Source: an uncultured Spirochaetota bacterium
Lineage (GTDB): Bacteria; Spirochaetota; Brevinematia; Brevinematales; JAOACQ01
DNA: 64,000 bases
Assembly (NCBI GenBank): GCA_963835575.1
Contig: CAWIGG010000005.1
Location: 288,001 to 352,000 of the forward strand
Direction of reading: 5' to 3'
A model generated the notes under the pieces. It did not search any database, was not told where the DNA came from, and saw only the letters and a program-made list of their open reading frames with translations. Every line of letters starts with the position of its first letter. Positions within the stretch are counted from its first letter, which is position 1. Made by a program: the position numbers and the translations under genes. Positions 1 through 64,000 of the stretch are shown here, in pieces.

Positions 1-419
1 TTTTCAGCCGAGACATCGCTGATGTCCTTACTGAGAGAGGCGATCTCGCTGTCTTTATTGCTGATCTGGTCCTGCAGGGCCAGGATCTTTAAATCATTGT
101 TCTTGATTTCCGAATTCAGGCTGTCGATCTGTTTTCCCAGCTTTCCTTTTGTCGAATCGACCATGTTCTTCAGGCCCGCATTATCGTTTGAAAGTTTGGT
201 AAGCCTATTCAGCAGGCTGTCCCTCTCATCCTGCAGGGAAGCCACCTGGTCTTTCTGATTTTTCAAATCATTCTGCAGGCCCTGGTTTTCAGCGGTCATA
301 TTGCTGTTGTCAGTCTGAAGCTTGTTCAAATCATCTGTCTTCACGATTGTCAGCGTATTGCACCCGAAAAGAACAGATAATAGCGAGACTGTTAGAAGAA
401 CTCTGATTAATTTTTTCAT
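1..419 (-). CDS. Coiled-coil lipoprotein, runs off left edge (possibly OmpA/MotB-type)
   Basis: Hand-translated: MKKLIRVLLTVSLLSVLFGC lipobox, heptad-rich N/D/K/L/Q region, AGGAGG RBS; absent from ORF track because truncated. Confidence 0.75.
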   Translation of the reverse strand, partial: MKKLIRVLLTVSLLSVLFGCNTLTIVKTDDLNKLQTDNSNMTAENQGLQNDLKNQKDQVASLQDERDSLLNRLTKLSNDNAGLKNMVDSTKGKLGKQIDSLNSEIKNNDLKILALQDQISNKDSEIASLSKDISDVSAE

Positions 420-703
420 AATATCCTCCTTTATTTTATAAAATGTATAATCGTCTGTAAAATAGTAAATAAATCAAAGCAAGTCAAGTGCTTCTTGAAA
501 AAACCGGGAGATGCAGTCGGCGACGGCTGCCGCCAAAAGCGCTGCCGCTGCAATTTGAGTGATGGCACGCATAAACGCCTCCTTTCTCTAAATTTATTTT
601 ACGGATCCTTTTAACTTCATTCAGATTAAATTACCGGACCGGCTGCTTCCGCAGAAAAAGCAGACCGGCCGGAGGAGGAGATTTATGAAAAGTTCAAAGC
701 CTG

Positions 704-1237
704 TTATTCCGCATTAAAACTGACCCTGCAGTTTTTAACGCTTGCCGGGTCCTCGCCGTCAAGCGGTTTTGAGGATCCGTTAGCCCTTATCTCAAACTTA
801 GTTCCGTCAAGCCCGGTCTGGCTGAGGACATATTTCAGCACCGATTCGACCCTGCTTTTCGAGAGGGCTATATTGCCGATGAATCCTTCGGACGGTCCCT
901 CGGTGCCGGTCCTGGAAGCGTAACCGTCGATGAAAATTTTCTTTCCTGAAGGCAGCGCATTAATCAGATTTGTCAGGGCCGGTATCATTACACTCTTCAA
1001 GAACCCGTCAATTCTGAGTTCCGCCGAATTCAGGCCGAAAGGGATATCCCTTCTGACTTTCATAAATTCGTCAAAAGCATGGTCATAGGCATCCATTGAG
1101 GACCCGCTGTCTGCCAGATTGGTTTCCGTCAAAACCGCCGACTTCGGCGGCTCCGCCATTTGAACAGTATTCGGTCTTGCGCATGATGCCAGAACTAAAA
1201 AAAATGAAACTGCTGTCATGAAATGAGCGGTTTTCAT
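704..1237 (-). CDS. OmpA-family peptidoglycan-binding lipoprotein
   Basis: IPFGLNSAEL, IDGYASRTG, NIALSKSRVESV, NCRV OmpA_C motifs; LASC lipobox; start moved to ATG 1237 behind AAGGAGG. Confidence 0.85.
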   Translation of the reverse strand: MKTAHFMTAVSFFLVLASCARPNTVQMAEPPKSAVLTETNLADSGSSMDAYDHAFDEFMKVRRDIPFGLNSAELRIDGFLKSVMIPALTNLINALPSGKKIFIDGYASRTGTEGPSEGFIGNIALSKSRVESVLKYVLSQTGLDGTKFEIRANGSSKPLDGEDPASVKNCRVSFNAE

Positions 1238-1254
1238 AGAGAACCTCCTTATCA

Positions 1255-1398
1255 TTAATCGAATAACTTTTTTATGAGAAAGAGAAATCCCGCAGTCCCG
1301 AGGATGAAAAACAGGAGTCCGCGCCAGATAATGCCTCCTTCGAAAAACGAGAAGAGTATAAACATGCACGATAGCAGGAAAACAATAAAATTAAGCAT
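1255..1398 (-). CDS. 47-aa small membrane protein (two predicted TM helices)
   Basis: MLNFIVFLLSCMFILFSFFEGGIIWRGLLFFILGTAGFLFLIKKLFD; GGGAGA RBS; fills the gap between PilZ and OmpA genes. Confidence 0.6.
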   Translation of the reverse strand: MLNFIVFLLSCMFILFSFFEGGIIWRGLLFFILGTAGFLFLIKKLFD

Positions 1399-1423
1399 AT
1401 CGGCCGTCTCCCGTTATTCGGAC

Positions 1424-1723
1424 TTACCAGTACTTCGATAAAATCAGATTATTAAGGAAGACATGTTCATCTTCCGGTCTCATATCATAAGCCGTTTTGA
1501 CAATGTTCCCGTTTACGTTTATGACTTTTGCGGTTATTGCCTCTTTTTCAATAAAGATTTTCATGGAGTCTCCTGCTTTTACAAAGCCTTTTACTCTGAG
1601 CGTCAAACCTTTTCCGGTGATATCCAGTATTTCGCATGATACGGGATTTCCGTTTATCTCATAGAAAGCTTCAAGCAGAATTTTATTCCTGATGCTTTTT
1701 CTTCTTTCAAATTCATTCGTCAT
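1424..1723 (-). CDS. PilZ-domain c-di-GMP-binding protein
   Basis: ERRKSIR (RxxxR) and DITGKG (D/NxSxxG-like) motifs; GGAGG RBS. Confidence 0.85.
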   Translation of the reverse strand: MTNEFERRKSIRNKILLEAFYEINGNPVSCEILDITGKGLTLRVKGFVKAGDSMKIFIEKEAITAKVINVNGNIVKTAYDMRPEDEHVFLNNLILSKYW

Positions 1724-1766
1724 TCAACACCTCCATATATTTGAATTCAACTAAATTTTACAGGAT

Positions 1767-1832
1767 ATTATAGACCTTGTCATCAGGAATGTTCACTGAA
1801 TTGAAAAGAAAAACATCAAGGTTTTTCACTGA
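1767..1832 (-). promoter_or_regulatory. -10 box plus two repeated operator-like sites upstream of the PilZ/OmpA genes
   Basis: TATAAT on minus strand at 1767-1772; ATCAGGAATGTTCACTGA (1782-1799) and ATCAAGGTTTTTCACTGA (1815-1832). Confidence 0.45.
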
Positions 1833-2122
1833 TTTTTATGTTTTTTTCTGACCTTGACCGTGACGGATATCCGGATGAAGACCTTTGCACAGATAAATGC
1901 CCTGAATCTATGAGGAGTTTGCAGTTAAAGTATAGATGTTTAGCATTTTGCGCAGGTTCAATTTTAATGCCGTGAAATAAATAAAAGGAAACTGCGCAAA
2001 AGTCTTGGATGAGTTGTCCGTTATATAAGGAAAAAAGTTCCTTGTGAATCGACCATTATCAGAAAGCTTTCAAATGGGAAAAATGTGCATATTATTCTGT
2101 TTATTTTCAGATGGCAAGGATT

Positions 2123-3514
2123 CTATTGAAGCGAACCGATAAGATCTATCAATTCCTGTTTGCTCCCGGCGCCTGTCTTTTGATAGATATGATAGGCATG
2201 AGTTTCAACGGTTTTATTGGAGATGAAAAGCCTGGACGCTATTTCTTTGTAAGAGTATCTCTTCACCAATAACTTCAGAATTTCAAATTCTCTTTTTGAA
2301 AGCAGGAATTTTCTGGCGATATCTTCCGGCAGTGTTTCTTCATTGTTTTCCGCTTTTCTTGAACTTCGTACATGAATATAGAGAAAGTTAATCAGAACAA
2401 AAAATACCATTCCGTAACCGAGCGTGTCCTGCTGGCCGTTGACGATCACGGATGAGCTTATGATATATATTTTATATTGGATAAAATAGATCAGATACGA
2501 AACCAGAAAGACCGCTGAAGTTATGATGACGGTCAGCGATTTTATTTTTTCCCTCTTCAGATAAAAGAAGGACAATAAAATATATGACAGCAATGTAATC
2601 AATAAAACAGAATGGTATACCAGAAGCCCGTATTCGACAACAGCTTTTTGGGAAACTGGCAGGACAAACAGCATCAGGCTCATAATCACAGTTAAAGCCG
2701 ACATCGCCGCAACGGATATCCTGCCGGGCAGGCTGTTGAAAAGGATCATAAAAAAGGCCATGAGTAAAGACAGTCCTATGAAAATGAGGGTCATCTGAAT
2801 GCTGACGAGAGAGCTTGAGGATATATCCGGGATGAAATTGAGGGACTCCCCCCTTCCGATGAGGTTAAGCGCCTGAATCAAAGAGAAGAGGCCGAGAATA
2901 AGAAACGCTGTGTTCCCGGCTTTGCCCCGCCACAGTAAAAGTGAGATGAGGAAGATCAAAATCAGGGCGCCTTCCGTGATTCCTTCCCTGAAAAAAGACC
3001 ACCACCGGAATTTCCTTATCACCCTTTCCAGGCCGATGAGAAGATTGTCCCTGATAAGCTTTATCTTCGAATAATCATTGATGACCAGGTGTATTCTGAT
3101 GTTATTGGAGTAAGTCAGGTACAGCGGAAGTATAACGCTCCTGATATTGTATTTGATCCTCCAGTGAGAAAAGTAATTGAAATTATTTGAAAGGGCAATG
3201 TTTTCGTTGATCCACAGGTTATAAGGAGAGACTACAGGCTCGAGCATAAAAGCAAAGGCTCTTTGTTCTGCGGATTTGTTATTATTTTGAGGAAGAATAA
3301 TAGTAATGTCAAATGCCGCTGTATCGTTTTCTTTATCATAAAAAGACGGTTTCAGATTTTCTCCGGACCGATCCTCGATTCTGATAATCCCGTCCCTGTC
3401 AATATTCCATCCTGAAAGATCAAGTTTCCCGTTTTCAACAAAGGGTGTTGTTTGAGAGAATATTCTTGCAGAAAGAACGAATATTAATAGGAACAGCTTT
3501 TTTATTATCTTCAT
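2123..3514 (-). CDS. Membrane sensor/regulator: periplasmic domain, 7TM-DISM-like helices, C-terminal LuxR HTH
   Basis: LSKREFEILKLL..SYKEIASRLFISNKTVETHAYHIYQK; GKLDLSGW 7TM-DISM-type N-terminus; signal peptide from ATG 3514. Confidence 0.85.
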   Translation of the reverse strand: MKIIKKLFLLIFVLSARIFSQTTPFVENGKLDLSGWNIDRDGIIRIEDRSGENLKPSFYDKENDTAAFDITIILPQNNNKSAEQRAFAFMLEPVVSPYNLWINENIALSNNFNYFSHWRIKYNIRSVILPLYLTYSNNIRIHLVINDYSKIKLIRDNLLIGLERVIRKFRWWSFFREGITEGALILIFLISLLLWRGKAGNTAFLILGLFSLIQALNLIGRGESLNFIPDISSSSLVSIQMTLIFIGLSLLMAFFMILFNSLPGRISVAAMSALTVIMSLMLFVLPVSQKAVVEYGLLVYHSVLLITLLSYILLSFFYLKREKIKSLTVIITSAVFLVSYLIYFIQYKIYIISSSVIVNGQQDTLGYGMVFFVLINFLYIHVRSSRKAENNEETLPEDIARKFLLSKREFEILKLLVKRYSYKEIASRLFISNKTVETHAYHIYQKTGAGSKQELIDLIGSLQ

Positions 3515-3842
3515 TTCAATTACTCTCTTTTTATTCCAAAGTATAGTTAATATTATATAATAGATGGAGAATTTATCAATATTCCTTTGTCCTCCGCATT
3601 GACGATCACGGGGAGCAGAAATTGGCTTCGCTGTTGAAGTCATTCGAGACGGGATCTGAACGAATACTTTTTACAGGCATGGATTTCCAGGAAGTACCCA
3701 ATTCCGGTTTTTCCCGATTGTTTTCATAATATAACGGTCTATCGCAGAATGATGATGAATTCTTGACTATCCTTACCCTTTTGTGTATTATTAATACATA
3801 ATGTATTAATAATACTGCGGGTGGGTCCATTGGGAGTTTTCC

Positions 3843-4414
3843 ATGAAAGAGAAGGAAATAAAAGAGTATCTGGATAGCCTTAAGGCTGTCAGAAGGATTC
3901 TTTTCGGCCCGGAACAAGGCCTGTATTTGACTTTTACCGTATGGGATATTTTGATTATCGCCGGATATGCCGTTCAGTTTTGCGGCATCCGTTTTTTGCA
4001 TTGGACGCTGTCCTCCTCATCAGTCCAAGCCTGGATTCCGCTTTTTTATTGCCGCGGCTCGGCAGGCAAAAAGGTCACGCCGTTCATTTCCTGAAGAAGT
4101 GGGCCGCTTTCGGGACAGGGGTCTTTATCATGTTTTTGTTCTCGGTTTTTCTTTTCATTTCAACTGATCAAATACGGTATTTTTCCGTTACTTTGCAATT
4201 GGGTCTTGCTATGGCGTATTTTTCATTCTCTCTGATTTCTGTCCGTATCCCTGCCTTTCCGGGTTTCCTGTACCTTGTTCTCATAGCCGTCGCGGCGGCC
4301 GGCTCCCGGTTCATTCCGCCGGAAGACAGCCTTCCGGTCTGCGGTCTTGCCGGGGGAATTTTCCTGATACTTATGAATTTATTTTTACGCGGCCACAGGG
4401 AGGCTGAAAAATGA
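3843..4414 (+). pseudogene. Membrane protein split by a frameshift near 4000-4020
   Basis: ORF 3843-4094 has a plausible start and first TM; ORF 3941-4414 carries the remaining TMs and overlaps the next start (ATGA). Confidence 0.55.
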
Positions 4415-5175
4415 AATACCTGATACGATTGGCCCTGGCCAATATGCTCCGTTCGAGGATAAGGACAATACTGACGCTTCTTATTATAATGGTTACCATG
4501 GGAATGTACGTGTTTTTTGTGGGAATGGTCCGGGGACTGCAGGACAAGCAGAAGGAGAACCTCATCGATTTCGAGACCGCCCATTACAAGATAAGGAGTG
4601 CGGCATTTGAAGAGGAAAGGCCTTATATTGTCAGCAATTTCATGACCGATTACGCGTCTGTTGAAAAGGTCTTAAGCCAAAAGCGGTATGTCCGCGCCTT
4701 TACGGAAAGGATCCAGTTTCAGGGCGAGATCGACAACGGCATCCGCTCCCTTCCAATCATAATTACCGGGATCGATCCGGAAAAGGACCCCTCTGTTTTT
4801 ACGCTGACGGATTATATCACGGAAGGAAGCCTCAGAAAAGGAGGGATGCTTGTCGGGAACACCCTGGCTAGGGACCTGAACGCCGAAATCGGCAGTGACC
4901 TTTATCTGACTTTTTTGAACGCGCAGGGCACACTGGATTCCATCGATTTTACCGTGGCCGGCACAATTGAATCCACCGATCCCCAGGTCAACAATTCCAC
5001 CGTATTCATCGATATCGGAGACGCGGAAAAAGGGCTTAATATCAATGCCGTCACGGGAATCGCCGTCAAGACAGTCTCCCTCAGGGAGGCGGAAAAATTC
5101 ATAAAGGACACGAAACAAAGCCTGCCTGGATTCCAGGTATACAGCTGGCAGAAGCTGGGGGAATATTATGAATAA
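4411..5175 (+). pseudogene. LolE/MacB-type ABC permease, N-terminal TM and periplasmic domain only
   Basis: LALANMLRSRIRTILT..GMVRGL, GIDPE, VGNTLARDL, YSWQ motifs; ends before the FtsX TM region as sequence turns AT-rich. Confidence 0.8.
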
Positions 5176-5719
5176 GGATGTCAATTTACTTTTTGAGGAT
5201 TTATTTTCAAAAAATGAAAAAATTCGATTTAATGCATTAACTTCATTAATTTCAATTACTGAAAATGTTGTTGATTGGTTTGAAAATGAATATAATGAAC
5301 TACTATCGATGCTATCAGACGGCAATTCATATCATCGTTCTACGGGAATAATGCTTCTCTGTAACTTAGCCAAAAGTGATAAAAATAATCTACTACAGCA
5401 TGATTTAGTTAAAATCTTAAAACATACTCAAGATGAGAAATTTATAACCTCAAGACAATGCATACAAAATATCTGGAAAATTGCCATTGCTCATAAAGTC
5501 AATCAGAATATCATAGTAAATCATTTAAAAACCCGATTTGTAAATTGTCAGGCAGAAAAACACTATAATTTAATTCGTCAAGATATAATTCAAAGTCTTT
5601 CAGAGATAAACAAAGTATCTAAAAATGATGAATTAAAAAACGATATATTTAAATTGATTAATATAGAAAATGTGGAAAAATATAAAGAAAAGTATTTAAA
5701 AATATTGAAGAATACATAA
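5168..5719 (+). CDS. HEAT/ARM-repeat-like hypothetical protein, AT-rich
   Basis: Helical repeats (LSDGNSYHRSTGIMLLCNLA, TQDEKFITSRQCIQNIWKIA). Confidence 0.7.
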   Translation: MNKDVNLLFEDLFSKNEKIRFNALTSLISITENVVDWFENEYNELLSMLSDGNSYHRSTGIMLLCNLAKSDKNNLLQHDLVKILKHTQDEKFITSRQCIQNIWKIAIAHKVNQNIIVNHLKTRFVNCQAEKHYNLIRQDIIQSLSEINKVSKNDELKNDIFKLINIENVEKYKEKYLKILKNT

Positions 5720-5739
5720 TATTTTCAAACTATACCTAG

Positions 5740-5808
5740 TTCCTGCTCAACTTTATTCTGTACCTGGGAATTATCCTGGTTTCCGGAATCCTTGCCAGCG
5801 TCTATCCC
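5740..5808 (+). pseudogene. Orphan C-terminal TM fragment of a LolE/FtsX-type permease
   Basis: FLLNFILYLGIILVSGILASVYP resembles the LASxYP end of LolC/E permeases; host-like GC. Confidence 0.55.
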
Positions 5809-6089
5809 TTCTTGTCCAACTTTTTCTCTTCTTCAATACTGGAAATCTTCTTAAAAGCAAACTGAGATATGGATTCTCTGATCTCTGTAGTCATGTCCTT
5901 AAACAGAAAAGCACAGAAGTTTTTCTGGTAAGCAACCACAACTCCATCTATAAATATTTCCTTCCCATCCAAAATAAACTGCATGTTTTTTATCAATGAT
6001 CCAATAGCTATTGAATCCGGAGGGAATATGCCAACCAGTTCAACACCTAGACCACCCAGTCTGATGTACTTTATCTGGCCGATAATCAA
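5802..6089 (-). pseudogene. C-terminal PilZ-domain fragment
   Basis: GQIKYIRLGGLG (DISxGG-like) and PilZ-type strands; in-frame stop about 10 codons upstream, no RxxxR motif. Confidence 0.55.
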
Positions 6090-6138
6090 CTGTGAATTAA
6101 CCGGTGAACTCCTATCTCAAAAATAAAATATGTAAACA

Positions 6139-6164
6139 AAAAAGCGATGGTTTACCCATCGCCC
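6139..6164 (-). terminator. Intrinsic terminator
   Basis: GCGATGG/CCATCGC hairpin followed by T-run on minus strand. Confidence 0.5.
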
Positions 6165-6850
6165 ATTTCCCATCTAACTTAAATAATAAGAATAAAACCC
6201 CACTTGTACTATAATGATGATATGATAATGAAAATGATTTGTCAAAGTTTTATGTAAAAATTAGTTGAATTTTATTGATGATATTATATGATAAAGCTAA
6301 AATAATCAAGAGAAAAAATCAAAAGGATTCTTAGAAGGAGAACTAATTGAATCAAGATAATTATATTAAATTAAATGTGGACTATTCTGATAAAGAAATA
6401 GCAAAAACTTTGGGCGCCAAGTGGGATTCCGTCAATAAAATCTGGTTTATTCATATGGAATCAGATATTTTAAAATTTACCAAATGGTTTGAGTCGCCAT
6501 ATATCGATGTTTTTGCCAGTGTCCTTTATACTTACTTGGCAACTGAAATCTGTTGGAAATGCGGCAAGGAAACATCATTTTTGACGTTATTAAGCGATAG
6601 ATTTATTTTTATTAAGAATAAAGATAATAACGACATTAACAAAGAAAATAAAAATATATCTACTGAATTGGAAAATCCGGACGAAACATGCCGGGGTTCC
6701 GGGTGAAACATGCCACCCAATCCGTGTGAAACATGCCGGGTAATCCGGATGAAATGTTACCACCTACCATAAGAAAAAGCGAATCAAACACGAAGAATTC
6801 CTCCGAGAATGTTAAGCTAATCCTTCTTGAAAAAATAAGAAGGAGTTGGT

Positions 6851-8407
6851 ATGCCGAACAGGAGGAAGCCTATGAAGAAAATCCGGGAAGTGATCCGGAT
6901 GATCAAAGAAAACGGCCTGAGCTGCCGTGTGACATCAAAGGCCCTGGATATTTCCAGGCCAACCGTGCAAAGATATATATCCAGGTTTGAAAAAAGCGGC
7001 CTAACCATCGCGGAAATTTATGAAATGAGCGATTCTGCTTTAATTGAAATTTTCGAATCGATGGCAGAAGGTGACAGTCAGGAAGAAACCGAAAAGGATA
7101 ATCTGTACAATGAATTCCCCGAATACAGTAAGGAACTACTGCGTACAGGCGTCAATCTGAGATTGCTTTGGGAAGAATACCTGAGAAAATATCCAGGAGG
7201 CTATCGCTATTCTCAATTCTGCTATCACTACGGCATCTGGAAAGGTTCTCTTGAAATATCCATGCACCAGGAATACAAGGCCGGAGACAAGCTTTTTGTT
7301 GATTTTACCGGCGCGAAATTTCCGATTGTAGACCGTTCCACAGGAGAAGTTATAGAGAAAGAGGTATTCGTAGCCATTCTTGGAGCAAGCCAGTATACAT
7401 ATGTGGAAGCGACGGATAGCCAGAAGAAAGAAGACTTAATCAGGGCTATCGAGAACGCGTTGTATTACTTCGGAGGATCACCAAGAGCCATAATACCCGA
7501 TTGTTTAAAAAGCGCTGTAACGTTGGGCAATAAATATGAACCTGCAATTAATTCTGAATTTCAGAATTTTTGCAGACATTATTCTATGTGTCCCCTCCCT
7601 GCAAGACCATATAAACCGCGAGATAAAGCACACGTTGAAAACGCCGTAAAAATCACCTACAGCTGGATATTTGCCGTTCTCAGGAATAGAGTTTTTTATA
7701 CTCTGGGAGAATTGAATATTGCTATACGGGAACAATTGGGAATCTATAATTCAAAGAAGATGCAGAAGCTCAAAGTCAGCAGGCGGGAATTTTTCGAGGA
7801 AACAGAACGGAAAGAGTTAAAACCGCTTCCGAAGGAAAGATACAGTTTTAAAAGCTTCTCAAAAGCTAAGATCCAATTCAACTATCATGTCTGTCTCAAA
7901 GAAGATTCTCATTACTACAGCGTTCCATATCGATATAGAGGCAAAATGGCAGATATTGTTACTTCCGATCGGACAGTGGAAATATTTGTTGATAATATCC
8001 GCATTGCAGCCTATCCACGGGACCGTAGAAAGCAAGTTTATACAACCACACATGAACATATGCCGCCCCATCACAGGTGGGTCGGAGACTGGAATCCGGA
8101 GAAGTTAACACATTGGGGTAAGTCGCTTGGTCCGGATGTTGAAGAAATGATAAAGAGAGTCCTGCAAAGCAGGGATTATCCAGAACAGGCATATAAGGTC
8201 TGTCTGGGCATCTTAAGCCTGGCCAAAAAACTCGGAAAAGAAAGGCTCGATAAAGCCTGTAAACGGGCGCTTGATTTTCAGTATTATTCATATCAGGGAA
8301 TAAAGCGGATTCTGGAGAAAGGCCTGGATAATTTTGAGGAAGAATCGGTACTGTTTCCGGCCGTTAAGATGCATGAAAATATCCGCGGAAGAGAATATTT
8401 TGAATAG
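6851..8407 (+). CDS. istA: IS21 DDE transposase IstA
   Basis: HTH N-terminus, LFVDFTG, IIPDCLKSAV, PRDKAHVE, HYYSVPY. Confidence 0.95.
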   Translation: MPNRRKPMKKIREVIRMIKENGLSCRVTSKALDISRPTVQRYISRFEKSGLTIAEIYEMSDSALIEIFESMAEGDSQEETEKDNLYNEFPEYSKELLRTGVNLRLLWEEYLRKYPGGYRYSQFCYHYGIWKGSLEISMHQEYKAGDKLFVDFTGAKFPIVDRSTGEVIEKEVFVAILGASQYTYVEATDSQKKEDLIRAIENALYYFGGSPRAIIPDCLKSAVTLGNKYEPAINSEFQNFCRHYSMCPLPARPYKPRDKAHVENAVKITYSWIFAVLRNRVFYTLGELNIAIREQLGIYNSKKMQKLKVSRREFFEETERKELKPLPKERYSFKSFSKAKIQFNYHVCLKEDSHYYSVPYRYRGKMADIVTSDRTVEIFVDNIRIAAYPRDRRKQVYTTTHEHMPPHHRWVGDWNPEKLTHWGKSLGPDVEEMIKRVLQSRDYPEQAYKVCLGILSLAKKLGKERLDKACKRALDFQYYSYQGIKRILEKGLDNFEEESVLFPAVKMHENIRGREYFE

Positions 8408-8419
8408 GAGGAACTGAAT

Positions 8420-9163
8420 ATGACCAATGAAGCAACTATTGAAAAAATGCAGAAGATGAAACTGCATGGGATGTCCAGGGCGTTTGAGGATATCATTGCC
8501 GGTAAAACGCCTGACGGCCTGACTGCCGATGAAACAATTGCGCATCTTGTGGATTCGGAATGGGACGAAAGGTATAATCGGAAACTGTCATCTTTAATCA
8601 AAAGAGGGCGTTTCAGATATCAGGCTGGTCTGGAGAATCTTTCTTACCGTGCGGATAGAGAACTGGATAAAAATCTGATATTGAGGCTTTCGAATTGTGA
8701 TTGGATACGAAAGAAAGAAAATATGATTATTACAGGCGCTACCGGCAGCGGGAAAAGCTATCTTGCATCAGCTTTCGGTAATCAGGCTTGCCGGCAGGGC
8801 TACAGGACCCTTTATTTCAACTGTTTGAAGATTTTTACCCGGTTAAAATTCGCAAAAGCGGAAGGTAGTTACTCAAAAGAAATGAATTTTATCCAGAAGC
8901 AGGATTTATTGATACTGGATGATTTTGGTCTTGAAATTCTTGATACACCCTCAAGATTGTCTCTTCTGGAAATGCTTGAGGACCGGCATGGTAAAAACTC
9001 TACTTTGATAACTTCTCAGCTGCCGGTAAAAGATTGGTTTGAAAAAATCGGTGATCCTACGATAGCTGACGCAATCTGTGACAGGATAAATCATTCTGCT
9101 ATTAAAATCGAATTGAAGGGGGTTGATTCTATGCGTAAAATTTATGCTAAAGATTCTGGATGA
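8420..9163 (+). CDS. istB: IS21 helper ATPase IstB
   Basis: GATGSGKS Walker A, LLILDDFG Walker B, TSQLP, ADAICDR. Confidence 0.95.
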   Translation: MTNEATIEKMQKMKLHGMSRAFEDIIAGKTPDGLTADETIAHLVDSEWDERYNRKLSSLIKRGRFRYQAGLENLSYRADRELDKNLILRLSNCDWIRKKENMIITGATGSGKSYLASAFGNQACRQGYRTLYFNCLKIFTRLKFAKAEGSYSKEMNFIQKQDLLILDDFGLEILDTPSRLSLLEMLEDRHGKNSTLITSQLPVKDWFEKIGDPTIADAICDRINHSAIKIELKGVDSMRKIYAKDSG

Positions 9164-9790
9164 AACATGCCACCTGCCTTAAAATGTTTTGGGAATTTTA
9201 GTGTTTTGAAAAGTGGTAACATTTCGCCCGGAACCCCGGCACATTTCACCGGAATACGCACTGAATTGATAGACCAGTTTAGCGTGTTATTCTATGTACA
9301 ATATATGCCAAAAGAATTGATTGATTATTTTAAAAAAGAATGTTCTCTATTTTACACAGACTTTTCAGTAACATTGAAAGATCGATACTGGATGAATCAC
9401 TGTGAGTATTGCAAGGCCAAACTGGGTGATCATTATTTGCATGATGAACCAGAAGTTGATATTTTTTATTGGTAAGGAAATAATTGAGCATGTCAAACTC
9501 GTTGAAATAGATACAACTTACTGTGCTGCAATATCATGTAATGTAAAATCAATAAATGAATAAGTGCAAATCAAAATATTTTACCCCCTTCATATTTAGT
9601 GTTAACATAATTGTTTACTATAAGATCGAAGCAATGGTAAATAAAACTGTTGGACATAGAGGTATTTTTTATTGTTTTTAGAAAGGAACAATAATTAGAG
9701 TAAATTCTATGTCCACTTTTTTCAAGAACAACTCGAAACTATTTCATAAAAGAAAAATATTATGGCCAATTTTAACATAATAATAGAAAA

Positions 9791-10291
9791 TTATCGTGGC
9801 CGGGGACAATTGTCTAATGTATTACAAATATTTGAAAAAAATGATGGGTCTTGTTCATCATATTCAATCTTTTGAGTATAATACTGTAAATAATTCATTG
9901 ATTGAGAAATTAACTTATTATCTATTGATCCAAAAGTTCCGGTGCAAGAAAATTCAAGAGTTCTAAGTAAATCAACCGATAAATCCACAAAATATAAGTT
10001 TTTTTCGATTTTAGACACATATTGCTCAATTATTTTAATTCTATCAAATTGCTTTCTTATTAATACGTTGCTTTCAAATTCAATCATATTATGAGCAATG
10101 AATATGTTAGTCATATATTGAACTAATTGTTCCCAATTATCATGTATTTTATCAAAAATACCTGGTTTTAACTTTTTAATAAACCAGGCAATAATTCCTT
10201 CTGGAACAACAAATAATGCGATAATTAGGAAAATAACTCCAATAATTACTTCCCTTATTATTTCGAAAATAAGTTTTTGAATATCAACCAT
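9791..10291 (-). CDS. Hypothetical protein with N-terminal TM helix
   Basis: 166-aa AT-rich ORF, GAGGT RBS, hydrophobic residues about 12-38. Confidence 0.6.
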   Translation of the reverse strand: MVDIQKLIFEIIREVIIGVIFLIIALFVVPEGIIAWFIKKLKPGIFDKIHDNWEQLVQYMTNIFIAHNMIEFESNVLIRKQFDRIKIIEQYVSKIEKNLYFVDLSVDLLRTLEFSCTGTFGSIDNKLISQSMNYLQYYTQKIEYDEQDPSFFSNICNTLDNCPRPR

Positions 10292-10841
10292 AAACTCTAC
10301 CTCATTAAATAAATAAGAAAAAGAAACTTCACTAAATTATTCTAATAATAATTTTTTAAATTAAAATTCAGTATTTATCCTTCAAGATTATACACCTTTT
10401 GACATATAAAAATCCAAGCTTTTTTAACATTTTTATTTTCAATCAATTTCAATTTATAATTCTAGCTGTGAAAAATATCATTATTGGACTGTTATGTGAA
10501 TAATATCACTGTTCATTTGTTTGTTAAAAAATAGTCTAATACATCTAAAAACCATTCCCCATACCAATTTTTAAAGTCCTATTTATGCTTTTCAGTAATT
10601 TTATTCCTGACAAGATCATCTAACCAGTATGAATTAAATTAATGTATAATATATGACCTTGGATGACTTGCAAAATTACTGATTTTTTGTCAAATTCTTC
10701 TTTTTTGCTATTTTACAATAAGGTTTTAATTTTTTATTTATTAATTTGAACAATCTGTATATGTTACCTATATGATTCTCATCACCCCACCAATTCCAAA
10801 ATCAATATTAAAGTAAAATAATATAGTTTTTATAAATGTGC

Positions 10842-12237
10842 GAGTTATAATAGAAAGTTGTGTATAGGAATAAATATTATAAAAAAGATGGCGTACCCTC
10901 TATAATTTATTTACGACAATAAACAAAAGGAGGAATACGCCATATGCCGAAGCACAACGAAGATTTTAAGCTCTTACAGGCTTTTAATCAAGATGAAACA
11001 GTAGAATTTTTATGTCTTGAAGAATTGGCAAGGATCGGGGCCAGGGAAATAATCAAGAAGGCTCTGGAAGATGAAATTAATGGGTTTCTTCAGGAGAGAG
11101 AGCATTTAACTATCGAAGACGGGAGAAAGGCAATAGTAAGAAATGGGTATCATAAAGCCCGTCAGATTCTCATTGGTGGAGGGGCTATTGATGTATGTAT
11201 TCCGAGAACAAGGAACCGACTCGGAGGCGACAATTTTCAAAGCCTAATAGTACCGCCGTATATGAGAAAAAGCCTGAGAATTGAGGAAGCCATTCCATTG
11301 TTGTATCTCTATGGAGTCTCAGAGATGGATATGGAGAATGCCTTGAGAGGATTGCTTGGTGAAGAAGCGAAAGGATTATCAGCCTCAAGTATAAGCAGAA
11401 TGAAACAAGGATGGGGTAAAGAATATGATGAGTGGCGGACATCCGATTTAAGCGATAAAAAGTATTGCTATATATGGGTTGACGGCATTTACTTCAATGT
11501 ACAGGGCAGCGAAGACCGTTTATGCACTCTTGTAATGATCGGAGCCAATGAGAATGGTGAAAAGGAGATTATTCTTGTTGAAGAAGGTTACAGAGAGAAT
11601 TCCGAGACTTGGTTAGGGATATTAAGAAACCTAAAAGAAAAAGGTTTGAAAGGTCCTATTCTTTTTATCGGAGACGGAAGCCTTGGATTCTGGAAAGCAG
11701 CCAAAGAAGTATATCCTGAATCCAGATGGCAGAGATGCTGGGTTCATAAGATAAAGAACATTCTAAACAAGCTGCCCAAAGTATTACAGTCAAAGGCAAA
11801 AGAGATGCTTCATGAGATATGCAATGCTCCTGATAAGGATAATGCTATCAAAGCTTTTGAATTATTCCAGGCGGTTTTTAATCCTAAATATCCAGCAGCT
11901 GTCGAATGTTTAGAAAAGGATTGGGAGCTTATGATCGAATTTTATAACTGTCCGGCGGAACATTGGGTACATATCCGTACGACAAACGTAATAGAATCTA
12001 CCTTCTCTACAGTTCGATTAAGAACTAAAAAGATGAGAGGCTGCGGAACCAGGGAAACGATTCTAATAATGGTCTATAAATTACTGGATAAGGCATCCAG
12101 GCGATGGAGAAAATTAAGAGGTTATGAAAAGATTAGCCTTGTATTGGAAGGCGCTGTTTTTGAGAACGGAGAGCTTGTAAAAAAGGCAGCATAAAAAAAT
12201 GAGAGGGTATGTCATACACAACATTTGACAAAAACTC
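10842..12237 (+). mobile_element. IS256-family insertion sequence
   Basis: Imperfect IRs GAGTTATAATAGAAAGTTGTGTAT / GAGTTTTTGTCAAATGTTGTGTAT; no target duplication seen. Confidence 0.85.
10944..12194 (+). CDS. IS256 (mutator-type) transposase
   Basis: RNGY, YIWVDGIY, IGDGSLGFW, QRCWVHK, IRTTNVIES. Confidence 0.95.
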   Translation: MPKHNEDFKLLQAFNQDETVEFLCLEELARIGAREIIKKALEDEINGFLQEREHLTIEDGRKAIVRNGYHKARQILIGGGAIDVCIPRTRNRLGGDNFQSLIVPPYMRKSLRIEEAIPLLYLYGVSEMDMENALRGLLGEEAKGLSASSISRMKQGWGKEYDEWRTSDLSDKKYCYIWVDGIYFNVQGSEDRLCTLVMIGANENGEKEIILVEEGYRENSETWLGILRNLKEKGLKGPILFIGDGSLGFWKAAKEVYPESRWQRCWVHKIKNILNKLPKVLQSKAKEMLHEICNAPDKDNAIKAFELFQAVFNPKYPAAVECLEKDWELMIEFYNCPAEHWVHIRTTNVIESTFSTVRLRTKKMRGCGTRETILIMVYKLLDKASRRWRKLRGYEKISLVLEGAVFENGELVKKAA

Positions 12238-12282
12238 CATCAAAATAACATAAGAAGTTAATTTATTAACAATTTAATTTTT

Positions 12283-12311
12283 TTGCATAATATTAGTCAA
12301 TTGTATAAAAT
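12283..12311 (+). promoter_or_regulatory. Possible sigma70 promoter of the four-gene operon
   Basis: TTGCAT-N17-TAAAAT; AT-rich context weakens the call. Confidence 0.35.
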
Positions 12312-12355
12312 ATCCCTATATAAATAAATATTATAGAGTATTTGGAGGGGATAAA

Positions 12356-12943
12356 ATGAATAAACTAAAGCTTACAGGGAAACATATATTATTATTACTA
12401 TTATATTCGCCTGGTATAGAGAATAACATAAATGAACCAATTAAAGGTCGAACAAGATTAATAAAAATGATGTTTTTATTTAATGAAGAGATAAAAAAGT
12501 CTTTTCTTTCTGATTCAAAAATAGAAATTGAAAAATATCAAGCGTTTTATCCCTGGGACTATGGGCCGTTTTCTAAAGAAATCTATGATGATATAGAGTT
12601 TTTTATTAATAATCGTTTCATTAAAAGTGCATTTTCACCGGATAGTATGATGGATTTTGAAGTAGATGAACTTGAAAATTGGGCAAATAGTGTATATTTA
12701 GAAACAGATAAAAACACTTTATTAAGTGACCAGAACGAAGAAGAATTTTTATTGACAGATAGGGGTATTAAATTTGTAGAAGAGAAGATTAAAAATATTC
12801 TTTCTACAAATCAAATTGATATATTAAGAAAGTTTAAAAAAAATATTAGTGAAACATCTCTTTTCGCTATATTGAGATATATCTATATGAAATACCCGGA
12901 TTATACAACGAAATCAAAGATCAAGAATAATGTATTAATATAA
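12356..12943 (+). CDS. Panacea/SocA (DUF4065)/YwgA-like winged-helix protein
   Basis: GRTRLIKMMFL, FYPWDYGPFSKEIYDDI, LTDRG, YIYMKYP; GGAGG RBS. Confidence 0.75.
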   Translation: MNKLKLTGKHILLLLLYSPGIENNINEPIKGRTRLIKMMFLFNEEIKKSFLSDSKIEIEKYQAFYPWDYGPFSKEIYDDIEFFINNRFIKSAFSPDSMMDFEVDELENWANSVYLETDKNTLLSDQNEEEFLLTDRGIKFVEEKIKNILSTNQIDILRKFKKNISETSLFAILRYIYMKYPDYTTKSKIKNNVLI

Positions 12944-12952
12944 AAGGAATTT

Positions 12953-13498
12953 ATGGGAAATAATATTATTAGTTTTATTCCACTTTTTTTAGCTTTTTTT
13001 AGTTTATTAATATCTGAAATGCTTAAAAGCAAAAGAAGCTCAGAAATTACTTTAAAATATCGTTTTTTTAATTCACTTATTATAGATAAATTTGAGGATT
13101 TCATTCATAAAATAACTGAGCACTATTCATCAGAGGTTTTAAGATTAATTACAACTTTAAATCCCGATAAAATTACATTAGATGAATTTATGTTTAAACC
13201 TTTTAATTATGAATACAAAGGGTTTTATAAAGAATATGAAAAACTTGAAGAAAGAAAAATTTCTTTAAACAGGGCTTTATATAGAATTCAAATATTTAGA
13301 TTTATTTTTTTAGTTATTTTAACTATTGTTTTACTATTGTTTATTTTTAACTTAATAATTCAATCGCCTATTTTTAATTATATAAATATAATAGTTGCAA
13401 TTATAATTTTTATTATTATGCTTATCTATATGATGGATTATATTCGAATTAGTAATAAATTAGATGATATTGAGAAAGATTATGACTTTTCAAAGTGA
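12953..13498 (+). CDS. Membrane protein (one N-terminal, two C-terminal TM helices)
   Basis: Hydrophobic segments; tightly coupled to both neighbours. Confidence 0.7.
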   Translation: MGNNIISFIPLFLAFFSLLISEMLKSKRSSEITLKYRFFNSLIIDKFEDFIHKITEHYSSEVLRLITTLNPDKITLDEFMFKPFNYEYKGFYKEYEKLEERKISLNRALYRIQIFRFIFLVILTIVLLLFIFNLIIQSPIFNYINIIVAIIIFIIMLIYMMDYIRISNKLDDIEKDYDFSK

Positions 13499-13889
13499 AA
13501 AAGAATTAGAAGAAATTGCTTTACCTTTTTTTTCTGAAATGAACTTTAAATATCACAGACAAGTTCCTTTATTTAATCGTGTTATCGATTTTGTAGCACT
13601 CGACAATGAAGAAAATGTGATAGGTATTGAATTTAAATTAAAAAATTGGAAAAGAGCTATTTATCAGGTTAAATCAAATATAAATGCATTCGACTATGGT
13701 TATATTTTTATTCCATCAATTGGAAATATGGGTGTTGTTATTGATGAAGCAAAGAATCATGGAATCGGGATATTTTGTTATGATCGAAAAGCGGATACCA
13801 TTAACACATTACTTAAACCAAAAAAGAATAACTTAAAATGGTTGCCTAATATTGAATATTTAAAAACATATTTATTAGGAGCAAAATAA
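13482..13889 (+). CDS. PD-(D/E)XK-family nuclease (MmcB/sce7726-like)
   Basis: SEKEL..QVP..RVIDFV..IGIEFKLKNWKRAIYQ..FDYGYI..GIGI; start probably ATG 13482. Confidence 0.7.
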   Translation: MTFQSEKELEEIALPFFSEMNFKYHRQVPLFNRVIDFVALDNEENVIGIEFKLKNWKRAIYQVKSNINAFDYGYIFIPSIGNMGVVIDEAKNHGIGIFCYDRKADTINTLLKPKKNNLKWLPNIEYLKTYLLGAK

Positions 13890-15238
13890 TGGAATTTAAA
13901 AATGGTGCTTGTCTGCATGTTATGTTATATGGTACATTTAAAGAAAACCAATACTTTTTAGGTGATTATAAAGATTCTTTTGATTTAATTGGATTTAACA
14001 GTAATATTGTCGCTCATGCACCTGATGGAATAGCCGCTTTTGTTTCACAACTTAAAAATAAAAACTATTTTATTGATCCGCAAACCTATGCTTTTACTCA
14101 AAGCGCACGTTATATTAGTAATAAAGATAAAAACGGAAAATGGGCTATAAAAAATTCAATAAAGAAATTAGCCGAACATTATGGTACCATTATTAACGAA
14201 AGGATAAATGAAAAATCCGATTTCACACCTATATTACTAAGTGATTTCGATGAGAAGAAAAGTAAAGAACTCTGTGAAAATGTATTAAATTTTGAATTAA
14301 ATACTTTAGATAACGCTATAAAAAATTCAGATTATAAAGACTTTCTTGTTGATGAGGAAGATAAAGTAATTGAGTTAAAACCAAGTTTTTTAATTGCTCC
14401 ATATTTTTTATTAGACCCAGATAATTTAAACGCAGAAATAATACAAAATAATAATTTTATAAAATATTCAAAAGAATTAATAAAAGATAAACAGATTTTT
14501 GCTGAAATGGTTTTACATGAAGAAATAATAGATAATATAAAATTTACTAATGAAATAATAAAAGGATATGAAAATTGTACTGCTGACGGTATTATTTTAT
14601 GGATTGATAATTTAGAAGAATCTTCTGAACAAATTACTGAAAGTTATTTAAACTCATATATAAATTTCTTAAAAGATATGTTAGTATGTAATAAGCCGAT
14701 TATTTTATTACATGGTAGTTACTTATCGATTATTTTATCGAATAGCAAATACCGGCTTTTAGCAGGTGTCGGACATGGAATTGAGTACGGTGAAAGCAGA
14801 TCCGTAATTCCAGTCGGAGGTGGTGTTCCCACTGCAAAATTCTATTTTCCAAAATTCCATAAAAGGGTTGACTACCATCCAGATGCAGAAAATATATTGT
14901 TAGAAAAGAAATGGGATGATAAACCAGATGAATATTTTAAAAATGTATGTGATTGCAATAAATGCAAAGAAATAATAAAAGAACCTGTTATGGAATGTTT
15001 TAGCTTGTTTGGTCTTACTAAGCCAAGTGATAAAAACAATAAATTATATCCAACATCTGATGCATTAGATTTAAGCAGGAGACATTATTTGAATAACAAA
15101 GTTAAAGAATATGATTATTGCAGAAAAACACAAAACAATGAAATATTAGGCGATTTAGAAAAAAATTGTAAAGTTGCGGATAATATTGTTTCATATTCTT
15201 TTAATCATTTGAGAAAATGGCATAATGTAATTAAGTAA
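13889..15238 (+). CDS. 449-aa putative TIM-barrel protein with CxCxxC..H Zn site (TGT/Beta-protein-like)
   Basis: FIDPQTY, LIAPYF, GIILWID, GHGIEYGE, FYFPKFH, CDCNKC..RRHYL; TAATG coupling with nuclease; product is an inference. Confidence 0.6.
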   Translation: MEFKNGACLHVMLYGTFKENQYFLGDYKDSFDLIGFNSNIVAHAPDGIAAFVSQLKNKNYFIDPQTYAFTQSARYISNKDKNGKWAIKNSIKKLAEHYGTIINERINEKSDFTPILLSDFDEKKSKELCENVLNFELNTLDNAIKNSDYKDFLVDEEDKVIELKPSFLIAPYFLLDPDNLNAEIIQNNNFIKYSKELIKDKQIFAEMVLHEEIIDNIKFTNEIIKGYENCTADGIILWIDNLEESSEQITESYLNSYINFLKDMLVCNKPIILLHGSYLSIILSNSKYRLLAGVGHGIEYGESRSVIPVGGGVPTAKFYFPKFHKRVDYHPDAENILLEKKWDDKPDEYFKNVCDCNKCKEIIKEPVMECFSLFGLTKPSDKNNKLYPTSDALDLSRRHYLNNKVKEYDYCRKTQNNEILGDLEKNCKVADNIVSYSFNHLRKWHNVIK

Positions 15239-15291
15239 AATTTTATACAGCAGATTCTTTTTATTTTTTATGGCTCCCTTCCTTTTATTCC

Positions 15292-15526
15292 CGAGGCCAT
15301 TTTCCGACTGGCCATAATCAGCACATCAAATATCTCGATTTATTGACGTGTCATCCGCTGCTATAATAATAGAAGAGAGACACATGCTTTTGACACGGAT
15401 GTCAAAACCGACGCATAAAGCCATTGGACGGCGACATAAGGAGGCTATTTTAATAAAGAATTGTTTCTCAAAAGCCGGATGACACTCCTCCATACGATCA
15501 GACAGCTTCGTATGAAAATGGCCTCG
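15292..15526. mobile_element. MITE-like 235-bp element
   Basis: Perfect 13-bp terminal IR CGAGGCCATTTTC / GAAAATGGCCTCG; internal palindrome TTTTGACA-CGGA-TGTCAAAA. Confidence 0.5.
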
Positions 15527-15534
15527 AAGGCATC

Positions 15535-15715
15535 TCTGTGAACTCTGTGGCTATCCTGAAAAGAATTGTTACAAATGCAGATTTGTTGCCAATGAAAAAG
15601 ATTTGAATCTAAAAATTCATACTTCCTTCGCGCCTCTTCGCGCGGCTTAGCGGATTACCCCGTCCGTTCCCCACCCCGTTGGTGCTTCTTCGCTCTCTTC
15701 GTATCTTCGTGGTGA
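15535..15715. repeat. Cluster of degenerate 8-10 nt periodic repeats
   Basis: CTCTGTGAACTCTGTGG; CTTCGCGCCTCTTCGCG; CTTCGCTCTCTTCGTATCTTCGTGG. Confidence 0.6.
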
Positions 15716-15731
15716 GTCCACGTAGGCATCT

Positions 15732-16288
15732 CTATACACCCGACCTCAAATTTTTAAACTCATTCTCCCCTATTACTAAATCTTCAAACACCACCCCGCA
15801 CCCAGCGGCGACTGCGCAAAGACCCCCGCCCTGACCCTCTCTTTGAGCCCGAGCGAAAAATACCGCACCATTTCCCAATCCAGGCCATCGATGGAGTAAT
15901 GGACGGCCCAGTAATCGCCTTTTCTCAGGACCCTGATAAAGACCTTATCCGCTTCCGCTTTTTCCCCGTTGCAGTCGTCGGAGACGCCGTTCGTCACCAC
16001 CGTAACGAGGGAAGGATGGCCCAGGTCGGTCAATTCATAAGCGGCCTTTATCCAGTGGCTATCGTCGTCCAGGACCAAAATCCCGCCTGCGTCGTAGGTC
16101 TCTTTAAACCCCGGCGTGATTTTCGCCTGGATGATAAAATCACCCTCGACATCATTATAATAGAAGGGCGCGTTATGCATGTCATAACCGGACAGTTTGT
16201 CGATAAAATAATCGGTCTTTCCCCCGGCATCGATTTTGAAGGAATCGCCGTCGATTTTCTCGATTTTGTAGCCGTTCAGAAAATTCAT
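15732..16288 (-). CDS. DUF1349 (concanavalin-like) protein, frameshifted near its C-terminus
   Basis: KTDYF, YDAGG, HWIKAAYE, SLVTVVTNGVSDD, YSIDGLDW, AQSP; tail VVFEDLVIGENEFKNLRSGV lies in another frame ending at 15732. Confidence 0.8.
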
Positions 16289-16444
16289 ATAATGCTCCTT
16301 GAAGGATTTGTTTCAAAAATTATAATTTATTTAACGCCGGGAAGGCAAATATTTAAAGAACAAAATCACAGCAGGATACTTCTGTTATGCGGCCAATTCA
16401 GGCGAAGCAGATATATTTTTCATTTATAAAACGCTCTTTACTAT

Positions 16445-16532
16445 TTCGACAGACTTGTGCTGAGCCTGTCGAAGCATTGCTTCGCACAGAAGTCGGCGGC
16501 AAAGGAGGGGGCATGGCGCTCGCAATGACGGC
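16445..16532. repeat. Nested REP-like palindromic repeats
   Basis: GTGCTGAGCCTGTCGAAGCA unit next to TTGCTTCGC...GCTCGCAATGACGG unit. Confidence 0.55.
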
Positions 16533-17318
16533 TTTTGAGTGGAGTGGCTTTAATTGCTTCTGTATTACAGGGCATAGCCCCATTCCATGCCATTCCGCAC
16601 CCTTCCGTGAAATTCTGTTTCCCCATCGGTCTGTCTTAAAAAGAAAGAATTGTCATTTAAAACAAAGGAAACGAATTGAATCCAAACTCTCATATCTACT
16701 TTTTGTGCTCTTTGTGACCCTTATAAAAAGGAAAACTGTGACAAAATTCACCGTTCAATAATAGTCTCTGTGAACTTTGTGTTTAAAATTGAAGGAAATG
16801 TTTTATAAAAAGTATGTTGTTAATAATCAAGAATTAAAACAAAAAATCCACCCATCTTCGCGTCCATTCGCGTGTATTCGCGGATTATCCCTTTGACTTC
16901 CCCTTATCCGCCTCAAATTCAAGATTGAAGAACCAATGTCCGAAATAGTTTCCGGGGCCGTCTCCGGTAATCACGGTCTGTAACGGCACGGCTGGAAACG
17001 AGGGTATCCATCGGTTTTTTTGTGTTTTTTAATGCCGTGAATTATAATTCTTATTCCCGGTTTTATTTTTATAAAATCAGGGTATATTATAAGAGTAAAA
17101 AACGGTAATTAGAAAATATAAGGTAATAATTAAAAATATTTATTTATGAAAAATGACTGTTATGAACAACCCGATGGGCTTTCTTATCAGATACAGCGCA
17201 CGCTGTCCGTTTTCATTTCAGCGGCAGTTCAATACTGATTATTACCTTTGCATAACGATTAAAAAAAAGACAAAACCCACCCGGATGGTGTTCCGGGGAA
17301 AAAATATAGGAGTTGATT

Positions 17319-19187
17319 ATGAAGAAATATTATGTCATGCTGGCTTTCATCGGAGCGCTGCTGGTTTCCTGCGGTAAGAACCAGCAGATCGATAAAATCA
17401 TTGTAAACGACTTAAAAGAGCAGAAACAGACGGAAATCGTTCTCAAAACCGATACCAGCATCTACCTTAAGCCCAATAATAAATACGAATTCGATATCTT
17501 CCTCAAAGACATCCAATACAATAAAAACTCGTTTCTCCATATACAGAACAGCACCAGCAAAAACATTCTGTTTACCTATCCCATGAGTTCGATGGGCCTG
17601 AACGGCCGGTATACGGCCGACTTTTTCGCGCCGGAAATATATAAGCCGAAGGAATATTTCATATTCTGGGTCGGAGATCTGTCGGATAAACCGGATAATA
17701 ATGTCTATTCCATCGTGATATCCGGTGAAATTTCTACCAATATGCCCCCGGCCGCCGCGACGGAAACCAACGCCGCCAATGTAACTGCGGCGGCTTCGTC
17801 TAAAGCGGCCTCTTCCGCCGCGCCGAAAGAAAAAGCGGCCGTAGAGGAAAAGAACAAGCCGATCCAGGAGAATATTGTTCAGCCGAAAGGCGGATTTTAT
17901 ATCACTTCCGTGTCCTGCATTAATGTCACCAAAGGCGGGACGGAAACAAGCATGTGGAATAACTGCGAATATAATTTCAGAATCGGAGTAGAGAACCCCA
18001 AAGGTGCTATCACGACCCTGACGATTCTCAAAGGCAGCACCAGCTATCTGGATCTCGACCTAGTCAGGAAAAAAGGCTTTTACGTCACCGATGCCCCTCA
18101 TAAATTCCAGCCGGGAAAGTACACGTTCCGCGTCATTGACGAGAATGATATCCAGAGCAAGGGGTATTTTGTCATCTGCAAGCATGTTACCGTGACCCCC
18201 CCGGTCATCGACATCAACACTTCCGACGCATCCATCTTCAACTTTACGAGCGGGAGAAATTACAACTTCCGGTGCAAGATTACCGATCCTTCCGGCGTCA
18301 GCAAGGCGGAGATCAAATTGAGCGACGGGACCAAGGATCAGACGTTAAAACTCGAAAGGAACAGGGACAACTACTGGCAGGCAGACAATATACAGTTTAG
18401 CGACAGCGCAACTTCGGTCAAAGCGACGGTAACCGCCTGGAATATTGATAACGATTCCCCCGGCGACGAAGTACATTCTGTCAAAAGCTTCACCATAAAA
18501 AAATCTTTTTACCTGACGAATAATATCCGGATGATCGCAAACGGCCAGCCGGCCAGGAACATCACGCTGCTGATACAGAGGCAGGGAGTCTCAAAGAACG
18601 AGATCAAAAAAACCGACGATAACGGAGAATTCCTCCTGGCCGGATTGAACGGGGAAAAAATCGATTTCTGGCAGGATACCGACAGCTCGAAGATATTCAG
18701 CGTTAAAATCAAAAAAGACCGGAACAATTTGAAATTCGAACTGAAATCCGAGCCCATCAAGCAGAAATTGACCCTGAATATAACCGTTCTGGATAAGAGC
18801 ATCATAAAAAATCCCTTTAAGCTGAAATTTGACGCCTATATCATCCCGAAGCCCGATAAGATCATTAAATTCAGCGAGGAGACGGTAAGCCAGCTTTCGA
18901 ATGTCTTCAAGTACGAGACGATCATAGACAGCAAACAGATCGCCGATGCTTTATCCGGGAATAAGGCGAAAATCACCGTCAACACCTTTTTCAAGAAACA
19001 GAACGGCGTCCTGTATCAAAACGTAAATTATTCCTGGGCTTACATTGTTACGGTCCAGGGAAACGATAAAATTTCCGTGGAAGGAAATTCCCAGCGCTTC
19101 GGAATAGTCAATTTCCCCATTGAAGCGGTCAATGCCCCGGAAATAACGCTCAATGCCGAAGACTCCGGGATTGAAGATTTGAAATAA
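17319..19187 (+). CDS. Large lipoprotein with Ala/Ser linker and Ig-like beta domains
   Basis: MKKYYVMLAFIGALLVSC lipobox; AGGAG RBS; PPVID..KITDPSGVSKA Ig-like signature. Confidence 0.8.
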   Translation: MKKYYVMLAFIGALLVSCGKNQQIDKIIVNDLKEQKQTEIVLKTDTSIYLKPNNKYEFDIFLKDIQYNKNSFLHIQNSTSKNILFTYPMSSMGLNGRYTADFFAPEIYKPKEYFIFWVGDLSDKPDNNVYSIVISGEISTNMPPAAATETNAANVTAAASSKAASSAAPKEKAAVEEKNKPIQENIVQPKGGFYITSVSCINVTKGGTETSMWNNCEYNFRIGVENPKGAITTLTILKGSTSYLDLDLVRKKGFYVTDAPHKFQPGKYTFRVIDENDIQSKGYFVICKHVTVTPPVIDINTSDASIFNFTSGRNYNFRCKITDPSGVSKAEIKLSDGTKDQTLKLERNRDNYWQADNIQFSDSATSVKATVTAWNIDNDSPGDEVHSVKSFTIKKSFYLTNNIRMIANGQPARNITLLIQRQGVSKNEIKKTDDNGEFLLAGLNGEKIDFWQDTDSSKIFSVKIKKDRNNLKFELKSEPIKQKLTLNITVLDKSIIKNPFKLKFDAYIIPKPDKIIKFSEETVSQLSNVFKYETIIDSKQIADALSGNKAKITVNTFFKKQNGVLYQNVNYSWAYIVTVQGNDKISVEGNSQRFGIVNFPIEAVNAPEITLNAEDSGIEDLK

Positions 19188-19209
19188 CGAAGACACAGGT
19201 TTTACATAA

Positions 19210-22200
19210 ATGCTGAAATTTTTGACAGTACTCCTGTTTATGCCGGCGCTTTTGTTTTCCGCCCTGTACGAGAATAGATACTTTCAGGACCGGGAGATAT
19301 GCCTGAACCTGAAATATATCGGATCGAAAAAAACGGCGGAAAACTGGTATCACGCTTTTTACGGGCAGGTAAACGGAGATAACGAATACAAGTACTATCT
19401 CTATATTTTCCGCAATACGGATGCCGAGCCGGTAAAATTCCAGTTGGCCAAGCTGAATTTTATCGAAGAAATCCAGGCGGAAAACTTCGATTTTGCCGTT
19501 TATAATGAAAAAGAAGTCGGTTTCTGCTATAAAACGACAAAAAACAATCTCTATTTTTATACGGAGCTCCGGTTCGGGGATAAAATCAACCAGGATCTTT
19601 TCAAAGAGTACAAAAACAGCAAAGATTCTTTTCTCTATTATTCGCAAAAAGACAATGCCGTCATCAAGACACCGCAGCTTCCGTCCGGCGAGGGTTCTAA
19701 TCCCGGCATATCGTCCAATATCTGCACTGCTTTTAAATACGACTATGACAACAAGGGGCAATTTGTCGTCAAAATAGCCGCAAAAGACAGATATCATATC
19801 ACTTTTATCAAACCGCCGTACCCGTTCTCGTCTTTCGAAGACGGCGGTTCCGTATTTGACGCGTCGGAAAAGAAGCTGCCCGTTTTCGAGAGCATTGAAA
19901 ACGGCCTGACGTACCGGATCGAAGATTATAATTTCCAGAGGATCGGTAATGTCATATCCCGGGAATTTCACAATACGGCGGCCGCCCTTTTCAGTCAGAA
20001 GGAAAATAGGGAACAGGTCCTGACCCGGTTTTTAGATCCAGGCGCGGCATTGGCCTCCATCCCCGATATCAAAGAGACGGTGAAGCGCAATCTGAATTAT
20101 TATTACAATGATTCCAGCGACCTGTTCGTCCCTTACGGAGTTGATCTTTCCCGGTTTGACGCCGGCGATTTTATCGTACATCCTTTCGAAGAGGCGTACC
20201 GCTCCCGGTTCCGTATGCAAAACAATAATAAAGAATTCGATTATTTTCTGGAATTCCAGAAAAATTATAACAACTCCGGCCCGGTTTTCAAATCCGGAAA
20301 AAACGCCGATTACCTGGATTTTTACGCGTACCTGCGGAATTTTTCTTATTCCAGCACGGCTTACTGCACAAACATTAAAACGGTGCAAACCGGTTTCCTC
20401 AGCCACGCGGACGCTGTCATTGAAGACAGTTTCACGAAATTCCATACCCTCCTGTCCGGTTTCGAGAGCGGCCTCGCGGGCCTTGAAAATCTGGAAATCC
20501 GCTGCCGGAATAATTTTTATGACGGCCTTGAGGACGACAGGAATATGGCTTCTTTTTACGACGCCTTGAGAGATAAGATCCCTCAGGTCCTGGCGAATTA
20601 TCAAAATTACCTGAACGGGGTCGAAAACTCCGGCGTTGCCGTTCCGGAAAACATGATAGGGAAGACCAATGCCATAACAGATGATTTCACACAATATTCA
20701 CTCCGGTTACTGTCAGATTATTACGACGGTATCCGGGATAAACTGGCCTCTGAATATTCGTCCCCGGACGAAGGCAGTTTCGATCTCTTGTCGAAAGGGC
20801 CGGAAAATAAAAAGTCCCGGGAACAATACCGGGCCATCGTTTCCAATTCCTACGCTTATATGTCAAAGCATTCTCTATTGAAGGATTCCGCGACCAATTC
20901 CGCCGAAAACGGGGCTTTATTGGATTATCTTGATAACGATAAGGACATCAATGAGTTCTGCCTGAGTAACCAGTTTTATTCCATTGACAGGGAAGAGTTC
21001 ATCAAAGGGCTGGTCCGGAGAAACGTACTGAAAAAAAAATCCGGGGATGCGCCTTTTACGGTCACTTTGAAAATCCGGAATCCGGTCCAATTTTATACCA
21101 ATTATTTTGCTGTCAGCCCTGCCGTTACTGCCCGGGATCTGAGCGCCGAAAAGCCTCAAGCCGCGGCCGATATCCGTTCGTTATTCCCGGATTTTGTCGA
21201 TTATATCAAAAAAGTTTCTCTTTTCTACAATGAAATATCTAAAAACCTGAACCTGAAAAACAAAAATAACAGGACCAACGAAAATAAAATCATCCTGGAA
21301 TTTAAAAGCGGCCTGAAAAGCTATTTTGACATAAAAAACTACTTTCATGAGTATCTTTCAGGGCTCAAAGCAGGCTATACGGACGCCCTCAGGGATTTTT
21401 CAAAAATCAGCGCGGGCAGGAATTATTTCCGGAACGAAATCGGCTTATTGTCCGGCGGCTATAAAGAGTTCAACGCCGGGACCAGGACATTTTTTTACGG
21501 CGGCGATTATCAAATGTTCTTGAATAAGCTCGCCCATGACGCCCTTTTCGAGAGCATTTTCAGCAAATCCGCCGTAAACCTGCGCGGACAAAAAGATTTT
21601 ACCGATTTTGAAACCGGGTATAAAAAAGTATACTCTCAGATGGTCCTTGATTTTAATGATCTGATGAAACAATATAAGTCAATCAGGGGCCGGCTCCCTG
21701 ATTTCAACAGGTATGACATCTGTTTCAGAATAGAAGCAACGGAAGACTGGCCTCAATTATTAACCCGGGATAAGAAAAAAACCATAAAAGAATCCATTGA
21801 AGACAGAATTATCGACATTCTGACCGATACGGACTTCTTAAACGGCTTCCTCGACAGGGACAGCCTCAAGAAAGCTGTCAGGTCGGGACTGACAGGACAG
21901 GGTTCCGGCATCGATCTGTCGGGAATGATGATTTCGGAAGCCGGTCTGAACAGCATCAGCATCAGGATCGGGGACCTGGGATATCATATCAAGGGAAACA
22001 GCCTGGTCTATGAGTTAAAAAGGGTCCGGGCCATAGAAAACAATCTCTGGATGGTTTTTTCAACCGCCACAAAAATCCCGGAATCATTTGTGGATAAAAT
22101 CGATCTGACGAAAACGGACATGCTGAATATTCCGGATTCTTTTAATAAAATGCTGTCGGAAAACAAGCTCGTCCGCGGGGATTATTATGACGATGTCGTC

Positions 22201-22578
22201 ATGCTCTACCCCGGCCGCGTTCTTCTCTACAAGCATGGATCGACCGATAACAGCACAAAATACGATAATAATCTGAAAAGGCTGGCGGTCCTGGACTACA
22301 GCAGCGGAAAATTCATCATCAGGAACGATGAGCCGGCGCAGTTGAATAAGCTGAACGATCTCTTTAACGAAAAAATAGACGCTATTTATTCCTATTACGA
22401 TGAAAAAAAGAAGGAAACGGAATTGATCGTGAATATGAGAAACAATATTTTGTTCCTGAGGTATAATAAAAACGGGTTCGTCCGTTCCAGTCGGGAAGAA
22501 AGCCTGTTAAAAAACAGTTTTATCTTCACGGAAGGGCTGAATAAGTATGTCTTTAAATACAGATTGACGGGATATTAA
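19210..22578 (+). CDS. 1122-aa exported hypothetical protein
   Basis: Signal peptide MLKFLTVLLFMPALLFSA; long ORF in operon. Confidence 0.8.
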   Translation: MLKFLTVLLFMPALLFSALYENRYFQDREICLNLKYIGSKKTAENWYHAFYGQVNGDNEYKYYLYIFRNTDAEPVKFQLAKLNFIEEIQAENFDFAVYNEKEVGFCYKTTKNNLYFYTELRFGDKINQDLFKEYKNSKDSFLYYSQKDNAVIKTPQLPSGEGSNPGISSNICTAFKYDYDNKGQFVVKIAAKDRYHITFIKPPYPFSSFEDGGSVFDASEKKLPVFESIENGLTYRIEDYNFQRIGNVISREFHNTAAALFSQKENREQVLTRFLDPGAALASIPDIKETVKRNLNYYYNDSSDLFVPYGVDLSRFDAGDFIVHPFEEAYRSRFRMQNNNKEFDYFLEFQKNYNNSGPVFKSGKNADYLDFYAYLRNFSYSSTAYCTNIKTVQTGFLSHADAVIEDSFTKFHTLLSGFESGLAGLENLEIRCRNNFYDGLEDDRNMASFYDALRDKIPQVLANYQNYLNGVENSGVAVPENMIGKTNAITDDFTQYSLRLLSDYYDGIRDKLASEYSSPDEGSFDLLSKGPENKKSREQYRAIVSNSYAYMSKHSLLKDSATNSAENGALLDYLDNDKDINEFCLSNQFYSIDREEFIKGLVRRNVLKKKSGDAPFTVTLKIRNPVQFYTNYFAVSPAVTARDLSAEKPQAAADIRSLFPDFVDYIKKVSLFYNEISKNLNLKNKNNRTNENKIILEFKSGLKSYFDIKNYFHEYLSGLKAGYTDALRDFSKISAGRNYFRNEIGLLSGGYKEFNAGTRTFFYGGDYQMFLNKLAHDALFESIFSKSAVNLRGQKDFTDFETGYKKVYSQMVLDFNDLMKQYKSIRGRLPDFNRYDICFRIEATEDWPQLLTRDKKKTIKESIEDRIIDILTDTDFLNGFLDRDSLKKAVRSGLTGQGSGIDLSGMMISEAGLNSISIRIGDLGYHIKGNSLVYELKRVRAIENNLWMVFSTATKIPESFVDKIDLTKTDMLNIPDSFNKMLSENKLVRGDYYDDVVMLYPGRVLLYKHGSTDNSTKYDNNLKRLAVLDYSSGKFIIRNDEPAQLNKLNDLFNEKIDAIYSYYDEKKKETELIVNMRNNILFLRYNKNGFVRSSREESLLKNSFIFTEGLNKYVFKYRLTGY

Positions 22579-22594
22579 AAAAAGGGAGGAATTT

Positions 22595-24457
22595 ATGATA
22601 ATCAGAAGATTTTGTCTCATATTAACGCTTGCGCTCATATTCGGCGCGCAGGTTTTCGGAAGTACTTTCAGGTTTAATATCGACAATAATTCCCCCAGGC
22701 TGGAACCGGTCACCGGCCTGAAAGGGGACGATCAGGACAGGGATTTGTTCATGTTCCATATTCTGCTCTATTCTCCCCTGTTTGCCCAGCTGCAGGACCC
22801 GACATACAACCAGCTCTATAATGTGGACGCGAAATACGGCCTCGCCAAATCGAATTCGATAGAGGCGGTCCTGGAAAAAGGGTCCAAGATCATCGACATC
22901 AACAATACCAAGGCCCAGAGCATCAAAAGCGATACTTTTATCATTGATTTGAAAGAGGGCGTCAAATGGCATGACGGCCGCGATTTTAACGCCGACGATG
23001 TGGTATTCACCTACCGGGTGGTCAAAGGCACCCTTCACAAGCCCAGCGCCATCGACGAGATCAACACTTACCTGAAGTTCAAGACCCTGAACGTGGAAAA
23101 CATCGAAAAGGTAAGCGATTATCAGATCAAGGTCACGACAAAGGAAAAGCTGTCCGTGTACGATCTGGCCAGAATGCTTTCGTTCATGTACATCATTCCC
23201 TGGCATATGTTCATCGACGATCCGAAGTCCATGAGGGAAAGCTACGATTTCAACGATGAAAACGACCAGGCCATTTACAACAGAAAGAGGAATTTTGAAA
23301 ACCGGCCGGTCGGGACCGGGCCTTTTGTTTACATAGAAAAAAAACTGCCGGACGGCTATACCGTCGTCCATTACCTGGAGCTCAACCAGGATTACTCGAA
23401 GATATCGCCCGGGCTGACCAATTACTCCGGACAGATTTCCAAACTGGAAATCAACCAGCTGGCCCAGGACCCGCTCATTAAAATTAACCTGCTCATGACC
23501 GGCAAACTCGACGTGGCTTTCAACATCATACCGAACAGCAAGCTGGTGGAAACGCTCAACGACCCCAATTCGAAGGTTTACAATAAAATATCCTATATGA
23601 AAATGCCGTTCCCGGAGAAGATGTACGCGCTGATTTACAATCTCAGCCTCAAAGACAGCAGCGGCGGAACGAAATACAATAAGGATACCCGCCAGTTTTT
23701 CAGAAACGCCCTCGACTTCAATGATTTTAAAAGCCAGATTTTCACCACGAAGCAGGGACCGATCGACGTGCTTTTCAAGCCCATTTTCTCCCCCTATCTG
23801 GTCAATAAATTCAACACATCCTCGGGAGAAAAGGACATCAGCCAGATCCTGCTTCCGTTTGACAAGGAAAAATACAAAGGAAAAGTGAATGAGGCCATGT
23901 TTGAGTCCAAATTAAAGGCCGATTTCAACAAAATCATTAAAAAGCGCCTGAACAACGTGCGGATCACGGTGCAGGGCATCGACTCGAAGGAGAACAACCT
24001 GGATTTCCAGCTGGCCAACATCTATCAGGAGCATTTGAATTCCATCGGCCTTGGAAATATCTCCATCGTCAATATTCCCGATACCAGGGAATTCCGGCAG
24101 GATCTCATCGAAAAGAAGTTTGATATGGCCATTTATTCCTGGCGTTATTCGCTCAATATCTACAGGGACTTTTATTACACCAGGAACAAATCCGTCCTTC
24201 CGACGACATTGTCCAATTTGAGCCATATCAACAAGAATATCGTCGATGTGATTTCCTCTTTCGATAAAATCGACGCCGATACCGCTTTGTGGAACATTAC
24301 GTACAATTTTTACAACGAGGAAGTCTGGGGATGGTTCTTCTGCATCGGCGTCAACACCTATTACAGGAAAGACGTCATGGAGAATTTCAATATTCAGACC
24401 GAGTTCAACCAGAACCCGGCCATCTGGCTGAGGCAGGAAGTCACTTCCGGCGATTAA
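22595..24457 (+). CDS. ABC substrate-binding protein, family 5 (OppA/DppA-like), divergent
   Basis: IDLKEGVKWHDGRDFNADDVVFTY, PVGTGPF, LMTGKLDV; signal peptide. Confidence 0.9.
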   Translation: MIIRRFCLILTLALIFGAQVFGSTFRFNIDNNSPRLEPVTGLKGDDQDRDLFMFHILLYSPLFAQLQDPTYNQLYNVDAKYGLAKSNSIEAVLEKGSKIIDINNTKAQSIKSDTFIIDLKEGVKWHDGRDFNADDVVFTYRVVKGTLHKPSAIDEINTYLKFKTLNVENIEKVSDYQIKVTTKEKLSVYDLARMLSFMYIIPWHMFIDDPKSMRESYDFNDENDQAIYNRKRNFENRPVGTGPFVYIEKKLPDGYTVVHYLELNQDYSKISPGLTNYSGQISKLEINQLAQDPLIKINLLMTGKLDVAFNIIPNSKLVETLNDPNSKVYNKISYMKMPFPEKMYALIYNLSLKDSSGGTKYNKDTRQFFRNALDFNDFKSQIFTTKQGPIDVLFKPIFSPYLVNKFNTSSGEKDISQILLPFDKEKYKGKVNEAMFESKLKADFNKIIKKRLNNVRITVQGIDSKENNLDFQLANIYQEHLNSIGLGNISIVNIPDTREFRQDLIEKKFDMAIYSWRYSLNIYRDFYYTRNKSVLPTTLSNLSHINKNIVDVISSFDKIDADTALWNITYNFYNEEVWGWFFCIGVNTYYRKDVMENFNIQTEFNQNPAIWLRQEVTSGD

Positions 24458-24496
24458 CGCCCTGCCCCAAAACGGAATGAAAAAACGATTGACCTT

Positions 24497-24527
24497 CGCC
24501 CCCTTCTCCTCGGACGGGGAAGGGGGG
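24497..24527. repeat. GC-rich REP-like hairpin inside the operon
   Basis: CCCCCTTCTCC..GGGGAAGGGGG. Confidence 0.45.
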
Positions 24528-24562
24528 TTAGAAGGATAAGACAAAAAATATTTGGAGAACAT

Positions 24563-25489
24563 ATGGCAATTCGGGAAGAAAGCAATAAATCCGTCATATT
24601 CCGGTGGCTCTTTTTATATTCAGTATTCTATTTTTTCTGTCTCGCCTTTTTTACCTTCCTGTTCTATTTGTTCGCTGACATGTTCAACCACAAAGCGTTT
24701 GTTTTTTCGGCTTTTGTAGGGGATTATTTCAAGTCCTGGGCCATCAGCATCCATGAGATCATAAAATACGACCAGTCCATTCTGACGGCTTTCGTCAATT
24801 CCATACGTTTTTTCTCGGAGAGTTATCTCATCATATTCCTGATATCCCTTCTTCTGCCGCTTTTGAAAATATCCATCAAATATCATTTTATCAGCAATCC
24901 TTTTGTCAAGCTGTTTTTAAAAGGGTTTTACCTGATCGTGATAGTCCTGTCTTTTTTACCCTTTGTCTTTACCGGTTCGCTTATTGTTTTCAACAGCGAT
25001 CTGTCATTTTTGAATATTTTTGTGGTCGTTTTCGGGATCGGCATCCTCAATTCGATCCTGCACCAGATGGAAATAAAATTCGAGGATGATTTCATTAACG
25101 AAGGTTTTGTCGATTATATGGATATCGAGGGGTATTCGTTCCTCACCATCGGCTATATGATCGTCAGGAACAATATATCCTTTCTCATCAACCTGCTCTC
25201 CAAAAACCTGGCCATCCTCATATCCATCAGTATTTTTATTGAAATGACCATCCGCGGAAACGCCGGGCTGGGACCGTCCCTCCTCCGGAATATAGAGATT
25301 TTATTCAACAGGCCGTCGGAATTTTATATGGCTCTGGGCAATATTTTTATATTGTTTTTATGCATCCTGGTCATCTCTTATATTATGCAGATACTTTCCT
25401 TCATCATCTGCTTCAATTTTGACAATAAGTACGCGAAAACCATCAAGAACAGCCTGGAAAGCATTAAAATAAAAAAGGGAATTTCATGA
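24563..25489 (+). CDS. ABC permease (OppB/DppB-like), divergent
   Basis: Multiple TMs; degenerate EAA loop FVDYMDIEGYS; SIFIEM..AGLG. Confidence 0.7.
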   Translation: MAIREESNKSVIFRWLFLYSVFYFFCLAFFTFLFYLFADMFNHKAFVFSAFVGDYFKSWAISIHEIIKYDQSILTAFVNSIRFFSESYLIIFLISLLLPLLKISIKYHFISNPFVKLFLKGFYLIVIVLSFLPFVFTGSLIVFNSDLSFLNIFVVVFGIGILNSILHQMEIKFEDDFINEGFVDYMDIEGYSFLTIGYMIVRNNISFLINLLSKNLAILISISIFIEMTIRGNAGLGPSLLRNIEILFNRPSEFYMALGNIFILFLCILVISYIMQILSFIICFNFDNKYAKTIKNSLESIKIKKGIS

Positions 25490-26625
25490 AAAACATCAAA
25501 ACCGTCCTGCATATCCTGACGCTCGTCTTCCTGTATCTTGTGCTGATCGTCATTCCGCTGGGGGATAATATAACCGGGTATAATGATCTGAAGAGGGAAG
25601 CCCTGTTATTCCGGAAGGACATGGATGATCTCAGCAAAAAGGGGATCTTGACGGTCGAGAACCAGGGCCTCTTCAGCGTCTATCACACGAAAATGACCGT
25701 TCATCTCACCTGCGGCGCCACCAATAACGGAAGCCGGTCACAGTGCCGGAAATGCGGGCTCCCCATCAACAGCCCTTATGAAACATCCGCAGACGAAGCG
25801 AAAATAGACTATAGTTTCAAGGAGCTCAACCTGGGCGTCATCAATAACCGGGACGGCGTCCGCACCGTGTATTCGGAATTGATTTATTCCATCCCGACCC
25901 TGCTAATTTACATATTCAGCGTTTTGATCATCTCGCTTTTAACCATGGCGATCACTTCCATTTATACCATCAATAAAATCGTCACCAAGAAATACAAGAA
26001 GGACAAATCGTCCCCCGGTTATTTCCTGATCAGGCTGGTCAATATCGTTTTCAGGGCCGGTTATGAAATGCTGATCGTGGTGCCTTCCATTCTGACCATT
26101 CTGCTGATCGTGGTCGGCATAAAAGGCTCTTCCATGCAGGACGATTATACCGTCTATTTTCTCTCCTTCGGCATCGCGTTCATCGTCAACTCGGAATTTT
26201 ATTTCTGGCTGAAGCAGAGAATGGAAAATTCCATCCACAAGGAAGACGTGAATTTCCTCCAGGTGATCGGCTATTCCAAATTCCAGATCGCAAAATATAT
26301 CCTGGGAAGATACTGCCTGCTCGGGATCATTTCCAGGGTCTCGTACGCCGTCATCACCGCCTTTATCCTGGAAAGCGGATTATGGTACCTGCGGGAAACC
26401 GGGAACCTCAACAGCCTTTCCCTCTACCCGCATTCCATCGGCAAACTGCTGACGCAGATCATACGGTACATCGGACTGCAGTCCGGAACGGGCTTTATCA
26501 TCACCAAAGAGCTGATTTTCATCATCCTCTATTATTTCCTTCTATTCCTGGCGCTCTTTTTGACAGGCCTCTTGATGATCAATCAGATTAAAAAAAAGAG
26601 GGGATTGTATGAATCTCAATATTGA
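25486..26625 (+). CDS. ABC permease (OppC/DppC-like) with Zn-ribbon-like loop
   Basis: LGVINNRDG..ELIYS, DVNFLQVIGYS, FILESGLWYL..SIGKLL; HLTCGATNNGSRSQCRKCG. Confidence 0.7.
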   Translation: MKNIKTVLHILTLVFLYLVLIVIPLGDNITGYNDLKREALLFRKDMDDLSKKGILTVENQGLFSVYHTKMTVHLTCGATNNGSRSQCRKCGLPINSPYETSADEAKIDYSFKELNLGVINNRDGVRTVYSELIYSIPTLLIYIFSVLIISLLTMAITSIYTINKIVTKKYKKDKSSPGYFLIRLVNIVFRAGYEMLIVVPSILTILLIVVGIKGSSMQDDYTVYFLSFGIAFIVNSEFYFWLKQRMENSIHKEDVNFLQVIGYSKFQIAKYILGRYCLLGIISRVSYAVITAFILESGLWYLRETGNLNSLSLYPHSIGKLLTQIIRYIGLQSGTGFIITKELIFIILYYFLLFLALFLTGLLMINQIKKKRGLYESQY

Positions 26626-28432
26626 AAACCTGCAGGTATACACCGGCAATAAACCGGCGGAACCCATACTGCAGATCGACAATCTGACGCTCCATGACGG
26701 CGAGATTATTTTCCTGACCGGCGTCAGCGGCGCGGGAAAAACCACTCTGCTGAAAAGCATCCTGAAGAATAACGATAGAAAGCTGTTCCAGACGGGGAAT
26801 ATCACCCTTTCCGGCGGAAATAATACCGTCAGCATCCTGAACGGCGGTATTTCCCGGCTATTCGTCAATCCCGGCGGGACGCCGGCAAAGCATGACAGGG
26901 AACAGGCGCGGCATTTAAAACACTTAAGGGAAATCCGTAAAGAATATTTCTCCTATATTCCCCAGAATTTCTATATTTTTCACAAGCTGGTCCCGCTCTA
27001 CAAACAGCTGATCAGCGAGCCGCTCAAAGGGAACGGGTTTGCGGAAACCATAAAGGAAACACTCAGGCTCATCAAACCCGGCATCAGGAAAGAAGAAATG
27101 GACGAACTTCTGAATAAAACCATGAGAGAGGCCGGCCTGGATTTTCTCTCGAAAAACCACAGGTTCTATGACGATCAAATCCTGAAGGGAAAATTTCAGG
27201 ATGAGTTCTCCGTCGGTCAGGTCCAGAGGTTTTTCCTTTCCAAAATAATGAAAAAAAAGAAAACCATCATTCTGGTGGATGAATTTATCAGGAATATCGA
27301 TCCGGAAACCGCCGATAAAATTCTCCAGACCCTGTTCGGCAAAATCAAGACCGGGGAATTCTCCGCCGGCCTCATTGTCGCGCATGATTTGAACTACAGC
27401 AGCATCCTGGAGCTGGCCGAAACGAAAGAAGTCTCCTCAAAAGTGGTTATTATCGAAAAAGAGAATAATACGGGAAGGATCGCGGACCAGGTTTCTTTAA
27501 AAGATTTCCGGGACAGCCGGCTTTCGTCCGGTCCGGAGCGGTTTAAGGCCGTGACCCGTAAATTCAGCCGGATCCATTTCGAAGACCCCAGAATCGATAT
27601 TGAAACCCGGCCGGACCTGGATTTGAAAAAACAGAACAACCAAAAAGTGCTGGAATTTAACCGGGTCAGCTTTCAGTATGATAATCAAATCTTTTTTGAA
27701 AACCTGGATTTTAATCTGCTGAACAACGAATTTGTCTACCTGGAAGGGACGTCCGGCAGCGGAAAATCCACGTTCCTGAAACTTTTGATCGGCGGGGAGA
27801 TCATCAAGAGCGGGGAAATAAACTATTACGGGCATGACCGGAAAAAGATCACCTACAGTTCAAACAGCGGCTATGTTCATAACCGGGTGATCAGTTCCAT
27901 TATCCGGTATGTGCCGCAGCTGGTCAACGAGTCCCTGGGAACATACAGGATGAATGTTGAAAATTATCTGAAGGAAATTTATACTTATTATAGAAACAGC
28001 ATCTACGGGCATGGGAAATACCCCGAGCTGGACAATATCGGCGATTTTATCATCAAGAACCTGGAATATGTGAAGCTGGGCGGGGAATTCCTGAAAAAAA
28101 ACATAATCGATCTGAGCGGCGGGGAAAAACAGCGCCTGGCCATTGCCCGTCTTTTATATTATCCGGAAAAGCTGCCTCCCAGGCTCTTTATTTTTGACGA
28201 GGCGCTGACATCGCTGGACATTAATTTAAAAAAAGAGCTGCTGGAGTTCATCATCGAGAAAATCTATTTTGAAAAGAAAGTGAGCATTTTGATGATTTCC
28301 CACGAGAAAAAACTGAGGGGCGTCATTGAAAAAACCATTGAGGAAAGAAACGGGGTTTTCCGGTCTTACAGGATTGAAACCGGCCGGAACGGTCAGCGCT
28401 CCATGGCCGGCAAAGCGGACAGTAAATTTTAA
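26609..28432 (+). CDS. ABC ATPase with two fused NBDs
   Basis: GVSGAGKT/FSVGQ/ILVDE/AHD and GTSGSGKS/LSGGEKQR/FIFDE/SHE. Confidence 0.9.
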   Translation: MNLNIENLQVYTGNKPAEPILQIDNLTLHDGEIIFLTGVSGAGKTTLLKSILKNNDRKLFQTGNITLSGGNNTVSILNGGISRLFVNPGGTPAKHDREQARHLKHLREIRKEYFSYIPQNFYIFHKLVPLYKQLISEPLKGNGFAETIKETLRLIKPGIRKEEMDELLNKTMREAGLDFLSKNHRFYDDQILKGKFQDEFSVGQVQRFFLSKIMKKKKTIILVDEFIRNIDPETADKILQTLFGKIKTGEFSAGLIVAHDLNYSSILELAETKEVSSKVVIIEKENNTGRIADQVSLKDFRDSRLSSGPERFKAVTRKFSRIHFEDPRIDIETRPDLDLKKQNNQKVLEFNRVSFQYDNQIFFENLDFNLLNNEFVYLEGTSGSGKSTFLKLLIGGEIIKSGEINYYGHDRKKITYSSNSGYVHNRVISSIIRYVPQLVNESLGTYRMNVENYLKEIYTYYRNSIYGHGKYPELDNIGDFIIKNLEYVKLGGEFLKKNIIDLSGGEKQRLAIARLLYYPEKLPPRLFIFDEALTSLDINLKKELLEFIIEKIYFEKKVSILMISHEKKLRGVIEKTIEERNGVFRSYRIETGRNGQRSMAGKADSKF

Positions 28433-28450
28433 ATAATAAAGGAGGTCGTT

Positions 28451-29599
28451 ATGCGGCATTATATATTATTAACGGCAATCTCTCTCATCCTGGTCCAGGT
28501 CGCGGCGGGGTATTCGGAAGAAACCCGGTGGACAAACGCGGGCGTCAAGCTCTTGAACAGGGAATCTTATTCGGTAATTCAATTTTCAGAAAATTTCGTT
28601 CCGGTATCGACGAACTCGAACAGCACTTCCTCTTCCGGTTCCAGCGCATCTTCCAAAGGCAAACCGGCAGTGATCAGCGCTTCCGGCGCCGGCTTCAAAT
28701 GCTACCTTCTGCCGGCCGAATCCCTCGATAAATTCAGGGATATGTCCGGATTTGACATCATGGCGCCCTACACCAGGCGGATCATCTCCATTTTCGACAC
28801 GACCATATACAACGAGAAAAAGATGCTCTCTCTCATTGCTTTATCCAATGCGCTTCTTACCACTAATTCGCTGCCGGCTAACGGTTTCTTTTCTCCGGTT
28901 AACTACTATAAATACGTCACTATAGAAACCAACCTGGGCTCTTCAAACCTGATCGTGACGAATTTCAAAAAAATAGGCACAAACGAAGCGGTTCCGGCCA
29001 TCATAACGAACAAGTTCGTTGTCACCAATATCGGCCCCAATTACAGCAAAAGAAAAGTTTATATCACGGTAAAGGATTTCGGGCCGGACTACAAGAAAAG
29101 CTCCAAAACCATGGAAGAAATCAAGACCATCCTGGAAAAAAAATATGCCGACCTGATAGATAACAAGAACTTCTGCTACAAGGTCTTTGAGGATTCCAGG
29201 AAATTGTATAATGAAAAATACTACGAGATCGGAAACGATACGATGCAGTATTTGATCGACAATATACAGGCCGGCGTCAACGACAGTTATAATAAAAATA
29301 ACGACAATCCGTTCAAAAAAAATAACTGCTACTATTACCTGGGATTGAATAATTTCAAATTATACAACAATACCGGCGGCGCGGAAAGCCTGTCCAACGC
29401 TTTTGTGTCCTTTAAAAAAGCCCTGGCCGCCGACGATTTCGACAGCCAGATGGTGAATTTAAAGTACCAGCAGTTTTCGGAAATAATGATGTCTATCATC
29501 ACAAATTCATTTGCCGTGACCGACAATTCTTTTGCGGAAACAGGCTGCGGCATCATACTTTTTGACAGGGAGCATTTCGATAACTATGAAGAATTTTAA
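28451..29599 (+). CDS. Exported protein with Ser-rich linker and TPR-like C-terminus
   Basis: Signal peptide; CYYYLGLNNF..AFVSFKKAL TPR-like helix pair; AGGAGG RBS. Confidence 0.75.
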   Translation: MRHYILLTAISLILVQVAAGYSEETRWTNAGVKLLNRESYSVIQFSENFVPVSTNSNSTSSSGSSASSKGKPAVISASGAGFKCYLLPAESLDKFRDMSGFDIMAPYTRRIISIFDTTIYNEKKMLSLIALSNALLTTNSLPANGFFSPVNYYKYVTIETNLGSSNLIVTNFKKIGTNEAVPAIITNKFVVTNIGPNYSKRKVYITVKDFGPDYKKSSKTMEEIKTILEKKYADLIDNKNFCYKVFEDSRKLYNEKYYEIGNDTMQYLIDNIQAGVNDSYNKNNDNPFKKNNCYYYLGLNNFKLYNNTGGAESLSNAFVSFKKALAADDFDSQMVNLKYQQFSEIMMSIITNSFAVTDNSFAETGCGIILFDREHFDNYEEF

Positions 29600-31955
29600 C
29601 AGGGCAGCCGTTCTCTTCCTGTTTTTCCTATCGGGCTGCCAGAATTTCGTAAAGATCGACTACAGGCCTTATGAAAAGGGCAAGCCCGTCCAGGCCATCA
29701 TCAAAAACAGCCACCAGGGTGCGGTCACCTGCCTGGCGGTGACGACCGATTCCCGGTTCATCATCTCCGGCTCTTTTGACAAAACGGTAAAAATCTGGCT
29801 GACCGACGGGACTTTTGTCAAATCCATCAGCACCGGCTCCCTGGTGAACGCCGTCGCGTTCAATCCGAACGGCAATACCATCATCGCAGGCCTGGCCGAC
29901 AAAACGATCCAGATCTGGACCCTGGACGGGGTGAAACTCAGGACCTGCACGGGGCACAACGCGGAAATCACGTCCCTGGCTGTTGCGCCGGACGGGAGCT
30001 TCTTCGTCTCCGCCTCGAAAGACAAAACCGTCAAAGTCTGGGACCCCAGCGGCAATCTGGCGAACAACATCCAGGCGCATGACGACGTTGTCAGCGCAGT
30101 CAAAGCAAGCTCCTCGATCCCTTTCCTCAATGAGATCGTGTCCGCCTCATGGGATGGGACGATCAAGGTCTGGTCCGCCATCGGGGATTTTCTGCTCCTG
30201 ACCATCAAGGACGATGACCAGCAGGGAAATTTTGTGGAATCCATTGCCGTCAGCCGGGACGGGCAGTACATCGCCGCCGGTTATTCCGACGGTAGTATCA
30301 AACTCTGGTCCCGGTCCGGGACATTGATCAAAAAACTCGTCGGGCATACCGATTACGTCAAAAGCCTGGCGATCACGAAAGACAACCGGACGGTCATTTC
30401 CGGCTCCGCCGATAACTCCATCATCATCTGGAACACGAACGGGAATATCATCAAGACGCTGAAAGAGCACAGAGGCATCGTACGCGACATCCAGCTTGTT
30501 CCCAGCGGGGAAAATTTCGTGTCCGCGTCCTCCGATGATACCATAAAAATCTGGTCTCCCAACGGCACTCTTCTGAAGACTCTTTCCTTCGGCAGCGCCC
30601 AGGTTTCGGGCATAGCGGCGTCCTCTGACCTCCGGACCTTTTTTACCGCAATGGATGACGGTACCCTCAGACTATGGAACACCGCCGGCGAAACGTTCCG
30701 GACCATACGGGGTTTAAAAAAAATCGTAACGAACATATCCATCACCGCAGACAATAAGATCATCACCGTGAACGAGGATAATATCCTGGACGTCAGAAGC
30801 ATGGGCGGAAGCCTGATCGGCTCCGTCAATCTGAATAAAAATAAAGTGAACTGCTTTACTGTTTCGCCTGTGGATCAGCAGATTTACGCCGGATTATCGG
30901 ATAACAGCATCAAGATCTGGGACATGTCCGGCAATCCCGTCAGGACTTTCAAAGCCCATGACAACCAGGTGACCGCTATTGCCGTTACCCCTCACGGCCG
31001 TTTCATCCTCTCCGCGTCAAAGGATAACACCCTGAAAATCTGGAGCCTCGGCGGAAAGGTCAAATTCGTTTACAAAGACCTTACCAACGAGATAAGTTCC
31101 ATCCAGGTTTCGCCGGACAGCAAGTATTTCCTGACGGAATCCTCCGATAAGATCTGCCGTCTGTGGTCCATGAAAGGCGAGATCCTTTGCACCATTGATG
31201 AAGATATTTCCGCCGTCTGCTTTTTGCCGGATCCCGGGTTCCTGGCGGTAAAGGATTCCGACGACAACCTGTCGGTCAGGAACTACAAAGGGGAAACCAT
31301 CACGAATTATACGGACATCGAGGAAATTTCCGAAATGCGGCCGGTCATAACCATGAAAAATGATAAAAAAAGGGGAAGGTATATCGTAGCGAAAAACCAG
31401 GACAATAAAATGGTCATTTTCAACGCCCGGAGCTTCAACTACATCAAGCTTCAGTTCAGCGAAAAATCCTTTTTCTTCCAGGACAATTTCGGGTATTTTG
31501 ACTGTCCCAGGGATATTATCAAGACGACGAAAATAGCGAGAGGCTTTACGCTGTACGATCTGGACCAATATGATAAATTATTCTTCAGAAAAAATGTGTT
31601 CGATTATTTTATGATGAATAAAATCCTGACCAACAGGAGTATTGAAACAGTCATCGATAATCAGTACAGCATCATTATCATCGAACCGGCTGACCGGATT
31701 TCGGTGCACACAAACTCCCTGATGCTGAAATTCACGATTGATAAACCGGATATTAAACTGAAAAATCTCTATGTCAAGGTCAATGCGAGGAAGTATAAAT
31801 TTAAAAAATACAAGCCCCTGGACACTGACCCTGCCGGGACATATCAGATAAAGATCAATCTGAATCATGGAAATAATACCATTTACTGCGGCTATATTGA
31901 CGCTGCCAGTAGACTGGAAATCAAAAGCGAGAAGATCAACATAATTAACAATTGA
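29586..31955 (+). CDS. WD40-repeat lipoprotein with C-terminal Ig-like domain
   Basis: About 12 (G)H..V..S.S.D.T(I/V)KIW repeats; MKNFNRAAVLFLFFLSGC lipobox from ATG 29586; INLNHGNNTI tail. Confidence 0.9.
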   Translation: MKNFNRAAVLFLFFLSGCQNFVKIDYRPYEKGKPVQAIIKNSHQGAVTCLAVTTDSRFIISGSFDKTVKIWLTDGTFVKSISTGSLVNAVAFNPNGNTIIAGLADKTIQIWTLDGVKLRTCTGHNAEITSLAVAPDGSFFVSASKDKTVKVWDPSGNLANNIQAHDDVVSAVKASSSIPFLNEIVSASWDGTIKVWSAIGDFLLLTIKDDDQQGNFVESIAVSRDGQYIAAGYSDGSIKLWSRSGTLIKKLVGHTDYVKSLAITKDNRTVISGSADNSIIIWNTNGNIIKTLKEHRGIVRDIQLVPSGENFVSASSDDTIKIWSPNGTLLKTLSFGSAQVSGIAASSDLRTFFTAMDDGTLRLWNTAGETFRTIRGLKKIVTNISITADNKIITVNEDNILDVRSMGGSLIGSVNLNKNKVNCFTVSPVDQQIYAGLSDNSIKIWDMSGNPVRTFKAHDNQVTAIAVTPHGRFILSASKDNTLKIWSLGGKVKFVYKDLTNEISSIQVSPDSKYFLTESSDKICRLWSMKGEILCTIDEDISAVCFLPDPGFLAVKDSDDNLSVRNYKGETITNYTDIEEISEMRPVITMKNDKKRGRYIVAKNQDNKMVIFNARSFNYIKLQFSEKSFFFQDNFGYFDCPRDIIKTTKIARGFTLYDLDQYDKLFFRKNVFDYFMMNKILTNRSIETVIDNQYSIIIIEPADRISVHTNSLMLKFTIDKPDIKLKNLYVKVNARKYKFKKYKPLDTDPAGTYQIKINLNHGNNTIYCGYIDAASRLEIKSEKINIINN

Positions 31956-32160
31956 TCCGGTTCATTTTCCGGCAAATAAAAGCTGTCGTGCGGCCGGGAG
32001 CGGATGCAAAACAAGCCCTCGGAGCGAACGCGTTCTTGAGTCTAATAAAATAAGAAAATGATTAAATATCAGCGTCCAGAAAAGTTTACTCTCTGCCATT
32101 GCCTACCGCCGGAGGACATGTACTGCAGTGGTGGTGCTGGCGCAGCCAGCGTTGCCATGC

Positions 32161-32455
32161 CTTTCCGCGCCTTCTGCGTCTCAGCGGTGAAATAAATTCT
32201 TTTACTAACCAACCATCTTGAATAATAACTAAATCCTCAAAAACTTGTGGTGAGCTTGCCGAATCCATCCGCCTCATCCGTGTTAGGAGTTTACCCTGAG
32301 CGTCAGTCGAAGGGCGTGAACAATCGGATATTATAAACAGGAATTCTTTTATAAAATCCATAATCGTATAAAGCTTTAGTATTAAATTACCATCATTCCC
32401 CGTCCTCTGCGATCGGCGCCTGTCCCGAGTTTAATCGAGGGACGCCTTTGCGTGA
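32161..32455. repeat. Cluster of periodic repeats with REP-like inserts
   Basis: CCGCGCCTTCTGCGTCTCAGCGG; GTGGTGAGCTTGCCGAA; CCCTGAGCGTCAGTCGAAGGG; GTCCCGAG..CGAGGGAC; partly homologous to 61254-61328. Confidence 0.6.
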
Positions 32456-32581
32456 AAATAATTTCCCCCAATTGACACTGTTTGTATTCAATAAATCGCT
32501 TGCAATTTTATTTTAATTCCGTATAATTACTTTCCGGCAGGTTATTTGAATTATTTCCTGAATTTATCAAGGGGGTAATGC

Positions 32582-32953
32582 ATGGAAATTAACATCGCCA
32601 TAATCGGTTTGGGACGGGTCGGTTTTATTCTTCTCCAGCAGTTGCTTAAAAACCGGCAGAAAGGCGTCAATATCCAGGCTGTCGCCGATCTTCAGGAGAC
32701 TACCGGCAAGGATTACGCGCGGACCCAGAGCGTCCCGATCAAATCCATGAAGGAAATAGCCCTGTTAAGCGACAAAATCGATATCATATTTGAACTCACA
32801 GGCAGTGCGGAAGTCCGGACGGAACTCAGAAACCTGCTCAGGGACAACAAGAACAGCCATACCGTCATAGCTACGGAAACAATCGCCGCGTTAATCAGTC
32901 TTTTATTGACTGAAGAATCCCTTCCAGATGTTCATCAGCACAAAGGATATTAA
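32582..32953 (+). CDS. Stand-alone NAD(P)-binding Rossmann domain (homoserine dehydrogenase/Gfo-like N-terminus)
   Basis: IAIIGLGRVG, AVAD, IDIIFELTG. Confidence 0.75.
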   Translation: MEINIAIIGLGRVGFILLQQLLKNRQKGVNIQAVADLQETTGKDYARTQSVPIKSMKEIALLSDKIDIIFELTGSAEVRTELRNLLRDNKNSHTVIATETIAALISLLLTEESLPDVHQHKGY

Positions 32954-33164
32954 GCGGAATATTAGAATATATGTAAATGTGTCATTATCTCGAATAATAT
33001 CAGCGTTGAAAAAGCAAAAGGAATATTTCAAAAATCTTTTATAATTATAAATAAATATTAATTACAAACAATATCAATGTGTGCCTTTATAAAAAAATTT
33101 GTTTTTTATCTGTTTATGATAGTAAAATATCGCTTCAAATTTATTATCATAATCGGAGGATTCT

Positions 33165-33869
33165 ATGAATGAAATGTTGAAAAACAAATGGGCTTTTGTT
33201 ACCGGCTCAAGCCGCGGAATAGGCCAGCAGATTGCCGTCGGCCTTGCCCAATGCGGATGCAATGTCATACTCCATGGCCGGAAAAAGGAAAACGCGCTGA
33301 AAACCCGGGAGATGCTTAAAAGCTACAATATCAAAACGGATATTGTCGAGGGAGAGCTGGATAATTTTGAAAAAATTAAAACCATGTGCGCGGATGCTTA
33401 TAAAAAAGCCGGGCATATCGATATACTCTATAATAACGCGGCGATTATGAGCCGAAGCCAGAAAGTCTGGACCATACCGATGGAAGAATGGAAAAGTCTC
33501 TTCGAAATAAACTTTTTCGCCGTCGTCGAAATCTGCAGCTTTTTTATTCCTAAGATGGTCGAGAAAGGCTGGGGCCGGATCGTCAATATCACATCCGGTA
33601 TTAAAGATCAGCCGGAACTCGCGCCTTACAGCGTCACAAAAGCGGCAATCGATAAATACACCCTGGACATCGCCGCGGAATTAAAAGGGACAAATGTGCT
33701 TATATCATACCTCGATCCGGGCTGGCTCCGTACAGACCTCGGCTCGCAGAGGGCGCCCTATGCCGTCGAAACGGTCATCCCAGGCGCGATCGCTCCCGTC
33801 CTGCTTGAGGATTTCGGCCCCAACGGCGAGCGTTTTTACGCGCAGGATTTTAAGAATCTCAAGCTCTGA
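33165..33869 (+). CDS. SDR-family oxidoreductase
   Basis: TGSSRGIG, NNAA, YSVTK, PGWLRTD. Confidence 0.95.
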   Translation: MNEMLKNKWAFVTGSSRGIGQQIAVGLAQCGCNVILHGRKKENALKTREMLKSYNIKTDIVEGELDNFEKIKTMCADAYKKAGHIDILYNNAAIMSRSQKVWTIPMEEWKSLFEINFFAVVEICSFFIPKMVEKGWGRIVNITSGIKDQPELAPYSVTKAAIDKYTLDIAAELKGTNVLISYLDPGWLRTDLGSQRAPYAVETVIPGAIAPVLLEDFGPNGERFYAQDFKNLKL

Positions 33870-33975
33870 AATATATATTTAGGGCAATTTTAATTTTATA
33901 CTACTGCTATTTTTTCATAGAGTTCGCCGACGTTAATAGGCCGGGTTTCTTTCAATTTAAATTAAAGGGCTTATC

Positions 33976-35313
33976 ATGAAGTATATATTGTATTTTTTAA
34001 TGTCAATAGTATTTCTTTCCGGTTGTACGGCCGCGCCCCATACCGGTTCAACGGGGGAAAACATATCTTCCGACCAGGACAAGATCATTCAGGGAGCGAA
34101 ACTCCCTCCTACGGGGAATGTAACCCGGAAATATCCCCGGCTGGTCAATTACTTTCATATGAGTTTTGATGAAAGCAAGGTGAGCTTAAGAGAAGAGAGA
34201 CTGGCCCAATGGGATGTTATTATTCTCAATCCCGACAATGTTCTTTCTGAAGGGATATCTCTTTCAAAAATCCGGGCCACCCATCCCGATATTAAAATAC
34301 TGGCATGGCTTTGTTTCGGTCAGGAGCCTGATCCGGCTTCACAGGTCGCCCAGGGAATACCGCCCGAGTCCGACCCCGGTAATTGGTTTATTAAGGACAC
34401 CAACGGACAGTATATCCATCCCCCCTGGGGCGGGCATCTCATGGACCCTTATAAAAATAGTTTTGCCTGGCCGAAATTTGTCATTACAAAAGTAACGAAT
34501 CTTTATCTTAAAAACGGGCTTTATGACGGCATTATGTTTGACTGCCTGACAGAATATCCCATCACCTTTAATGCATCAAATCCGCCTGACCTCAACGGTG
34601 ATCAAGTGTATAATGATATTGATGTAGAGTTATTCCGGCAAGGCATGTTGTATCTATTGGAGAATCTCCGGACAATCTGCGGAACAAACGCGATATTTAC
34701 AGGGAACGGCGGCATACCCTGGGCCACAAATTGCCCCTATTTTACAAACGCTAATGGAAATATGGATGAAAACGCGCTTGGCAATGAATTCGGCACAGAC
34801 TGGTGGTATGGATTATACGGCGGCAATCCTTCCGGCTGTTACGGAGTATGGGACGGCTACCAGTCCGCCATGAACGCCTATAATCCCCTGTCCCTCCCCC
34901 GTTATCATTTTATCAGCGCCGATGTGCGGGAAAACAGGAGCCAGACAGAAGCTCAAAATTTGACCGCCCTGACACCCGATGATCTCAGAAGAATGCGTAT
35001 GGGCCTGACAACATCCATGCTGATGGATGGAGGTTATTCCGGCTTTGACAGGGGCGACTGCCTCCATGGGCAGCTCTGGTGGTTTGACGAATATGACGCT
35101 GATTTGGTAAATCCAAAGGGCCCTTGCCAGACAAATGTTTTCGGGCCGGAAACCTACAGCAGGGAATTTGAAAACGGGATTGTCATCGTAAATAACAACT
35201 CAACAAGTATCCAGATTACTCTGGCTTCCAGCCATATCGATATTACCGATAAAAAGACAAATACCGTATTTACCCTGCCAGCCTATGACGGCAGGATATA
35301 TTTAACTCAATAG
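33976..35313 (+). CDS. Lipoprotein, putative glycoside hydrolase (GHL15-like TIM barrel)
   Basis: LSGC lipobox; YDGIMFD; RMRMGL..WWFDEYD..YSREFENGIVIVN. Confidence 0.7.
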   Translation: MKYILYFLMSIVFLSGCTAAPHTGSTGENISSDQDKIIQGAKLPPTGNVTRKYPRLVNYFHMSFDESKVSLREERLAQWDVIILNPDNVLSEGISLSKIRATHPDIKILAWLCFGQEPDPASQVAQGIPPESDPGNWFIKDTNGQYIHPPWGGHLMDPYKNSFAWPKFVITKVTNLYLKNGLYDGIMFDCLTEYPITFNASNPPDLNGDQVYNDIDVELFRQGMLYLLENLRTICGTNAIFTGNGGIPWATNCPYFTNANGNMDENALGNEFGTDWWYGLYGGNPSGCYGVWDGYQSAMNAYNPLSLPRYHFISADVRENRSQTEAQNLTALTPDDLRRMRMGLTTSMLMDGGYSGFDRGDCLHGQLWWFDEYDADLVNPKGPCQTNVFGPETYSREFENGIVIVNNNSTSIQITLASSHIDITDKKTNTVFTLPAYDGRIYLTQ

Positions 35314-35425
35314 GTCCATCCGCCTGCCGTTCATTTTCATCTCACATTTAAATCTTTATTTTTTTACCGCACAGTGGTATAATATAAATAATTATTTTAA
35401 CAGGTAATGAAAAAGGAGTACGGCC

Positions 35426-37033
35426 ATGAAAAAGTTTTTTTTCCTATTTACCGCTTTAATATTCTGCTCAGTAATTCTTTACGCCGAAGATACCAATACC
35501 ACAAAGAAGGAACTCCTGGAAGAAAAAGACAATTCTAAAATTATCATCCCGGATGTCAAGCTCAGCATAGAAGACGAAAGCGAAGTCCCTCTTAAAAATG
35601 ATAACGGTTCCATACTGACCAACCGCGCATCCGATTACGGCAGGATTGATATAGAGGAGCTTTCCAAAACAAAAGCCAGCGACAAATTCAAATCCGAAAT
35701 GCTTAAAGAAAGAAAAAAGGAAGATTTCTCCATGTCTACTTTTAAAATGTTTTACGGATTGTATGATAATATTATCGCGGAAATGAATACAGGCAAGAGG
35801 TCCGGCAATTTTAATTACCTTGTCACCTATCTGCGTAATACAAGGGGAAACGTCGGCTACCAGGGCCAGAGTTATTTTAATACCGAAATGAACATCGACG
35901 ACCTGAACGGGGACCTGATTTATTCCGTCAGCTCCAATCTCGACCTCACCGGCTCATTCGGCTATTATGTCAGAGATATCGGGCTTTTTACCAATGAGAC
36001 AAATATTACCGAGACAAAAAAAAATGTGCCTCTCCGCCTGGGAACACTTTATAATTTCAATATCAATACGACATTGAAAGGAAGCGCATATTATAATTAT
36101 CTTGACCTGACGCACAAGATGATTTCCGGATACGACACGAAAAACCTCTGGGAAGCGGGCTGCGATATCGACTTCGAATCGAACTGGAGCAGGGATAATT
36201 TCCTTAAATTATCCGGGAAATATTCCTATTCTTCCTTCAGCAATGACATACTGCACTTTGGAAGGTTCAGCGTCCTCAATAAATTCCCGGTTTTCAGTAA
36301 TATCTCTTTTCAGGCGGGGCTTGAATTTGATGTTTACAACTATAAAGGATTTTTCTGGTACCCCAATATCATGCTCTTTTATAAATATTCCGGCATTCTT
36401 TCCATGAAAGCCGGCCTTTACGGCGAACAGAATAATTTGTCGCTGGAAAAACTGGTTAATGAAAACCAGATTGATTACCGCTTTACATACCCTGAGGAAA
36501 AATGGGTCTATCTCTATTCAATTCAGTATTCTCCTGTTCAATTCATCAATCTCCGCGGCAACGCCAGTTATCAGCAGTATTATTCCTATATGAACTACGC
36601 GTATATGCCTGAAAGCGGTCTCTATTCTTTCAGCTCAATATCCAATGTGAATGTCCTGGAAATAGAGGGGATTCTCGAATTGATAGCTTTTGACAGCCTT
36701 ATACTGAACGCCTCTTACATTTTCAGGCTCCCAAGCGAAACAAACCTTCTTTTCTTCAGCCAGAACCAGGTTTCAATCAATGTTGAATATAATTATGCCG
36801 ATTGGGGATTCACAGCGGGAACGCGGCTGACATACAAAGACAGCCAGAAATATCAGACTGACGCCTACTTTGATCCCAGGCTGATCTGGGACATTTCCTT
36901 ATCTCAAGCTGTCAGCAAGGATATCAGCATTGAACTGCTGTTTAAGAATATTCTTAATCAGAATAATTTTGAACGGCCCGATATACCCGCAGGAGGCTTT
37001 TCAGTCAATGCCGGCGTAAGGATTATATTATAA
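35426..37033 (+). CDS. Outer-membrane beta-barrel (TonB-receptor-like barrel, no obvious plug)
   Basis: Signal peptide; amphipathic strands; C-terminal WDISLS..FKNILNQ..PAGGFSVNAGVRIIL. Confidence 0.7.
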   Translation: MKKFFFLFTALIFCSVILYAEDTNTTKKELLEEKDNSKIIIPDVKLSIEDESEVPLKNDNGSILTNRASDYGRIDIEELSKTKASDKFKSEMLKERKKEDFSMSTFKMFYGLYDNIIAEMNTGKRSGNFNYLVTYLRNTRGNVGYQGQSYFNTEMNIDDLNGDLIYSVSSNLDLTGSFGYYVRDIGLFTNETNITETKKNVPLRLGTLYNFNINTTLKGSAYYNYLDLTHKMISGYDTKNLWEAGCDIDFESNWSRDNFLKLSGKYSYSSFSNDILHFGRFSVLNKFPVFSNISFQAGLEFDVYNYKGFFWYPNIMLFYKYSGILSMKAGLYGEQNNLSLEKLVNENQIDYRFTYPEEKWVYLYSIQYSPVQFINLRGNASYQQYYSYMNYAYMPESGLYSFSSISNVNVLEIEGILELIAFDSLILNASYIFRLPSETNLLFFSQNQVSINVEYNYADWGFTAGTRLTYKDSQKYQTDAYFDPRLIWDISLSQAVSKDISIELLFKNILNQNNFERPDIPAGGFSVNAGVRIIL

Positions 37034-37042
37034 GAAAGCCCC

Positions 37043-37069
37043 TTTACCAGGTCTTTTTCCTTCCGATAA
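37043..37069 (+). promoter_or_regulatory. Sigma28-like promoter
   Basis: TTTA-N15-TCCGATAA, same form as the motif before motA. Confidence 0.45.
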
Positions 37070-37095
37070 TTAAACTATAGAATCGGGAGGCCAAA

Positions 37096-38706
37096 ATGAA
37101 AAATATATTGTTGGTTTTATTATTATTTTCCGCCGCAGGATCCGCTTTTTCATACACCGCCGGGCTAAGCCTTACAGTTACGCCCAGGGAATTGAAAATC
37201 CAGGCGAATTATGTTTTTGAAAAAAATTCAATCAAGCTGGTCCTGCCGAAAAGGGCCCGGCTGATCAGCGTCGCCTCCTCTTCACAGGGCGGCGTGAATC
37301 CCTATCTGAACGGCAATATTCTGTTTGTGGATAATGTCGTTTCAAACTTCCAGGGCCGGATCAACATAATCTATTCCTTTTCGTTAAATGATATCAATTT
37401 TTATAATGATGACTGGCTTATACATCCTGACGAAAAAGGCTCGATCAATGCCGGGATAACCCTGCCGGAAGGCTGCAAGGGCCTTATTATTCCCTATGTG
37501 AGCAAGGACCAGGACGGTTTTACCGTCAGCGAGGATGATAAACCCCTTCTGATCTGCGGTAAATTTAAATCTGAAAATTATTCCGGTGATGACAGGAATT
37601 ATGAGATCTATTATCAGAATAAAATATTTATTACCACAAAAGATATAGACAATGTTTTCAAATCATACGAAAACCTGCTCTTCCCGCTGGAACAGAAAAA
37701 TATCACAGTCATTATGTTCCCGTCCATTCCCGGTACAATAAGGTATAAACAGAATAATATTTTTCTTGTTATCAATAACACCTCTTCCGATGAACTTAAA
37801 AAATCGGCGGCGCAGGTCTGGTTCAAAGGGCTCCTTAAATATGAAGGTAATGAACTGTTCGCCTATTCTGATATCTATAAACGGCTTATTCAGGACAACG
37901 GCCGTCCGACAACAGACGCCGCTTATATTGTCGCTGTACCAAGCCGTTCTTATTATGAAGAAACACTCCAAAAAGGATTCACGACAGGCGGCGTGTTATC
38001 CTGCGATATAAACAACATGATGAAAAACTTTGCCATCCTTCATTTCGCGTACTATACGGCAGGTATTGACAATTTCATCAATGCTTCCAGGGCTTTTTTC
38101 CTGCAGAAAAAAGACGCTCCCGAATCAAATAATATGAAATTTGCCGATTCATTCGCATCCATCAGCAACGCAAATCCCGATTTAGCTATTATAGCCGGAA
38201 AATATCTGCCTTTCTCTCAATCGATCCCGGACCTGAGCGTCCGGGGAAAAATCGCTTTCCGCAACCTGGACTCGGTCCCCGATATAGACGCTCTTGTAAA
38301 TGGTGAAAAAAAGAAGATCCTGTGGAATAATAAACGCAGTCAGGACGCGGCCCCGACCAACAGCGCTGTCATTCTCGACCCTGACAGGCTGATACCGCAG
38401 CTTAATTTTTACAATGATATATCCATTGCCGACGTCCGGGAAGCCGATGAATTGAAAGCGGCGGAACAGGCCGCCGTACAGCACCGTCATTACGGCGGTG
38501 AAAGCACGCGCGAAATACTCTATCTTGAAAAATATAAAACACCCGCCGTAAACGGCTTTTCGATTCCTCCTGACAGCTCAGTTTATATCGCCGTTGTCAA
38601 ATTTTTTGCTCCGGTGAATGATAAGTTCGCGACAGGCCTTAAAGAATTGATCATTGCCGTAAAAAACGGAAGGGCTTTTGTCGTAGCGGACAGGATCAGG
38701 CTCTAA
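37096..38706 (+). CDS. Exported protein resembling M1 aminopeptidases but lacking HExxH
   Basis: Signal peptide; ELKKSAAQVWF where HELAHQWF is expected; ILDPDRLIPQLNFYND M1-type tail. Confidence 0.6.
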   Translation: MKNILLVLLLFSAAGSAFSYTAGLSLTVTPRELKIQANYVFEKNSIKLVLPKRARLISVASSSQGGVNPYLNGNILFVDNVVSNFQGRINIIYSFSLNDINFYNDDWLIHPDEKGSINAGITLPEGCKGLIIPYVSKDQDGFTVSEDDKPLLICGKFKSENYSGDDRNYEIYYQNKIFITTKDIDNVFKSYENLLFPLEQKNITVIMFPSIPGTIRYKQNNIFLVINNTSSDELKKSAAQVWFKGLLKYEGNELFAYSDIYKRLIQDNGRPTTDAAYIVAVPSRSYYEETLQKGFTTGGVLSCDINNMMKNFAILHFAYYTAGIDNFINASRAFFLQKKDAPESNNMKFADSFASISNANPDLAIIAGKYLPFSQSIPDLSVRGKIAFRNLDSVPDIDALVNGEKKKILWNNKRSQDAAPTNSAVILDPDRLIPQLNFYNDISIADVREADELKAAEQAAVQHRHYGGESTREILYLEKYKTPAVNGFSIPPDSSVYIAVVKFFAPVNDKFATGLKELIIAVKNGRAFVVADRIRL

Positions 38707-38714
38707 AAAAAAGA

Positions 38715-38759
38715 CCCCGTCTGTAGGGGCGGGTTTCAAACCCACCCCTACAGACGGGG
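38715..38759. repeat. GTAG-type REP palindrome, may act as terminator between convergent genes
   Basis: CCCCGTCTGTAGGGGCGGGTTTCAAACCCACCCCTACAGACGGGG. Confidence 0.7.
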
Positions 38760-38781
38760 CGTGAATATAAAAATAAACCGT

Positions 38782-39174
38782 TTATCTCTTTGAGTACTGA
38801 GGACCTTTCCTCGCTTTTTTCAATCCGTAGTGCTTCCTCTGCACCATTCTTGAATCTCTTGTTAAAAAACCAAGGTCTTTTAAGGTTTTATGATATTTTT
38901 CCTTATCCAGCTTATCAATTGCCCTTGACAATCCATGACGGACCGCTTCAGCCTGGCCTGTCATGCCGCCGCCCCTGACAGTCACATAGAGATCGTATTT
39001 TCCAAGAAGATCTGTCGCTTTTAAAGGCGTCCGGACCGTTTCCCAGTACATGGCGGGAAAATAAGCTTCCACGTCTCTTTTATTGATCGTGATCTTGCCT
39101 GTTCCTTTAGAAATAAGGAAAACCCTGGCCACACTCGTTTTTCTTCTTCCCGTTGCGTAGATTTTATCTGACAT
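38782..39174 (-). CDS. rpsI: 30S ribosomal protein S9
   Basis: [31 protein letters not shown]. Confidence 0.98.
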
Positions 39175-39189
39175 CTCGATCGTCCTCCC

Positions 39190-39618
39190 TTATATTTCTA
39201 ACGGCTTGGCGGTGATATTCTTAAAATCATGCTCGGCGCCGGCGAATAAATAAAGCTTTTTAACCATCTTCTTAGCCAGCTTATTCCTGGGCAGCATGCC
39301 TTTTATAGCCTTTTCCAGAGGGAAAAGAGGCTTTTTCTGTATCATATACTTAAAAGGCACTTCGGTCATACCGCCGACATAACCCGAATAATGATAATAT
39401 ATCTTGTTTTTAGGTTTTCTGCCTGTGAGTATGAACTTATCGGCGTTGACAATGATGACAAAATCACCGTTGTCAAGATGCCGGGTATAACTCGGTTTAT
39501 GCTTTCCCATCAGAATCTGGGCCGCTTTGGAAGCGATTCTTCCCAGAGGCTTTCCGGCCGCGTCAATAATATAGTATTCCCTTTTTATCTGCGGCGATTT
39601 TAATACATACGTCTTCAT
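39190..39618 (-). CDS. rplM: 50S ribosomal protein L13
   Basis: IIDAAGKPLGRIAS, GKHKP, YYHYSGYVGG, KGMLP; start at ATG 39618 (MKTY). Confidence 0.98.
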   Translation of the reverse strand: MKTYVLKSPQIKREYYIIDAAGKPLGRIASKAAQILMGKHKPSYTRHLDNGDFVIIVNADKFILTGRKPKNKIYYHYSGYVGGMTEVPFKYMIQKKPLFPLEKAIKGMLPRNKLAKKMVKKLYLFAGAEHDFKNITAKPLEI

Positions 39619-39646
39619 TGAATACCACCCGAAAAAATTTCCATAT

Positions 39647-39674
39647 ATTATAATGGAAATCTTCATATTGTCAA
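39647..39674 (-). promoter_or_regulatory. Sigma70 promoter of rplM-rpsI
   Basis: TTGACA-N16-TATAAT on minus strand. Confidence 0.75.
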
Positions 39675-39761
39675 ATTATCAGCGGATAAATCTCGCCGGA
39701 ATAATTGCATATTGGCTTGATTATCTTTAAAATAAACATCAAGAAAATAACAGGAAGAATT

Positions 39762-40715
39762 ATGAGCCATTTCCTCTTCTGGCTGAATATGATATCCTTC
39801 ATCATGGGTTTTACCGCCGTTATTGTTGCTTTTTTCCTCTACCTGAAATGGAAACAAAAGCTGTTACTGTACTATCTCTTTTTTCTTCTCTCAATGACAT
39901 TCAGTGTTATCGGGAACGCCATATACATTTATTATTACTTTAATATTTCCTATAAGATTGATTTTATAGTGACCCCGACAACCGGAATATTAATAAACTG
40001 CCTTTTGATTTATACCGCTCCGCTGTTTTTCAGCCATCTTCTGGGAACGGGTTTTTCCAGAACAAAAAAAATGTTTTTCGGCAGTCTGTCCATTCTTCTT
40101 TTTTTATTCGCCGTATTGATTTTCTTATTTACTGAAAGCCTGTCAGCCTCGCAATGGTCTTTAATTTTGAACAAGTCGCGCCTGGGCGGTATTATTTCTC
40201 TTCTTATTCTTTCTTATTTCGCCTTTTATACGATATTTAATATCAAGAAGATTGACAACCCTTCCCTCCGGAAGACCGCCGCTTTTTTCATGATCCTTTA
40301 TTTCATATTCCTTCCCGGATTAATCACAGACGTTCTTTCTTCCCGCCTCTATTATTTTATTACCGATTTTCTTTCCCTGCCGGAAGGATTTAATTTTAAT
40401 ATCCTGTTTTATTTCTTCTGGAACATCTTCAGCCTTATTTTTGCGGGCAAATATCTTTTTCAGCAGCCAATAGCGCCTGGAGACGCGAAACTGGCCGGCA
40501 CGATTTTCAAGATGTTCGGCATATCGGAAAGGGAAGGCGAGGTTGCCCTTCTGCTCCTGAAGGGCTCCAGTTATAAAGAGATTGCCGAAAAGTTGTTTAT
40601 TTCAATTAAAACAGTCAAAACTCACCTGCATAACATCTATCAGGAAACAAATATGCGGAATAAAATCGAGCTGTCCAACCTCATCAGGCAGACAGAAAAA
40701 AACTTTTCAAGCTGA
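39762..40715 (+). CDS. Multi-TM membrane-bound LuxR-family regulator
   Basis: About 7 TMs then ISEREGEVALLLLKGSSYKEIAEKLFISIKTVKTHLHNIY. Confidence 0.9.
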   Translation: MSHFLFWLNMISFIMGFTAVIVAFFLYLKWKQKLLLYYLFFLLSMTFSVIGNAIYIYYYFNISYKIDFIVTPTTGILINCLLIYTAPLFFSHLLGTGFSRTKKMFFGSLSILLFLFAVLIFLFTESLSASQWSLILNKSRLGGIISLLILSYFAFYTIFNIKKIDNPSLRKTAAFFMILYFIFLPGLITDVLSSRLYYFITDFLSLPEGFNFNILFYFFWNIFSLIFAGKYLFQQPIAPGDAKLAGTIFKMFGISEREGEVALLLLKGSSYKEIAEKLFISIKTVKTHLHNIYQETNMRNKIELSNLIRQTEKNFSS

Positions 40716-40735
40716 AAATCTCTATACAGGGATTA

Positions 40736-40958
40736 CGAGAATAATTAAAAAAGTCATAATTTATTTCAAAGAGTATAAACTTTGCGGACTTTGCGGGCGA
40801 TAAAAATTCACGCAAAGGCGCAGAGCCCGCAAAGAACCGGAAAATTTGGGGTAATAAAAAAAGAAGATGAAATGTGAGGGAGAACGAAGACCGGCCATTA
40901 TTTTAAATCACATTTTTATTTAAAAACAAAATGATTATGACTTTTTCAGTAATTCCCG
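40736..40958. mobile_element. MITE-like element containing periodic repeats
   Basis: 25-bp IR with 21/25 matches (40736-40760 and 40934-40958); internal CTTTGCGGACTTTGCG..CGCAAAGGCGCAGAGCCCGCAAAG. Confidence 0.45.
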
Positions 40959-41105
40959 AGAAATTAATCCGATTTCCATTATATATTTTTTAAATTGTAC
41001 CTCATACTCTAAATTCATACAAAAGGTTGATTGATATTTGCTCTTGTTGAATTATAATATTCCTTAAATTATTAAGCGCAAGTATTTTTTTGTTAAGGTG
41101 ATAAT

Positions 41106-43064
41106 ATGCTTCAGGAAAAAAAATTAAATACGCGATGGCTCATTGTGTGTCTCTGCATAATGGCTGCCGGTATTGTTTATCTTATGACCGGTCTTGCCCG
41201 GGAAAGCCTCTGGTATGACGAGTCCTTTTCGGCCATGATAATCCGGCATACATTCGGCGATATCTGGAATATCGCGGCCACGGATTCCCATCCTCCTCTT
41301 TATTTTTTTTCGCTCAGACTTTTCAGCCTGATTTTCGGTAATTCCGTTTTCAGTCTCCGCTTTTTTTCTCTTCTGGGCACGGCCGCCATGGCTTCACTCG
41401 GCCTTGGCCCTGTGAGAAAAATATTCGGCAGGCAGACCGCGCTTATCTATATCCTTCTCGCTTTTTTTGTTCCCATCAGCCTGGCCATGTCGCAGGAAGT
41501 CCGGATGTATACATGGGCGGCTTTTTTTGTAACCGGTTCGGCGCTGTACGCTTTTTTATCCGTCTCCGAAAAAAGCAGGAAAAACCGGTTATTATTCACT
41601 CTTTTTTCCATATCAGCCGCTTATACCCACTATTACGCTTTGCTGGCTGTAATAATTATCAATGGGCTCATGCTTTTTTATTTAATATTAAGGGATAGAA
41701 AAAAACTCAAGCCGTATTTCATCTGCGCCGGTATTATGATCATTTCCTATCTTCCATGGGTCCTCGCTTTATTGGAGCAGGTTAAAAAGGTCGCAAATAG
41801 CTACTGGATAGAACCGCTCAATTTCAGGACTATTACCGATGTCCTGTTGTATCCTTTCGGGGATAAATTCCGTGTTTTCTGGGTGCCGAAATCATGGAGC
41901 GCTTTTTCTGATATACCGGCTTTTATAATCGCCTTCGGAATAATTATTTTCGGCCTTCAAAAGGCCTTGATCAGGAAACGGAATGAAGACAGAATGGCGT
42001 TATTGGCCTTTCTTGTTTACGCTTTAACAATCATCGGAGGCATTGCCGCTTCAGAATTTATAAGGCCTGTTTTGATAGGCCGCTATATGATGCCGGTCCT
42101 GGGAGTATTCCTTATTGCTTTATCTTCCTCCATCTGGAAGCTTCCAAAGCCTTATCTTAAATATACAAGCCTGATACTTCTTTTATTACTATTTATACCT
42201 CAAATTCTTTTTGTATCTTTGAACCGTTTTAACGGTCCGATGGACCTGGCTGCTTCTTATTTAAGAGATAATACAAAACCGGGAACTGTTTTTCTCCATA
42301 CGGACGAGCATACATTCGGGGTATTCTGCTTTTATCTGCCTGAAGCAAAGCATTTCCTCTACCTGGGCCCCGGATACCCTGGCTACAGCGGCTATAAGGC
42401 TTTCCAGCCCATGGGCAGCGCTTTCTCCAATAAAATGAACGGATTTATGAATGCCGGTACAAATTTCATACTTGTATACAGGCCCTATGCTCCGCAATCC
42501 CAGCTGACTGAATCATGGCTGGCATCGGGAAAATTAAAAATCATCGGTCCGGTAAAGGATTTCCGGTACCGTTATTCGTTTATGGGCATCACCCTTTTCC
42601 CGGCAGCCAGAACTCTTAAAGAAGTCGCTGAAGCAGAGTGGGGCATTCCTGATATGACAAACACTCTGGACAGGCATAACTTATCAGAAAAATCCGGCAT
42701 GATCAAAATAATCCTGAAAGGCTTTGAAGATAATTCCGGAACGGCAAGGGTTGTTCTTTACGAACAGGGAATAATCCTGCCTGGAAATCTATTCCAGTAT
42801 AAATACGCTGTTATTTCCAACAATACAGCTGAAGTTATATTTAAAGATGTTCCTTACGGGGAATATGCCGTTTTTGCTTTCCATGATAGAAACTTGAACG
42901 AAAGACCGGATTCTCTTTTCGGATTTTACACTGAAGAATCAGGGATATCCGGCAGCGGCACAAATGCATCAGATAAATTTGATTATGACAGGGCGGGATT
43001 TCCACTCTCATCAAACGAAGCGGATATAAACATCTTAATGCGGGCCTGGGCCAGAACGGAATAA
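41106..43064 (+). CDS. GT-C glycosyltransferase (GT39/PMT-2-like) fused to C-terminal DUF2141
   Basis: SLWYDE, DSHPPLY, SQEVRMY, YTHYY; FKDVPYGEYAVFAFHDRNLN..E.SGIS. Confidence 0.85.
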   Translation: MLQEKKLNTRWLIVCLCIMAAGIVYLMTGLARESLWYDESFSAMIIRHTFGDIWNIAATDSHPPLYFFSLRLFSLIFGNSVFSLRFFSLLGTAAMASLGLGPVRKIFGRQTALIYILLAFFVPISLAMSQEVRMYTWAAFFVTGSALYAFLSVSEKSRKNRLLFTLFSISAAYTHYYALLAVIIINGLMLFYLILRDRKKLKPYFICAGIMIISYLPWVLALLEQVKKVANSYWIEPLNFRTITDVLLYPFGDKFRVFWVPKSWSAFSDIPAFIIAFGIIIFGLQKALIRKRNEDRMALLAFLVYALTIIGGIAASEFIRPVLIGRYMMPVLGVFLIALSSSIWKLPKPYLKYTSLILLLLLFIPQILFVSLNRFNGPMDLAASYLRDNTKPGTVFLHTDEHTFGVFCFYLPEAKHFLYLGPGYPGYSGYKAFQPMGSAFSNKMNGFMNAGTNFILVYRPYAPQSQLTESWLASGKLKIIGPVKDFRYRYSFMGITLFPAARTLKEVAEAEWGIPDMTNTLDRHNLSEKSGMIKIILKGFEDNSGTARVVLYEQGIILPGNLFQYKYAVISNNTAEVIFKDVPYGEYAVFAFHDRNLNERPDSLFGFYTEESGISGSGTNASDKFDYDRAGFPLSSNEADINILMRAWARTE

Positions 43065-43078
43065 AAAGGAGGAAAAGG

Positions 43079-44011
43079 ATGTCATCGTCCGGCGTTTTGA
43101 CCGAAAAAAAGAAGAAATTTGACTGGAACCATTTTCAGAGAAAAGCGGCCCCATATTTTTTTATTTCACCGTTTTATATAGCTTTTCTGGTGTTTAACGC
43201 CTTTCCGATCCTCTTTTCCCTGTTTCTCAGCTTTCAGAGATGGAACGGCGGAAGGCCATGGCAGTTTGCGGGGTTCAGCAACTTTATCTATATTTTCCGC
43301 GACATGAATTTCTGGAACTCGCTATGGTTCACCTTCACGATTTTGATTTTTACAATAGTGCCCCTTCACTGCCTTTCCATTTTCTTCGCTTTTTTGCTCA
43401 ACTCCGCGTTCGTTAAATTCAAGAGTTTTTTTAAATCCCTTTTCTTCCTTCCATATATTACTTCTTCAGTTGCCATAGCCGTTGTTTTCTGGCTTCTCTA
43501 TGCCCCGCAGGGCATACTCAATTATATCATCGCTCATTATCTTACTTTTCTTGTGGATATTTTCAAGCTTAAAATGCCTCTTCCATGGCTGAATCAATTA
43601 TTTCTTGTTTCGCTCAGCATCATCATGGTCTGGAGACTGATCGGCTGGAATACAATTCTTTACTTTGCCGGCCTCCAGGGCATCCCCAAAAGCCTGTATG
43701 AGGCGGCGCGGGTTGACGGGGCTTCCTGGCCCCAGATCTTCTTCCGCGTCACATTACCGCTTTTGAGGCCGATGATCTATTTTGCCGTCACAATGTCCGT
43801 CATTACATTGATGCAGCTCTTTGATGAACCGGCCGTCCTTGTCGGCACGAATAATCTCCCTTATGTTCCCGCGCTGACGGTTGTCATTTATCTCTATAAT
43901 CAGGCTTTCAGCCAGATGAATTTCGGCATCGCGGCGGCGACATCTTATTTTCTGTTTATTGTCATTTTCCTGCTTTCACGAATCCTGAGATTCATTTTCA
44001 AAGAGAAATAG
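43079..44011 (+). CDS. Carbohydrate ABC permease (MalF-like)
   Basis: AGLQGIPKSLYEAARVDGAS EAA motif. Confidence 0.95.
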   Translation: MSSSGVLTEKKKKFDWNHFQRKAAPYFFISPFYIAFLVFNAFPILFSLFLSFQRWNGGRPWQFAGFSNFIYIFRDMNFWNSLWFTFTILIFTIVPLHCLSIFFAFLLNSAFVKFKSFFKSLFFLPYITSSVAIAVVFWLLYAPQGILNYIIAHYLTFLVDIFKLKMPLPWLNQLFLVSLSIIMVWRLIGWNTILYFAGLQGIPKSLYEAARVDGASWPQIFFRVTLPLLRPMIYFAVTMSVITLMQLFDEPAVLVGTNNLPYVPALTVVIYLYNQAFSQMNFGIAAATSYFLFIVIFLLSRILRFIFKEK

Positions 44012-44021
44012 GAGGCCCATT

Positions 44022-44906
44022 ATGGAACAGATTAAGAAAAAAGATAAAAAAAGCATTTTAATCTTCAAAGCCGTATTAAATGTTATTAAAAATATACTGG
44101 TAAAAACAGGAATATATCTGCCTCTCATCATACTTGCGGTTATTACGCTTTTTCCGTTTGTCTATATGTTCATCGCCGCCACAAAAAACACACACCAGAT
44201 CGCTTTTCATGCGGACAATCTTCTTCTTGGAAAAGACTGGGTTGATAACATTAAGATCAATTATTTGTCGCTCATTTATTCGGCGCCTTTCTGGCAGAGC
44301 ATTATCAACAGCCTTTATATCGCGGTTATGAGCACTATTATGACGCTTCTGGCGGCTTCGCTTGGCGGATTCGGTTTTTCAGTTTATGAATTCAAAGGAA
44401 AAGATATTCTTTTTAATATGATGCTGATTACCCTGATGATCCCTTTAACTGTCAGCGTCATACCGCTTTTTGCCATGATGAAAACCTTCGGATGGTTCAG
44501 CAAGGCCCGCGCTCTTTACCTGCCGGCGCTGGCAAGCGCCTATGGAGTTTTTATGGTGCGAAAGTATCTTGAAAGTTCCATGCCGCGCGACTTGATCGAC
44601 GCGGCCCGTATTGACGGATGTTCCGAGTTTAAAATCTATAGAAGCGTCATTCTGCCCCTGATTACACCTATTCTGGGCGCACTCGGCATCATTACATTCC
44701 TGACCAGCTGGGGCGCCTATTTCCTTCCCATGCTCCTGATGCGGGACGCATCGTCATGGACCGTGCCGATCCTGCTGACGCGGGTCCAGCCTTCTTCAAG
44801 CGCCCTGGCCAGCGTAATTACAACCTTTCCCTTCTGCATTGTCTTTTTGATCCTGTCAAGATGGATCATATCCGGGATCACCGACGGCTCAATCAGGGAT
44901 TTCTGA
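44022..44906 (+). CDS. Carbohydrate ABC permease (MalG-like)
   Basis: MPRDLIDAARIDGCSEF EAA motif. Confidence 0.95.
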   Translation: MEQIKKKDKKSILIFKAVLNVIKNILVKTGIYLPLIILAVITLFPFVYMFIAATKNTHQIAFHADNLLLGKDWVDNIKINYLSLIYSAPFWQSIINSLYIAVMSTIMTLLAASLGGFGFSVYEFKGKDILFNMMLITLMIPLTVSVIPLFAMMKTFGWFSKARALYLPALASAYGVFMVRKYLESSMPRDLIDAARIDGCSEFKIYRSVILPLITPILGALGIITFLTSWGAYFLPMLLMRDASSWTVPILLTRVQPSSSALASVITTFPFCIVFLILSRWIISGITDGSIRDF

Positions 44907-44972
44907 ATAGGAGATGTTAAAAAGTCTATAAATAAACACTGAGGTCATTGAGAAAACTGGGGAAACGGCTAA

Positions 44973-45277
44973 CCCGCTAATACACGCTAATGAACGCGAA
45001 TCGGGTTGAAGGAGTATGAATTGATTGGATTTAACCACCAAGTCGCCAAGGGCGCGAAGAATCACGAATTGCGAGGTTTATTTTTGGGTGTTTGAATACG
45101 GTGCTCTATTATTTTGTAAACTAGCAATAAATATAAAAGTATACCATAAGTAAAATTATGGAAAGTATGGTAAAATAATGAATATGAATCGGAGAAAAGG
45201 GAAATGAATTTGTATTGATGGAAAGAAAAAATAATTAAATTAATAATCATTAGCGTTGATTCGCGTGCATTCGCGGG
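44973..45277. repeat. Inverted pair of 10-nt-periodic repeats bracketing AT-rich DNA
   Basis: 44973-45001 matches the reverse complement of 45249-45277 at 24/29. Confidence 0.65.
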
Positions 45278-45331
45278 AGACCCCTGATAGTTTTTGAATG
45301 GTGCTTTTTTAAATAAAAAAGGAGATGAATA

Positions 45332-47167
45332 ATGATTCTTAGCATATTGTCAATTTTCAAAAATAAAAATATTTTCTTTTTGTTTTTTTTCATACTTTTT
45401 CTATTTCAAACACAGGGTTTCTGCTGGAAATCCATTGATGAAAGAGTTGAGGAACTCTTATCCCGGATGACACTGGATGAAAAGATCGGCCAGATGACCC
45501 TGGTTGAAAAAGGGTATCTTCCGAGTATTAACGATATCAAGAATTATAATCTGGGCGCGCTCCTTTCAGGGGGCGACTCCAGACCGGAAACAAACACGCC
45601 GAAGGATTGGATGGATATGATCGACTCCTTCCAGAGGATCGCTCTACAGACGCGTTTAAAAATACCGATCCTCTACGGTCTTGATTCCGTGCATGGGAAC
45701 AGCAAGTCAACCGGAACAGTGATATTTCCCCATAATATCGGGATGGGCTGCACCCGCGACCCGGCCCTGGTTGAAGAAATGGCCCGCGTCACAGCCGTTG
45801 AAACCTATGCCTGCGGGGCCAACTGGGTCTTTGCACCCTGCATCGCCGTCTCGAGGAATGAGCGCTGGGGCAGGTCTTATGAAAGCTACTCGGAAGACCC
45901 GGAGATTGTGAGCATGATGGGCGAAGCGTCAGTCAAAGGACTGCAGAATTATCTCCTTGATAAAAATTTTCATATTATCGCAAGCGCCAAGCATTATGCC
46001 GGCGACGGCGGCACAGGCGATACTCTCTGGCAGAATATGTGGGGCATTGACCGCGGCAATACGGCCGTGTCTGAGAAAATACTGAGGGAGATCCATTTAA
46101 AGCCGTATCTCAACGCAATTAAGGCCGGCGTCAAGTGCGTTATGGTATCTTTTTCAAGCTGGAACGGGAAAAAAATGCATGAAAACCGTTATCTCATCAC
46201 CGATGTCCTCAAGGGAGAGCTTCAGTTCAAAGGCTTTGTCTCATCCGACTGGGGAGCGATTCAGCTTCTTCCCGGCGATTATCCGCACCAGGTGGCAGCC
46301 GCGATTAACGCCGGCATTGATATGGTCATGGTACCCGGCAGTTACCAATGGTTTACCTACGTTTTAAAACAGCTTGTCGGAAACTGGTATGTGCCCATGT
46401 CCAGAATAGATGATGCCGTTCGGAGAATACTCCGGGTCAAATTCGAAATGGGCCTTTTCGAACACCCGTTTGCCGACAGATCTTTTCTGGGCCGGACGGG
46501 AATAAAGGAACACAGGGAAACAGCGCGGCGCTGCGTCAGGGAGTCTTTAGTCCTGTTGAAAAATAAAAACAGCCTTCTGCCTCTGCCTAAAAAAATAAAA
46601 AAGCTCTTCGTCTGCGGAAAGAGTTCCGATAATCTCGGCTTCCAGTGCGGCGGATGGACTTTAAACTGGATGGGCTTTGACGGGAACAAGTCCACAACCG
46701 GTACGACCATCCTCCAGGCCCTTCAGAAATCCGTTTCGCCTCAGACCGAAGTGATATATTCCATGGACGGACGCGGCCTTGACGACTCAGGCGCTGATGC
46801 CGCTATTGTTGTCCTGGGAGAAACGCCTTATGCCGAATTTATGGGAGACCGCTATGACCTGTCTCTTTCCGAAGGGGATTATGATTTAATAAACCTGATT
46901 AAAACTTCCAGAATACCGAAAATCCTGATCCTTATTTCAGGCCGTCCGCTGATCATAACGGATGTTGTCAATGATTTTGACGCCATTTTAGCCGCCTGGC
47001 TTCCCGGCACAGAGGGTGAAGGCATAACCGACATTCTTTTCGGCGATTTTAAACCGGCAGGCAAACTTTCTTTTACATGGCCGAAGAATATGGCGCAGGT
47101 TCCGATCAATACCGGGGATAAAAACTACGACCCGCTCTATCCGTTCGGATACGGATTAACTTATTGA
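45332..47167 (+). CDS. GH3 beta-glucosidase / exo-glucanase, exported
   Basis: MTLDEKIGQM, DSVHG, RWGRSYE, AKHYAGDG, FVSSDW, GETPYAE, YPFGYGL. Confidence 0.95.
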   Translation: MILSILSIFKNKNIFFLFFFILFLFQTQGFCWKSIDERVEELLSRMTLDEKIGQMTLVEKGYLPSINDIKNYNLGALLSGGDSRPETNTPKDWMDMIDSFQRIALQTRLKIPILYGLDSVHGNSKSTGTVIFPHNIGMGCTRDPALVEEMARVTAVETYACGANWVFAPCIAVSRNERWGRSYESYSEDPEIVSMMGEASVKGLQNYLLDKNFHIIASAKHYAGDGGTGDTLWQNMWGIDRGNTAVSEKILREIHLKPYLNAIKAGVKCVMVSFSSWNGKKMHENRYLITDVLKGELQFKGFVSSDWGAIQLLPGDYPHQVAAAINAGIDMVMVPGSYQWFTYVLKQLVGNWYVPMSRIDDAVRRILRVKFEMGLFEHPFADRSFLGRTGIKEHRETARRCVRESLVLLKNKNSLLPLPKKIKKLFVCGKSSDNLGFQCGGWTLNWMGFDGNKSTTGTTILQALQKSVSPQTEVIYSMDGRGLDDSGADAAIVVLGETPYAEFMGDRYDLSLSEGDYDLINLIKTSRIPKILILISGRPLIITDVVNDFDAILAAWLPGTEGEGITDILFGDFKPAGKLSFTWPKNMAQVPINTGDKNYDPLYPFGYGLTY

Positions 47168-47179
47168 CCAGTCTTATAA

Positions 47180-47217
47180 AAAAAGAAGAGACGCCGTTTA
47201 CAGCGTCTCTTCTTTTT
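47180..47217. terminator. Bidirectional intrinsic terminator
   Basis: AAAAAGAAGAGACGC-loop-GCGTCTCTTCTTTTT between convergent genes. Confidence 0.85.
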
Positions 47218-47219
47218 AT

Positions 47220-47978
47220 CTATTCGCCGCCTTCCGTGACGACGACAATATCAACCCTTCTATTAAACGCCCTGCTTTCAGGGTCCCTATTGGGTTCAAG
47301 CGGCCTGACGTCGCCGTAGGAGACGGAATAAATCCTCTTCGGATCAACACCGCCTGACACAAGAAATTTTAAAACATTAATGGCTCTTTGCGACGCCAGT
47401 TCCCAATTAGAGGGATATTTCAAAGGCAATTTTGTCACAGGAGTTTCAGGATTTATCTGGACATCATCCGCATTTCCCTCTACCCTTATTTTATTGCTCA
47501 ATTCCCGTAAAGCAGGATATATTTTTTCAAGGACCTCTTTGCCCTCATTCATAAGATCAGCTGACCCCGAATCAAAATAAACGTCTGATGCAAGCGTAAT
47601 AACCAGACCCCTTTCCTCAAGCGTTACTCTGACTTTTCTCGCATTAACGAGCGGACGCAGGGCCGAAATGGTTTTTTCAAAGCTGAGCGCCTGCTGATAA
47701 GCCCTTTTACTGGAAAGAGGATACTTTCCCGAATACGGCTGGTTTTCCCTGGTGATATTTTCAAATGACGCGCTCTCTTCCGTTACAATCCCCGGTTTTC
47801 CTCCGCCGAACACGGTACCCAGGGACTCCATAACCTGCTCGAATTTTTTGACCGCGACGGTGCTGATGGCGTACATGACAATAAAAAACAGGAGCAAAAG
47901 CGTGATCATATCGGCATATGTCAAAAGCCATCGTTCCAGATTACCCGCATGATCTTGAAATCTTCTTCTATCGGCCAT
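47220..47978 (-). CDS. motB: Flagellar stator protein MotB
   Basis: WLLTYADMITLLLLFFIVMYA, SNWELASQRA, NRRVDI. Confidence 0.95.
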   Translation of the reverse strand: MADRRRFQDHAGNLERWLLTYADMITLLLLFFIVMYAISTVAVKKFEQVMESLGTVFGGGKPGIVTEESASFENITRENQPYSGKYPLSSKRAYQQALSFEKTISALRPLVNARKVRVTLEERGLVITLASDVYFDSGSADLMNEGKEVLEKIYPALRELSNKIRVEGNADDVQINPETPVTKLPLKYPSNWELASQRAINVLKFLVSGGVDPKRIYSVSYGDVRPLEPNRDPESRAFNRRVDIVVVTEGGE

Positions 47979-48020
47979 TTCATTCCTCTTTAAATATTAT
48001 AAGTTTTGAGTTTTTCTCAT

Positions 48021-48839
48021 CTATTGAGCCGACGGACTTTCAAGCTGCTTCAGTTTTTGTTTTTCCTTTTCATTCAGGAAATCTTCCAGCTTGTCTTTCA
48101 TAATACTGGGGTTTTCACCCTGCTGTATGGAAATCATAGCCTCAAGCACCAATTCCTTCTGAAGCTTGGTTTTTGCAAGGTTTAACTTTATTTTATTGCC
48201 AAGCGGAAGCCAGAACAAATTCGCCAGGCTGATACCCCAGAGGGTTGCCGTAAAAGCAAGCGCTATGGCGGGGCCCAGTGCTTCCGGCGAAGATAGACGG
48301 CCTAACACATTCACCAGCCCCAGCACTGTACCGATGATTCCCATCGTCGGCGAGTAACCTCCCGCCTGCTCAAATATGTTCGCTTCATGCCTTCTTTTTA
48401 ATTCATAAAGATAAATGTCGTTGCTGATCGTATGCTTGACTACTTCCGGGTCAGTGCCGTCTATGATCAATTTCATTCCTTTATACATAAGCGGATCAAT
48501 ATTCATTAAATCCTCGATATCATTTTCAAGGCTCAGGATCCCTTCCCTCCTGGATTTTTCCGAGAAAGTGATGAACATTTCCAGCAAATCCTTTGTAGGG
48601 ACCGTTTTTTCCCTCATGCATATTACTATTAGACGCGGTATATTAAAAATATCTTCCAATTTAAAGGATACCATTGTAGCGGCTATTGTTCCGCCGACTA
48701 CAATCATAAAAGGCGTCGGGCTTCCTACAAGGGACAATACATTTCCGCCTTCTATAATAAATGCCAATACGATCAAAGCAAACCCAAGCGGTAAACCAAT
48801 GATCGTTGACATATCCTGGCCTTTTCTACCAATTCCCAC
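48021..48839 (-). CDS. motA: Flagellar stator protein MotA
   Basis: SRREGILSLE, PTMGIIGTVLGL, AFTATLWG, GENP; GTG start with AGGAGG. Confidence 0.95.
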   Translation of the reverse strand: MGIGRKGQDMSTIIGLPLGFALIVLAFIIEGGNVLSLVGSPTPFMIVVGGTIAATMVSFKLEDIFNIPRLIVICMREKTVPTKDLLEMFITFSEKSRREGILSLENDIEDLMNIDPLMYKGMKLIIDGTDPEVVKHTISNDIYLYELKRRHEANIFEQAGGYSPTMGIIGTVLGLVNVLGRLSSPEALGPAIALAFTATLWGISLANLFWLPLGNKIKLNLAKTKLQKELVLEAMISIQQGENPSIMKDKLEDFLNEKEKQKLKQLESPSAQ

Positions 48840-48913
48840 TTGCTCCCTCCTGAAAAATCATTCTCAATAACATTTTCTCTATTAATTTTATTGGATGATA
48901 ATCTTTTTTTATA

Positions 48914-48940
48914 TTATCGGTTAGAGAAGAAAAAAATAAA
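48914..48940 (-). promoter_or_regulatory. Sigma28-like promoter of motAB
   Basis: TTTA-N15-ACCGATAA on minus strand. Confidence 0.5.
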
Positions 48941-49380
48941 GAAATTTAACCATTTATATATTTTAACTATTTATAGGCCTCAGGTGATCTCTGTAAAGAT
49001 ACTGGATTGATAATATGACTGATAATCAACGGCAACCATAACCGCTTAATTTAGAAATAAATTCTACCTGTCATGATCAACTTGGACATATTTAACCTGA
49101 ATTTTTATTGTTTTTATCAGGATATTTCGTTATAATTTCTCTGGTTTGTTCTTATTATAAGTTTGTAAAAGATTATCATAAGCTCAGGCAAGTTTATTTT
49201 TAAAAGAGTTGTTTTTAGGGCATGTTGGCATATTATTTGCTTTATATAATTAAAGTTTTATAAAATTATGGTATATTTATCATATTAGTCTTGGCACTGG
49301 AACCCTTCGTCAGGCGCAGGGCAAGCCGTTTTACCAGGTAAAACGCACGCTGTGACAATATAAAATAACAAGGAAATATT

Positions 49381-49464
49381 ATGACAGGAGTTTTCGCGAT
49401 TGTTATAATAGTCATGTTACCTCCCACGTTTCTCCGAAATGTGAGCGGTAACGTCGTTTTGTAA
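49381..49464 (+). CDS. Candidate 27-aa leader peptide
   Basis: MTGVFAIVIIVMLPPTFLRNVSGNVVL with AAGGA RBS, followed by a 19-bp stem (49483-49539) ahead of exbB. Confidence 0.4.
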   Translation: MTGVFAIVIIVMLPPTFLRNVSGNVVL

Positions 49465-49550
49465 TACAAAGGAAAAATAAACAGCCCCTCACCATTTTGT
49501 CTGGCTCGCCTGAGCAGGCTGACAAAATGGTGAGGGGTTAGGAGGAATAA

Positions 49551-50177
49551 ATGTTTGTCGGAAAATCAATATGGGATATTCTTCAGATGGGCGGTTTCAC
49601 GATGCTTGTTCTTTTGTTCTGCTCAATTACTTCGCTGGCCGTGATTCTTGAAAGGGTATTTCATTTCAGAAGCAAGAGTAAAATTAAAAGACCGGAATTC
49701 ATGGGAAAAATAAGGAACTATCTGGAGAACAACAGCATACAGGGGGCAATCGCCTATTCAGGCACCATTTCGGCTCCCTTTGCAAAGGTTGTCCAATCGG
49801 GCCTTTTATTGTCCCACCAGGGCGAAACTAAAATGTCCAATGCGATGGAGAGGCAGATCAGCATTGAGGTTAAGGAATTGGAAAGATTCACCAGCATCCT
49901 GGGTTCCATCGGAAGCACCGTTGTTTACATCGGCCTCTTCGGAACAGTCATAGGGATCATACGCGCTTTTCAGGATATAGCCCTTTCGGCGGGCAGCGGG
50001 ACAGGCATCAGCGGCGTTGTTACAGGCATTGCGGAAGCCCTTATAACCACAGCCACAGGTATTTCAGTAGCCGTACCCACTGTTATCGCTTATAACTTCA
50101 TTCTGAAAAAAATCGAGAATATAACAACCGATATGGAGCTTTGCGCGTCTGAAATCATAGATTTATTAAGGAAATAA
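49551..50177 (+). CDS. exbB: ExbB/TolQ proton-channel protein
   Basis: LGSIGSTVVYIGLFGTVIGII.AF, GIAEALITTATG..VAVP. Confidence 0.9.
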   Translation: MFVGKSIWDILQMGGFTMLVLLFCSITSLAVILERVFHFRSKSKIKRPEFMGKIRNYLENNSIQGAIAYSGTISAPFAKVVQSGLLLSHQGETKMSNAMERQISIEVKELERFTSILGSIGSTVVYIGLFGTVIGIIRAFQDIALSAGSGTGISGVVTGIAEALITTATGISVAVPTVIAYNFILKKIENITTDMELCASEIIDLLRK

Positions 50178-50181
50178 AAAT

Positions 50182-50604
50182 ATGTTGAGAAAAAGATCGG
50201 AAAAAAAACACATGATGGTGGAAATCAATATAACGCCGTTTACCGACGTTGTTCTGGTTCTGCTCATTATTTTTATGATAGCCACGCCGCTTATATACCA
50301 GGGTAAGATTAAAATCAATCTGCCTGAGACTAAAAATTCAAAAACAGAAGATAAGCCGATGAAAATGACAATTCAGATAAGCGAACAGGGCTCGATTTAT
50401 ATTGATGATGTGGAATATAAATTGCCCAATGAAATCGATAAACTGAAAACAAAAATTCTCAATACGGTCGGTAATAACGAAAATGCGGCGGTAGTCATCA
50501 ACGGCGACAGGAACTGCAGGTATACATATATCATAGGCGTGATTGATGTTATAAAAGAACTGGGCATAAAACGGATTATGCTTGGCACTGAAATAAGAAG
50601 ATGA
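50182..50604 (+). CDS. exbD: ExbD/TolR protein
   Basis: EINITPFTDVVLVLLIIFMIATP. Confidence 0.9.
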   Translation: MLRKRSEKKHMMVEINITPFTDVVLVLLIIFMIATPLIYQGKIKINLPETKNSKTEDKPMKMTIQISEQGSIYIDDVEYKLPNEIDKLKTKILNTVGNNENAAVVINGDRNCRYTYIIGVIDVIKELGIKRIMLGTEIRR

Positions 50605-50619
50605 AATAAAGGTGTTGAT

Positions 50620-51186
50620 ATGAAATTTATTCATTTTGCGGGAATATCTATTATTGCTCACTCCCTTATATTATTGTTAATGGTTTTAAGGGTTCAATTC
50701 GCGTTCATTAACACTAATGATAATTCTTTTGTGCAGATCAGCGATAACCAGCCGGCCCATGAATCAAAACCTTACAAACCTTTTGTCATGAATTCTGACG
50801 ATTCAGGTATGCAAAAGAAAAAACCTGTTATCATCACCAACCAGCAGGAACTGCAGAAAGATGATGATGAGCCTTCCAGCGGCAATAATTACGGCAATTA
50901 TGTCCCTTTTTATCTGGTGGAGGAACTTCCCCAGCCGGTTACGCCTATAAACCCGAAATATCCTGAAGAAGCGAGAAGGATTGGTGTTGAAGGAAGGGTC
51001 ATGCTTTTGATCTATATTGATGAGAACGGAAATGTGAAAAAAGTGGAAGTACAAAAATCGCCGAATGAAATACTGTCTGATTCCGCTTTAAAAGCCGTCA
51101 ACGCGGTCAAGTTCAAACCCGCTAAAATCGGCGGTATTGCAAGGGCCGTCTGCATGCAGCTGACGCTGCGTTTCCATCTGGAATAA
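50620..51186 (+). CDS. tonB: Energy transducer TonB
   Basis: N-terminal TM with SxxxH; PKYPEEARRIGVEGRV..FKPA. Confidence 0.9.
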   Translation: MKFIHFAGISIIAHSLILLLMVLRVQFAFINTNDNSFVQISDNQPAHESKPYKPFVMNSDDSGMQKKKPVIITNQQELQKDDDEPSSGNNYGNYVPFYLVEELPQPVTPINPKYPEEARRIGVEGRVMLLIYIDENGNVKKVEVQKSPNEILSDSALKAVNAVKFKPAKIGGIARAVCMQLTLRFHLE

Positions 51187-51227
51187 TAAAAACAGACTGT
51201 TAAATACAATCATTGGTGATATATCAA

Positions 51228-51285
51228 TTTTGATTACGGGCAGTGACTGAAACTCAGGGTTTTAGAACTGCCCTTAATCAAAATT
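51228..51285. repeat. Palindromic hairpin related to 60953-60989
   Basis: ATTTTGATTA.GGGCAGT..ACTGCCC.TAATCAAAAT; the second copy is GGCAGTTCAAAAAC..GTTTTTGAACTGCC. Confidence 0.55.
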
Positions 51286-51522
51286 CGGTTTTATTATGAT
51301 GCTTAAGTCCTTTCCAATCTTCTTTCCCGCAATCTTCAACAAATATTAAATCACCGGATTTTTAAAAGGCTTAGTCCTGTCTTTTTTGAGTATTCTGCAT
51401 TTATAAAATACAATATTTGTTAAGTTTGTGTAATTCAGTAATCTAATAAGACTGAACTATCAACTTTTAATAATCTTTAATACGCCTGTTTTATCTCAAA
51501 ATATTTTAAGGAGAACTGAATT

Positions 51523-52989
51523 ATGAGAAGAATATGTTTAACTCTGCTGCTTTTTGCCCTTTTTGTTCCATTTACCGCATTGCATTCAGCTGAGGCCGGG
51601 GCAAAAGAGAATGCCGATCTTAATAAATATCTTGATCCCGCTTTCTGGAAAAAGCAGGCGCTGGAAGACATTATCCCATTCTGGGAAAAAACAATAGATA
51701 AAAAGAACGGCGGCTTTTTTACGGATGTGAATAGAGACGGCTCCATCGGAAGCGAAACGGGAAAATACCCGCGTATGCTCTCAAGAATGGTCTTTGCCTA
51801 TTCCACGGCTTATCTACTCAGCGGCGATGAGAAATATCTGAAATTCGCACAGCATGGGCTGACATACCTGACCAACAACGGCTGGGACAAGGAGCATGGC
51901 GGCTGGTATCAATATATCAAGCAGGACAATCATCCGATGGATTCCGACAAGGATCTATTTGACGAAACATACGGCAATCTCGGCCCTGTCGTCTACTATT
52001 TCACAACTCATGACGCGAAAACTCTTTCTTTTGTCGAAATAACTCACCGGCTGATGCAGACAAAAGCCTGGGACAAAGATTTCAAGGGTTATTATGCCGA
52101 AGTTAATTCAGACTGGAGTACCGCAGGCACCCGGAAATCTTTTAACGCCGAGATAGACACATGTTCCGCCTATCTGGTCTATTACTATATGGCAACAAAA
52201 GATCCCGCTCTGTTAAAAGATCTGCGGCAGATCGCGGATACTGCCATAGAACACATGATCAATCCTGATAACGGCCTTGTGGGCGAATCGTTCAGCCGGG
52301 AATGGAGGTCCCTCGACCCCTGGCTCTGGGTGGGGCATAATCTCAAAACGGCATGGGTCATGATGCGGACATACTGGCTTACCGGCGATAAGAAATACGC
52401 CGATGCCGCTCAAAAAATAGCCGCGGCCCAGCTTAAATACAGCTGGGACAGCAAAAACTACGGCTGGTTTTTCAAGCAGCTTTCAAATAGCCCTTCCTCC
52501 GTTCAGGATGTGAAGGACTGGTGGACGCAGGAAGAGGGCAATGTCCTCATGCTTAATCTCTACAGGCTGAGCACAAACAGCCTATACCTGAACAGGTTTA
52601 AAGAATGTTCCTATTTCTGGGATAAATATATGATCGACCATCAGTACAAGGAATGCTACCCGACTGTTTCAGCGGAAGGGAATGTTCTGGACAACAAGAA
52701 AGGGCATCTTTATAAAGCCGGCTATCACTCGATGGAGCAGACTCTTTTTAACTATCTTTACACGAGCCTTTATGTCAAGCGGCAGGACGCCGAATTATAC
52801 TTTAATCTCTCGTCCGATGGAACTGATGAAAAGCATTATGTGAAAATCGTAGAGGCTCCGGATGTCATTATCAAGAGCGTGGAAATTAACGGGAAGGCCT
52901 GGAAGCAGTTCAATCCGGAAGAAGGGTACATCACCCTGCCGAAAGGGACCGGAATGAAAACTAAAGTCATATTCAGTGTGAAGGGATGA
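51523..52989 (+). CDS. AGE-family epimerase (cellobiose/GlcNAc 2-epimerase-like) with signal peptide
   Basis: IIPFW..DKKNGGF, SRMVFAYS, WDKEHGGW, GHNLK..W, WWTQEE, KAGYH. Confidence 0.9.
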   Translation: MRRICLTLLLFALFVPFTALHSAEAGAKENADLNKYLDPAFWKKQALEDIIPFWEKTIDKKNGGFFTDVNRDGSIGSETGKYPRMLSRMVFAYSTAYLLSGDEKYLKFAQHGLTYLTNNGWDKEHGGWYQYIKQDNHPMDSDKDLFDETYGNLGPVVYYFTTHDAKTLSFVEITHRLMQTKAWDKDFKGYYAEVNSDWSTAGTRKSFNAEIDTCSAYLVYYYMATKDPALLKDLRQIADTAIEHMINPDNGLVGESFSREWRSLDPWLWVGHNLKTAWVMMRTYWLTGDKKYADAAQKIAAAQLKYSWDSKNYGWFFKQLSNSPSSVQDVKDWWTQEEGNVLMLNLYRLSTNSLYLNRFKECSYFWDKYMIDHQYKECYPTVSAEGNVLDNKKGHLYKAGYHSMEQTLFNYLYTSLYVKRQDAELYFNLSSDGTDEKHYVKIVEAPDVIIKSVEINGKAWKQFNPEEGYITLPKGTGMKTKVIFSVKG

Positions 52990-53025
52990 CAGATCAAAGC
53001 AATTTATAAATACAGGTATTCAAAA

Positions 53026-53056
53026 AACAGCCTCCGCCTATTAAGCGGAGGCTGTT
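53026..53056. terminator. Bidirectional terminator
   Basis: AACAGCCTCCGC-loop-GCGGAGGCTGTT between convergent genes. Confidence 0.8.
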
Positions 53057-53077
53057 CAATATTTGTCATTAATGAAT

Positions 53078-54340
53078 TTAATTTCCGCTGATATTGAAAT
53101 CATCAATATAAGTTTTCAGATAATTGGTGGTCATAAAATCATAATATCCGCCGTCCAGTTTAATAGAACTGAAATGATCGAATGAGTTGTCCATGACGCC
53201 TATATTTATTAAATTGGAATTATTATTATCCAATAAGTAAAGAGAAAGATAGTTTGTAATTTTCAAGATACTGGCAGAATAAATATGGTTTGGATTAAAG
53301 AATGAATTGGTTTCTGATAATGTTGAAAAGTTTTTTTGTATTTCTATGGCTGAACTGGTAATATTAAACATATAATTATTAGAAATTCCGTCATAAACCG
53401 TAAAAATCAATTTACTGCCAGCATCCATTGTAAAAATGATTGTCGCTGTAAAGTTTGAGTTAATTCCAATTGTTCTATCAACAGGTTCTGAGAAGTATGC
53501 GCTGTTGCTGTAACCTCCCTGGAATACCAATTCCTGATTAGAGATATAACTGTCCGCTCCAGAACCGCTAGGTGAACCGGGCTGCATCCAGCCGTTACCT
53601 ACTATATCGGAATCAGGCCGGTTAAAATCATCATGAAAATTAAAGGCGCCACTGCCGCCGGCAGATGACGATGATGATGTACTCGATGCAATACTGCTGG
53701 CAACCGAACTATTTGTACTCGAAGCGATACTGCTGGCTATCGAACTATTTGTACTCGAAGTAATGCCGGAACTGGAGGTAGAAGATGAACTGGTACCGGA
53801 AGAACTTGAACCGCTTTTGCCTGCCGGCGAAGAATTAAGCTGTATGATATTATTGCTGTCCGGTTCAAAAACAGGAAAATAGCTGTTTAGCCCGTTATTT
53901 GTGGCATACATCACCATAAAATAGAAATAATTGTTCCCCGGCTGGCCGTAAGCGCTGATATCGATATTAAAATTGGTACTGATCGACTGGCCGCTGGTCA
54001 TCATTATAATTGGAATATTCGTAATCTGTTGATATCCCATAATCTGGTAAATTGTCAGCCCGCTTGAACCCGCCACATACAAATTAATCATGGCAACCAT
54101 ATCGGGGTAACCGAATCCCAAGCCGTCATTTCTGACGGTAACGGAAAAATTAATATTGCCCGCTCCATAGCTTATGGAAGAGGGGGCCGCCGCTGTTACC
54201 GCCAGGTCCATGTCGGTAGCAGCGCTTGAAGCGCTGCTGCCGGCCGGAAACTGAAAGTTACCTATATTACTTTTTATTGAGGCCGATTTTGAATTTTTTT
54301 TCAAAAAATATTTTTTATTCACATTTTCCAGGGATGGCAT
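53078..54340 (-). CDS. Extracellular-type protein: CARDB/Ig-like domain, Ser-rich linker, beta-sandwich; probably 5'-truncated
   Basis: DLAV..FSVTVRNDG..EPDSNN; SSTNSS(I/V)ASSIA tandem repeat; FHDDFNRPDS..GNGW; no signal peptide. Confidence 0.65.
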   Translation of the reverse strand: MPSLENVNKKYFLKKNSKSASIKSNIGNFQFPAGSSASSAATDMDLAVTAAAPSSISYGAGNINFSVTVRNDGLGFGYPDMVAMINLYVAGSSGLTIYQIMGYQQITNIPIIMMTSGQSISTNFNIDISAYGQPGNNYFYFMVMYATNNGLNSYFPVFEPDSNNIIQLNSSPAGKSGSSSSGTSSSSTSSSGITSSTNSSIASSIASSTNSSVASSIASSTSSSSSAGGSGAFNFHDDFNRPDSDIVGNGWMQPGSPSGSGADSYISNQELVFQGGYSNSAYFSEPVDRTIGINSNFTATIIFTMDAGSKLIFTVYDGISNNYMFNITSSAIEIQKNFSTLSETNSFFNPNHIYSASILKITNYLSLYLLDNNNSNLINIGVMDNSFDHFSSIKLDGGYYDFMTTNYLKTYIDDFNISGN

Positions 54341-54707
54341 AAATGCCTTCCGGAAACCGGTATCTATATATAATACGTTTTAGTGAGGCTGACTTTGAAA
54401 TTTTTTCAAAAAATATTTTTTTATAATTGATTTTAAACCGAATCATTTAAAGATTTTACATAAAATGAAATTTCGTTTATTATTTCCGGGACATTATCTC
54501 ATACCTAAATAAAAATATATCATAATTATATGAATATAATTAAGCGAAATTAAAGGGATTTAATTTAATTGATATTTTATAAGCAATTTACTATAATATG
54601 CAACGGTTTTTTCATACCGTATATATTTTGATAAATCCTTTATTTAGCCGGCTCATGATCGTTTTTCATAAATAAAAAAAACAAGATATTGTATTATGAG
54701 GTTGTAA

Positions 54708-55391
54708 ATGAAAAATATTTATGCGTCCATGTATGATAATAGAGATCCCGGTATTCTAAATAGCAGTAGAATACATAAAATGGTTTCGATTTTTGAAAAA
54801 TTAAATTTGAAAAACGGGAAAGTTCTTGACATCGGCTGCTGCGATGGTTCCTTTATATCGCTGTTGAATAAAAACAATAAATACTATGGAATAGAGGCCA
54901 GCGATTACGGCTGCCTGAAAGCTTCCAAGAAAGGAATTTCCGTAATTAAGTTCTTTTTTGATGATAAAACGCCCCTGCCTCATAAAAAGAACCAATTTGA
55001 TGTTGTGATTATCGGGGAGATCATCGAACATATCTATGATACGGATTATTTTCTTGAAGAGATTTACAGGGTCTTAAAACCGGACGGCCTTGTCCTGCTC
55101 AGCACTCCAAACATTGCTTCACTGGGAAGGAGAATAATGCTTTTATTCGGAATAAGCCCCAACATCGAGATATCGCCGAATGAAAATACCAGCGTCGGCC
55201 ATATCCGCTATTTTACATTCAAAACCCTGAAAGCATTCATGAAAAAAAAACATTTTATTCCCATACATCTTGTCTCTGATGTTGTAAACTTCACCATACA
55301 CGGCAAGTTCCATTCTAAAATAATCGCCCGGCTGTTCCCAACTATCGGTGCAAGCATAATCGGGGTATTCAAAAAAGAAAAAATAAAATAA
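54708..55391 (+). CDS. Class I SAM-dependent methyltransferase
   Basis: VLDIGCCDG, FDVVIIGEIIEH, RVLKPDG..STPN, HIRYF. Confidence 0.92.
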   Translation: MKNIYASMYDNRDPGILNSSRIHKMVSIFEKLNLKNGKVLDIGCCDGSFISLLNKNNKYYGIEASDYGCLKASKKGISVIKFFFDDKTPLPHKKNQFDVVIIGEIIEHIYDTDYFLEEIYRVLKPDGLVLLSTPNIASLGRRIMLLFGISPNIEISPNENTSVGHIRYFTFKTLKAFMKKKHFIPIHLVSDVVNFTIHGKFHSKIIARLFPTIGASIIGVFKKEKIK

Positions 55392-56048
55392 TTGAGCAAT
55401 TAATTGTCAGGAAGAAATTTCTTACCGGATTATTTTTAATACCTGCCCGGCATTAATGACATAAACCCCGCCTCTGTCAGCAGTCATAAAAGCGGTCTCC
55501 AAACCTGTCTGATAAGTCCATTCGTATTTACGCGCGGCGATATTATAAGAGTAGACTTTGCCGCTGCTTGACGCAATATAGAGATTATTTCCGTCAAGGA
55601 TAAATGAGGCCAACTGCGAGCTCAACCGGATCGGCGGCTCTTTTTTCCCGCTTAAAGCGTCAATTATTTTAATATACGAGCCGGAAGGCGTATCAGCGGC
55701 GAACGCGGCCTTTCCTCCTGAAAAGACCGGACTGAATGCGGTCCTGGAAAGCTCAGGAATATTCTTTCTCCATAAAACGCTGCCGTCGAGCGGATTGACG
55801 CAGAGAATTGTCCCGCCGGCCCTGTAAAAGATGATGACGGCATTATCATCGCCGAGAAGCGGGAAAACAATCCGGTCATTTACGGGATTGATCTTCCATA
55901 TTTCTTTTTTATTTTTCAAGTCATACGCGGTTATATCCCCTTTTTCGGTTCCGTATATAAGCAAATTTCCCTCTTTTAAAATCAGCGGCGTTGAATAAAC
56001 GGACTCATCCTTTTTCAATACGATTGTGTCCAGGAGCGTCCCGCCGCT

Positions 56049-57727
56049 GAGTCTGTCGCAAAAGCTCTTCATGTACATTTTTCATAACTTACGATAGAAT
56101 ATAATAAAACCATATTTAAGAGGTGTCAAATGCTGGGGAAATTCAAAAAATATATTCGCGATCAAATCTACTGGCTGACTGTCGATCCCGACAAAATCAG
56201 GGAAAACAATCCGCTGGTCAAAGTCATTGACGATTATGTTGAGAGCTATATTTCCCCCGCTGAATTTGCCGTTAAACTGCGGAATCAAACAACGGGAGCA
56301 AAAGCGGTCAACCCTACAATGATGCTGAAAGTCCTGTTTTACAGCTTCGCGTCCGGTATTTACACTTCACGTAAAATAGAAAAAAGGATGAAAAACGACC
56401 TGAACACGATTTATCTCGCGGGAAATACCACCGTTGACCACAGTAATATCTGTAGATTTATCAATAAATACCTGGATGAGATCGTTAGTATTTTCGGGAA
56501 AATGGTATACATTCTGGCGAAATCGGGTTTTATCAGTTATGAACTGGAAGCTATAGACGGTACAAAGATAAAGGCATCGGCCAACAGGAATTTCACGGGG
56601 AATGCGAAGGAATTCCGGGATAAAAAGGATAAAATCGAGGAAAAGATCTTAAAAATCCTCCAGGAAACGGTGAACAGCAATACCGATGATAAATATTCCA
56701 AAAGGATGGCAAATAAACTCAAGAAGTTTGAACAGCAGAAATCCGGGATAGATAAATTTCTGAAAACAGTTGAGGACAGGAATTTAGACGAAACGGAAAG
56801 CGTAAACCTGACAGACAAAGACGCCAGGTTAATGAAAATGAATAACGGATCAATCGGCCCCGGGTATAATTGCCAGGCCGCCGTTGACAGTAAAAATGAA
56901 TTTCTCACGGGCGCGATGGTATCAGACTGCGCAAGCGACCGTAACCTTGCTGTCCCGATGATAGAGGAAGTAATGGATCACCAGGAAGAGCCGAAGGAAG
57001 ACACAAAGTTCACGCTGGACGCCGGATATTTCACATCGGATAATATCCAATACGGTGAAGATAAAAAGATCGACCTTTATATCCCCGAAGGAAAAGAAGA
57101 AGACGGAAGTTCAAAAAAAAGAAAGAACAAGGATAAAATAACATCCAAAGACTGTGAATTAATAATTGACGGTAATATCAGGAAAATCAAATGCCCCGGA
57201 GGCCAGATTATGTGCGCGGAAAGAGCTTATAATGATCGGGGAGTCAAGAATTACCGTTTCTATCCAAAGCGTGAGTTGTGCAGGAAGTGCAAGCTGCTTT
57301 CAAATTGCGCCGGTAAGCTGGAAGCATTAAAAAACAAACGGTTTAATGTAAAGTATGAATATTTTGAAACGGTTGAATTAAGGCGCAAGATGAAGGAAAA
57401 GCTTAGGAGTATTGAAGGTAAAAGAACTTACAATGAGCGTGCCTGCCTGATCGAGCACATTTTCGGGACGATAAAAGAATACTTCAACTTCGGAAGGTTT
57501 TACTACCGCGGTCTGGATAGTGTAAACACTATCTGGCATATGGTCTGCATTGCGTACAATTTCAGGAAAATGGCGGCTTTGGGGATTAAATTGTAGGATT
57601 AGGGGCAGGAGATACAGTTAAAATCCGGACTGAATGATCATATTACCCGAGAAAGTTATAAAATTATTAAATAAGCCATTTTCAATATGACATCGCTGAT
57701 TCATTCGGCAGCTTTTGCGACAGACTC
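56049..57727 (+). mobile_element. IS1182-family insertion sequence, complete
   Basis: Perfect 18-bp IR GAGTCTGTCGCAAAAGCT; 4-bp target duplication CGCT (56045-56048 and 57728-57731). Confidence 0.95.
56130..57596 (+). CDS. IS1182 transposase
   Basis: PTMMLKVLFY..SRKIE, AIDGTKIKA, TDKDARLM, GYNCQ, LDAGY, IEHIFGTIK. Confidence 0.95.
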   Translation: MLGKFKKYIRDQIYWLTVDPDKIRENNPLVKVIDDYVESYISPAEFAVKLRNQTTGAKAVNPTMMLKVLFYSFASGIYTSRKIEKRMKNDLNTIYLAGNTTVDHSNICRFINKYLDEIVSIFGKMVYILAKSGFISYELEAIDGTKIKASANRNFTGNAKEFRDKKDKIEEKILKILQETVNSNTDDKYSKRMANKLKKFEQQKSGIDKFLKTVEDRNLDETESVNLTDKDARLMKMNNGSIGPGYNCQAAVDSKNEFLTGAMVSDCASDRNLAVPMIEEVMDHQEEPKEDTKFTLDAGYFTSDNIQYGEDKKIDLYIPEGKEEDGSSKKRKNKDKITSKDCELIIDGNIRKIKCPGGQIMCAERAYNDRGVKNYRFYPKRELCRKCKLLSNCAGKLEALKNKRFNVKYEYFETVELRRKMKEKLRSIEGKRTYNERACLIEHIFGTIKEYFNFGRFYYRGLDSVNTIWHMVCIAYNFRKMAALGIKL

Positions 57728-58453
57728 CGCTGTCATATACCATAATTCCTTTATCAATGGAAGGCACGGCAACCAGGCCGAAAGAGGCCGCCGGCGAGGC
57801 GCTGTATTTTTCCCTGCCGGCCGAGCTGTTAGACCAGAGTAATCCGCCGTTTATAGAATAGGCGTAAATCCCGCCTTTATCCGAGCCGGTGTAAATCCTG
57901 CCTTGATCTATAACTGGCCTGGTCAGGACGCTCTTTTCAGGGGCCGCTGTTACGGATCTTAATAAAATACCGCTCGTTGAAATTATTTTTAAAATATTGC
58001 CGTCGACGATATAAATATTTCCCTCATAAACCGCGGCCTCCTTCTCCACAGAAGAGAGGCTGATGGTTTTATTCCAGACAAGAGCGCCCGGCAGGTTTGA
58101 TCCGCCGCCGAAATTAGTCATGTTTCCATTTGTATCCGGGCCGGATTTCTTCTTTTCCGTCAGAACGGCTTTAATATCGACGCTGTTATTAACGGCATAA
58201 TTTTTTAGTAAATATTCCTCAAATCCGTCTTTGACAATTTTTATTTCCAGCATGCTCCCCCTGCCGTTCATCAGGCGCAGAGGCGTATGACCGGCAAAGG
58301 AACCGTTCAGAAAGACTTCCGCTCCCTCAGGCGCCGAGACGATATTCAATGAGGCGGCGTTATCCAGATTTTTTATGATATTTCCCGAGGATATTCTGTT
58401 AAGACTATTTTTTATATCAGCCGATATTTTTCCTTTCTCAAATAACCCGGGAT

Positions 58454-58741
58454 TTATTTTATTCGTATTGAATATGACAGCAGCCGGTATTTTTCAATCT
58501 GAGTTTCATAAAAGAGAAATCCATGGCCTATTAATCCGCCGAAAGGCGTTTCAGCCTCAATATCCGTCAGGTAGCAGTAACCGCCGCAGGCTTTCCTGAA
58601 AAATTCCCTGGAGCTTCCGGCACCGCCTTCTTTCATCCAGGGCATCGGCCGGTGCGTATCCCAGGAAACCCATTTTCCTGAAAACCGATCCAATTTGAGC
58701 AGCTCCGGGGCTTTACCGGGCCTTTCAAATAATTCGGCCAT
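58454..58741 (-). CDS. Short hypothetical protein, possibly degraded
   Basis: ATG with AAGGAGG RBS; no recognisable motif. Confidence 0.4.
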   Translation of the reverse strand: MAELFERPGKAPELLKLDRFSGKWVSWDTHRPMPWMKEGGAGSSREFFRKACGGYCYLTDIEAETPFGGLIGHGFLFYETQIEKYRLLSYSIRIK

Positions 58742-58779
58742 GATCGCCTCCTTATTGATTCCTTTTATAAAAAGGCCAT

Positions 58780-58815
58780 GTTCAAAGGCGACATTCGCGA
58801 ATGTCGCCTTTGAAC
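58780..58815. repeat. Perfect 36-bp palindrome right after the GT4 stop codon
   Basis: GTTCAAAGGCGACATTCG|CGAATGTCGCCTTTGAAC. Confidence 0.75.
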
Positions 58816-59946
58816 TTAAAATTTCTTTAAAACTTTCCTATAAACTTCAAGATGCTTTTCGGTAAACTTTTCCCAGCTTTCCTTATAGAAATCCCTTTTA
58901 CTGTCCGCGGCGGGTTTATTTTTATTCTTTAAAATAATCCCGCAGATGTTTTCTACTATCGCGGGATCGTCCTTTACTATAAAAACATTTTTATATGGTG
59001 GGCGGAAATTTTCATTTTCCGTCGTGATGATCTTGATATTCTGCGCCAGGGCCGCCAGAAAAGTCGCGTTGCGGGGCGAGACGCCGCTTTTATAAAGCAG
59101 GACAGCGAAATCCAGTACAGAAAGATAATCGGACACGGCTTTATCGCTTAAATAGCCGGTGATAATGCATTCTTTTTTAAGCCCAAGTTCTTTAATGTGC
59201 TTCATAAGCGCAATGACATGGGGGTTCTTCGAGTTTCTCTCCTCCAGATTGCCGATTAAAAGAAGTTTTGTTTTTATGCCGTAATCATGGCTCAGCTTTT
59301 TCACCGAATCGACAACCGGCAGAACGATCTTATTATCATTCATAAACCCGAAATAACCGAGAAGAAGAATGTTTTTACCGCCCGTTAATTTTGATTTAAG
59401 CTTTTTTCTGCCCTCTCTGTCAAGCGCGGAAGAAGGAATATTGGGCGCTATCGGAATGATTTCGATGGCCTTTTTTTTAAAAACCTTGCGGATGCCCGGA
59501 ATGTATGCCTTATCCGAAACGAGAACAGAATGCGCCCCGAAAATAGCGGGCCAGAGGCGGAGCCTTCCTTTAAAAGATAAATTGAAGGAATATTCATGGA
59601 TTGTAATGACAACTTTATATCCGGCCATCCTGAGAAATACCGGCAGGAGATTAATTGAAATATTCTTTTTATACTCATTCGTGGGATATTGGATATGGAC
59701 GATATCCGGTTTTATTTTTTTCAGCAGACGGAAAATCCCTGGCATTTCCCGGAATGTCCAGCTTTTGACAGGATCGTATACTTTCAAATTATCTTTAGTA
59801 AAGCCTTCGCAGTTATAGCCCTTTGTCGTGATAATAAAGGCCTCAATATTTTTCCGCGCCGTCAGGAAGCCCGAAAAAATGCTCACGCCGTCGGCTACGC
59901 CGCAGATATTCGGCGGCCAGGAGCCTGTGATCAGGCAGATTTTCAT
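58816..59946 (-). CDS. Glycosyltransferase family 4
   Basis: SWPPNICGVAD, PDIVHIQYP, ITIHE, GYFGF, TGYLS. Confidence 0.9.
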   Translation of the reverse strand: MKICLITGSWPPNICGVADGVSIFSGFLTARKNIEAFIITTKGYNCEGFTKDNLKVYDPVKSWTFREMPGIFRLLKKIKPDIVHIQYPTNEYKKNISINLLPVFLRMAGYKVVITIHEYSFNLSFKGRLRLWPAIFGAHSVLVSDKAYIPGIRKVFKKKAIEIIPIAPNIPSSALDREGRKKLKSKLTGGKNILLLGYFGFMNDNKIVLPVVDSVKKLSHDYGIKTKLLLIGNLEERNSKNPHVIALMKHIKELGLKKECIITGYLSDKAVSDYLSVLDFAVLLYKSGVSPRNATFLAALAQNIKIITTENENFRPPYKNVFIVKDDPAIVENICGIILKNKNKPAADSKRDFYKESWEKFTEKHLEVYRKVLKKF

Positions 59947-60920
59947 AAACGGAACGCTCCCATTCTATTTGTCAATCCGTCCCGGAGCGCCTTCCGGATA
60001 ATATTGCTCTTTTTTATGTTTCCCTTCACAAAATGAAAAACCACGCGTAAAACATTTTTCATAACAGCATAGAGAAGCGCGGAATATTTTTGAAATCCGG
60101 TGAAATTTTTCTTTACAAAATAGATTTGATTTCTTGCCATATAGTATTTGATCAATAAATCCCCGCCCGATCCGACTGCGGCCGAGACTTTATGGTAGAT
60201 TTTTGATCCCGGAATATACCGGATCTTATAGCCCGCTTTTTTTACCCGCCACGCCCAGTCGCTTTCTTCATAATACAGGAAATACTTTTCATCCATCAGG
60301 CTGGCTTCTTTAATCACTTTTGAGCGGATGAATAAAAGACATCCGGTGATATAATCCAGATCGGCCGGCGCCGAATTGACCTCATTATCCGTTTCATTCA
60401 GCCCGAAATGCCGCGATTCGGCGCTGAAAAGGCTGATCATTCCCCCGCCAGCGGCCCAGATCCTTTCCGGATGGTCGTAATAATAAATCTTTCCGCCGGC
60501 CATGCCGATTTCAGGGTCTTTTTCGCAGGCTTCAACCAGCGGGGCAAGAAAATCCGCATCCACAGTTGTATCGTTGTTGAGAAGTAGAATGTATTCCGCC
60601 TTGTTTTTTAAAGCGAATTCAATCGCGATATTGTTGCCCCCGGCAAAGCCGCGGTTGGAAACAGTTTCAATAAAGATCAGGCGGGATTTGACGGATTTCT
60701 CCGGCAGGAAATCATTTTCCAGATTGATAAAATAAAAATCGGCGGCATTGTTCTCCGCCCACCGCCTGAGGCGGTAAAAGGAATCATCCGTTGAATGATT
60801 GTCGCAGACAATGATCTGATAATTAATGTAATTAATATTCAACAGGCTCTCAATACACTCAACGGTATCCCGCCATCGATTGTAATTCAGCAAAATGATC
60901 GCGACTTTTTTTCTTAGCAT
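59943..60920 (-). CDS. Glycosyltransferase family 2
   Basis: IILLNYN, VCDNHSTD, NRGFAGGNN, LLLNND, ITGCLL, YYEESD. Confidence 0.95.
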   Translation of the reverse strand: MLRKKVAIILLNYNRWRDTVECIESLLNINYINYQIIVCDNHSTDDSFYRLRRWAENNAADFYFINLENDFLPEKSVKSRLIFIETVSNRGFAGGNNIAIEFALKNKAEYILLLNNDTTVDADFLAPLVEACEKDPEIGMAGGKIYYYDHPERIWAAGGGMISLFSAESRHFGLNETDNEVNSAPADLDYITGCLLFIRSKVIKEASLMDEKYFLYYEESDWAWRVKKAGYKIRYIPGSKIYHKVSAAVGSGGDLLIKYYMARNQIYFVKKNFTGFQKYSALLYAVMKNVLRVVFHFVKGNIKKSNIIRKALRDGLTNRMGAFRL

Positions 60921-61430
60921 AATTTTGGAGCACCCTTAAAATAAATGATCTTAGGGCAGTTCAAAAACTTTAATGTTTTTGAACTGCCTTTTATTTTAAT
61001 TCTAAAAAGGAATTAAATCAAAATTTCTATTTTAGCCAACTGATCATATATTTTTTGAAAGACAATAATATTTAACAAGGCGGGAAGAAGTTATTATATG
61101 GTGAGAAATATTATTGTATACTAGCCTTTCATAAAACAAAAAAACAATCTATTATATAATCTCATATCTGACTCATGAAGCCCACCCTCAAAATTCCACT
61201 AAGTGTCCTATATTATATCTGGCATCAAGTAAAACCATCCAGGCAGCTTTGAGAATAACTAAATCCTATAAAATCCGTAACAATCTGTGTCATCCGCGTG
61301 CAGAATCGGATTTTATAATAAGGATTCTATATATTAAGTGTATAATTTCATACTAAAGAGTCGTTAGTAACTTTCGTGCCTTCCCGTCTTGTAAGCTATA
61401 TTTTGGAGAAAAAGTTTACAAAAAATAATT

Positions 61431-61635
61431 CTTCAGTAGAATACCTCCTTGTGGAAGTTGTTGCTCACTACCCGCCTGCCTTCTGGTTTGAAACCAAGGC
61501 ACACAGGAAGATTGCCAACTCCACAAGGACCGTTTTGGTCTCTTAAAACAATTGCCAGGATATTCCCTTGAATAATCCTGTCGCTCATTACAAGGGTGCC
61601 GAAATGGAACGGTCTGATATTTTAATCTGCTGGAG
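61431..61635 (+). ncRNA. Predicted IS110 bridge RNA (target-binding and donor-binding loops)
   Basis: Two stem/internal-loop/hairpin arms (61447-61528, about 61528-61614) whose loops match target and donor junctions. Confidence 0.8.
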
Positions 61636-61641
61636 GAAAAA

Positions 61642-62916
61642 ATGCTAATCCGGGATGCTATCGGGATTGATCCCGATTCACAACAGTATGTGTGTATGTA
61701 TGTCAAAGCGGAAGACTGGAAAACGGAACGGAAAGCCTTTCCGGTTACCACAAGCGGCCTTGATAATCTGATCGAATGGACTCGGTCGAAAAATGACCCG
61801 ATTATCGCCATCGAGGGAAGCAACGGGCAGAGTAAGCCCTTAGAGAAAGTGCTTCGTAAGGAATCGATGACCTATTACTCGTTTAAAGCAAGGGATGTTG
61901 AACAAAAGAGGAAAAGCCAGCTCCCGGCGGGAAAGAACAACGAAAAGGATGCTCATGCCGCCGCTCTTTTGGCTTTAGAGCGTGAAATGAACGGTTCTCT
62001 GGAAAAATGGAGAAGGGTCTATCCTGTTGACAGCGAATTACAGACGATAACCCGGAAATATGAAAGTGTAAGCGGCAGGATCACAGAGGAAATATCCGGG
62101 CTGTGGAAGCTTTTATGCGAGGCTTCCCCGGATGTTTACCTGTTCTTAAGCGGCAAGAATATGGAGACGGATAACAGACGTAATGTTTTGAATAGCGCAG
62201 GAGTACTGAATTTGCTGTGTAATTGTCCCGATTTAAGCCAATGGAGGAGATTAAGCGCGGAGAAAATGAAAGAGCTGATGGGTGGAGGCTCTTATAGAGG
62301 CCGGGATAAGACCATCGCCGGCTTACAGGTAATAGCCCAAAGAATCTTGGGTGTAGCGGGCCCCATTTCCATGATGATCCGGCAATCTGCTGAAAATATT
62401 ATTCTTTTGAAAGGCCATAAGGAAGAAATGAAGAAGATTTTGGATAATCTGGCTGAATCCAGGGAAGCTGTCCGGGTTTTAGCCTATGACGAATCCAATG
62501 GCAATGGGTTGAAAGGAATCGGCGTGATCACTGCCTCTACGATGATAGCCGAGATTATTCATATCAATCGTTTTGTTAAAGAGGACAGCCTGGCGTTATA
62601 TGCGGGATTCGGTATGGTGGAAGATGAAACCGGAAAGAAAAATAGGGGTGAAAGAAAGAAGATGAAACATACTCACGATTATAACCGCCGTTTGAAAAAC
62701 GCCTTTATGAACGCGGCCAAGAACTTTGTTCACTGGAATCCGGACCACCATATTTCCGGCATGCACAGGAATTTGATAAAAAATGGAATGAGCAGGCTCG
62801 AAGCGAATAAAAGGGTTGCCAGAGCATTAGTCCGTAAGATATTTCGGATATTAAAGGACTATGAGTCTGAAAATATAAGGAAAATGGAAGAAAACGGGGT
62901 GGCAAAAGTGGGTTAG
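61642..62916 (+). CDS. IS110-family recombinase
   Basis: IGID, AIEG, KNNEKDA RuvC-like domain; KGIGVITA..AEI..RF..LALYAG..ETG..NRRLK Tnp domain. Confidence 0.92.
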   Translation: MLIRDAIGIDPDSQQYVCMYVKAEDWKTERKAFPVTTSGLDNLIEWTRSKNDPIIAIEGSNGQSKPLEKVLRKESMTYYSFKARDVEQKRKSQLPAGKNNEKDAHAAALLALEREMNGSLEKWRRVYPVDSELQTITRKYESVSGRITEEISGLWKLLCEASPDVYLFLSGKNMETDNRRNVLNSAGVLNLLCNCPDLSQWRRLSAEKMKELMGGGSYRGRDKTIAGLQVIAQRILGVAGPISMMIRQSAENIILLKGHKEEMKKILDNLAESREAVRVLAYDESNGNGLKGIGVITASTMIAEIIHINRFVKEDSLALYAGFGMVEDETGKKNRGERKKMKHTHDYNRRLKNAFMNAAKNFVHWNPDHHISGMHRNLIKNGMSRLEANKRVARALVRKIFRILKDYESENIRKMEENGVAKVG

Positions 62917-63060
62917 AAACCCTGCGGAAATATTCCGCGAGCAACACCTCCATTTTCTTCCGCCTTTATTATATCGAACTACTGAGGTTTTTTAAATATT
63001 TTGATTGTTTTTTTCTTGACTTAACTAAAACAATCTTCCTGTGAAAAAACACTTTGTTTA

Positions 63061-63999
63061 TCACTTCATCCTCTTCTCAATTTCTGAATGGAGCTTTTCA
63101 ATGCTGCTTTCCCAGAGAAAATTCTTTCTTGAGTTTTCTATGATCCCTTTATAATACCGCGCTATTTTTTTTCTCCCTGAAATAATTGCCTCCAGTTCCC
63201 GGCAAAGGGCTTTCAAATCGCCGGTCTTGATGATCGAGCCTAACTCGCCTTTATTGACCGCGTCTTCCGCCGAGCCGACATTTGTCGAGATAATATAGTC
63301 GCCGAAATAGAGGGCTTCAACCAGAACAATACCGAAACTTTCCCAGAGCGAAGTCATGCAGAACACTTTCGCCCTGTTATACCATTGATAGAGGCCTTTT
63401 CTGTCATTAATATTTCCCGTAAAAATCACCTTTTCTTTCAGGTCCGGCCGTCCGCGGTAAAAATCCGTGATTTTTTCCCGGAATTTCTCCTCAACCGGCC
63501 CGATGAAAGCGGCCTTCCAGTTTTTGAGGTCAATTTTTTTCAGCGCTTCCATCAGCATAACGCTGTTTTTCTGAACACTTCCTATCCTCCCCACGGTGAT
63601 GATAAGGTTTTCCTTTAGAGCAAAAGTTTTTAATTTCGGGATGTCCTTTTTAAAGATCATATTGTCAAAACCGTTCGGCAGATAAATGGTTTTATCCCTG
63701 ATGGAACGGTAATATTTATTTATTAATGCCTCGCCCTCTCTTGTCTCGATGGAAAATAAACCGACTTTTTTAAAGAAATCAGGACCGTATTTTTTATATA
63801 TAAATCTGTACAGTATATTATTCGTGTCCCAGAATTCCCCCTTTTTCTTTAAATTGATCAGGTCATCGTCCAGCTTGACATAAACAAATCCGGCCGGATT
63901 AAGCCGCTTATAAAGAAGAGCGTTAAGGATTGTGTAGGGAGAAAAATGATAGAGGTTCAGGATATCGATTTTCCCGGCGTTTTTAATGATATAAGAAAA
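63061..63999 (-). CDS. Glycosyltransferase family 4, partial (runs off right edge)
   Basis: Frame open from 63999; YLPNGFD, TVGRIGSVQK, SLWESFGIVLVEA. Confidence 0.92.
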   Translation of the reverse strand, partial: FSYIIKNAGKIDILNLYHFSPYTILNALLYKRLNPAGFVYVKLDDDLINLKKKGEFWDTNNILYRFIYKKYGPDFFKKVGLFSIETREGEALINKYYRSIRDKTIYLPNGFDNMIFKKDIPKLKTFALKENLIITVGRIGSVQKNSVMLMEALKKIDLKNWKAAFIGPVEEKFREKITDFYRGRPDLKEKVIFTGNINDRKGLYQWYNRAKVFCMTSLWESFGIVLVEALYFGDYIISTNVGSAEDAVNKGELGSIIKTGDLKALCRELEAIISGRKKIARYYKGIIENSRKNFLWESSIEKLHSEIEKRMK

Positions 64000-64000
64000 T

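Follow-up and report, generated by a model that had tools for sequence, protein, structure and literature searches.

Organisation of the cassette and its flanks

The window (the whole stretch of 64,000 nucleotides that was analysed) carries a cassette of four intact forward-strand open reading frames, without internal stops, which is listed together with its flanking elements in Table 1. Genes 1 and 2 are separated by 9 nt, genes 2 and 3 overlap by 35 nt and genes 3 and 4 share 1 nt in a TAATG junction, with an alternative start for gene 3 at Met7 (13482). The GC contents of genes 1 to 4 are 25.5, 19.8, 26.3 and 26.9%, giving 25.2% for the cassette versus 41.8% for the genome, in which each of the four genes was found as a single copy using tblastn. 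An earlier reading of the sequence by itself (the first-pass annotation) had described four coupled, intact, AT-rich genes between an IS256 element and a MITE-like repeat, and both this arrangement and all of the motifs listed for genes 1 to 4 were confirmed.

Table 1. Coordinates of the cassette genes, the adjoining elements and the kinase-containing sister modules. Positions refer to the window or, for the sister modules, to the locus named.
Feature	Position	Strand	Length or basis
IS256-family element, flank, outside the system	10842..12237	+	PF00872 E 3e-63; terminal inverted repeats
GGAGG ribosome-binding site, 5' of gene 1	12344..12348	+	read from sequence
Gene 1 (PAN), Panacea/SocA/DarG-CTD-like winged-helix protein with strongly acidic inserted wing	12356..12943	+	195 aa
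Gene 2 (TM), fast-evolving 3-TM protein, predicted effector	12953..13498	+	181 aa
Gene 3 (NUC), small PD-(D/E)XK nuclease-fold protein	13464..13889	+	141 aa
Gene 4 (BAR), predicted zinc-site TIM barrel, new TGT-superfamily branch	13889..15238	+	449 aa
MITE-like repeat of ~240 bp, flank, outside the system	15288..15527		non-coding; genome copies
Sister module, L189	4819-7592		
Sister module, L190	4637-7428		
Sister module, L191	3568-6347		
Sister module, L192	3899-6368		
Sister module, L193	4743-7492		

The IS256-family element ends 118 bp upstream of gene 1, where this copy may have altered the gene 1 promoter. A recent expansion of the element is suggested by the 34 near-identical copies present across the genome. 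The ~240-bp repeat begins ~50 bp downstream of the cassette, has 19 genome copies of at least 150 bp (68-100% identity) and is partially matched in a genome of the same family. As both elements are repeated genome-wide, neither is specific to the cassette. Elsewhere in the window, an IS21-type element (~6668-9260), present in 8 identical copies in the genome, apparently splits a DUF5710-containing gene into two parts (6347-6706 and 9167-9475, within 6347-9475). In one congener (G002) the cassette lies at a different site and is 74% identical at the DNA level; similarity is limited to window positions 12323-15229, and the adjoining genes are, according to our reading of the ORFs, a large restriction-type gene and phage-like genes. 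No match to the cassette was found in the three other congeners searched.

Panacea-like and nuclease-fold proteins

Gene 1 scored 17.8 bits (E 0.0066) against PF13274, under the cut-off of 25.7, and its predicted structure (pLDDT 92.3) had as best PDB match the M. tuberculosis DarG chain 7yk3 (E 3.7e-3, probability 1.00), which we take to be the DarG C-terminal domain. On this score and fold match, the original label of Panacea-like stands. The protein contains GRTRLxK at residues 31-37 and YGPFS at 69-73, with K37, G70, P71, G137, K161, Y175, Y177 and Y180 invariant in 59 homologues; the residue following G70-P71 is mainly F, giving GPF where Panacea has GPV. The wing (residues 95-131) has a median net charge of -10. 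The PADLOC model PDC-M19A is matched by all 59 homologues, in the window protein over short stretches (best 136-194 on profile positions 72-131 of 294); gene 1 gave no full-length PDC-M19A match and genes 2-4 gave no PADLOC match of any kind, and the cassette was therefore not assigned to PDC-M19. Published work on Panacea proteins shows that they bind and inactivate a wide range of toxins, among them membrane-depolarising ones, and that they need the GPV region for this (PMC8832971; PMC10440598).

Gene 3 contains the motif ID..EFK..Q at residues 41-68, its E..D..ExK..Q site is intact, and E12, D42, E56, K58, Q68 and G102 are invariant in 59/59 homologues. At E 0.01, the family gave 10 member matches over 7 families, mostly of nuclease folds, with members weakly matching MmcB-like, NERD and PDDEXK families. 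The invariant catalytic residues and these weak matches bear out the assignment of gene 3 to the PD-(D/E)XK type, a nuclease fold with putative activity. To sce7726, cited in the first-pass annotation as part of a nuclease-like plus Beta-like gene pair, gene 3 gave only a weak match (E 0.007; profile comparison 0.6%). The median net charge of the nuclease family is +3.

A barrel of the TGT superfamily

Gene 4 is a TIM barrel whose closest structures are TGTs, which supports the fold originally proposed for it. Identity to DpdA and TGT is ~10%, the barrel-TGT profile match was insignificant (hhalign 2%), no PF01702 match was found at E 1, and a TGT family search of the genome returned the housekeeping TGT only. 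The family comprises 500 clusters at E 1e-30 or better and has no Pfam, NCBIfam or PADLOC model. Its window member contains FIDPQTY (61-67), APYF (170-173), GxxYGE (297-302), CxCxxC (354-359) and H399. The putative zinc ligands C354, C356, C359 and H399 occur in 137, 133, 137 and 138 of 138 sequences respectively, with a spacer of 39 residues in gene 4 versus 22-25 in DpdA/TGT, and D63, the Asp after strand 3, occurs in 136/138; the invariant residues W238, E244, H296, E302, R304 and Y319 differ from those of DpdA/TGT. The protein is accordingly described here as a TIM barrel with predicted zinc binding, forming a new branch of the TGT superfamily.

DpdA requires three invariant aspartates, D95, D130 and D256 (PMC10164549). 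When the TGT aspartate positions were located in gene 4 by strand register, not by superposition, D63 alone fitted, strand 4 reading IAPY and strand 8 GVxHG; counterparts of the other two TGT aspartates seem to be absent, which makes DpdA-like DNA modification doubtful. Thus, from the DpdA-like base modification envisaged in the first-pass annotation, the fold and the zinc site are retained, while only D63 has an apparent Asp counterpart.

Recurrence, gene order and effector types

A total of 121 loci were assembled from the window and from barrel-based scans (72, 41 and 4 genome loci and 3 viral loci), all of which contain the barrel by construction. NUC is present in 115/121 and PAN in 110/121. 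Because the same gene set recurs in more than 100 other loci, linkage exceeds chance, and the co-occurrence on which the first reading depended was thereby found. A further 20 loci (18 metagenome, 2 viral) comprised 12 of type I, with the TM gene, 3 of type II, with a SIR2 gene, 1 repeat of a fusion described below and 4 that were truncated. Of the 121 loci, 78 have TM as the fourth gene and 35 have SIR2; none has both, and 8 have neither. The TM and SIR2 genes are thus mutually exclusive, and the swap is real but rare.

The predominant order is PAN-TM-NUC-BAR (74/121), followed by PAN-NUC-BAR-SIR (19/121) and BAR-SIR-PAN-NUC (12/121), and in two viral loci (L085 and L086) BAR-SIR faces PAN-NUC on opposite strands; a serine recombinase adjoins the cassette on the L085 contig. 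Median gaps in co-oriented gene pairs are -4 to -16 nt. Five of the eight loci without TM or SIR2 start at a contig end and one is split by insertion elements. The remaining two are L132 (4067-5908), an in-frame fusion of the first ~345 residues of the barrel to the latter part of SIR2 from which the zinc site and GAG motif are gone, and L068 (7071-12729), where the core trio without effector is directly followed by TnsA/TnsB/TnsC-like (Tn7-like) genes. The fusion was found in two assemblies (L132 and L148) and is probably a deletion remnant.

The loci span 28 phylum labels with a patchy spread: a strong match was obtained in only 2/401 genomes of the host phylum, and the nearest relatives of the window cassette are Omnitrophota and Zixiibacteriota records, not the Treponema locus. 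In FastTree phylogenies built from 102 complete loci, the number of changes in effector label is 2 for the barrel (shuffled mean 27), 3 for PAN and 4 for NUC. The swap goes back to only one or two evolutionary events, and the SIR2 type may have arisen once.

The three transmembrane segments of gene 2, the predicted effector, that the first-pass annotation described were recovered as hydrophobic stretches (5-23, 117-135 and 140-158); the replacement of TM by SIR2 in about one third of loci had been missed. Among 31 homologues only Met1 is invariant, at 11-24% identity to the window protein, the topology being constant and the residues not conserved. Three helices were predicted in 57 of the 78 TM proteins, two in 19 and one in 2, and alignment of the two large TM groups with each other gave a probability of 87%, a figure that hydrophobic bias may inflate. 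As the TM proteins have no conserved residues, a shared small-molecule pocket in the effector would seem improbable. In the SIR2 proteins, the GAG, PxQ, NWD and KLHGS motifs are invariant or almost so and are accompanied by four cysteines; at E 0.01, Pfam SIR2_2 was matched by 23/31 and SIR2 by 19/31, and the PADLOC SIR2 model by 27/31. The type II protein is thus predicted, from its motifs, to be an NAD-destroying enzyme. Membrane proteins and SIR2 are both typical classes of cell-killing effector, SIR2 being used in Thoeris and Kongming (PMC13434031).

Genomic neighbourhood

In 80/81 loci with enough flanking sequence, GC content is lower in the cassette than in the flanks (median -7.6 points). 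Neighbours were scanned against PADLOC at E 1e-10, comparing 127 of 190 nearest neighbours with 127 genes more than 4.5 kb away (from 240). PADLOC matches were found for 27/127 nearest neighbours versus 10/127 distant genes (p 0.004), and top matches to restriction-modification (R-M) or HNH genes for 14/127 versus 1/127 (p 0.0007); these p values come from loci that are partly non-independent, and some of the ORFs called in GC-rich loci could be false. The defence context anticipated for the cassette is therefore enriched, while 100/127 nearest neighbours have no PADLOC match, and most neighbours are ordinary genes. Across the 121 loci, no CD-NTase, Cap9, DpdB/C or queuosine-pathway gene was found as a conserved neighbour, the only widely conserved genes being PAN, NUC, BAR and TM or SIR2; dpdB, dpdC and 7-deazaguanine genes were also absent from the Pfam matches of the 127 nearest neighbours.

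These data bear on two alternatives to a defence system with a sensor and a killing effector. The cassette might be a selfish addiction module of mobile elements, a toxin-antitoxin set of several parts that is lethal to cells from which it is lost and plays no anti-phage role. In favour of this, the Panacea domain is known from toxin-antitoxin systems, 14/127 nearest neighbours encode recombinases, transposases or a coupling protein of conjugation (a count without control) and five viral contigs carry the cassette; against it, a two-gene pair would suffice for addiction, pocket residues of the barrel and nuclease remain invariant at 25-35% identity, R-M genes are enriched nearby and tblastn against 72,556 plasmid and 50,697 phage records gave no match. 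We consider this explanation unlikely. Alternatively, in a restriction-modification arrangement resembling Dpd, the barrel would mark self DNA, the nuclease would cut unmarked DNA, and PAN and the effector would provide a back-up. The TGT/DpdA fold with its zinc site, the intact nuclease site and the frequency of R-M neighbours agree with such an arrangement, but the apparent shortage of aspartates and the lack of conserved Dpd or queuosine-pathway neighbours noted above, together with a nuclease of 140 aa that leaves little room for a recognition domain, make it unlikely as well.

A kinase-linked sister family

Weak barrel matches came from five further genomes in the host phylum. All five encode a three-gene module (Table 1) consisting of a gene-3-family nuclease (E 3e-12 to 4e-16), a Ser/Thr kinase and a barrel that is homologous to gene 4 (hhalign 97.1%, E 6e-11; 4 of 5 aligned) and lacks the zinc site. 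The sister nuclease is longer in 4/5, with an apparent winged-helix insert. No match to the PAN, TM or SIR2 profiles was found in the sister regions fetched, and no PADLOC match was found for the three sister barrels and one sister nuclease scanned. This module is likely a second undescribed system. Since barrel and nuclease both recur without Panacea beside a kinase in five genomes, the two are taken to be the shared core.

Proposed mechanism

The patchy distribution, low GC content and restriction-gene neighbours of the operon, its constant sensor-like core and its membrane or SIR2 gene are most readily explained by an abortive-infection defence system, an explanation that we regard as probable. 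How the parts are wired is a matter of lower confidence. Our tentative preference is for a barrel and nuclease that together form the sensor, with Panacea as keeper of the effector. In this scheme, the barrel would accommodate in its TGT pocket a flipped-out purine, either a modified guanine or a lesion, and would act more as a reader or base-remover than as a base-swapper; the nuclease would cut or process the bound DNA; Panacea would thereby be displaced or destroyed; and the freed effector would depolarise the membrane (type I, as in the window) or consume NAD+ (type II). We infer control of the effector by the Panacea-like protein, and the preferred wiring is favoured by residue 67 of gene 1, just before the GP motif that corresponds to the toxin-binding GPV region of Panacea. 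This residue splits by effector type, being W in 33/34 TM loci and in 0/31 SIR2 loci, and W/Y67 is the sharpest type-specific residue in the PAN/NUC/BAR core; gene 1 is 35-40% identical regardless of effector type. As the effector swap reflects so few evolutionary events, the split may derive from shared ancestry. The GPF motif and sub-cut-off PF13274 score of gene 1 speak against the preferred wiring, as do the rearranged gene orders, which keep BAR-SIR and PAN-NUC together, the insignificant barrel-TGT profile match behind the pocket assignment and the effector-less core of L068.

The rearranged gene orders are better accommodated by a signal-receptor circuit of the Kongming kind, in which the nuclease, restrained by the acidic wing of Panacea as a DNA mimic and unleashed on infection, would make a nucleotide or short DNA product, and a barrel receptor bound to the effector would switch the effector on. 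SIR2 lies directly 3' of the barrel in all 35 SIR2 loci, and PAN is next to NUC in 33 loci, of SIR2 type or without effector, where the two genes are co-oriented, as well as in the two convergent viral loci; the opposite charges of the wing and the nuclease would suit such a restraint, the apparent loss of the TGT nucleophile from the barrel is what one would expect of a non-catalytic receptor, and Kongming itself uses a catalytically dead receptor with SIR2 (PMC13434031). However, type-specific positions in the barrel are weak compared with W/Y67 (3/449, the best 28/34 in TM versus 2/31 in SIR2 loci), the same nuclease family occurs without Panacea in the kinase modules, and PAN directly precedes the TM gene in all 74 full type I loci. 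We regard the signal-receptor circuit as the main rival wiring, possible but less likely than the preferred one.

Returning to the preferred wiring, a bolder extension, which we offer as speculative, is that the barrel, descended from TGT but no longer exchanging bases, is an immune receptor of a new class that reads modified guanines or lesions of phage DNA with a dedicated nuclease. If true, a barrel-nuclease sensor would be wired to at least three unrelated outputs (a membrane protein or SIR2 via Panacea, and a Ser/Thr kinase without Panacea), and a widespread, unrecognised family would turn phage DNA modification into a death trigger. Apart from that extension, the gene set is widespread, apparently unnamed and a strong candidate defence system with two effector types, compact at 2.9 kb and distributed across many phyla, whose natural TM and SIR2 versions allow a clean comparison of one sensor driving unrelated effectors.

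Comparison with known systems

No gene set of this kind is contained in PADLOC 2.0, where gene 1 matches part of PDC-M19A only, and no description of the four-gene system was found in the open full-text literature, although supplementary tables of large screens may list the cluster. The combination was thus, as first stated, not found as a named system. PANGU (10.64898/2026.04.06.716658) is a different system.

The P4 gop-beta-cII system, a validated anti-phage system, and the sce7725/sce7726 pair share the logic of a toxin, Beta and a third gene (PMC9122126). At L083 (1483-3130), a Beta gene and a sce7726/cII-like gene are convergent with a 140-nt overlap; the Beta protein matches PADLOC beta and PD-Lambda-2_C and its sce7726-like neighbour matches cII, which ties the sce7725/sce7726 pair to gop-beta-cII. 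The Beta/sce7725-like character proposed for gene 4 in the first reading was not supported at the level of profiles: comparison of the 138-sequence barrel profile with the 56-sequence profile of Beta (PF14350) gave a probability of 0.6% (hhalign, E 0.09), and no Pfam, NCBIfam or PADLOC match to Beta was found. In addition, no Panacea-like gene is described for gop-beta-cII in the consulted text of PMC9122126.

Kongming and Thoeris likewise couple a sensing module to a SIR2 NADase (PMC13434031), but no deaminase, HAM1, TIR or SLOG was seen among the conserved genes here, and the SIR2 of type II loci differs from theirs in having a zinc ribbon and no fused receptor. With PanAT, SocAB and the DarG CTD (PMC8832971; 7yk3), gene 1 shares its fold and GP motif, and PanT toxins include membrane-depolarising proteins; gene 1 differs from these in being one of four conserved genes, in its acidic wing of ~35 residues and in having GPF for GPV. 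The cassette would widen the known setting of Panacea beyond toxin-antitoxin pairs of two genes, to a sensor-effector circuit of several genes.

With DpdA and TGT, gene 4 has in common the fold, the CxCxxC...H zinc site and the Asp after strand 3, and differs in having no Asp at the strand-4 and strand-8 positions by register and no accompanying DpdB/C. Cap10 of type IV CBASS (10.1101/2025.04.06.647259; PDB 9ntn) has no zinc site, retains D73/D122/D248 and is partnered by a QueC-like Cap9 and a CD-NTase, whereas in the system of the window the zinc ligands are conserved and neither partner is conserved nearby. The cassette would represent another route for the TGT fold into immunity, after Dpd and type IV CBASS.
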